Assembly (NCBI RefSeq): GCF_000009045.1
Contig: NC_000964.3
Coordinates: 390,001-422,000, forward strand
Length of the DNA stretch: 32,000 bases
Reading direction: 5' to 3'
Origin: Bacillus subtilis subsp. subtilis str. 168
Lineage (GTDB): Bacteria > Bacillota > Bacilli > Bacillales > Bacillaceae
Shown here: piece by piece, positions 1-32,000 of the stretch
How the letters are laid out: each line of letters begins with the position of its first letter
Position numbering within the stretch: position 1 is the first letter of the stretch
Notes under the pieces: model-generated
Databases searched by the model: none
What the model was told of the DNA's origin: nothing
Seen by the model: only the letters and a program-made list of their open reading frames with translations
Made by a program: the position numbers and the translations under genes

Positions 1-3000
1 GCCCGACAGAAAACACGACGTTTTCAACCAGTTTTCTGATCGACCGCGAGTATGGCGGCTCTATCCCAATCGGGAAGCCGATCGGAAATTCCACTGCCTA
101 TATTATGGATGAGCAGCAATGCCTGCAGCCAATCGGCGCGCCTGGTGAGCTTTGCGTAGGCGGAATCGGTGTAGCGCGTGGGTATGTCAATCTCCCTGAG
201 CTGACGGAGAAGCAATTTCTGGAAGACCCGTTCAGACCGGGTGAGAGAATTTACCGCACTGGTGACTTGGCAAGATGGCTGCCGGACGGCAATATCGAAT
301 TTTTAGGCAGAATCGACAACCAAGTGAAGGTGCGCGGCTTCCGAATTGAGCTTGGCGAAATTGAAACAAAACTGAACATGGCTGAGCATGTGACAGAAGC
401 CGCGGTGATCATACGCAAGAACAAAGCAGACGAAAATGAAATTTGCGCGTACTTCACGGCGGATCGTGAAGTGGCTGTGAGTGAGCTGAGAAAAACACTG
501 TCTCAGTCTTTGCCTGACTATATGGTCCCTGCCCACCTGATTCAAATGGACAGCCTGCCGCTCACGCCAAACGGGAAAATCAACAAAAAGGAACTGCCTG
601 CACCGCAATCAGAAGCCGTGCAGCCGGAATACGCAGCACCAAAAACAGAGAGTGAAAAGAAATTAGCGGAGATCTGGGAAGGAATACTCGGCGTCAAAGC
701 AGGCGTTACCGATAACTTCTTTATGATCGGCGGCCATTCTTTGAAAGCGATGATGATGACGGCGAAAATTCAAGAGCATTTTCATAAGGAAGTTCCGATA
801 AAAGTGCTTTTTGAAAAGCCGACTATTCAAGAACTGGCACTGTATTTGGAAGAGAACGAAAGCAAGGAGGAGCAGACGTTTGAACCGATCAGGCAAGCAT
901 CTTATCAGCAGCATTATCCTGTATCCCCGGCCCAGCGGAGAATGTATATCCTCAATCAGCTTGGACAAGCAAACACAAGCTACAACGTCCCCGCTGTACT
1001 TCTGCTGGAGGGAGAAGTAGATAAAGACCGGCTTGAAAACGCGATTCAGCAATTAATCAACCGGCACGAAATCCTCCGTACATCGTTTGACATGATCGAC
1101 GGAGAGGTTGTGCAAACCGTTCATAAAAACATATCGTTCCAGCTGGAGGCTGCCAAGGGACGGGAAGAAGACGCGGAAGAGATAATCAAAGCATTTGTTC
1201 AGCCGTTTGAATTAAACCGCGCGCCGCTCGTCCGTTCGAAGCTTGTCCAGCTGGAAGAAAAACGCCACCTGCTGCTCATTGATATGCATCATATTATTAC
1301 TGACGGAAGTTCAACAGGCATTCTAATCGGTGATCTTGCCAAAATATATCAAGGCGCAGATCTGGAACTGCCACAAATTCACTATAAAGATTACGCAGTT
1401 TGGCACAAAGAACAAACTAATTATCAAAAAGATGAGGAATACTGGCTCGATGTCTTTAAAGGCGAACTGCCAATACTGGATCTTCCCGCGGATTTCGAGC
1501 GGCCAGCTGAACGGAGCTTTGCGGGAGAGCGCGTGATGTTTGGGCTTGATAAGCAAATCACGGCTCAAATCAAATCGCTCATGGCAGAAACAGATACGAC
1601 AATGTACATGTTTTTGCTGGCGGCGTTCAATGTACTCCTTTCCAAGTACGCGTCACAGGATGATATCATTGTCGGCTCGCCGACAGCTGGCAGAACACAT
1701 CCTGATCTGCAAGGTGTGCCGGGTATGTTTGTCAACACGGTGGCACTCAGAACGGCACCAGCGGGAGATAAAACCTTCGCGCAATTCCTTGAAGAGGTCA
1801 AAACAGCCAGCCTTCAAGCATTCGAGCACCAGAGCTATCCGCTTGAGGAGCTGATTGAAAAGCTTCCGCTTACAAGGGATACAAGCAGAAGTCCGCTGTT
1901 CAGCGTGATGTTCAACATGCAGAATATGGAGATTCCTTCATTAAGATTAGGAGATTTGAAGATTTCCTCGTATTCCATGCTTCATCATGTTGCGAAATTT
2001 GATCTTTCCTTGGAAGCGGTCGAGCGTGAAGAGGATATCGGCCTAAGCTTTGACTATGCGACTGCCTTGTTTAAGGACGAGACGATCCGCCGCTGGAGCC
2101 GCCACTTTGTCAATATCATCAAAGCGGCCGCGGCTAATCCGAACGTTCGGCTGTCTGATGTAGATCTGCTTTCATCTGCAGAAACGGCTGCTTTGCTAGA
2201 AGAAAGACATATGACTCAAATTACCGAAGCAACCTTTGCAGCACTTTTTGAAAAACAGGCCCAGCAAACACCTGACCATTCTGCGGTGAAGGCTGGCGGA
2301 AATCTGTTGACCTATCGCGAGCTTGATGAACAGGCGAACCAGCTGGCGCATCATCTTCGTGCCCAAGGGGCAGGAAATGAAGACATCGTCGCGATTGTTA
2401 TGGACCGGTCAGCTGAAGTCATGGTATCCATTCTCGGTGTCATGAAGGCGGGGGCAGCTTTCCTTCCGATTGATCCTGATACACCTGAAGAACGAATCCG
2501 TTATTCATTAGAGGACAGCGGAGCAAAATTTGCGGTCGTGAATGAAAGAAACATGACGGCTATTGGGCAATATGAAGGGATAATTGTCAGCCTTGATGAC
2601 GGTAAATGGAGAAATGAAAGCAAGGAGCGCCCATCATCCATTTCCGGGTCTCGCAATCTTGCATACGTCATTTATACGTCCGGTACGACCGGAAAGCCAA
2701 AGGGCGTGCAGATTGAGCATCGTAATCTGACAAACTATGTCTCTTGGTTTAGTGAAGAGGCGGGCCTGACGGAAAATGATAAGACTGTATTGCTTTCATC
2801 TTACGCATTTGACCTTGGCTATACGAGCATGTTCCCTGTACTTCTGGGCGGGGGCGAGCTCCATATCGTCCAGAAGGAAACCTATACGGCGCCGGATGAA
2901 ATAGCGCACTATATCAAGGAGCATGGGATCACTTATATCAAGCTGACACCGTCTCTGTTCCATACAATAGTGAACACCGCCAGTTTTGCAAAAGATGCGA

Positions 3001-6000
3001 ACTTTGAATCCTTGCGCTTGATCGTCTTGGGAGGAGAAAAAATCATCCCGACTGATGTTATCGCCTTCCGTAAGATGTATGGACATACCGAATTTATCAA
3101 TCACTACGGCCCGACAGAAGCAACGATCGGCGCCATCGCCGGGCGGGTTGATCTGTATGAGCCGGATGCATTTGCGAAACGCCCGACAATCGGACGCCCG
3201 ATTGCGAATGCCGGTGCGCTTGTCTTAAATGAAGCATTGAAGCTTGTGCCGCCTGGAGCGAGCGGACAGCTCTATATCACGGGACAGGGGCTCGCGAGAG
3301 GGTATCTCAACAGGCCTCAGCTGACAGCCGAGAGATTTGTAGAAAATCCATATTCGCCGGGAAGCCTCATGTACAAAACCGGAGATGTCGTACGAAGACT
3401 TTCTGACGGTACGCTTGCATTTATCGGCCGGGCTGATGATCAGGTGAAAATCCGAGGCTACCGCATTGAGCCGAAAGAAATTGAAACGGTCATGCTCAGC
3501 CTCAGCGGAATTCAAGAAGCGGTTGTACTAGCGGTTTCCGAGGGCGGTCTTCAAGAGCTTTGCGCGTATTATACGTCGGATCAAGATATTGAAAAAGCAG
3601 AGCTCCGGTACCAGCTTTCCCTAACACTGCCGTCTCATATGATTCCTGCTTTCTTTGTGCAGGTTGACGCGATTCCGCTGACGGCAAACGGAAAAACCGA
3701 CAGAAACGCTCTGCCGAAGCCTAACGCGGCACAATCCGGAGGCAAGGCCTTGGCCGCACCGGAGACAGCGCTTGAAGAAAGTTTATGCCGCATTTGGCAG
3801 AAAACGCTTGGCATAGAAGCCATCGGCATTGATGACAATTTTTTCGATTTAGGCGGCCATTCATTAAAAGGGATGATGCTGATTGCCAACATTCAGGCGG
3901 AATTGGAGAAAAGCGTACCGCTTAAAGCACTGTTCGAGCAGCCGACAGTTCGCCAGCTGGCGGCTTATATGGAGGCGTCTGCTGTTTCAGGCGGCCATCA
4001 AGTACTCAAACCGGCTGACAAGCAGGATATGTATCCATTGTCATCCGCACAGAAACGAATGTACGTGCTCAATCAGCTTGACCGCCAGACGATAAGCTAC
4101 AACATGCCATCTGTTCTTCTAATGGAAGGAGAGCTTGATATTTCGCGCCTGCGCGACTCACTCAATCAGCTTGTGAACCGTCACGAATCATTGCGGACGT
4201 CATTTATGGAAGCTAATGGTGAGCCTGTTCAGCGCATCATTGAGAAGGCGGAGGTTGATCTTCATGTGTTTGAAGCCAAAGAAGACGAAGCGGACCAAAA
4301 GATTAAGGAATTTATCCGGCCATTCGACTTAAACGACGCACCGCTCATTCGCGCAGCTTTGCTTCGAATAGAAGCGAAAAAACATTTGCTGCTTTTAGAT
4401 ATGCATCATATCATCGCAGACGGCGTCTCAAGAGGCATCTTTGTAAAAGAATTGGCGCTGCTTTACAAAGGAGAGCAGCTTCCGGAGCCGACGCTTCATT
4501 ATAAAGATTTCGCCGTTTGGCAAAATGAAGCTGAGCAAAAAGAACGGATGAAGGAGCATGAGGCGTACTGGATGTCAGTTCTTTCAGGCGAGCTGCCAGA
4601 GCTTGATCTCCCGCTCGATTATGCCCGTCCGCCTGTGCAAAGCTTTAAAGGAGATACGATCCGTTTCCGTACGGGAAGTGAGACGGCAAAGGCGGTAGAA
4701 AAACTGCTTGCCGAAACCGGAACGACCTTGCACATGGTGCTCCATGCTGTTTTCCACGTCTTTTTAAGCAAAATTTCCGGACAGCGGGATATCGTCATCG
4801 GCTCCGTTACTGCCGGCCGGACGAATGCTGATGTTCAGGACATGCCGGGAATGTTCGTCAATACACTTGCCCTGAGAATGGAAGCGAAAGAACAGCAAAC
4901 ATTTGCGGAGCTTTTGGAGCTAGCAAAGCAGACGAACCTGTCAGCCCTTGAGCATCAGGAGTATCCGTTTGAAGATCTGGTTAATCAGCTTGATCTCCCT
5001 CGGGATATGAGCCGAAACCCATTGTTTAATGTGATGGTGACGACAGAAAACCCTGATAAAGAACAGCTTACATTGCAAAATCTGAGCATTTCACCTTATG
5101 AGGCTCATCAGGGAACTTCTAAGTTTGATCTGACACTGGGCGGATTTACTGATGAAAATGGCATTGGCTTGCAGCTCGAATATGCGACAGATCTGTTCGC
5201 AAAAGAAACAGCTGAAAAATGGAGCGAATACGTTCTGCGGCTACTAAAGGCTGTTGCGGATAACCCGAACCAGCCGCTTTCCAGTCTGTTACTGGTCACC
5301 GAGACAGAAAAGCAAGCGCTTCTTGAGGCATGGAAGGGCAAAGCGCTGCCTGTGCCGACAGACAAAACGGTTCATCAGCTATTCGAAGAGACTGTCCAGC
5401 GCCACAAAGACCGCCCGGCTGTCACATACAACGGCCAATCTTGGACGTACGGCGAGCTGAACGCGAAGGCAAACCGCCTCGCCCGGATTCTGATGGACTG
5501 CGGCATCAGCCCGGATGACCGCGTCGGCGTTCTCACGAAGCCGTCGCTTGAAATGTCCGCCGCGGTGCTCGGCGTCTTGAAAGCCGGAGCGGCGTTTGTG
5601 CCGATTGATCCTGACTACCCGGATCAGCGGATTGAGTATATTTTACAGGACAGCGGCGCGAAGCTTCTCTTGAAACAGGAAGGCATTTCAGTGCCGGACA
5701 GCTATACGGGAGATGTCATTCTTCTCGACGGAAGCCGCACGATTCTAAGCCTGCCGCTTGATGAAAACGACGAGGGAAATCCAGAAACCGCTGTAACCGC
5801 GGAGAACTTGGCGTACATGATTTACACGTCTGGAACGACCGGACAGCCGAAGGGTGTCATGGTCGAGCACCATGCGCTTGTGAACCTGTGCTTCTGGCAC
5901 CACGACGCGTTCAGCATGACAGCGGAGGACCGCAGTGCGAAGTACGCGGGCTTCGGGTTCGACGCTTCCATTTGGGAGATGTTCCCGACCTGGACGATCG

Positions 6001-8495
6001 GCGCTGAACTTCACGTCATTGATGAAGCGATCCGCCTCGATATCGTCCGCCTGAACGATTATTTTGAAACGAACGGCGTAACGATCACGTTCCTGCCGAC
6101 ACAGCTTGCGGAACAGTTCATGGAGCTTGAGAACACATCACTTCGCGTCCTCTTGACCGGAGGAGACAAGCTGAAGCGGGCAGTGAAAAAGCCGTACACA
6201 CTCGTCAACAACTACGGGCCGACAGAAAATACGGTCGTTGCCACAAGCGCAGAAATCCATCCGGAGGAAGGCTCGCTTTCCATCGGACGGGCCATTGCCA
6301 ATACGAGAGTATACATTCTCGGCGAGGGCAATCAGGTGCAGCCGGAAGGCGTAGCCGGAGAGCTTTGCGTGGCGGGGCGCGGACTGGCACGAGGCTATCT
6401 GAATCGAGAAGACGAAACCGCGAAGCGGTTTGTCGCTGATCCGTTTGTGCCGGGTGAACGCATGTACCGCACCGGCGACTTGGTGAAGTGGGTGAACGGC
6501 GGCATCGAATACATCGGCCGGATCGACCAGCAGGTCAAGGTCCGCGGCTACCGGATCGAGCTCTCAGAAATTGAAGTCCAGCTCGCCCAGCTTTCTGAGG
6601 TGCAGGATGCGGCGGTGACAGCTGTCAAAGATAAAGGCGGCAATACAGCGATCGCGGCGTATGTCACACCGGAAACAGCTGACATAGAAGCACTAAAATC
6701 AACACTAAAGGAAACCCTGCCGGATTACATGATCCCGGCGTTCTGGGTGACGCTGAACGAGCTTCCGGTTACGGCAAACGGCAAAGTCGACCGCAAAGCC
6801 TTGCCTGAGCCGGACATCGAAGCGGGAAGCGGAGAATACAAAGCGCCGACGACCGACATGGAAGAGCTGCTTGCCGGCATCTGGCAGGACGTGCTTGGAA
6901 TGTCTGAAGTCGGTGTCACCGACAATTTCTTCTCGCTTGGCGGAGATTCCATCAAAGGAATTCAAATGGCGAGCCGCTTGAATCAGCACGGCTGGAAGCT
7001 GGAAATGAAAGATCTCTTCCAGCATCCGACGATCGAAGAGCTCACCCAGTACGTAGAGCGTGCCGAAGGCAAACAGGCAGACCAAGGCCCGGTGGAGGGC
7101 GAAGTCATCCTGACGCCGATCCAGCGCTGGTTCTTTGAAAAGAACTTCACGAACAAGCACCACTGGAACCAATCGGTGATGCTTCACGCCAAAAAGGGCT
7201 TTGATCCTGAACGGGTGGAGAAAACATTGCAGGCGCTGATCGAGCATCATGACGCGCTCCGCATGGTCTACCGCGAGGAAAACGGGGACATCGTTCAGGT
7301 GTATAAACCGATCGGTGAGAGCAAGGTCAGCTTCGAAATCGTGGATCTGTACGGCTCCGATGAAGAGATGCTGAGAAGCCAGATTAAGCTTCTCGCGAAC
7401 AAGCTGCAAAGCAGTCTCGATCTGCGAAACGGGCCGCTTTTAAAGGCGGAGCAATATCGCACAGAAGCTGGGGATCACCTGCTCATTGCTGTACACCATC
7501 TCGTGGTCGACGGTGTGTCATGGCGGATTTTGCTTGAAGACTTTGCTTCAGGCTACATGCAGGCTGAGAAAGAAGAGAGCCTTGTCTTCCCGCAAAAAAC
7601 AAACTCCTTCAAGGATTGGGCGGAAGAACTGGCGGCATTCAGCCAATCAGCGCATCTTTTACAGCAGGCTGAATACTGGTCGCAAATTGCCGCTGAACAG
7701 GTTTCTCCTTTACCTAAGGATTGTGAAACAGAGCAGCGGATCGTCAAGGATACATCATCTGTCCTATGTGAATTAACGGCAGAAGACACTAAGCATCTTT
7801 TAACAGATGTTCATCAGCCATATGGAACTGAAATCAACGATATTCTTCTCAGCGCGCTCGGTTTGACAATGAAAGAATGGACAAAGGGGGCCAAAATTGG
7901 CATTAACCTTGAGGGACACGGCCGGGAGGACATTATCCCGAATGTGAATATCTCCAGAACGGTCGGCTGGTTTACGGCACAATACCCTGTTGTGCTCGAC
8001 ATATCTGACGCAGATGCCTCAGCTGTGATCAAAACAGTCAAAGAAAACCTGCGCCGCATTCCGGACAAAGGTGTTGGCTACGGCATTCTTCGTTATTTCA
8101 CAGAAACAGCGGAAACAAAGGGCTTCACACCGGAGATCAGCTTCAACTATTTGGGCCAATTCGACAGTGAAGTCAAAACCGATTTCTTTGAACCGTCCGC
8201 TTTCGATATGGGGCGCCAAGTAAGCGGAGAATCAGAGGCGCTGTACGCATTAAGCTTCAGCGGCATGATCAGAAACGGCCGGTTTGTGCTTTCCTGCTCC
8301 TACAATGAGAAGGAGTTTGAAAGAGCTACAGTCGAGGAGCAAATGGAACGGTTTAAAGAAAACCTCCTGATGCTAATCCGCCATTGCACGGAAAAAGAAG
8401 ACAAGGAATTCACACCAAGCGACTTCAGCGCCGAAGACCTTGAAATGGACGAGATGGGAGATATCTTTGACATGCTTGAGGAGAATTTAAAATAA
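1..8495 (+). CDS. srfAB: Surfactin non-ribosomal peptide synthetase subunit 2, 5'-truncated by the window edge (end of A-T | C-A-T | C-A-T-E)
   Basis: The frame is open from nt 3 (PTENTTFSTSFLIDREYGGSIPIGKPIGN..., upstream of the track's first Met at 105) to TAA 8493-8495. NRPS core motifs occur in order: GGHSL 729-743, HHIITDG 1287-1307, AYVIYTSGTTGKPKG 2661-2705, GGHSL 3852-3866, HHIIADG 4404-4424, AYMIYTSGTTGQPKG 5811-5855, GGDSI 6939-6953, HHLVVDG 7494-7514. It is followed by a 1275-aa C-A-T-TE protein and a type II thioesterase, as in the B. subtilis srfA operon. Confidence 0.97.
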   Translation, partial: PTENTTFSTSFLIDREYGGSIPIGKPIGNSTAYIMDEQQCLQPIGAPGELCVGGIGVARGYVNLPELTEKQFLEDPFRPGERIYRTGDLARWLPDGNIEFLGRIDNQVKVRGFRIELGEIETKLNMAEHVTEAAVIIRKNKADENEICAYFTADREVAVSELRKTLSQSLPDYMVPAHLIQMDSLPLTPNGKINKKELPAPQSEAVQPEYAAPKTESEKKLAEIWEGILGVKAGVTDNFFMIGGHSLKAMMMTAKIQEHFHKEVPIKVLFEKPTIQELALYLEENESKEEQTFEPIRQASYQQHYPVSPAQRRMYILNQLGQANTSYNVPAVLLLEGEVDKDRLENAIQQLINRHEILRTSFDMIDGEVVQTVHKNISFQLEAAKGREEDAEEIIKAFVQPFELNRAPLVRSKLVQLEEKRHLLLIDMHHIITDGSSTGILIGDLAKIYQGADLELPQIHYKDYAVWHKEQTNYQKDEEYWLDVFKGELPILDLPADFERPAERSFAGERVMFGLDKQITAQIKSLMAETDTTMYMFLLAAFNVLLSKYASQDDIIVGSPTAGRTHPDLQGVPGMFVNTVALRTAPAGDKTFAQFLEEVKTASLQAFEHQSYPLEELIEKLPLTRDTSRSPLFSVMFNMQNMEIPSLRLGDLKISSYSMLHHVAKFDLSLEAVEREEDIGLSFDYATALFKDETIRRWSRHFVNIIKAAAANPNVRLSDVDLLSSAETAALLEERHMTQITEATFAALFEKQAQQTPDHSAVKAGGNLLTYRELDEQANQLAHHLRAQGAGNEDIVAIVMDRSAEVMVSILGVMKAGAAFLPIDPDTPEERIRYSLEDSGAKFAVVNERNMTAIGQYEGIIVSLDDGKWRNESKERPSSISGSRNLAYVIYTSGTTGKPKGVQIEHRNLTNYVSWFSEEAGLTENDKTVLLSSYAFDLGYTSMFPVLLGGGELHIVQKETYTAPDEIAHYIKEHGITYIKLTPSLFHTIVNTASFAKDANFESLRLIVLGGEKIIPTDVIAFRKMYGHTEFINHYGPTEATIGAIAGRVDLYEPDAFAKRPTIGRPIANAGALVLNEALKLVPPGASGQLYITGQGLARGYLNRPQLTAERFVENPYSPGSLMYKTGDVVRRLSDGTLAFIGRADDQVKIRGYRIEPKEIETVMLSLSGIQEAVVLAVSEGGLQELCAYYTSDQDIEKAELRYQLSLTLPSHMIPAFFVQVDAIPLTANGKTDRNALPKPNAAQSGGKALAAPETALEESLCRIWQKTLGIEAIGIDDNFFDLGGHSLKGMMLIANIQAELEKSVPLKALFEQPTVRQLAAYMEASAVSGGHQVLKPADKQDMYPLSSAQKRMYVLNQLDRQTISYNMPSVLLMEGELDISRLRDSLNQLVNRHESLRTSFMEANGEPVQRIIEKAEVDLHVFEAKEDEADQKIKEFIRPFDLNDAPLIRAALLRIEAKKHLLLLDMHHIIADGVSRGIFVKELALLYKGEQLPEPTLHYKDFAVWQNEAEQKERMKEHEAYWMSVLSGELPELDLPLDYARPPVQSFKGDTIRFRTGSETAKAVEKLLAETGTTLHMVLHAVFHVFLSKISGQRDIVIGSVTAGRTNADVQDMPGMFVNTLALRMEAKEQQTFAELLELAKQTNLSALEHQEYPFEDLVNQLDLPRDMSRNPLFNVMVTTENPDKEQLTLQNLSISPYEAHQGTSKFDLTLGGFTDENGIGLQLEYATDLFAKETAEKWSEYVLRLLKAVADNPNQPLSSLLLVTETEKQALLEAWKGKALPVPTDKTVHQLFEETVQRHKDRPAVTYNGQSWTYGELNAKANRLARILMDCGISPDDRVGVLTKPSLEMSAAVLGVLKAGAAFVPIDPDYPDQRIEYILQDSGAKLLLKQEGISVPDSYTGDVILLDGSRTILSLPLDENDEGNPETAVTAENLAYMIYTSGTTGQPKGVMVEHHALVNLCFWHHDAFSMTAEDRSAKYAGFGFDASIWEMFPTWTIGAELHVIDEAIRLDIVRLNDYFETNGVTITFLPTQLAEQFMELENTSLRVLLTGGDKLKRAVKKPYTLVNNYGPTENTVVATSAEIHPEEGSLSIGRAIANTRVYILGEGNQVQPEGVAGELCVAGRGLARGYLNREDETAKRFVADPFVPGERMYRTGDLVKWVNGGIEYIGRIDQQVKVRGYRIELSEIEVQLAQLSEVQDAAVTAVKDKGGNTAIAAYVTPETADIEALKSTLKETLPDYMIPAFWVTLNELPVTANGKVDRKALPEPDIEAGSGEYKAPTTDMEELLAGIWQDVLGMSEVGVTDNFFSLGGDSIKGIQMASRLNQHGWKLEMKDLFQHPTIEELTQYVERAEGKQADQGPVEGEVILTPIQRWFFEKNFTNKHHWNQSVMLHAKKGFDPERVEKTLQALIEHHDALRMVYREENGDIVQVYKPIGESKVSFEIVDLYGSDEEMLRSQIKLLANKLQSSLDLRNGPLLKAEQYRTEAGDHLLIAVHHLVVDGVSWRILLEDFASGYMQAEKEESLVFPQKTNSFKDWAEELAAFSQSAHLLQQAEYWSQIAAEQVSPLPKDCETEQRIVKDTSSVLCELTAEDTKHLLTDVHQPYGTEINDILLSALGLTMKEWTKGAKIGINLEGHGREDIIPNVNISRTVGWFTAQYPVVLDISDADASAVIKTVKENLRRIPDKGVGYGILRYFTETAETKGFTPEISFNYLGQFDSEVKTDFFEPSAFDMGRQVSGESEALYALSFSGMIRNGRFVLSCSYNEKEFERATVEEQMERFKENLLMLIRHCTEKEDKEFTPSDFSAEDLEMDEMGDIFDMLEENLK
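729..743 (+). other. Carrier (T/PCP) domain phosphopantetheine-attachment motif GGHSL (Ser codon 738-740), first module in window
   Basis: ggc ggc cat tct ttg, in the srfAB frame, within DNFFMIGGHSLKA. Confidence 0.9.
864..870 (+). promoter_or_regulatory. Shine-Dalgarno sequence of comS (AAGGAGG), embedded in srfAB coding sequence
   Basis: AAGGAGG lies 9 nt upstream of TTG 880. It is built from the srfAB codons AAG GAG GAG. Confidence 0.85.
880..1020 (+). CDS. comS: Competence regulator ComS (46 aa), overprinted in the +1 frame of srfAB
   Basis: TTG start at 880 after a consensus SD, 46 codons, TAG 1018-1020. Translation is MNRSGKHLISSIILYPRPSGECISSISLDKQTQATTSPLYFCWREK, which I recognise as ComS. 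The track shows it as the tail of ORF 811..1020, which merely extends to an upstream TTG with no SD. Confidence 0.93.
   Translation: MNRSGKHLISSIILYPRPSGECISSISLDKQTQATTSPLYFCWREK
1287..1307 (+). other. Condensation domain active-site motif HHxxxDG (HHIITDG)
   Basis: cat cat att att act gac gga, in the srfAB frame. Confidence 0.9.
2661..2705 (+). other. Adenylation domain core motif A3 (AYVIYTSGTTGKPKG)
   Basis: Translated in the srfAB frame. This is the canonical AMP-binding signature. Confidence 0.9.
3852..3866 (+). other. Carrier domain motif GGHSL (Ser codon 3861-3863)
   Basis: ggc ggc cat tca tta, within DNFFDLGGHSLKG. Confidence 0.9.
4404..4424 (+). other. Condensation domain motif HHxxxDG (HHIIADG)
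   Basis: cat cat atc atc gca gac ggc, in the srfAB frame. Confidence 0.9.
5811..5855 (+). other. Adenylation domain core motif A3 (AYMIYTSGTTGQPKG)
   Basis: Translated in the srfAB frame. Confidence 0.9.
6939..6953 (+). other. Carrier domain motif GGDSI (Ser codon 6948-6950), the variant typical of carriers that feed an epimerase
   Basis: ggc gga gat tcc atc, within DNFFSLGGDSIKG. It is followed by an epimerisation-type HHxxxDG domain. Confidence 0.88.
7494..7514 (+). other. Epimerisation domain motif HHxxxDG (HHLVVDG)
   Basis: cac cat ctc gtg gtc gac ggt. This is the terminal domain of srfAB, after the GGDSI carrier. Confidence 0.85.
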
Positions 8496-8531
8496 AACGC
8501 AAGGGAATTACAGAAGGCGGGAGCGAAACAT

Positions 8532-11500
8532 ATGAGTCAATTTAGCAAGGATCAGGTTCAAGATATGTATTACCTATCGCCGATGCAGGAAGGGATGCTT
8601 TTTCATGCCATCCTGAATCCCGGCCAAAGCTTTTACCTTGAACAAATCACGATGAAAGTAAAAGGCAGCTTGAATATCAAATGTCTTGAAGAAAGCATGA
8701 ATGTGATCATGGACCGGTACGATGTATTTCGTACCGTGTTCATTCACGAAAAAGTAAAAAGGCCTGTCCAAGTCGTATTGAAAAAACGGCAGTTCCATAT
8801 AGAAGAAATCGATCTGACACACTTAACGGGCAGCGAGCAAACAGCCAAAATCAATGAGTACAAAGAACAGGATAAGATCAGGGGTTTTGATTTGACGCGG
8901 GATATTCCGATGCGGGCAGCCATTTTCAAGAAAGCTGAAGAAAGCTTTGAATGGGTGTGGAGCTACCACCACATTATTTTGGACGGATGGTGCTTCGGCA
9001 TCGTCGTACAGGATCTATTTAAGGTATACAATGCTCTGCGCGAACAAAAGCCGTACAGCCTGCCGCCCGTCAAACCGTATAAAGACTACATCAAGTGGCT
9101 TGAAAAGCAGGATAAACAAGCATCACTGCGTTACTGGCGCGAATATTTAGAGGGCTTTGAAGGACAAACGACGTTTGCGGAGCAAAGAAAGAAACAAAAG
9201 GACGGCTATGAGCCGAAAGAGCTGCTCTTTTCACTGTCGGAGGCGGAAACAAAGGCCTTTACCGAGCTTGCAAAATCGCAGCATACCACTTTGAGTACGG
9301 CGCTGCAGGCAGTCTGGAGCGTATTGATCAGCCGCTATCAGCAGTCTGGCGATTTGGCCTTCGGTACAGTTGTTTCAGGGCGTCCCGCGGAAATCAAAGG
9401 CGTTGAACATATGGTCGGGCTGTTTATCAACGTTGTCCCGAGACGTGTGAAGCTGTCTGAGGGTATCACATTTAACGGCTTGCTCAAGCGGCTGCAGGAG
9501 CAATCGCTGCAGTCCGAGCCGCATCAATATGTGCCGCTTTATGACATCCAAAGCCAGGCCGATCAGCCGAAACTGATTGACCACATCATTGTTTTTGAGA
9601 ACTATCCGCTTCAGGATGCGAAAAATGAAGAAAGCAGTGAAAACGGCTTTGATATGGTGGATGTTCATGTTTTTGAGAAGTCGAATTATGATCTCAACCT
9701 GATGGCTTCCCCGGGAGATGAGATGCTGATTAAGCTTGCCTATAATGAGAATGTGTTTGATGAGGCGTTTATCCTGCGCTTGAAATCTCAGCTTCTTACA
9801 GCAATTCAGCAGCTCATCCAGAATCCTGATCAGCCTGTCAGCACGATCAACCTCGTTGACGACAGGGAGAGAGAATTTTTGCTAACCGGCTTAAACCCGC
9901 CGGCTCAAGCTCATGAAACAAAGCCTCTGACGTATTGGTTCAAGGAAGCAGTGAACGCCAATCCGGATGCACCGGCGCTTACGTATTCCGGCCAGACCCT
10001 GTCTTATCGCGAATTAGATGAGGAAGCGAACCGCATTGCACGCCGGCTGCAAAAACACGGTGCGGGCAAAGGCTCTGTTGTAGCGCTGTACACGAAGCGC
10101 TCACTTGAACTGGTGATCGGCATTCTCGGTGTATTAAAGGCGGGAGCAGCCTATCTGCCGGTTGATCCGAAGCTGCCAGAGGACCGAATCTCGTATATGC
10201 TGGCTGACAGTGCGGCAGCCTGTCTTCTGACGCATCAGGAGATGAAAGAACAAGCGGCTGAGCTGCCGTATACAGGCACAACGCTCTTCATTGATGATCA
10301 AACACGGTTTGAAGAACAGGCAAGCGATCCTGCAACCGCGATTGATCCTAATGATCCGGCATATATCATGTACACGTCCGGCACAACCGGAAAGCCAAAG
10401 GGCAATATCACCACTCATGCCAATATTCAAGGATTGGTCAAGCATGTAGACTACATGGCATTTTCTGATCAGGATACGTTCTTGTCTGTTTCGAATTACG
10501 CCTTTGATGCATTTACCTTTGATTTCTATGCTTCTATGCTGAATGCGGCACGGCTCATTATCGCAGATGAACATACGCTGCTTGATACAGAACGGCTCAC
10601 AGATCTGATCCTGCAAGAGAATGTCAATGTCATGTTTGCGACAACCGCACTATTTAATCTTCTCACAGATGCGGGAGAGGATTGGATGAAGGGGCTTCGC
10701 TGTATATTATTCGGCGGAGAGCGCGCGTCAGTGCCTCATGTCAGAAAAGCGCTGCGGATCATGGGGCCGGGCAAGCTGATTAACTGCTACGGGCCGACTG
10801 AGGGAACAGTGTTTGCGACAGCTCACGTCGTGCATGATCTGCCGGATTCCATCTCCTCATTGCCGATCGGAAAGCCGATCAGCAATGCCAGTGTTTATAT
10901 TCTGAATGAGCAAAGCCAGCTCCAGCCATTCGGGGCGGTCGGTGAACTGTGCATCAGCGGAATGGGCGTGTCAAAAGGGTATGTAAATCGTGCTGACCTC
11001 ACGAAGGAAAAGTTTATCGAGAACCCGTTCAAGCCGGGAGAAACGCTTTACCGTACAGGGGATTTAGCGCGCTGGCTGCCGGATGGAACGATTGAATACG
11101 CCGGCCGTATTGACGACCAGGTCAAAATACGCGGACACCGGATTGAGCTTGAAGAAATCGAAAAGCAGCTGCAGGAATACCCAGGTGTGAAAGATGCGGT
11201 CGTTGTGGCGGACCGCCATGAGTCTGGCGATGCATCAATCAATGCCTACCTTGTGAACCGAACGCAGCTTTCAGCTGAAGACGTGAAGGCGCACCTGAAA
11301 AAACAGCTTCCTGCTTACATGGTGCCGCAAACCTTTACCTTCTTGGATGAGCTTCCTTTAACGACGAACGGGAAAGTCAATAAACGGCTGCTCCCAAAAC
11401 CTGATCAGGATCAGCTGGCGGAAGAATGGATTGGACCGCGGAACGAGATGGAAGAAACAATCGCACAAATATGGTCTGAGGTTCTCGGCAGAAAGCAAAT

Positions 11501-12359
11501 TGGCATTCATGACGATTTCTTTGCGCTCGGAGGGCATTCCTTGAAGGCCATGACCGCCGCGTCCCGCATCAAGAAAGAGCTCGGGATTGATCTTCCAGTG
11601 AAGCTTTTGTTTGAAGCGCCGACGATCGCCGGCATTTCAGCGTATTTGAAAAACGGGGGCTCTGATGGCTTGCAGGATGTAACGATAATGAATCAGGATC
11701 AGGAGCAGATCATTTTCGCATTTCCGCCGGTTCTGGGCTATGGCCTTATGTACCAAAATCTGTCCAGCCGCTTGCCGTCATACAAGCTATGCGCCTTTGA
11801 TTTTATTGAGGAGGAAGACCGGCTTGACCGCTATGCGGATTTGATCCAGAAGCTGCAGCCGGAAGGGCCTTTAACATTGTTTGGATATTCAGCGGGATGC
11901 AGCCTGGCGTTTGAAGCTGCGAAAAAGCTTGAGGAACAAGGCCGTATTGTTCAGCGGATCATCATGGTGGATTCCTATAAAAAACAAGGTGTCAGTGATC
12001 TGGACGGACGCACGGTTGAAAGTGATGTCGAAGCGTTGATGAATGTCAATCGGGACAATGAAGCGCTCAACAGCGAAGCCGTCAAACACGGCCTCAAGCA
12101 AAAAACACATGCCTTTTACTCATACTACGTCAACCTGATCAGCACAGGCCAGGTGAAAGCAGATATTGATCTGTTGACTTCCGGCGCTGATTTTGACATG
12201 CCGGAATGGCTTGCATCATGGGAAGAAGCTACAACAGGTGTTTACCGTGTGAAAAGAGGCTTCGGAACACACGCAGAAATGCTGCAGGGCGAAACGCTAG
12301 ATAGGAATGCGGAGATTTTGCTCGAATTTCTTAATACACAAACCGTAACGGTTTCATAA
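8532..12359 (+). CDS. srfAC: Surfactin NRPS subunit 3 (C-A-T-TE termination module)
   Basis: 1275-aa ORF. Motifs are HHIILDG 8967-8987, AYIMYTSGTTGKPKG 10359-10403, GGHSL 11529-11543 and the thioesterase GYSAGC 11883-11900. The ATG lies 36 nt after the srfAB stop, with a purine-rich SD (aggcggga). Confidence 0.97.
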   Translation: MSQFSKDQVQDMYYLSPMQEGMLFHAILNPGQSFYLEQITMKVKGSLNIKCLEESMNVIMDRYDVFRTVFIHEKVKRPVQVVLKKRQFHIEEIDLTHLTGSEQTAKINEYKEQDKIRGFDLTRDIPMRAAIFKKAEESFEWVWSYHHIILDGWCFGIVVQDLFKVYNALREQKPYSLPPVKPYKDYIKWLEKQDKQASLRYWREYLEGFEGQTTFAEQRKKQKDGYEPKELLFSLSEAETKAFTELAKSQHTTLSTALQAVWSVLISRYQQSGDLAFGTVVSGRPAEIKGVEHMVGLFINVVPRRVKLSEGITFNGLLKRLQEQSLQSEPHQYVPLYDIQSQADQPKLIDHIIVFENYPLQDAKNEESSENGFDMVDVHVFEKSNYDLNLMASPGDEMLIKLAYNENVFDEAFILRLKSQLLTAIQQLIQNPDQPVSTINLVDDREREFLLTGLNPPAQAHETKPLTYWFKEAVNANPDAPALTYSGQTLSYRELDEEANRIARRLQKHGAGKGSVVALYTKRSLELVIGILGVLKAGAAYLPVDPKLPEDRISYMLADSAAACLLTHQEMKEQAAELPYTGTTLFIDDQTRFEEQASDPATAIDPNDPAYIMYTSGTTGKPKGNITTHANIQGLVKHVDYMAFSDQDTFLSVSNYAFDAFTFDFYASMLNAARLIIADEHTLLDTERLTDLILQENVNVMFATTALFNLLTDAGEDWMKGLRCILFGGERASVPHVRKALRIMGPGKLINCYGPTEGTVFATAHVVHDLPDSISSLPIGKPISNASVYILNEQSQLQPFGAVGELCISGMGVSKGYVNRADLTKEKFIENPFKPGETLYRTGDLARWLPDGTIEYAGRIDDQVKIRGHRIELEEIEKQLQEYPGVKDAVVVADRHESGDASINAYLVNRTQLSAEDVKAHLKKQLPAYMVPQTFTFLDELPLTTNGKVNKRLLPKPDQDQLAEEWIGPRNEMEETIAQIWSEVLGRKQIGIHDDFFALGGHSLKAMTAASRIKKELGIDLPVKLLFEAPTIAGISAYLKNGGSDGLQDVTIMNQDQEQIIFAFPPVLGYGLMYQNLSSRLPSYKLCAFDFIEEEDRLDRYADLIQKLQPEGPLTLFGYSAGCSLAFEAAKKLEEQGRIVQRIIMVDSYKKQGVSDLDGRTVESDVEALMNVNRDNEALNSEAVKHGLKQKTHAFYSYYVNLISTGQVKADIDLLTSGADFDMPEWLASWEEATTGVYRVKRGFGTHAEMLQGETLDRNAEILLEFLNTQTVTVS
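8967..8987 (+). other. Condensation domain motif HHIILDG
   Basis: cac cac att att ttg gac gga, in the srfAC frame. Confidence 0.9.
10359..10403 (+). other. Adenylation domain core motif A3 (AYIMYTSGTTGKPKG)
   Basis: Translated in the srfAC frame. Confidence 0.9.
11529..11543 (+). other. Carrier domain motif GGHSL (Ser codon 11538-11540)
   Basis: gga ggg cat tcc ttg, within DDFFALGGHSLKA. Confidence 0.9.
11883..11900 (+). other. Type I thioesterase nucleophile elbow GYSAGC (Ser codon 11889-11891)
   Basis: GxSxG motif in the C-terminal ~240 aa of SrfAC. Confidence 0.85.
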
Positions 12360-12387
12360 ATGAAGTGATGAAAGGAGGAGACAGCCA

Positions 12388-13116
12388 ATGAGCCAACTCT
12401 TCAAATCATTTGATGCGTCGGAAAAAACACAGCTCATCTGTTTTCCGTTTGCCGGCGGCTATTCGGCGTCGTTTCGCCCTCTCCATGCTTTTTTGCAGGG
12501 GGAGTGCGAGATGCTCGCTGCCGAGCCGCCGGGACACGGCACGAATCAAACGTCAGCCATTGAGGATCTCGAAGAGCTGACGGATTTGTACAAGCAAGAA
12601 CTGAACCTTCGCCCTGATCGGCCGTTTGTGCTGTTCGGACACAGTATGGGCGGAATGATCACCTTCAGGCTGGCGCAAAAGCTTGAGCGTGAAGGCATCT
12701 TTCCGCAGGCGGTTATCATTTCTGCAATCCAGCCGCCTCATATTCAGCGGAAGAAAGTGTCCCACCTGCCTGATGATCAGTTTCTCGATCATATTATCCA
12801 ATTAGGCGGAATGCCCGCAGAGCTTGTTGAAAATAAGGAGGTCATGTCCTTTTTCCTGCCTTCTTTCCGATCAGATTACCGGGCTCTTGAACAATTTGAG
12901 CTTTACGATCTGGCCCAGATCCAGTCGCCTGTTCATGTCTTTAACGGGCTTGATGATAAAAAATGCATACGAGATGCGGAAGGGTGGAAGAAGTGGGCAA
13001 AAGACATCACATTCCATCAATTTGACGGCGGGCACATGTTCCTGCTGTCACAAACGGAAGAAGTCGCAGAACGGATTTTTGCGATCTTGAATCAGCATCC
13101 GATCATTCAACCGTGA
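12388..13116 (+). CDS. srfAD: Type II (external, editing) thioesterase of the surfactin cluster
   Basis: 242-aa ORF with SD AAAGGAGGA upstream. It has the alpha/beta-hydrolase GHSMGG motif at 12637-12654, the FPFAGG N-terminus typical of type II TEs, and a late GGH motif. Confidence 0.95.
12637..12654 (+). other. SrfAD nucleophile motif GHSMGG (Ser codon 12643-12645)
   Basis: gga cac agt atg ggc gga, in the srfAD frame. Confidence 0.85.
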
Positions 13117-13120
13117 TCAA

Positions 13121-13152
13121 AAGCGGACAGCTTCGGCTGTTCCGCTTTTTTT
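13121..13152 (+). terminator. Intrinsic terminator ending the srfA operon
   Basis: An 11-bp stem (13121-13131 / 13136-13147, one bulged T) capped by a C(UUCG)G tetraloop, followed by a T7 run (13146-13152). It starts 5 nt after the srfAD stop. Confidence 0.85.
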
Positions 13153-13155
13153 GTG

Positions 13156-13183
13156 TTGAATGCCAATTTCTGCATGGTATAAT
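13156..13183 (+). promoter_or_regulatory. Candidate sigma-A promoter of ycxA
   Basis: TTGAAT (13156-13161), 16-bp spacer, TGgTATAAT extended -10 (TATAAT 13178-13183). It lies just after the srf terminator and would start transcription downstream of the track's ATG at 13160. Confidence 0.55.
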
Positions 13184-13216
13184 AGTCGAAATACTCAAAT
13201 AAAGGCAGGTCGAAAC

Positions 13217-14443
13217 ATGCGCACGTCTCCCAGGATGAAATGGTTTGTATTGCTGTTTACGTTTGTTTTCGCCATCGGAATGAACTCATTCAGAAATTCC
13301 TTTCAATTTTTTATGCTGCCAATGGCAGACGCCTTCCATGCCGACAGGTCGCTGATTTCGGTTTCTGTCAGCATTTTTATGATCACAACCGGCATCGTCC
13401 AGTTTTTTGTCGGTTTTTTTATCGACCGTTTCAGTGTCAGAAAAATTATGGCGCTGGGAGCTGTTTGCATCAGCGCAAGCTTTTTGGTGCTTCCTTATTC
13501 ACCGAATGTTCATGTGTTTTCCGCCATTTACGGTGTGCTTGGCGGAATCGGGTATTCCTGCGCGGTCGGCGTGACGACCCAGTATTTCATCAGCTGTTGG
13601 TTTGACACACACAAAGGTCTGGCGCTTGCTATTTTGACCAATGCCAACTCTGCGGGCCTGCTGCTTCTCTCGCCCATTTGGGCTGCGGCTCCGTATCATG
13701 CCGGCTGGCAGAGCACCTATACCATTTTGGGAATCGTCATGGCGGCTGTTCTGCTGCCGCTCCTCGTCTTTGGGATGAAGCACCCGCCACATGCGCAAGC
13801 GGAAACTGTGAAAAAATCTTATGATTGGCGAGGGTTTTGGAACGTGATGAAGCAATCCCGCCTCATTCATATCCTGTACTTCGGCGTGTTTACTTGCGGA
13901 TTTACAATGGGAATTATTGATGCTCACCTCGTCCCGATACTGAAGGATGCGCATGTCTCTCATGTCAACGGAATGATGGCCGCGTTCGGGGCATTTATCA
14001 TCATTGGCGGATTATTGGCGGGCTGGCTGTCAGATCTCCTCGGCAGCAGAAGCGTCATGCTATCCATCTTATTTTTCATTCGGCTGCTCAGCCTCATTTG
14101 CCTGCTCATTCCCATTCTCGGAATTCATCACAGCGACCTTTGGTACTTCGGGTTTATCCTGTTATTCGGGCTCAGTTACACAGGCGTGATCCCGCTGACC
14201 GCGGCGTCAATTTCGGAAAGCTATCAAACAGGATTGATCGGATCGCTGTTAGGCATCAATTTCTTTATCCATCAGGTTGCCGGAGCTCTCAGCGTGTATG
14301 CGGGCGGTTTGTTTTTTGACATGACTCATGGTTATTTACTGATTGTCGCTGTGTGCATCGTGTTTGTGGGTTTATCGGCTGTAATAGAGCTGGTGCCGTT
14401 TTTAGATAAACAGAAGGCAAAAGAAACCCACCATTCAATATAA
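13217..14443 (+). CDS. ycxA: Major facilitator superfamily transporter (12-TM type)
   Basis: Long hydrophobic ORF. I chose ATG 13217 (408 aa) over the track's 13160 because the candidate promoter overlaps 13160. The order srfAD-ycxA matches B. subtilis. Confidence 0.85.
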   Translation: MRTSPRMKWFVLLFTFVFAIGMNSFRNSFQFFMLPMADAFHADRSLISVSVSIFMITTGIVQFFVGFFIDRFSVRKIMALGAVCISASFLVLPYSPNVHVFSAIYGVLGGIGYSCAVGVTTQYFISCWFDTHKGLALAILTNANSAGLLLLSPIWAAAPYHAGWQSTYTILGIVMAAVLLPLLVFGMKHPPHAQAETVKKSYDWRGFWNVMKQSRLIHILYFGVFTCGFTMGIIDAHLVPILKDAHVSHVNGMMAAFGAFIIIGGLLAGWLSDLLGSRSVMLSILFFIRLLSLICLLIPILGIHHSDLWYFGFILLFGLSYTGVIPLTAASISESYQTGLIGSLLGINFFIHQVAGALSVYAGGLFFDMTHGYLLIVAVCIVFVGLSAVIELVPFLDKQKAKETHHSI

Positions 14444-14475
14444 AAGGATCAGCACTGTCAATGCTGATCCTTTTT
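14442..14475. terminator. Shared hairpin between convergent ycxA and ycxB
   Basis: Perfect 13-bp stem (14442-14454 / 14462-14474) with a 7-nt loop. The ycxA stop (14441-14443) is at its foot and the ycxB stop (14458-14460) is inside the loop. The A/T runs are part of the stem on both strands. Confidence 0.6.
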
Positions 14476-15015
14476 AAATTTGAGTTTTTTTGTTTCGGTA
14501 TTTTTAAGGATAATCTCCTTGAATCTGTTCATCTCCTCTTCGGAGTGAAAAAAATGTTTGGGGATCGCAATATATTGGCCACTTGATGTATTGACCCTGA
14601 AGATATTTTTATATTCGAAAACAGCTGTAATTTCATCCCAATTGAAAATGAGGTCATATTTTTTAGAACATATACGAATTCCTTCTTGGTTCAGAGTATA
14701 TGTTCTTTTGGATTTCATCCGTTCGTTCTTCTTGTATGCTCTGGAAAACTTCACATATAGAAGAAGGAGGAGCAGCAGTGTAAACAGAACGGACATCACG
14801 ATAATCAACATACTGTTCATAAACAAGTTAAGCGCGTCACTTCCATAAACGATACGGGGCCATCCGTTAATGAAGTTAACTGCAGCAAATATGGCGCAAA
14901 ACAATAGAAAGTAAAAGCATGATATTTTTGCGATTTGATAAAAAAAGATTTCTCTTACATCCTTAAAAGTGATTTCTCCTGGAAGATTGATACTTTCACT
15001 AGCATATTGAATCAT
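14458..15015 (-). CDS. ycxB: Small membrane-anchored protein of unknown function (two N-terminal TM helices, soluble C-terminal domain)
   Basis: 185-aa ORF. Hydrophobic stretches are FYFLLFCAIFAAVNFI and IIVMSVLFTLLLLLLLYV. Position matches B. subtilis ycxB. The SD is weak (GAGGTG, about 12 nt upstream). Confidence 0.8.
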   Translation of the reverse strand: MIQYASESINLPGEITFKDVREIFFYQIAKISCFYFLLFCAIFAAVNFINGWPRIVYGSDALNLFMNSMLIIVMSVLFTLLLLLLLYVKFSRAYKKNERMKSKRTYTLNQEGIRICSKKYDLIFNWDEITAVFEYKNIFRVNTSSGQYIAIPKHFFHSEEEMNRFKEIILKNTETKKLKFKKDQH

Positions 15016-15068
15016 ACGGTAAACCTACACCTCTAACCATGTTTTTCCTTTTAGTCTAGCATAATTTC

Positions 15069-16007
15069 TCATTTTTTTGCAGGCATACCAGGGCGCTTTG
15101 TTTTTTTCTCCAGATTGATATTGCTCCCCACCACGCCAATCATAATACAAACAGCCCCGGCAAGATGATACCAGGCCAGGCTTTCGTTGAGAATCACAAA
15201 TCCTGCAATCATCGTCACAATGGTAGATACATGATTAAAAGCGCTCATTTTAAACGCCTCAATTCGCGACAGCGTATAGTTAGACAGAAATGAAGTGACA
15301 AGTGAAGACAGCACGCCCAAATACACAATGGCGAGAACGAAGCCGGGCTCCCGGAACGGCAGAAAATAAGTGCCGACTGTTCCCGCCGCTCCGTGACGCA
15401 CAAGGGCGATGGCGTTGAAGACGACAAAGCCGATGGCTGACATGATGTAGGTGAGCTCGGTCAGCTTGAACCGCTGCGTCATTTTTCTGGCAGCAGTATT
15501 GTACATCGCTGAAGACAAAGCGGACAATAGGATCAGCAAAGACCCTTTTAAGCTGGCTGATTCCACGTCAACGCCTTTCATCACAAAAATAAACATGACG
15601 CCGGCAACGGATAAAACCGTGAACCCCTTTTGCGTCCACGTTGGGCGTTCCTTTAAAACATAAGCGGCAAAGACCATCGTGAAAATCGGAATGGCTGCCT
15701 GAATAATTCCCGCTTCAGAGGAGGACGAGTACACAAGGCCGAATGCCTGAAAGCTGAAAAATAACGCGGGATACAGCAGGGCGAGCGGCAAAATGTCAAT
15801 GACGTCCTTTACGCGGATTGATAGCTTTACCCAGCCGAATAAGATCGGTACAGTGGCCGCAGCAAACGCAATGGTGAACCGATGCGCCAAAATATCAAAC
15901 GGCTCTGCTGTTTGCAGTGCGATTTTTACGAATAGAAAGGATAAACCGATAATGAACGAATATAAAATAGCCGCTATATAAGCGGGGGTTTGCTGATGTT
16001 TAACCAT
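15069..16007 (-). CDS. ycxC: EamA/DMT-family permease (10 TM)
   Basis: 312-aa polytopic ORF with a duplicated 5-TM architecture and SD AAAGGAG 10 nt upstream of the ATG. It is divergent from ycxD. Confidence 0.88.
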   Translation of the reverse strand: MVKHQQTPAYIAAILYSFIIGLSFLFVKIALQTAEPFDILAHRFTIAFAAATVPILFGWVKLSIRVKDVIDILPLALLYPALFFSFQAFGLVYSSSSEAGIIQAAIPIFTMVFAAYVLKERPTWTQKGFTVLSVAGVMFIFVMKGVDVESASLKGSLLILLSALSSAMYNTAARKMTQRFKLTELTYIMSAIGFVVFNAIALVRHGAAGTVGTYFLPFREPGFVLAIVYLGVLSSLVTSFLSNYTLSRIEAFKMSAFNHVSTIVTMIAGFVILNESLAWYHLAGAVCIMIGVVGSNINLEKKTKRPGMPAKK

Positions 16008-16056
16008 AATGGGAAGGGCTCCTTTACCTGAATTGCAGCGCCGGTCGCTCCCTTTA

Positions 16057-16085
16057 TTGTATGGCCGCGGTCAGAACGGTACAAT
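16057..16085 (+). promoter_or_regulatory. Candidate sigma-A promoter of ycxD
   Basis: TTGTAT (16057-16062), 17-bp spacer, TACAAT (16080-16085). Confidence 0.5.
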
Positions 16086-16114
16086 GAGAAAAACAATGAA
16101 CTGTACCGGTACAA
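16077..16114. promoter_or_regulatory. Candidate MocR-type operator: direct repeat CGGTACAA x2 plus a 12-bp palindrome
   Basis: CGGTACAA occurs at 16077-16084 and 16107-16114 (30-bp period). The second copy sits inside the perfect palindrome TGTACCGGTACA (16102-16113). The first copy overlaps the candidate -10. Confidence 0.4.
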
Positions 16115-16130
16115 AACAGGGGGAGAAGGC

Positions 16131-17465
16131 ATGGAGAAATATATGAGTCTATTAACGAGGATAGAGGAGATGATGCAAAGCACCTCATATCAAGAAGGAG
16201 ACAGGCTTCCATCTATCCGTCAGCTGTCCGCCCGCTACCAAGTCAGCAAAAGCACAGTGATCCGCGCGCTGCAGGAGCTGGAAAAGCGCCACCTTATCTA
16301 TTCTGTTCCGAAAAGCGGCTATTATATTGTGAAAAAGTCAGGGAAATCAAAAAGCGGGCAGCCTGGCCCCATCGACTTTGCCACATCTGCGCCGGATCCC
16401 GATGTGTTTCCGTATCTTGATTTTCAGCACTGCATCAACAAAGCGATTGATACATACAAAAACGATTTGTTTATTTATGGGACGCCAAAGGGGCTTCCAT
16501 CACTCATCCGCGTACTCCGAAAGCTCTTGGCCACTCAACAGGTATTTGCGGATGAACGGCATATTTTCATTACATCAGGTGTCCAGCAGGCGTTATCCTT
16601 GCTTTGTGCCATGCCGTTCCCAAATGGGAAAGAGAAGATCGCCATTGAACAGCCGGGCTACCATTTGATGGTCGAACAGCTTGAGACACTTGGGATTCCC
16701 GCCATCGGGGTGAAACGAACGGAAGAAGGGCTTGATATAGCCAAGGTTGAGCGGTTATTTCAAACAGAATCGATTAAATTTTTTTATACGATGCCGCGCT
16801 TCCATAACCCGCTTGGGTGCTCATTGTCAGAGCGTGATAAACAGGAGCTTGTGAGACTGGCAGAAGCGTATGATGTCTATCTCGTTGAGGATGATTACCT
16901 CGGTGATCTGGAGGAAAATAAAAAGGCAGATCCGCTGTACGCATATGATCTGTCCTCACATGTCATCTATTTGAAAAGCTTCTCGAAAATGATGTTCCCC
17001 GGCCTCCGCGTGGGGGCGGCTGTTTTGCCCGAAGCGCTGACTGACACGTTCTATGCGTACAAAAAGCTGAACGACATCGACTGTTCGATGATTTCTCAAG
17101 CGGCATTGGAGATTTACCTGAAAAGCGGTATGTACGGCAGGCATAAGGAGAAAATCAGAGATTCTTATAAAGAGCGGTCGCTGAGGCTACATCAAGCCAT
17201 TCGAACTCACAGGCAGCTGGGAAGCGGACGCTTTACGTTCTCCAGCGGGCAGGCACCCTGTATGCACACCCATCTGGTGCTTCCTCAGGATCTGCCCGCC
17301 TCAAGAGTGATTCATAGACTGGAAAAACAAGGGGTTCTCCTTGAGGCGATAGACCGTCATTATTTATCAGATTATCCGAAAGAAAATCTATTAAAAATCA
17401 ATATTTCCAATGTGAAAACGGAAGATATTGAGCGCGGTGTCAAGCTGTTGATGAGCCATTTATAA
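16131..17465 (+). CDS. ycxD: MocR/GabR-type regulator (GntR winged-helix N-domain fused to a fold-type I aminotransferase-like domain)
   Basis: 444-aa ORF. The N-terminus (GDRLPSIRQLSARYQVSKSTVIRALQELE) is a GntR HTH. The C-domain carries the PLP-lysine context YLKSFSKMMFPGLRVG. An alternative ATG is at 16143. Confidence 0.9.
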   Translation: MEKYMSLLTRIEEMMQSTSYQEGDRLPSIRQLSARYQVSKSTVIRALQELEKRHLIYSVPKSGYYIVKKSGKSKSGQPGPIDFATSAPDPDVFPYLDFQHCINKAIDTYKNDLFIYGTPKGLPSLIRVLRKLLATQQVFADERHIFITSGVQQALSLLCAMPFPNGKEKIAIEQPGYHLMVEQLETLGIPAIGVKRTEEGLDIAKVERLFQTESIKFFYTMPRFHNPLGCSLSERDKQELVRLAEAYDVYLVEDDYLGDLEENKKADPLYAYDLSSHVIYLKSFSKMMFPGLRVGAAVLPEALTDTFYAYKKLNDIDCSMISQAALEIYLKSGMYGRHKEKIRDSYKERSLRLHQAIRTHRQLGSGRFTFSSGQAPCMHTHLVLPQDLPASRVIHRLEKQGVLLEAIDRHYLSDYPKENLLKINISNVKTEDIERGVKLLMSHL

Positions 17466-18135
17466 AAGCTCTTCGTACGAGACCATTGTGATATCCTCGG
17501 GGAAATCAGGGTGTACGGCGCATACAGCCATTTTGTAGCCGGGATCGACCTCATACGTTTTGATATAGCATGGGGAATGGCTGTCCGGAAGCTCAATGGA
17601 TACTTGTCCGTCCTGGTGCAGGCGCACTGAAAAGGAATCAAGCGGAAGCGATAAGCCTTTGCCTTCCTTGTTTGATAAAGCTTTCTTTCATTGACCATAG
17701 ATGATAAAAATAGTCTGTCTGCTCGTCCTTGTCTTTTGCTAAAAGGTCGCTGTACTCTGTTTTTGAAAAGAAGCGCTTGGCGATCTCAAGGCTGATCGGT
17801 TTCGTTTTTTCGATATCTATGCCGATCGGCTGTGAATCAAACGCGCAAATGACCCAGCGTCCGGAGTGAGAAATGTTGAAATGAGCGTCGGGAAGATCAG
17901 GGATGCACGGCTTCCCGTATTCCTGCGTGCTAAAGCGGATATCGGATTTGTCCAACTGATACTGCCTGCTTATGACTGAGCGAACGAGCACATCTCCCAG
18001 CAGGGTGCGGTGAGCATCTTCTTTATGATAAAATCTCCGGCATTTCTCCCGTTTTTCAGGTGATATGAAAGACATGAACCGTTCATTTTCTTCCTGTGAA
18101 AGCGGGCGGTCCATATAAATTCCGTAAATCTTCAT
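17460..18135 (-). pseudogene. sfp: 4'-phosphopantetheinyl transferase Sfp, inactivated by a +1 frameshift (sfp0 allele)
   Basis: Frame 1 (18135 to 17638) gives MKIYGIYMDRPLSQEENERF...HLWSMKESFIKQ, then GRQRLIASA and a stop (165 aa). Shifting one base at about 17668-17669 continues as EGKGLSLPLDSFSVRLHQDGQVSIELPDSHSPCYIKTYEVDPGYKMAVCAVHPDFPEDITMVSYEELL, ending at TAA 17462-17460. The span is 676 nt, which is 225 codons plus one extra base. Confidence 0.93.
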
Positions 18136-18206
18136 TCTAGATCCTCCGTCTGCAAAAGATTGTCAAAACCATCCTATCATACTTCCACAAGACTCATATA
18201 GAGGAG

Positions 18207-18240
18207 AAAATAAAAAAACAAAGCCAAGGCGGCTTTGTTT
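18207..18240 (-). terminator. Intrinsic terminator of yczE
   Basis: Perfect 10-bp stem (18216-18225 / 18231-18240), 5-nt loop, then UUUUAUUUU on the minus strand (18207-18215). The stem foot touches the yczE stop codon. Confidence 0.8.
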
Positions 18241-18887
18241 TAGTGTACAGGCGGAGATGCTTTCACTGCGGCTGTCCGCCTTGCCACAGCATAATTCAGC
18301 AACTGGATTGACTGGGGCAATGAAAAACGCAAAATAAGTCCGGTGAGGATGGCGGTCAAAATGGTGCCAAAACCGATCGGTCCGCCCATGCCCCATGCCG
18401 CAAACAAAATGGTTAATTCCATGCCGTTCCGCACCCATTGCACATTCCAGCCGGTTTTTTCTGTAATCAGCATCATCAGTGAATCACGCGGCCCCGCGCC
18501 AAGGCCTGCTGATACATAAACACCGACGCCGTAACCAATCAGCACCACGCCTAGAGAGAAGACGATGATCGAGCCTGTGTAGGTCGAGAGGGCAGGCAGA
18601 ATGAAATTGAAAAAATCTATAAATACACCAATGAGCACCATATTCAGGAGGGCACCAATTTTCGGCCAAGCTCTCGTAAACAATGACGTGAATCCGACGA
18701 TGAGCGCTCCAATAATGATGGACCACTGGCCGACGGTAAGCCCGAAGTGCTGAAACAGGCTGTAATGAAATGCATCCCACGGACTAATGCCGAGTGCTTT
18801 TCCTTCTATCGTCAGGGATACACCAAAAGCCAAAATGATCAAACCGGCAAAATAAAATGTCCAGCGCAGAACAAGTTCTTGCTTCAC
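18240..18887 (-). CDS. yczE: Integral membrane protein (YczE family)
   Basis: 215-aa polytopic ORF with a GTG start at 18887 and a purine-rich SD (agaaggga). It is adjacent to sfp, as in Bacillus genomes. Confidence 0.85.
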   Translation of the reverse strand: MKQELVLRWTFYFAGLIILAFGVSLTIEGKALGISPWDAFHYSLFQHFGLTVGQWSIIIGALIVGFTSLFTRAWPKIGALLNMVLIGVFIDFFNFILPALSTYTGSIIVFSLGVVLIGYGVGVYVSAGLGAGPRDSLMMLITEKTGWNVQWVRNGMELTILFAAWGMGGPIGFGTILTAILTGLILRFSLPQSIQLLNYAVARRTAAVKASPPVH

Positions 18888-18924
18888 GTGAGGTCCCTTC
18901 TTTCGTAAAAATCAGTCGATTGTC

Positions 18925-18953
18925 ATTGTAGCACATCTGACAGAAGGGCGGAA
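18925..18953 (-). promoter_or_regulatory. Candidate extended -10 promoter of yczE
   Basis: On the minus strand, TGcTACAAT (plus-strand 18925-18933) is paired with a weak -35 TTCCGC (18948-18953) at 17-bp spacing, about 30 nt upstream of the GTG. Confidence 0.45.
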
Positions 18954-18970
18954 TAGGCGAAAGGGGCTCA

Positions 18971-19004
18971 ACAAAAAAACAGGGCCGCCGGAGGCGCCCT
19001 GTTT
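18971..19004 (-). terminator. Strong intrinsic terminator (minus strand) just upstream of the yczE promoter
   Basis: GC-rich 13-bp stem with one bulge (18977-18989 / 18993-19004), loop GGA, followed on the minus strand by a U7 run (plus-strand A-run 18973-18979). Confidence 0.7.
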
Positions 19005-19127
19005 CAGCGTGTTGGCAAACCCTTGCATTCGTTGTCAGGCCTGTGCTTCGGTGCTCACGAATTTAACATTAGCTGTGCTCCAATGCTCGCCCTTCCTAGA
19101 CTTCAAAGGTTTTCAATCACGCTGAAA
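19002..19127. other. Candidate structured RNA domain closed by a 10-bp helix (strand unresolved)
   Basis: TTTCAGCGTG (19002-19011) pairs perfectly with CACGCTGAAA (19118-19127). Inside it, ATTCGT/ACGAAT (19027-19032 / 19057-19062) encloses a C(UUCG)G-capped hairpin (19043-54) whose two G-U pairs exist only in plus-strand RNA. No plausible ORF is present. Confidence 0.3.
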
Positions 19128-19167
19128 ATCACAAAATCCTAAAACGAATATCGTTTTAGGATTTTGT
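19125..19167 (-). terminator. Probable terminator of the tcyABC operon
   Basis: Perfect 17-bp A/U-rich stem (19131-19147 / 19151-19167), 3-nt loop, followed on the minus strand by GAUUUUC. It lies about 40 nt downstream of the tcyC stop. Confidence 0.6.
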
Positions 19168-19177
19168 CAATAATCTG

Positions 19178-19205
19178 AAACAGGGCGCTGACGCTCTGTT
19201 TTTCT
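19178..19205 (+). terminator. Terminator-like hairpin that is better formed on the plus strand
   Basis: 10-bp stem 19178-19187 / 19192-19201. Position 19184/19195 is G-U on the plus strand but an A-C mismatch on the minus strand. The T-run 19199-19203 is on the plus strand. No plus-strand gene lies upstream. Confidence 0.3.
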
Positions 19206-19207
19206 TA

Positions 19208-19951
19208 TTACAGCGGGTTCAAAATCCGGTTTAAGAACCGCTGTGTCCGTTCTTCTTTTGGTGCGGAGAAAATTTGCTCCGGCGGTCCCTGCTCCACGAT
19301 AACGCCGCCGTCGATGAAGATGACTTCATCCGCAACCTCCTGCGCGAACTTGATTTCGTGGGTCACGACGACCATGGTCCAGCCTTCATTGGCCAAGTCC
19401 TTGATAACCTTCAGCACCTCTCCGACAAGCTCGGGATCAAGCGCTGAGGTCGGTTCGTCAAACAGCATGAGCTCAGGCTGTATCGCCAGTGCGCGGGCGA
19501 TGCCGACGCGCTGCTGCTGGCCGCCGGAAAGCTGGAACGGATATAAATCCATTTTGTCCTTCAATCCGACTTTATCAAGAAGCTGAATCGCTTCTTTTCT
19601 GACTTCCTCTTTGTTCCGTTTTTGCACCTGAACAGGGCCCTCCATCACGTTTTCGAGGGCTGTGCGGTGCGGGAACAGGTGATACGCCTGAAACACCATT
19701 CCGGATTTTCGGCGAAGCTTTAGGATATCCGCCTGTTTCACCTTTTTGGAGAAATCGATGGAGAAATCATCAAATGCAAGCTCTCCGCGATTCGGGATCT
19801 CCAGAGCGTTCAGGCAGCGGAGCAGCGTCGTTTTCCCTGAACCTGAAGGCCCAAGTATGGCGATGACTTTTCCTTTTTCAATCTTCATATCTATCTTTTT
19901 TAAAATTTCATTTTCACCGAATGATTTGTTTAATCCTTTAACGGTAAGCAT
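19208..19951 (-). CDS. tcyC: Cystine ABC transporter ATP-binding protein
   Basis: Walker A GPSGSGKT, signature LSGGQQQR, Walker [13 protein letters not shown]. The ATG at 19951 (247 aa) is preceded by AAGGAGG. The track's 283-aa version begins at an upstream alternative codon inside tcyB. Confidence 0.93.
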
Positions 19952-19964
19952 ACTCGGAACCTCC

Positions 19965-20669
19965 TTATTTGGCCACGTAGCGGTCAAGACGCCGTTCGAT
20001 GACATGCTGGACGAGTGAGAGCAGGAAGCAGATAATCCAATAAATAAAGGCTGCTTCAATATAGATCACTAAAATTTGATCAAGATTCCGCGCGCCGATT
20101 TCCTGGGCTTTTCTGAACAGCTCAGCGACCAGAATTTGAGAGGCGAGGGATGTATCTTTAATCAGGCTGATAAAGGTATTGGATAATGGCGGGATCGACA
20201 CACGAAACGCCTGCGGCAAAATGACGCGGAACAGCGTTTTTTGATGTGTCATGCCAATTGTGTAGCCGGCTTCCCATTGCCCTTTCGGCACGGATAAAAT
20301 AGATGCCCGAATGATTTCAGATGCATAGGCGCCGACGTTTAATGAAAAGGCGATAACTGCGCTTGGAAATGGATCTAATGTGACGTTAAAGGCCGGGAAC
20401 AGATAGAAAATGATGAACAATTGAACGAGAAGAGGAGTGCCGCGTATTGCGGATACGTATACGCTGAACACCCATCTCAAAGGTCTCACTTTCGACATTC
20501 TGGCAAGCGCCGTAATCAGCGCCAGGATCATTCCGAATATAAAGGAAAGAATCGTAAGGGGAATCGTATAGTAGATTCCCCCTGAAAGTATCGGCCAGAA
20601 TGACTGCTGCACCAGATCCCACGGGATCGCCGTGCCAAGCGTCAATGCCGGCAGATTATTTAGAAACAT
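19965..20669 (-). CDS. tcyB: Cystine/polar amino-acid ABC transporter permease
   Basis: 234-aa, 5-TM ORF of the HisM/GlnP type with an EAA-like loop ([22 protein letters not shown]). It overlaps the tcyA stop by 14 nt. Its stop overlaps the tcyC SD. Confidence 0.92.
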
Positions 20670-21462
20670 CTTCGCCGAACCATTTTTTAGAAATTTTAGA
20701 AAGAGTCCCGTCCTCTTTCATTTCTTTTAATGCTTTGTTGACTTGATCAACAACCTCGCCGCTTCCTTTACGGAACGTGAAATATGTTGACTGAGGCTCA
20801 CCTGTTTCAAACGCGATTTTCACGTTTTTATTGCCAGATGTTTTTAAGTAGTTCAATACGGCAAGCTTATCGTTGTATGTCATATCGACGCGGCCTTGCT
20901 GGATCATTTGAAGGGCCTGCGCCATGCCTTCAACGCCTTCTACTTTAGCGCCGGCATTTGTAGCTAATTTGTTGTAGTTGCTTGTCAGTGATTGAGCTGA
21001 CGTTTTTCCTTTTACATCTGCTTCAGACTTAATATCGTTGTTGTCTTTTTTCGTTACGACAACGGCTCTTGATGTTGTGTATTTATCTGAGAAATCATAT
21101 TTGTCTTCACGATCTGTTTTTCCGACTTGGTTGGCAACAACGTCAAACCGTTTGGAATTCAGGCCGGCAAACATACTGTCCCATTGTGTTTCCTTAAAGT
21201 CGACTTTAAGCCCGAGGCGTTTTGCGACTTCTGTGATAACTTCGACATCATAGCCAGTCAGTTTATCAGTGTCTTTGTCGTGGTAAGTGAACGGCTCATA
21301 TGTTCCTTCCGTTCCGACTGTGAGCACACCTTTTTTCTTAATTGAAGCCCAAAGATCGCCATCTTTGGCATTATCTTTTGACTGATTGTCATTTCCTGCT
21401 CCGCAAGCTGCAAGAGCTGCAATACTTACGACCATGAATAAAGCCAATAATGCTTTTTTCAT
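20656..21462 (-). CDS. tcyA: Cystine-binding lipoprotein (family 3 solute-binding protein)
   Basis: ATG 21462 gives MKKALLALFMVVSIAALAACGAG, with lipobox LAAC. The rest resembles a periplasmic amino-acid binding domain. The track start at 21474 is a GTG four codons upstream. Confidence 0.92.
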   Translation of the reverse strand: MKKALLALFMVVSIAALAACGAGNDNQSKDNAKDGDLWASIKKKGVLTVGTEGTYEPFTYHDKDTDKLTGYDVEVITEVAKRLGLKVDFKETQWDSMFAGLNSKRFDVVANQVGKTDREDKYDFSDKYTTSRAVVVTKKDNNDIKSEADVKGKTSAQSLTSNYNKLATNAGAKVEGVEGMAQALQMIQQGRVDMTYNDKLAVLNYLKTSGNKNVKIAFETGEPQSTYFTFRKGSGEVVDQVNKALKEMKEDGTLSKISKKWFGEDVSK

Positions 21463-21577
21463 CTTATTCCCCACTTTTCTGGTTGATTTTATTGAAATAA
21501 AAAATTAGCTTACAAATCTAAAGGATAACTTTTTTTTAGTATGAGTCAAGTATTTGGTTTTCATAAGACAAAATCTT

Positions 21578-22450
21578 TTAAAATAAATCCAAAAATTGCT
21601 GTGCCGGTTTAGGCAAATAACTGTCCGTTCTCCACATGACAGCCGGTGTCATAATGAAGGGATTATTTTCGATATGGACGGTGTGAACGTGATTTCTCAT
21701 ATGAACGGGAATCATTGTGACAGGCAAAATAGACGCGCCGAATCCGGATGACACGAGGCTGAGCAAAGTTGCAGAGTCGTGGCATTCACAAACAATGCGC
21801 GGCTCCAGGTTCAAACGATGAAATTCATTCATGACCTGATTATAGACGCCTTTTCCGTTGACAGGCCGCAGCAGGATCAGCGGAAATGAAGGAATGTCCA
21901 CCATCTTAATGGTGTCTCCGCACGGATATCCGGCTTCATCTGAAAGCACGAGCACACATGGAATGTCATCAAGCTGCTTGAATTGTACTGTGTCACTTTT
22001 GATCAGTGTTGTCGTGACCGCCGCATCGATTTGCCGGCTTTCCAGCAGTTCCAACAGTGTCGCGGGTTCATTTTCCCAAATATTAAAGGTGAGATGGGGG
22101 TATCTCTCTTTGATCTGTGTTACTTTTTCAAGCATCAGAGCCGCGCAATAAATCGTTGATCCCACGGCAAGTGTACCGGCTACTTCCTCCTTCAGCTCCT
22201 GTACCTCAATGACTGCATCTTCAAACCTATGCAGAATCTCTTTTGCTCTTTTTAGAAAAACAGCTCCTTCATATGTAAGAGTCATTTGTTTTTTCTTGTT
22301 ACGGTCAAACAGAACAACACCAAGTTCGTCCTCCAGCTGTTTGAGCTGCCTGCTTAAAGGCGGCTGCGCCATGTGAAGCTTTTTGGCTGCGGACGTAATT
22401 TTCTGTTCTTGGGCAATGGTAATGAAGTATCGAAGCTGGCGAATATCCAA
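21578..22450 (-). CDS. bsdA: LysR-type transcriptional regulator of the divergent decarboxylase operon
   Basis: The N-terminus, (M)DIRQLRYFITIAQEQKITSAAKKLHMAQPPLSRQLKQLE, is a LysR HTH. I chose TTG 22450, which lies 9 nt after AAGGAGG. The track's ATG at 22471 would place that SD inside the CDS. Confidence 0.88.
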   Translation of the reverse strand: MDIRQLRYFITIAQEQKITSAAKKLHMAQPPLSRQLKQLEDELGVVLFDRNKKKQMTLTYEGAVFLKRAKEILHRFEDAVIEVQELKEEVAGTLAVGSTIYCAALMLEKVTQIKERYPHLTFNIWENEPATLLELLESRQIDAAVTTTLIKSDTVQFKQLDDIPCVLVLSDEAGYPCGDTIKMVDIPSFPLILLRPVNGKGVYNQVMNEFHRLNLEPRIVCECHDSATLLSLVSSGFGASILPVTMIPVHMRNHVHTVHIENNPFIMTPAVMWRTDSYLPKPAQQFLDLF

Positions 22451-22469
22451 AAGAAAGCGCCTCCTTATC

Positions 22470-22484
22470 ATACCTTTTAGGTAT
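22470..22484. promoter_or_regulatory. LysR-type T-N11-A box (ATACC-N5-GGTAT)
   Basis: ATACCTTTTAGGTAT is an inverted repeat with the classic T-N11-A geometry in the bsdA-bsdB divergent region. It is followed by a direct ATAGAT repeat (22490-22495, 22499-22504). Confidence 0.55.
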
Positions 22485-22539
22485 TAATTATAGATTTAAT
22501 AGATATTTTTCATATGGATATATCAGGAGTATGATTGAA

Positions 22540-23154
22540 ATGAAAGCAGAATTCAAGCGTAAAGGAGGGGGCAAAGTGAAACTCGTTGTCGGAATGACAG
22601 GGGCAACAGGGGCCATTTTCGGGGTCAGGCTGCTGCAGTGGCTGAAGGCCGCCGGAGTGGAAACCCATCTCGTTGTGTCTCCTTGGGCAAACGTCACGAT
22701 CAAACACGAAACAGGCTATACGTTACAAGAAGTAGAACAACTGGCCACATACACTTACTCACATAAGGATCAGGCGGCAGCCATTTCAAGCGGGTCGTTT
22801 GATACCGATGGAATGATTGTTGCGCCGTGCAGCATGAAATCTCTCGCAAGCATTCGCACAGGAATGGCGGATAATCTGCTGACACGTGCGGCGGATGTCA
22901 TGCTCAAGGAGAGAAAAAAACTCGTCCTCTTAACGAGAGAGACGCCTTTGAACCAAATTCATCTCGAAAATATGCTAGCGCTTACGAAAATGGGCACCAT
23001 CATTCTTCCTCCGATGCCGGCATTTTATAATCGGCCGAGAAGCTTAGAGGAAATGGTTGACCATATTGTTTTTAGAACGTTGGACCAATTCGGCATTCGG
23101 CTTCCTGAAGCGAAGCGCTGGAATGGGATTGAAAAACAAAAAGGAGGAGCTTGA
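22540..23154 (+). CDS. bsdB: UbiX-family flavin prenyltransferase (phenolic acid decarboxylase subunit B)
   Basis: KLVVGMTGATGAIFGVRLLQ is the typical UbiX/Pad1 flavoprotein N-terminus. ATG 22540 lies 10 nt after AGGAG, whereas the track's ATG 22531 lies only 1 nt after it. Confidence 0.92.
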   Translation: MKAEFKRKGGGKVKLVVGMTGATGAIFGVRLLQWLKAAGVETHLVVSPWANVTIKHETGYTLQEVEQLATYTYSHKDQAAAISSGSFDTDGMIVAPCSMKSLASIRTGMADNLLTRAADVMLKERKKLVLLTRETPLNQIHLENMLALTKMGTIILPPMPAFYNRPRSLEEMVDHIVFRTLDQFGIRLPEAKRWNGIEKQKGGA

Positions 23155-23156
23155 TC

Positions 23157-24578
23157 ATGGCTTATCAAGATTTCAGAGAATTTCTCGCTGCCCTTGAAAA
23201 AGAAGGACAGCTGCTTACAGTGAATGAAGAGGTAAAGCCGGAACCGGATTTAGGGGCCTCCGCACGGGCAGCCAGCAATCTTGGCGATAAAAGCCCTGCG
23301 CTCTTATTTAACAACATTTACGGCTATCATAACGCGCGAATTGCGATGAATGTCATCGGCTCTTGGCCAAACCATGCCATGATGCTGGGCATGCCGAAAG
23401 ACACACCGGTAAAAGAACAGTTTTTTGAATTCGCAAAGCGTTATGACCAGTTTCCGATGCCGGTCAAACGTGAGGAAACAGCGCCATTTCATGAAAATGA
23501 AATCACAGAAGATATCAATTTGTTCGATATACTGCCTCTTTTCAGAATTAACCAGGGTGATGGAGGCTACTATTTAGACAAAGCATGTGTCATTTCCCGT
23601 GATCTTGAGGACCCTGACAACTTCGGCAAACAAAATGTCGGCATTTACAGAATGCAAGTCAAAGGAAAAGACCGCCTTGGCATTCAGCCTGTCCCGCAGC
23701 ACGATATTGCAATCCATCTGCGCCAAGCTGAAGAACGCGGCATCAACCTTCCGGTCACTATTGCGCTCGGCTGTGAGCCGGTCATTACAACGGCGGCATC
23801 GACTCCGCTTCTCTATGATCAATCAGAATACGAAATGGCAGGTGCGATTCAAGGCGAACCATATCGCATCGTCAAATCAAAGCTGTCTGATCTTGATGTT
23901 CCGTGGGGCGCTGAAGTGGTGCTTGAAGGTGAGATTATTGCCGGAGAGCGCGAATATGAAGGGCCGTTCGGTGAATTCACAGGCCATTATTCCGGCGGAC
24001 GCAGCATGCCGATTATCAAAATTAAACGCGTCTATCACAGAAACAATCCGATCTTTGAACATTTATACTTAGGCATGCCTTGGACAGAATGCGATTACAT
24101 GATCGGCATTAACACATGCGTGCCGCTTTATCAGCAGTTAAAAGAAGCGTATCCGAACGAAATTGTGGCAGTGAACGCCATGTACACACACGGTTTAATC
24201 GCGATTGTTTCCACAAAAACCCGCTATGGCGGATTTGCGAAAGCGGTCGGCATGCGCGCACTCACAACGCCGCACGGACTCGGCTACTGCAAAATGGTCA
24301 TAGTCGTTGATGAGGATGTCGATCCATTCAACCTTCCGCAGGTCATGTGGGCGCTTTCGACCAAAATGCATCCGAAACATGATGCGGTCATCATTCCGGA
24401 CTTATCTGTCCTGCCGCTTGATCCGGGATCCAATCCATCAGGAATCACTCACAAAATGATTCTCGACGCCACTACACCGGTTGCGCCGGAAACAAGAGGC
24501 CATTATTCACAGCCGCTTGATTCTCCGCTAACAACGAAAGAATGGGAACAAAAACTAATGGACTTAATGAATAAATAA
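23157..24578 (+). CDS. bsdC: UbiD-family (prenyl-FMN dependent) reversible aromatic acid decarboxylase, subunit C
   Basis: 473-aa ORF with a UbiD-like sequence (MAYQDFREFLAALEKEGQL..., EGPFGEFTGHY). ATG 23157 lies 9 nt after GGAGGA and 2 nt after the bsdB stop. Confidence 0.93.
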   Translation: MAYQDFREFLAALEKEGQLLTVNEEVKPEPDLGASARAASNLGDKSPALLFNNIYGYHNARIAMNVIGSWPNHAMMLGMPKDTPVKEQFFEFAKRYDQFPMPVKREETAPFHENEITEDINLFDILPLFRINQGDGGYYLDKACVISRDLEDPDNFGKQNVGIYRMQVKGKDRLGIQPVPQHDIAIHLRQAEERGINLPVTIALGCEPVITTAASTPLLYDQSEYEMAGAIQGEPYRIVKSKLSDLDVPWGAEVVLEGEIIAGEREYEGPFGEFTGHYSGGRSMPIIKIKRVYHRNNPIFEHLYLGMPWTECDYMIGINTCVPLYQQLKEAYPNEIVAVNAMYTHGLIAIVSTKTRYGGFAKAVGMRALTTPHGLGYCKMVIVVDEDVDPFNLPQVMWALSTKMHPKHDAVIIPDLSVLPLDPGSNPSGITHKMILDATTPVAPETRGHYSQPLDSPLTTKEWEQKLMDLMNK

Positions 24579-24594
24579 GGAAAGGATGTTCGAA

Positions 24595-24822
24595 ATGCAT
24601 ACATGTCCTCGATGCGACTCAAAAAAGGGAGAAGTCATGAGCAAATCGCCTGTAGAAGGCGCATGGGAAGTTTATCAGTGCCAAACATGCTTTTTTACAT
24701 GGAGATCCTGTGAACCGGAAAGCATTACAAATCCCGAAAAATACAATCCAGCGTTTAAAATTGATCCAAAGGAAACAGAAACAGCAATTGAAGTTCCGGC
24801 GGTGCCGGAACGAAAGGCTTGA
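24595..24822 (+). CDS. bsdD: Small zinc-ribbon subunit D of the decarboxylase (75 aa)
   Basis: MHTCPRCDSKKG...YQCQTCFFTW carries a CxxC...CxxC motif. ATG 24595 lies 8 nt after AAGGAAAGGA. The first ATG at 24586 abuts the SD. Confidence 0.85.
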   Translation: MHTCPRCDSKKGEVMSKSPVEGAWEVYQCQTCFFTWRSCEPESITNPEKYNPAFKIDPKETETAIEVPAVPERKA

Positions 24823-25283
24823 TCCGCGTGAACTGTATGTCAGACCGTCTCTTTGAGCTGCTTGACGGGAGCTGCCTGAATGAGAAGCAGCATGAGGCCT
24901 TCGTTCTGCAAACAGTATCAGAGGATGGCTGGCCGCATGCCGCTATGATCAGTGCAGGTGAAATCATCGCGCTGAGCCGAACTGATATCCGAATCGCTCT
25001 GTGGAAAAACACAATGACTTCGGCCAACATCCTTCGCACAGGAAAAGCACAGTTCACGGCGTGGTGGAAGGGAGCGGCCTATTATGTAAAGCTTGAATGC
25101 GCGCCTTTACCGCCTTTGAAAGATGCCGAATATGAAAGAGACCGTTTTTCCTGCCGCATCGTTTCAGTGAAAGAGGACGTTGCGAAATACGCTGATTTGA
25201 CTTCAGGTGTCCGTATACAGCTTCACAGCCCTGAAGAGGTGCTGAGCAGATGGAAAAAGACCCTGGAAGATTTAAAACGGTAA
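24819..25283 (+). CDS. yclD: Uncharacterised protein, possibly a PNPOx-like FMN-binding split-barrel fold; last gene of the bsd operon
   Basis: The ORF is open from TTG 24819, which overlaps the bsdD TGA (TTGA). Alternative starts are GTG 24828 (10 nt after AAAGG) and ATG 24837. There is no terminator before it and a strong one after it. The fold suggestion rests only on the ..EDGWPHAAMISAG.. context. Confidence 0.7.
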   Translation: MIRVNCMSDRLFELLDGSCLNEKQHEAFVLQTVSEDGWPHAAMISAGEIIALSRTDIRIALWKNTMTSANILRTGKAQFTAWWKGAAYYVKLECAPLPPLKDAEYERDRFSCRIVSVKEDVAKYADLTSGVRIQLHSPEEVLSRWKKTLEDLKR

Positions 25284-25290
25284 TATCGAT

Positions 25291-25319
25291 AGCCTGACGC
25301 CATGCGTCAGGCTTTTTTT
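25291..25319 (+). terminator. Intrinsic terminator of the bsdBCD-yclD operon
   Basis: Perfect 10-bp stem AGCCTGACGC / GCGTCAGGCT (25291-25300 / 25304-25313), 3-nt loop, T6 run. Confidence 0.85.
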
Positions 25320-25349
25320 ATATAATGAAAACAAAAGGGGGCGTGAGAA

Positions 25350-26195
25350 ATGGAACGTGCGGGGATCTGTCACTCGGACGGCTTTGATTTAGCTTATCGA
25401 ATTGAGGGCGAGGGCGCACCCATCCTTGTGATCGGGAGTGCGGTTTACTATCCGCGCCTTTTTTCCTCAGATATCAAACAGAAATATCAATGGGTCTTTG
25501 TCGACCATAGGGGATTTGCTAAGCCTAAGCGGGAGCTTCGTGCGGAGGATTCGAGGCTTGATGCTGTCTTGGCTGATATCGAAAGGATGAGAACATTTCT
25601 TCAGCTTGAGGATGTTACTATCCTGGGACATTCCGGGCACGCTTTTATGGCTTTAGAGTATGCCAGGACATATCCCAAACAAGTTCGGAAGGTGGCGCTC
25701 TTTAATACTGCGCCTGATAACAGTGAAGAAAGACAGCGAAAAAGCGAATCATTTTTCATGGAAACAGCCAGTCTTGAGAGAAAGAAACGCTTTGAAAAAG
25801 ACATCGAGAATTTGCCGCAGGACATCGACAAAGATCCTGAAAGGCGCTTTGTGCACATGTGTATTCGCGCTGAAGCGAAAAGCTTTTATCAAGAGCGGCC
25901 GCATGCTGCTGCCTTATGGGACGGTGTATTCACGAATATGCCGATCATTGATGAATTATGGGGCAATACATTTGCCCGGATTGATCTTCTTCAGCGGTTA
26001 GCTGATGTTCGTATGCCGGTGTATATCGGATTAGGGAGATATGATTATTTGGTTGCGCCCGTTTCGCTATGGGATGCTGTTGACGGTTTATATCCCCATG
26101 TTGATAAGGTTATTTTTGAAAAGAGCGGCCATCAGCCGATGCTGGAAGAACCGGAAGCCTTTGATCAAAGCTTCAGGAAATGGCTTGATCAATAA
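25350..26195 (+). CDS. yclE: Alpha/beta-fold hydrolase (proline iminopeptidase-like)
   Basis: 281-aa ORF with SD AAAAGGGGG 8 nt upstream. The nucleophile elbow is ILGHSGHAF and the C-terminal SGHQPMLEEP histidine motif is present. Confidence 0.85.
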   Translation: MERAGICHSDGFDLAYRIEGEGAPILVIGSAVYYPRLFSSDIKQKYQWVFVDHRGFAKPKRELRAEDSRLDAVLADIERMRTFLQLEDVTILGHSGHAFMALEYARTYPKQVRKVALFNTAPDNSEERQRKSESFFMETASLERKKRFEKDIENLPQDIDKDPERRFVHMCIRAEAKSFYQERPHAAALWDGVFTNMPIIDELWGNTFARIDLLQRLADVRMPVYIGLGRYDYLVAPVSLWDAVDGLYPHVDKVIFEKSGHQPMLEEPEAFDQSFRKWLDQ

Positions 26196-26197
26196 AA

Positions 26198-26229
26198 AAC
26201 AGCCCGCAGATCAACATCCGCGGGCTGTT
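26198..26229. terminator. Bidirectional terminator shared by convergent yclE and dtpT
   Basis: 10-bp stem AACAGCCCGC / GCGGGCTGTT (26198-26207 / 26220-26229) with a 12-nt loop. An A6 run upstream gives a U-tract for the minus strand, and TTTCTG lies downstream. Confidence 0.7.
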
Positions 26230-26234
26230 TCTGA

Positions 26235-27713
26235 TTATAAGACCCCTTTCATCGCGCGTTTGATCACCGGCGAGAGCAGCAGGAGAATGCCGCCAAGAAC
26301 GATAGAAATCAAACCGATGGTGCCGAAGTACATTGTTTCAGGAATTTTATCAAACAATCCGGCTACTTGGGCATTGATCGCTTGGGCTGCTGCGTTCGTC
26401 AGAAACCACATACTCATTGTCTGTGCAGAGAAGGCAGCTGGTGCCAGTTTCGTTGTCACGGATAAACCGACTGGAGACAGGCACAGCTCTCCAAGCACGA
26501 CAAGCAGGAAGCTGAGAACGAGCCAAAGCGGGCTTACGAGTGCTTCTTTTCCTTGCATAGCAGGGAATACCATAATGATAAATGACAATCCGGCTAAAAT
26601 AATTCCGATTGAGAATTTAACTGGTGTAGACGGCTGACGTTTGCCAAGCTTCATCCAGAGCCATGCGAATATTGGCGCAAAAATGACAACAAACAATGGA
26701 TTTAATGATTGGAACCATGATGACTGAAGTTCGAATCCGCCCAATGAAAGTCTTATGCGTTCATCAGCGTATACCGCAAGAATGGTCGCTCCCTGTTCCT
26801 GAATGGCCCAGAACATGACAGCACCGATAAACAAAGGAACGTAAGCGGCAAGACGGGATTTTTCTGTTTTGTCCGCTTTTTTGCTTGTAAACATGATGAT
26901 GAAATAAATCACAGGAATCAAAATACCGAGAATACTTACAAGGTCAATGAAACGTTTGATCGTCAGCACGCCTGTTTGTACAGAGATAATCACTGCGATC
27001 GCCACAATGATAACACCGATTCCGGTGCCAATTGCAGATTTTTTAGACAGCGGATTCGGCACATTGGAACCTGCAAGCCCGAGGTTTTTCTTTCTTGTCA
27101 AAGCAAATACGATAAGTCCGAGAAGCATTCCGACCGCGGCAGCTCCGAATCCGAGATGATAGTTGTACTTCTGTCCGAGTGTTCCGACAATTAACGGCGC
27201 GAGTAAACCACCGAGGTTAATCCCCATGTAGAAAATACTGAAACCTGAGTCGCGGCGCGGGTCTTCTTTCGTGTAAAGATCCCCAACTACGCTTGAAACG
27301 TTTGGTTTTAATAAGCCTGTTCCGACAATGATAAGCACCATACTGATATAGAATGCTATCGAACTGCCCGGATAGGCGAGTGCAATGTGGCCGAACATAA
27401 TGAATATGCCGCCGTAAAACACGGTGTTTGCGGTACCGAATACCCGGTCAGCGAGCCATCCGCCAATAATGGTGGACATGTATACGAGTGATCCGTAAAT
27501 CGACATAATGGCAACCGCAGTGCCCTTGTCAAAGCCGAGCCCTCCGTTTACCGTCTCTGTATACAAATAGTAAAGTAAGATTGCTCTCATTCCATAGTAA
27601 GAGAAACGCTCCCAAAATTCGGTGAAAAATAGTGTAAATAGTCCTCGCGGGTGACCAAAGAACCCTTTTTGCGGGACGCTTTTAATGATACTTTCGTTAT
27701 CAATCGAAGCCAT
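26235..27713 (-). CDS. dtpT: Proton-dependent di/tripeptide transporter (POT/PTR2 family)
   Basis: 492 aa from ATG 27713. PTR2 signatures are ERFSYYGMRAILLYYL and GGWLADRVFG, with about 14 TM segments. The track start at 27722 is a TTG three codons upstream. Confidence 0.92.
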   Translation of the reverse strand: MASIDNESIIKSVPQKGFFGHPRGLFTLFFTEFWERFSYYGMRAILLYYLYTETVNGGLGFDKGTAVAIMSIYGSLVYMSTIIGGWLADRVFGTANTVFYGGIFIMFGHIALAYPGSSIAFYISMVLIIVGTGLLKPNVSSVVGDLYTKEDPRRDSGFSIFYMGINLGGLLAPLIVGTLGQKYNYHLGFGAAAVGMLLGLIVFALTRKKNLGLAGSNVPNPLSKKSAIGTGIGVIIVAIAVIISVQTGVLTIKRFIDLVSILGILIPVIYFIIMFTSKKADKTEKSRLAAYVPLFIGAVMFWAIQEQGATILAVYADERIRLSLGGFELQSSWFQSLNPLFVVIFAPIFAWLWMKLGKRQPSTPVKFSIGIILAGLSFIIMVFPAMQGKEALVSPLWLVLSFLLVVLGELCLSPVGLSVTTKLAPAAFSAQTMSMWFLTNAAAQAINAQVAGLFDKIPETMYFGTIGLISIVLGGILLLLSPVIKRAMKGVL

Positions 27714-27751
27714 GTCAGCCAAACCCTTTCTAAAAAAAGTGTATTATAAAA

Positions 27752-27780
27752 ATCATATTCTTATATAATACTTGTGTCAA
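27752..27780 (-). promoter_or_regulatory. Near-consensus sigma-A promoter of dtpT
   Basis: On the minus strand, TTGACA (27780-27775), exactly 17 bp, then TATGAT (27757-27752). This lies about 35-40 nt upstream of the ATG. Confidence 0.6.
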
Positions 27781-27992
27781 TATAATTTATACTCATTTCA
27801 AATAGTTCCATATTGGAAAAATTATAAATACCTAAAAATAGTGATTTCCTCCTAATTTTTAAACTTTTTATCGTGAGATTTTCTTACACAACTATTCCTT
27901 TATATTTTTTTAATAAAATTTTAGAGAAATGTACAAGCAGATCGGGCCTTTGTGAGTAACATGATAGTAATCATAGAGAAGGAGGCTCGCAA

Positions 27993-29747
27993 TTGGCTGA
28001 ATTCATATTAAATGCAGCGGATTTCGGTGTTCCTAGAGATGGTAAAACGGATTCGACAGAACGGATTAATCAGTGCCTCAGTACAGCTGTTTCGAAAGGC
28101 TATCATACTGTCTGGTTTCCAAAGGGAACATATTTAATAGACGCAACGCTTGGCGGAGATCTTAATCAGAGGTTTCGAAACGCGGGGATCATTGTTCCCG
28201 GCAACCTTGAGATTATGATGGACCCCGAATGTATCATGAAAGTGATACCGAATAGTTCGTGGGGTTATTCCGCATTTTATGTAGGCAAGCAAGAGAATAT
28301 AACTATTTCCGGAGGACAAATTATCGGCGAACGGGATGAGCATACGTATGCCTCGGCGGGGATAAGGTCAACCCATGAATGGGGCTTTGGCATATGTATT
28401 GAAGGATGCTCGAATGTTGTCATTGATGATGTGAAAATTTCCGATTTTACCGGCGATGGGATCATAGTCAGCCCAAGGGGATTAAAGACCAATCAAGATT
28501 ATCGAACGTCAGAGCAAATTATCATCCGCCGCTGTGAGGTTCGGCGGTCGAGGAGAAATAACATTTCCATTACCGGATGTGACATGGTCACGGTGGAGGA
28601 ATGCTTGATTGAAGATGCCGGAACGGGGAATGGAACAGCGCCGAAATTCGGAATTGACATTGAAGGATATGGCGAAGGTGACGTTGATTATGAGGAACCG
28701 ATTAATGTATCAATTCGCAATAACCACTTTGTTGGAAACGTTTCAAGTTCTGTGACCAATTTTAACGGGTATGGCATTTTAATAGAAGGAAATCACTCAG
28801 ACAATACAATCAGCTACGGATATGGGACGCAAACAGTGATCAAGGGCAATATTCTGAGACGCCCTGAAGACGCGGCGGCTGCGCCAAGAGTCGGGATAAC
28901 CGGACTCGGTGTATCACAAGGAAAAGAGACCAGTGATGCAGTGATCGCTGGCAACCTCATTACCGGATTTTCAACTGGAATTGATGTCAGGGGAAAGAGC
29001 GTTCTTGTGACGAACAACAAAATCAGCAACTTTGAAAACACAGGGATATTGGTTTATCAGTCCTCCGACGTAAAGGTAGACGGAAACCAAATTCAAAACG
29101 GACTGTCTGAAACAAGGCGCAGCATCGGTCTTCGCGCAGTGCTGTCAGATGACATCGCATTTCTGAATAACTGTCTCATTCAAGTCGTTGACGGTGTGAA
29201 CGTTTCCGGCGGAAATATGATCATTAAAGATAATCTCCTGAGAAAATTCAGCCGGGGCATTTGGATTGCTCAAGGGAACGCGGTGATTGAAGGGAATACA
29301 CTGAATCCTGACGCGTTTGAAGCAGTGCCGGAATCATATTCTGTTTCCGTCACAAACAATGCCGGCGCCATCATCAAAAACAATACATTTAAAGAGTTCA
29401 AAAATTACCCCATTTATTGCTCCACAAGTGCAAAAACCTCAATTATCGGCAACCACTTAGAGCGATCCCCGCTTTTGGTCACCATCTATATCAGCGCAGG
29501 TGTGCATGAGATTTTTGATAATACCATTTCAGTCAACAGAACAGCCGGGAATCCGATTGTGATTTATCTCAATGGCTCTGCAGGCTCTATCATCTCTGGA
29601 AACACCATCAATAACCTCTCCGCGGGCACTGCGACAGCTATTCAAACAAACACGTCAACCAATTCCAAAATCATCGGCAACCGCATTTTTAAAGGGACCA
29701 TCAACAAACACAGCAGTGATACAATAGACGGCAATATGATTGTCTGA
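27993..29747 (+). CDS. yclG: Right-handed parallel beta-helix protein (pectate-lyase-3 / tailspike-like fold), no signal peptide
   Basis: TTG start 7 nt after GAAGGAGG. The N-terminus, NAADFGVPRDGKTDSTERINQCL...GYHTVWFPKGTYLI, matches the hallmark start of pectate-lyase-superfamily proteins. About 19 coils carrying the I-x-[GND]-N-x-[ILF] rung motif follow. Confidence 0.88.
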   Translation: MAEFILNAADFGVPRDGKTDSTERINQCLSTAVSKGYHTVWFPKGTYLIDATLGGDLNQRFRNAGIIVPGNLEIMMDPECIMKVIPNSSWGYSAFYVGKQENITISGGQIIGERDEHTYASAGIRSTHEWGFGICIEGCSNVVIDDVKISDFTGDGIIVSPRGLKTNQDYRTSEQIIIRRCEVRRSRRNNISITGCDMVTVEECLIEDAGTGNGTAPKFGIDIEGYGEGDVDYEEPINVSIRNNHFVGNVSSSVTNFNGYGILIEGNHSDNTISYGYGTQTVIKGNILRRPEDAAAAPRVGITGLGVSQGKETSDAVIAGNLITGFSTGIDVRGKSVLVTNNKISNFENTGILVYQSSDVKVDGNQIQNGLSETRRSIGLRAVLSDDIAFLNNCLIQVVDGVNVSGGNMIIKDNLLRKFSRGIWIAQGNAVIEGNTLNPDAFEAVPESYSVSVTNNAGAIIKNNTFKEFKNYPIYCSTSAKTSIIGNHLERSPLLVTIYISAGVHEIFDNTISVNRTAGNPIVIYLNGSAGSIISGNTINNLSAGTATAIQTNTSTNSKIIGNRIFKGTINKHSSDTIDGNMIV

Positions 29748-29754
29748 AAAAAGC

Positions 29755-29779
29755 GCCCCCCTTTAGGGGTTCTTTTTTT
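29755..29779 (+). terminator. Weak terminator-like element after yclG, overlapping the yczF stop
   Basis: Short CCCC-TTTA-GGGG hairpin (29757-29768) followed by a T8 run (29772-29779). The stem is only 4-5 bp. Confidence 0.35.
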
Positions 29780-29984
29780 TCGATTTATAGATCACGTACA
29801 TTTCTCTCACAAGTACTAACACAAAAAATAAAAGCACGACCCATTCCGCAAATGTTGTCATCTTAAAGCTGGACATATTGTTATAAACGGCTTTTGTTAA
29901 ACTGAACCCTTGAAGCATGTCCATCAACACAGAAATAGCTAATAAACAAATTAATATGAATCCGGTCACGCCCAATATCTTCAT
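29763..29984 (-). CDS. yczF: Small two-TM membrane protein (73 aa)
   Basis: SD GGAGGA lies 9 nt upstream of the ATG. There are two hydrophobic helices (GFILICLLAISVLMDML, WVVLLFFVLVLV) and a basic C-terminus. Confidence 0.75.
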   Translation of the reverse strand: MKILGVTGFILICLLAISVLMDMLQGFSLTKAVYNNMSSFKMTTFAEWVVLLFFVLVLVREMYVIYKSKKKNP

Positions 29985-30109
29985 GCTTCATCATCCTCCG
30001 CTTTTAGTGTCTATCTTTGGCGGAGAAGTTATACCGCATCTAACCCTAATGCATAATCTCAATTTTAAAAGGAAGAATATGAGAAAACGACAAGGAAAGG
30101 TATTTGTGT

Positions 30110-31744
30110 ATGCCTTTATTTTCTAAGCGAAAGAACAATACCGATTCAAAAGACAAGCAGAATACAGACGAAAGGAATCAGGAACAGCAGCAAGAAAAAG
30201 AAAGGCCGGTTCTCATTTCTCCAAGTTTAGCAAAGAATATAGCGGAAACGAAAAAGGAAGTCGGAAGCAGCTCTGACGTCATCATTCGCGAGATTAAAAT
30301 CGGGGAGCAGGATCATGTCCACCTAGCTGTTATCTATATTTCTGGGCTGGTCGATAATAACACGATCCATGAGTCGTTAATTGACCCATTGGTACAGGAT
30401 GAGTCTATCCAGAATACTCATGCGATCCAGCAAATTCTTGAAAAAACGCTCCCGCTGGGCGGGGTGAAAGCGGAAAAGAGCTGGGACAAGCTTTTTTCCG
30501 AGTTAATGCTTGGCAATGCGCTCATTTTTGCTGATGGCCATGATGAAGCTTTGATTTGCAGCACTCAAGGGGGAGAGCAGCGCTCCATCCAAGAGCCGAG
30601 CACCCAGGTGTCATTCCGCGGCCCGCGCCAAGGGTTTACAGAGTCTCTGCAAACCAATATTTCCATGATCCGGCGATACATTAAAAATCCGAATTTATGG
30701 GTTGAAAAAATGAAAAAAGGTTCTGTTACGAATACGGATATCGCTCTCATGTACATTCAAGGAATATGTGATGAAAAGGTGCTGAAGGAAGTGAAACAGC
30801 GCCTGGAAAAAATAGATATTGACAGTATTTTGGAATCTGGATATATTGAGCAGCTGATTGAAGATGAAACCTTTACGACGTTTCCGACTATGTATCATAC
30901 AGAACGCCCTGATGTTGTAGCGGGTAATCTGTTAGAAGGAAGATTCGCGATTATTGTGGACGGAACACCGTTTGTGCTTATTGCCCCAGCCTTATTTGTC
31001 CAGTTTTTTCAGTCTGTTGAGGATTATTATTCGCGTTTTGACATTGCGACAAGCATAAGAATTCTTCGTGTTTTAGTCTTTTTCATTTCGCTTGTGGCAC
31101 CAGCTGTATACGTGGCAGCCACGACGTTTCATCAAGAAATGATACCGACTCAGCTGTTAGTGGTCATTGCGGCCCAGCGGGAAATTGTCCCGTTTCCGGC
31201 TGTTGTGGAGGCGCTGACGATGGAGGTTGCTTTTGAGATTCTGAGGGAAGCGGGAGTCAGGCTGCCCCGGGTTGTCGGCTCGGCAGTGTCAATCGTAGGC
31301 GCGCTCGTAATCGGCCAGGCTGCCGTACAGGCTGGTATCGTCTCTCCGGCAATGGTGATTATCGTGGCACTCACCGCGATTGCGAGCTTCGCAACACCGG
31401 CGTTTGCAATGGCGATTTCAGCCCGGCTTATTCGGTTTATCTTTATTATTGCCTCAGCTGTTATGGGTTTTTACGGGCTGATTTTAGGGATCATTATGAT
31501 GTTTGTCCACTTATGCAGTCTTCGTTCATTCGGCGTTCCATATATGTCGCCGCTTGCACCTTTTTCTTCACAAGGCGTAAAGGACGCGCTTTTCCGGGTT
31601 CCGTGGTGGGCCGATGAAAAAAGGCCGGAATCGGTCAGCAAGGAAGATAAGGTGCGGCAGGGGAAAGATCAACGCCCAGAGCCGGCCGCTTCACGAGGAA
31701 TGGTGAACAAAGATTTGGAAGAAGGGGATCAGAATGGTACGTAA
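30110..31744 (+). CDS. gerKA: Spore germinant receptor subunit A (GerA family)
   Basis: 544 aa from ATG 30110. It has a charged N-terminal tail, the conserved GerA-family core (..IRRYIKNPNLWVE.., ..PFPAVVEALTMEVAFEILREAG..) and C-terminal TM helices. The track start at 30104 is a TTG two codons upstream. Confidence 0.92.
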   Translation: MPLFSKRKNNTDSKDKQNTDERNQEQQQEKERPVLISPSLAKNIAETKKEVGSSSDVIIREIKIGEQDHVHLAVIYISGLVDNNTIHESLIDPLVQDESIQNTHAIQQILEKTLPLGGVKAEKSWDKLFSELMLGNALIFADGHDEALICSTQGGEQRSIQEPSTQVSFRGPRQGFTESLQTNISMIRRYIKNPNLWVEKMKKGSVTNTDIALMYIQGICDEKVLKEVKQRLEKIDIDSILESGYIEQLIEDETFTTFPTMYHTERPDVVAGNLLEGRFAIIVDGTPFVLIAPALFVQFFQSVEDYYSRFDIATSIRILRVLVFFISLVAPAVYVAATTFHQEMIPTQLLVVIAAQREIVPFPAVVEALTMEVAFEILREAGVRLPRVVGSAVSIVGALVIGQAAVQAGIVSPAMVIIVALTAIASFATPAFAMAISARLIRFIFIIASAVMGFYGLILGIIMMFVHLCSLRSFGVPYMSPLAPFSSQGVKDALFRVPWWADEKRPESVSKEDKVRQGKDQRPEPAASRGMVNKDLEEGDQNGT

Positions 31745-32000
31745 ATGTCTATTAGCCGTTCTCATGCTTTTGAGCGTCATTGTGCTGCCCGGCTGCTGGG
31801 ATAAGCGGGAGCTGACGGATCTTGCGATTATCTCGGCGATTGGCATCGATCGGACAAACGACAGCAACTACGTGCTGCATCTTCAAATTATCAATCCAGG
31901 AAATGTTGCCGGCGGCCTTCAGGGAGGCGGTGCTGGAGACAGGCCGCCTGTATCTGTCTATTCGATTGAAGGTAACAATATAACGGAAGCACTCAGAAAA
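31734..32000 (+). CDS. gerKC: Spore germinant receptor subunit C lipoprotein, 3'-truncated by the window edge
   Basis: ATG 31734 overlaps the gerKA end by 11 nt. MVRKCLLAVLMLLSVIVLPGCWDKRELTDLAII carries lipobox LPGC and the CWD(K/R)RE motif typical of GerxC proteins. The frame is open to nt 32000. It is absent from the ORF track because no stop lies in the window. Confidence 0.88.
   Translation, partial: MVRKCLLAVLMLLSVIVLPGCWDKRELTDLAIISAIGIDRTNDSNYVLHLQIINPGNVAGGLQGGGAGDRPPVSVYSIEGNNITEALRK

Follow-up and report, generated by a model that had tools for sequence, protein, structure and literature searches.

The window analysed here is a 32,000-nucleotide stretch of the chromosome of Bacillus subtilis subsp. 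subtilis str. 168, and positions 1–8495 of it (plus strand) belong to srfAB, a surfactin synthetase (NRPS) gene with repeated C-A-T modules. The start of srfAB lies upstream of the window and the 3' 2.8 thousand codons lie inside it, with an ORF that spans 105–8495 and contains Pfam Condensation, AMP-binding, and PP-binding domains. Over 11,020 nt, this srfAB region matches a B. subtilis chromosome (L087) with 100% identity, and it is followed by srfAC-type (C-A-T-TE) and then srfAD-type (thioesterase) genes. Two domains of srfAB frame the locus of interest, namely the carrier (PP-binding) domain of module 4 at 660–848 (PF00550, residues 186–248 of the translation of 105–2204) and the condensation domain of module 5 at 906–2198 (PF00668, residues 268–698 of the same translation), both on the plus strand.

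In the linker between these domains and in the first part of the condensation domain lies a second, much shorter reading frame on the same strand. A Shine-Dalgarno (SD) sequence AAGGAGG at 864–870 is followed by a 9-nt spacer (AGCAGACGT, 871–879) and by a coding sequence at 880–1020, which consists of TTG at 880–882, a total of 46 sense codons, and the stop codon TAG at 1018–1020. As the codons of the long NRPS ORF begin at 105, 108, and so on to 879, this coding sequence is read in the +1 frame relative to srfAB, and the srfAB linker codons AAG GAG GAG (Lys-Glu-Glu) supply the SD. In all these details, including the peptide with its initiator TTG read as Met, the sequence agrees with the initial annotation, which had named the gene comS. 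The peptide is identical in all 46 residues to COMS_BACSU by database sequence comparison, and the cluster to which that entry belongs contains 34 sequences, every one of which is named ComS. It also matches the Pfam family ComS (PF17584) over profile positions 1–44 of 44 with 126.8 bits against a cut-off of 27 (E = 2e-37). A scan of the NCBIfam models with the peptide matched no family, and a PDB sequence search found no solved structure with ComS. With its srfAB nesting, SD, and TTG start, the gene does not differ from comS of B. subtilis 168, and we regard it as practically certain that 864–1020 is B. subtilis comS, whose 46 codons lie in the +1 frame inside srfAB behind a ribosome-binding site of their own; no observation made here speaks against it. 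It is thus a real and long-known competence gene, not a new one, and it was reportedly described by D'Souza et al. in 1994 and by Hamoen et al. in 1995. Outside srfAB, comS with its native SD was also found behind comK in an engineered cassette.

The Pfam boundaries at 848 and 906 place the SD and the start of comS within the carrier/condensation linker (849–905), as the initial annotation had proposed in locating the gene at a carrier/condensation-domain junction. That this position is the carrier/condensation linker and not an A domain is a small addition of the present analysis. The first 38 codons of the module 5 condensation domain overlap comS codons 10–46. The initial annotation had placed the condensation-domain motif SPAQRRMYIL under the C-terminal half of ComS; the motif (924–953) instead overlaps residues 15–25, in the middle of the peptide, and residues 26–46 overlap NQLGQANTSYNVPAVLLLEGEV.

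Two blocks of ComS stand out in an alignment of 13 ComS sequences. Codons 12–17 (I-I-L-Y-P-R, 913–930, plus strand) are the MecA-recognition motif and constitute the +1 reading of srfAB CAT TAT CCT GTA TCC CCG (HYPVSP); I12, I13, L14, and P16 do not vary, and position 15 holds Y or F. Codons 39–43 (L-Y-F-C-W, 994–1008, plus strand) form an invariant C-terminal block. ComK carries FMLYPK, which resembles IILYPR of ComS, and both strings have been listed as MecA signals (PMC8138137). ComS competes with ComK for MecA (PMC5506225). The initial annotation has ComS bind MecA and so free ComK from ClpCP degradation, a mechanism that the literature has established (PMC5506225, PMC8138137). According to the literature, comS would be transcribed within the long srfA operon mRNA from a promoter upstream of the window, switched on by ComX/ComP/ComA quorum sensing. 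Judging from sequence and conservation, translation would begin at the internal site AAGGAGG-N9-TTG, which lies in the linker that joins the module 4 carrier and module 5 condensation domains. In the published model, IIL[Y/F]P of ComS would mimic FMLYPK of ComK, so that ComS rivals ComK for the adaptor MecA, and ComK spared from MecA/ClpCP degradation would amplify its own synthesis and turn on the competence genes.

Published genetics map exactly onto these coordinates. Five stop SNPs in comS that are silent in srfAB reduce PcomK and PcomGA as far as deletion of comS does, and a stop mutation at Trp43 equals comS deletion in effect (PMC12915044). The five SNPs fall at window positions 890, 953, 953, 962, and 1007, and these are the only five such SNPs possible. 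As a check, the initial annotation had suggested a comS mutant silent in srfAB, T881C, and this exchange does turn the comS start TTG into TCG, with the srfAB codon TTT becoming TTC, still Phe. The published stops are a test of this type, and they abolish comK/comGA expression (PMC12915044).

Conservation was assessed in an unbiased set of 15 srfAB orthologues with 79–95% identity, fetched with a SrfAB-frame query. The arrangement [A/G]AGGAGG, 9 nt, TTG, 46 codons, and stop is kept in 15 of 15. Diversity at srfAB-frame synonymous sites is 0.16 over comS vs 0.35 elsewhere (Mann-Whitney p = 1.7e-9), the lowest among 1254 sliding windows (z = -3.45 to -3.97). The trough of constraint extends over about 861–1061 and contains two sub-minima, one comprising the SD, the start, and the IILYP motif (z = -3.97) and the other comprising LYFCW and the stop (987–1061, z = -3.1). 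Synonymous variation falls to zero exactly from 864, and the SD codons AAG GAG GAG show none in 16 sequences. For full-length srfAB, the comparison covers three deep lineages only, because four of seven exact-sequence look-ups of ComS homologues gave no record, and here only the 5' end of the gene gives a lower window than comS. When 5.8 billion proteins were searched with a profile, only eight clusters matched, all named ComS and all from the subtilis, amyloliquefaciens, and atrophaeus clades. Together with the absence of the gene from lichenysin orthologues and other NRPS junctions (see below), this marks comS as a younger and more restricted frame than its host gene. These synonymous sites indicate that the +1 frame of comS is under purifying selection, as in an overprinted gene pair. 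A second synonymous dip, at about 1116–1274, contains no ORF and has a weak fold signal (z = -1.71).

Where translation of comS begins is a separate question, since comS might be real and use another start, either TTG at 811, at which the program-made ORF begins and which would give 69 aa, or the upstream ATG from which NCBI annotates a 54-aa ComS in B. velezensis, B. amyloliquefaciens, and B. nakamurai. Such an ATG does lie 24 nt upstream of the TTG in the four sequences of this clade (L012–L015). We consider either start improbable. Neither TTG 811 nor the velezensis ATG has an SD, the ATG is missing from most subtilis-clade sequences, the sole element common to 16 of 16 sequences is [A/G]AGGAGG + 9 nt + TTG, and the point from which synonymous variation is zero coincides with that SD. 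Translation of comS thus appears to initiate at TTG 880, as suggested by the position of the SD and its conservation, and the start annotated for ComS in the velezensis clade is probably wrong.

Within a single sequence, the signal for comS is marginal. Out-of-frame ORFs of 46–104 codons are common in srfAB, and nine of at least 46 aa occur on the same strand within the first 6 kb of the window, so the length of the comS ORF alone is not beyond chance. AAGGAGG followed at 5–10 nt by a start that opens 46 or more out-of-frame codons occurs only once in the 8.4 kb of srfAB, but this combination arises in 6% of synonymous-codon shuffles of the gene; in one sequence, it is therefore only marginally unusual statistically. 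AAGGAGG itself occurs at 10 sites in the window vs 3.4 expected from shuffles, and six of the nine other sites are located 7–9 nt before the starts of ORFs of 192–584 codons. The initiation region of comS is distinctive neither in folding (60-nt minimum free energy -10.1 vs -12.9 ± 4.2) nor in opening energy (8.4 kcal/mol vs a background of 8.9 ± 3.2, 45th percentile), that is, it is not unusually unstructured. Three promoter-like matches in 1–1300 are near the 1.2 ± 1.1 expected by chance, and a search of the same interval for an internal comS promoter supported none, the sole plus-strand site being a 9-of-12 match near chance level. Over the whole window, Rfam models at their gathering thresholds gave no RNA family.

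The abundance of out-of-frame ORFs in srfAB and the 6% of shuffles, together with +1 frames open for 46 codons or more at many further NRPS junctions, are what could be said for the possibility that the 46-codon +1 ORF is a chance frame and that its low synonymous variation stems from a different constraint on srfAB at this junction, such as codon-level selection at carrier/condensation linkers or gene conversion between modules. We regard this as very unlikely. The peptide is identical to an experimentally characterized protein, and SD, start, length, and stop are kept across 15 species. In effect, the srfAB-silent stop mutants, which abolish competence gene expression, refute it (PMC12915044). 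Conservation together with synonymous-site constraint across species is decisive for comS as a gene.

A comparison within srfAB is provided by the next carrier/condensation junction, where a +1 ORF at 3883–4095 (plus strand) had been put forward in the initial annotation as a related frame with neither SD nor start codon, a pattern expected if comS arose by overprinting after module duplication. The first part of that description holds only at the position equivalent to the comS start; the ORF itself begins with TTG at 3883 and has a weak AAAGG 10 nt upstream. The duplication argument finds no support. The ORF is 70 codons long in B. subtilis, 48 in B. atrophaeus, and 21 in B. velezensis, and its synonymous divergence (0.56–0.61) is higher than the gene average of 0.47, so there is no sign of constraint. 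The shared tail "EC..SISL" follows of necessity when the nucleotides for the conserved RMYxLNQL (C1 motif) are read in +1, which accounts for the likeness of the two tails, and similar strings occur in unrelated NRPS genes. At other carrier/condensation junctions, too, the +1 frame is often open for 46 codons or more. We therefore judge 3883–4095 to be a chance ORF outside the comS system and reject it as evidence for a comS paralogue or relic. The above-average divergence of this paralogous junction in the same gene, with its unconserved +1 ORF, also argues that low synonymous variation is not general to carrier/condensation junctions and hence against attributing the comS trough to the host gene.

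An antisense ORF of 129 codons on the minus strand (663–1052) overlaps comS and is open in the window and in 11 orthologues (L001–L011, 128–129 codons), but it is exceedingly unlikely to be the constrained element and is rejected because it is broken in the velezensis/amyloliquefaciens/nakamurai clade (L012–L015), where 28–41 codons remain while comS and its SD are intact; moreover, the trough at about 861–1061 does not reach 663, the minus-strand promoter signal is not above chance, and other long antisense ORFs of srfAB are equally unconserved.

ComS of the velezensis, amyloliquefaciens, nakamurai, and atrophaeus relatives shares with B. subtilis comS the position in srfAB, SD, spacing, TTG, length, and stop, as well as the invariant I-I-L-[Y/F]-P and L-Y-F-C-W blocks. 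Identity to the window peptide is 57–63% in the velezensis clade and 80% in B. atrophaeus, with SrfAB at 79–82% over a 300-aa query region. The velezensis-clade protein differs from the 46-aa ComS of B. subtilis in being annotated as 54 aa from the SD-less upstream ATG. At the corresponding junction of lichenysin lchAB in the B. licheniformis group, related +1 strings such as LIIRYPRR and QATTS occur because the underlying NRPS sequence is homologous, but an SD is lacking, the homologous position has no start codon, and the stops vary, leaving +1 stretches of 23–98 codons open. The SD and TTG arrangement was present in none of five lichenysin orthologues, and about 46 other NRPS junctions likewise lacked a comparable SD-led +1 ORF. 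A +1 ORF with ATG in B. swezeyi (L016) is considered a chance ORF, since its SD-like AGGTGA is badly spaced and the other lichenysin genes do not share the ORF. B. licheniformis has been described as one that "lacks an obvious comS" (PMC545597), and, in the part of a later article that cites Jakobs et al. 2015, two putative comS homologues of this species are stated to be without effect on competence (PMC5503854).

The wobble bases underlying the MecA motif separate these groups. They are fixed in comS-bearing species and different in others; the Pro codon under IILYP ends in T in every comS-bearing sequence shown and in G in all six lichenysin- or pumilacidin-type sequences. Identification of these bases is a further small addition of the present analysis. 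On balance, we lean slightly toward the view that comS is young and arose de novo in the ancestor shared by the subtilis, amyloliquefaciens, and atrophaeus clades, the motif by fixed wobble bases and the start by a change in the linker. IIL[Y/F]P would then be the +1 reading of a near-universal NRPS "H/Y-Y-P-V-S" box that opens condensation domains, made functional by wobble fixation (Pro as CCT not CCG, Val as GTA or GTT), and the start may have arisen by a short linker change giving AAG GAG GAG ... TTT GAA. If this is true, carrier/condensation junctions of NRPS genes would be pre-adapted to yield MecA-binding peptides, and the +1 frames of lichenysin genes (IIRYP) would be unexpressed proto-genes.

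In the literature, comS is cited as a classic same-strand nested gene (PMC11230408). Small proteins translated from an internal, frame-shifted start are likewise known from gndA within gnd of Escherichia coli and from rpmH of Thermus thermophilus; these are unrelated to comS in sequence and function, and comS differs in joining a secondary-metabolite operon to a developmental switch. Its conserved SD, start, and stop and its synonymous trough separate comS, a textbook bacterial gene within a gene, cleanly from many chance ORFs, including the look-alike at the next junction. In B. subtilis, comS forms a physical link between surfactin synthesis driven by quorum sensing and the competence switch, and any engineering of srfAB must leave comS intact.

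The feature is comS, a known and well-characterized gene that the initial annotation had correctly found. The peptide is the collection entry 'Competence protein S, COMS_BACSU', whose cluster comprises 34 sequences, every one named ComS, and it matches Pfam PF17584 (ComS) along the whole profile (126.8 bits; cut-off 27). The gene is the one of D'Souza et al. 1994 and Hamoen et al. 1995, as cited in PMC7960918 and PMC11230408. B. subtilis chromosome CP150162.1 matches nucleotides 1-11,020 of the window at 100% identity, and the domain make-up 3' of srfAB is that of srfAC (C-A-T-TE), srfAD (thioesterase), an MFS transporter, YcxB, an EamA transporter, and a GntR-aminotransferase.

On the plus strand, and as first annotated, we read a Shine-Dalgarno (SD) site, AAGGAGG (864-870), a 9-nt spacer, AGCAGACGT (871-879), a TTG start codon (880-882), 46 sense codons encoding (M)NRSGKHLISSIILYPRPSGECISSISLDKQTQATTSPLYFCWREK, and a TAG stop codon (1018-1020). 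The host ORF spans 105-8495, and because one of its codons begins at 879, comS is shifted by +1; host codons AAG GAG GAG supply the SD. The location at a carrier/condensation-domain junction is likewise borne out: Pfam places the PP-binding (carrier) domain of srfAB at 660-848 (+) and the condensation domain of module 5 from 906 (+), so that the SD, the start codon, and comS codons 1-9 lie in the interdomain linker. The first 38 condensation-domain codons share nucleotides with comS codons 10-46. The motif SPAQRRMYIL, which had been said to underlie the C-terminal half of ComS, is in fact encoded at 924-953, corresponding to ComS residues 15-25. Immediately 5' of comS, promoter signals did not exceed chance, and RNA accessibility at the comS initiation region was not unusual.

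In this one sequence, the evidence for comS goes only marginally beyond chance. On its own strand, srfAB frequently has out-of-frame ORFs of 46-104 codons (nine within the first 6 kb). Perfect AAGGAGG is rarer, occurring 10 times in the window (both strands; 3.4 expected), and six of the nine other sites are located 7-9 nt 5' of the start of ORFs of 192-584 codons. Just one site in the 8.4-kb srfAB combines AAGGAGG with a start codon 5-10 nt further 3' and an out-of-frame ORF of 46 codons or more, and such a combination appears in 6% of synonymous-codon permutation shuffles of the gene.

Related loci were fetched with a 300-aa SrfAB-frame query, avoiding bias toward the +1 frame. They comprised 15 srfAB orthologues (79-95% identity; species including B. 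stercoris, spizizenii, inaquosorum, tequilensis, rugosus, halotolerans, mojavensis, mexicanus, atrophaeus, nakamurai, velezensis, and siamensis), five lichenysin-type genes (62-64%), and about 60 other NRPS carrier/condensation junctions. On the extent of conservation, a question posed by the initial annotation, 15/15 srfAB orthologues have, at the same position, [A/G]AGGAGG followed after 9 nt by TTG, 46 codons, and a stop. None of the five lichenysin-type genes has the SD and TTG arrangement, and in the alignment used for the wobble bases (below) lichenysin-type genes lack the Q-x-F-E linker segment, the source of TTT GAA, which yields TTG in +1. No comparable SD-led +1 ORF was present among approximately 46 anchored control junctions. 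A profile built from 13 distinct ComS peptides retrieved just eight clusters from 5.8 billion proteins, all named ComS and solely from srfAB-orthologue clades. Given this clade restriction, an origin of comS by overprinting is well supported. The positions invariant in ComS fall into two blocks, L8-I9..I12-I13-L14-x-P16 and L39-Y40-F41-C42-W43. Separately, a lichenysin-type synthetase of B. swezeyi (locus L016, ~1650-1900) has a 59-codon +1 ORF at the same junction, with an ATG start and AGGTGA 11 nt upstream, encoding ..SLIIRCLQRKGACTFSTSL..; its SD is poorly spaced, the other four lichenysin genes do not have it, and it is probably a chance ORF.

With comS in the +1 frame, each wobble base of srfAB falls on the second position of a comS codon, so selection on ComS should suppress synonymous change in srfAB. 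Synonymous diversity in the srfAB frame was 0.16 over 862-1020 vs 0.35 elsewhere (16 sequences, 1306 codon columns), the lowest value among 1254 sliding windows of 53 codons each (Mann-Whitney p = 1.7e-9). The deepest fine-scale minimum covers the SD, start, and IILYP (861-935; z = -3.97), the second deepest LYFCW and the stop (987-1061; z = -3.1), and codons 864-887 have zero synonymous variation. Among the wobble bases that create IILYP, that of the Pro codon makes CCT in all comS-bearing sequences and CCG in 6/6 without comS, and the Val codon is restricted to GTA and GTT, which place Tyr or Phe in ComS. Across full-length srfAB (~3,590 codons; B. subtilis, B. atrophaeus, B. velezensis), the comS window ranks second lowest, after the 5' end of srfAB. 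Judged by these alignments, the internal ribosome-binding site is conserved, and the peptide is conserved and under selection. As for other parts of srfAB, its first ~47 codons (~6830-7000 in fetched loci L081, L082, and L084, upstream of the window) have the lowest synonymous divergence, 0.18 vs a mean of 0.47 in the three lineages. A secondary dip at 1116-1274, 100-250 nt 3' of the comS stop (z ~ -2.1 to -2.3), contains no ORF of at least 30 aa and a weak RNA fold signal (z = -1.71); it may be noise.

Translation of comS from another start, either TTG 811 or the ATG annotated in B. velezensis, is very improbable, as both are without an SD and unconserved. Databases give a 54-aa ComS for B. 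velezensis, B. amyloliquefaciens, and B. nakamurai (P0019-P0022; loci L012-L015, ~1751-1915), beginning at this SD-less ATG 24 nt upstream. The GAGGAGG-N9-TTG common to all other species falls inside that ORF, and the annotated start is probably wrong. We give practically no credence to the antisense ORF 663-1052 as the constrained element, since the velezensis clade has a broken version of it alongside an intact comS. The exact match to ComS, its conservation, and the published genetics exclude a chance ORF. A different, 234-codon antisense ORF in srfAB (6705-7409, minus strand) is open in another B. subtilis strain, has seven stops in B. atrophaeus and one in B. velezensis, and was rejected as chance.

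The srfAB-silent disruption of comS with a comK/comG readout that had been proposed is in effect already published: five srfAB-silent stop SNPs lowered PcomK and PcomGA expression as far as deletion of comS does, with surfactin-dependent behaviors intact (PMC12915044). These map to window positions 890, 953 (two alleles), 962, and 1007, and are the only srfAB-synonymous stop-creating changes possible in this comS sequence. The quorum-sensing-controlled srfA operon co-transcribes comS (PMC12915044, PMC4685060), and by competing with ComK for MecA, ComS lets ComK escape inhibition as well as degradation by ClpCP (PMC5506225). ComS IILYPR resembles FMLYPK near the ComK C terminus, and both are MecA recognition signals (PMC8138137, citing Ogura 1999; Prepiak and Dubnau 2007).

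At the next junction (3883-4095), the +1 frame is open with a related tail, as initially annotated, but the claim that it lacks a start codon and SD is imprecise, holding only at the position equivalent to the comS start: the ORF opens with TTG and has a weak AAAGG 10 nt upstream. Nor does the pattern indicate overprinting after module duplication. The frame has 70 open codons in B. subtilis, 48 in B. atrophaeus, and 21 in B. velezensis; synonymous divergence (0.56-0.61) is above the gene average (0.47); and the likeness of 'ECTCSISL' to 'ECISSISL' is a forced +1 reading of nucleotides encoding RMYxLNQL. Similar strings occur in unrelated NRPS genes ('..RRECIF' in Paenibacillus, '..GACTSSISS' in B. 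paralicheniformis), and other junctions commonly have +1 stretches that stay open for 46 codons or more. The pattern is thus expected with or without a prior module duplication and is no evidence for that history.

In B. subtilis chromosome CP127089.1 (L083, 9374-10141), comS with its native SD (~window 841-1040) lies directly behind comK, far from any srfAB, which looks like the engineered PmtlA-comKS super-competence cassette. In B. subtilis assembly CM137269.1 (L085, 6859-17615), srfAB stays open for 2025 codons and then continues in a different frame; compared with the window the locus has a single gap, and comS upstream is intact. Either srfAB is genuinely frameshifted there or the assembly is in error.

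comS can serve as a positive control, in that a conserved SD, start, and stop together with a synonymous-constraint trough tell a genuine nested gene apart from chance ORFs that resemble one. In the window, the phosphopantetheinyl transferase gene sfp (17460-18135, minus strand) carries a frameshift after ...SFIKQ: its called product ends at 165 aa and the other 68 residues (EGKGLSLPLDSF...YEELL*) are in a different frame. This would match the sfp0 allele of 168 laboratory strains, which do not produce surfactin. If so, comS would be the function of the srfA operon still used by this genome.

Follow-up and report, generated by a model that had tools for sequence, protein, structure and literature searches.

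The window, which is the whole 32,000-nt stretch of Bacillus subtilis DNA that was analysed, opens within the surfactin synthetase genes. From base 3 onwards, frame 3 is open and covers the last 2,830 codons of srfAB, while about 750 further codons of this gene, together with srfAA, lie upstream of the window. The remaining part of srfAB is followed by srfAC, which was named after its database match, and by srfAD, both on the same strand (Table 1). Surfactin synthetase has seven carrier domains, four of which are within the window. In a first-pass annotation of this DNA, the serines of these four domains had been placed at 738, 3861, 6948 and 11538, and serine codons were indeed found there, in GGHSL or GGDSI motifs. 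The same annotation described the synthetase as fully intact. The part present in the window (the end of srfAB, srfAC and srfAD) is uninterrupted, but the wording goes beyond the window, as srfAA and the start of srfAB are outside it. The small gene comS lies inside srfAB, and its product, with Met for the TTG start, is identical to the database protein COMS_BACSU.

The interval between srfAD and sfp encodes an MFS transporter, a YcxB-like protein, an EamA transporter and the MocR-type regulator ycxD. The 3′ ends of ycxD, on the plus strand, and sfp, on the minus strand, overlap by 6 nt at 17460-17465, which leaves no space for a terminator between the two genes. On the other side of sfp, the ORF of a cystine ABC ATPase (19208-20059, minus strand) has a TTG start that overlaps the upstream permease (19965-20669, minus strand) by 95 nt. 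It is probable that the true start of the ATPase is an internal codon, since the gene called in related genomes encodes 247 aa rather than the 283 aa of the ORF.

Table 1. Features of the surfactin synthetase and sfp region, with positions counted from the first base of the window
Feature	Position	Strand	Remarks
srfAB, partial	3..8495	+	cut by the window start; frame 3; three PP-binding domains
Carrier serine codon, srfAB module 1	738..740	+	GGHSL
comS	880..1020	+	46 codons, TTG start; inside srfAB, in another frame
Carrier serine codon, srfAB module 2	3861..3863	+	GGHSL
Carrier serine codon, srfAB module 3	6948..6950	+	GGDSI
srfAC	8532..12359	+	condensation, adenylation, carrier and thioesterase domains; 1,275 aa, unbroken
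Carrier serine codon, srfAC	11538..11540	+	GGHSL
srfAD, type II thioesterase	12388..13116	+	242 aa; exact match to SRFAD_BACSU
ycxD, MocR/GntR-type regulator	16131..17465	+	convergent with sfp
sfp remainder	17460..17666	-	68 codons and TAA, unbroken, adjacent frame
sfp truncated ORF	17638..18135	-	165 codons and TGA; 156 true Sfp residues, then 9 out of frame
Premature stop TGA, codon 166 of sfp	17638..17640	-	read from the sequence
Out-of-frame stretch GRQRLIASA (residues 157-165)	17641..17667	-	9 codons in place of the conserved EGKGLSLPL
Extra A, either A of CAAG	17668..17669	-	gene nt 467/468; T on the plus strand; ancestral CAG = Gln156
sfp ribosome-binding site GGAGGA	18142..18147	-	6 nt 5′ of the ATG at 18135, from the sequence
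Hairpin with T run, terminator-like	18215..18241	-	3′ of yczE, upstream of sfp

The minus-strand ORF that starts at 18135 begins as a true Sfp. Its residues 1-156 aligned to the structures of PDB entries 1QR0 and 4MRT with an E value of about 4e-104, the only substitutions being S22T and C98G. The frame then continues into the nine-residue stretch GRQRLIASA, which displaces the family-invariant residues G158, G160 and L165 in the family alignment, and ends at the premature TGA. The lost part of the protein is still encoded in the adjacent frame, where the remainder reads EGKGLSLPLDSF...MVSYEELL and terminates at 17460. The whole sfp region spans 676 nt, that is, 225 codons and one base. Reading of the ORFs thus gave the same coordinates for the frame, its aberrant tail and its stop (17640-17638) as the first-pass annotation, which had also noted that the last 68 codons lie in the adjacent frame and had given the same total length. 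The consensus promoter scan upstream of sfp gave nothing convincing, and only the yczE terminator was found there.

To locate the extra base, for which the first-pass annotation had proposed a position at about 17668-17669, sfp loci were collected from 18 Bacillus species in a scan of species-representative genomes, B. subtilis itself not being among them. The window was aligned with the ten closest sister species out of these 18. All ten (10/10) have AAACAGGAAGG where the window has AAACAAGGAAGG, and therefore the change is a duplicated A that turned CAG into CAAG at Gln156, exactly at the proposed position. Further loci of B. subtilis with an intact sfp were fetched through exact-protein look-ups (L024-L048), and the extra A is missing from 25 of these 25. 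Alignment with intact sfp loci, which had been suggested as a check, hence identified the inserted base as an A within CAAG. Deletion in silico of any single base among 17666-17669 gave back the motif KQEGKGLS and a protein of 224 aa.

The repaired 224-aa protein aligned to 1QR0 over residues 1-224 (E value 7.5e-152) with three substitutions, S22T, C98G and V207A, the last being the only difference from the 1QR0 sequence within residues 157-224. Codon 207, at window position 17515, encodes Val in the Marburg/168 type and Ala in the PDB Sfp, in the poultry isolate BSP1 and in 5/5 other B. subtilis haplotypes that were translated; the residue sits in the last beta strand.

Two Pfam domains were found in the repaired protein, PF22624 at residues 14-98 and PF01648 at residues 103-205, the latter covering profile positions 1-111, and the gene also matched TIGR00556. 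In the ORF as it stands, PF22624 is complete and PF01648 (ACPS) is cut short, being matched at profile positions 1-59 of 111 only. Full-length members of the Sfp family have about 223-240 aa. Proteins of the Sfp type (group II) were taken to be those with AASDHPPT_N (PF22624) followed by a complete ACPS domain (PF01648), in a length of about 220-240 aa; the repaired frame falls among them and the truncated product does not. The gene is thus Sfp-type by descent, and its present product is not a complete member of the family. The truncated product is no equivalent of AcpS-type (group I) enzymes either. These share the PF01648 superfamily domain and the chemistry with Sfp, but they are single-domain trimers of about 120 aa acting on the fatty-acid ACP, whereas Sfp is a monomer of two half-domains acting on peptidyl carrier domains, and what remains here is the N-terminal half with only a part of the ACPS domain.

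The metal-binding and catalytic residues G105-x-D107-x-E109 and W147..K150-E151..K155 are invariant in an alignment of 32 family members and all precede the frameshift, so that the truncated product keeps the motifs GIDIE (105-109) and WSMKESFIK (147-155). After the frameshift lie 7 of the 23 invariant columns of the same alignment, namely G158, G160, L161, L165, S167, F168 and C205. In the AlphaFold model of the repaired Sfp (pLDDT 95), residues 157-224 form strands at 169-172, 178-181, 190-194 and 200-206 and a helix at 220-223. The 165-aa product lacks the conserved EGKGLSLPLDSF segment and, from the second half-domain, these four beta strands and the helix at the end. We infer from this loss that the second half-domain most likely cannot fold into an active enzyme; the inactivity is also taken from the published work discussed below.

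Comparison with other genomes placed the locus more closely. No base differs between the window and CP045672.1 across the 6,498 bp that have sfp at their centre, and that genome shows the same truncated ORF. When the A at 17669 is removed, the window equals CP015375.1, a genome with an intact 224-aa Sfp, in 6,675/6,675 bases, and the repaired Sfp is 100% identical to the Sfp of that genome. Other B. subtilis lineages showed 69-147 differences over the same span. B. subtilis proteins identical to both products have been deposited, the 165-aa form occurring on at least 1,000 contigs and the repaired 224-aa form on 761. Accessions of the truncated product include AGA22819.1, AHA76323.1, AIC38733.1 and AIC42965.1, the last three of which we take to be from PY79 and JH642-type strains. 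AGA22819.1 adjoins AGA22820.1, the YcxD of BSP1, and is by this numbering the BSP1 copy. SrfAC (AGG59694.1), YcxD (AGG59699.1) and an intact Sfp (AGG59700.1) belong to one accession series; therefore, the same synthetase protein adjoins an intact sfp in another genome.

The locus thus combines a one-base insertion followed by an early stop, a truncated product identical to the deposited one, and the Marburg/168 flanking haplotype, which are the marks of sfp0. We conclude, with a probability of about 0.96, that we are dealing with sfp0 of the laboratory lineage of B. subtilis 168, in which one duplicated A inactivated the gene. The assignment to the 168 lineage is based on the identity with CP045672.1, on the single base that separates the window from CP015375.1 with its intact sfp, and on the literature. 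No difference was found from the sfp0 of 168, as the gene, its place downstream of srfA-ycxABCD, the one-base frameshift and the 165-aa product are all the same. Compared with the functional Sfp of 1QR0/4MRT and of intact B. subtilis genomes, the window differs by one extra A and its product lacks residues 157-224. The sfp0 signature of the domesticated 168, which the first-pass annotation had recognised, is therefore borne out by the genome identities and by published papers, and the frameshift itself is already known and already fully described.

It is very improbable that the window comes instead from a natural strain outside the 168 lineage that carries the same allele independently. Such a strain has a possible precedent in the poultry gut isolate BSP1 (CP003695.1), which has the same 165-aa product and a background about 1% diverged from the window. 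However, 69 differences in 6.5 kb separate the window from BSP1, as against none from CP045672.1 and one base from the sfp-intact CP015375.1. In addition, the SrfAC, YcxD, SrfAD and ComS proteins of the window exactly match those deposited for laboratory genomes of B. subtilis subsp. subtilis.

The BSP1 record nevertheless has the same extra A and an identical truncated Sfp, positions 3001-3676 of the retrieved locus (L023) corresponding to 17460-18135 of the window. As this record lies outside the 168 lineage, the allele is not strictly unique to 168-lineage records. BSP1 is an undomesticated poultry isolate, and its genome was assembled from reads of about 103 nt at 26-fold coverage (PMC3569322). 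Its nearest relative at this locus is CP045825.1 (L040), where sfp is intact. Across 6.7 kb the two differ only by two one-base insertions in BSP1, one extending a run of seven T to eight near 18980 and the other being the A at 17669. Swarming of BSP1 on 0.7% agar has been reported (PMC7642357), and surfactin is said to be needed for swarming (PMC12096827). The simplest reading is that the extra A in CP003695.1 is probably an indel artefact or a reference bias of the record. That the base is real in BSP1 seems unlikely to us; in that case sfp0 would have arisen twice at the same nucleotide, or laboratory 168 DNA would have entered a wild reference. Should a double origin be true, it would point to a mutational hotspot or to repeated selection for losing a costly public good.

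Between BSP1 and the window there is also a SNP-free tract of 736 bp (18251..17516). Import of this tract from 168 by recombination was considered and found unnecessary, as four loci with intact sfp (L039, L040, L043 and L046) share it SNP-free. A wild-type surfactin producer with the identical 676 nt had been named as the case that would contradict the sfp0 reading. The BSP1 record with its extra A does not amount to such a case, which would take a verified base and verified surfactin production in BSP1. As the public record of this "natural isolate" reference has the laboratory allele, it should be checked before it is used in comparisons of domestication.

We regard it as hardly conceivable that the extra base arose by error when the window was sequenced or assembled and that the real sfp is intact. 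Single-base indels are the commonest assembly error, and the BSP1 record with the same base may itself be such an error. Nonetheless, the identical truncated ORF was present in 1,245 collection blocks and, among independent assemblies, on at least 1,000 contigs, and the paper on the resequenced 168 genome explicitly keeps sfp as a pseudogene (PMC2885750). Moreover, several laboratories had to correct sfp in order to obtain surfactin (PMC11124408, PMC12096827, PMC6562014).

The chance that the frameshift is bypassed by +1 ribosomal frameshifting or transcriptional slippage, so that some full-length Sfp is made, is practically negligible: the complete C-terminal coding sequence that any bypass would need is intact in the adjacent frame, which also fits a very recent mutation, but sfp0 strains were reported to be surfactin-negative (PMC8573961, PMC12096827). 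The marks of a programmed ribosomal frameshift were not found, as the site AAACAAGG contains neither a homopolymer nor a slippery run and is not conserved in relatives. The extra base was seen in 0/10 sister species and in 0/25 B. subtilis loci with intact sfp, and since none of the relatives compared has it, the site is not a conserved recoding site.

For the sfp0 allele of 168, the following course of events is proposed. Duplication of one A would have changed the Gln156 codon from CAG to CAAG, leading to nine wrong residues and to a stop at codon 166. According to published work, Sfp uses CoA to turn apo carrier domains into holo ones. Without Sfp, the carrier serines of SrfAA, SrfAB and SrfAC would remain apo, and surfactin would not be made. 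Plipastatin, bacillibactin and bacillaene also depend on Sfp and, judging from the literature, would be lost too; for plipastatin, degQ is required as well. Translation of comS from the srfA mRNA, which takes place in another frame, should be untouched by the loss of sfp; the first-pass annotation had held that comS could still be expressed, and the intact comS within the window is consistent with this.

Published phenotypes agree with the predicted silence of the cluster for surfactin, which had also been claimed in the first-pass annotation. In 168, sfp is inactive through a frameshift and non-ribosomal peptides cannot be made (PMC8573961). The resequenced genome retains the gene as a pseudogene, and restoration of the frame yields surfactin (PMC2885750). 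Supernatants of sfp0 strains were without surfactin activity, which was regained with the sfp+ correction (PMC12096827), and surfactin was obtained from 168 only once the frameshift had been corrected (PMC6562014). [quoted passage not shown]

For annotation, the allele marks the window as belonging to an sfp0 (168-type) laboratory lineage. It would also explain how an apparently complete surfactin cluster can be silent in a strain whose comS, and with it competence, remains functional. In natural-product prediction from this DNA, surfactin, plipastatin, bacillibactin and bacillaene should be scored as not made unless sfp is repaired.

The extra base has been named differently in one of the papers, where it is called "T496" and where 747 mg/L of surfactin was reported after its removal (PMC11124408). 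Nucleotide 496 of the gene, at window position 17640, is the T with which the premature TGA begins, whereas the insertion placed by the alignment is an A that lies 28-29 nt upstream. A construct without T496 would regain the frame, yet it would keep GRQRLIASA at residues 157-165 in place of the invariant G158, G160 and L165.
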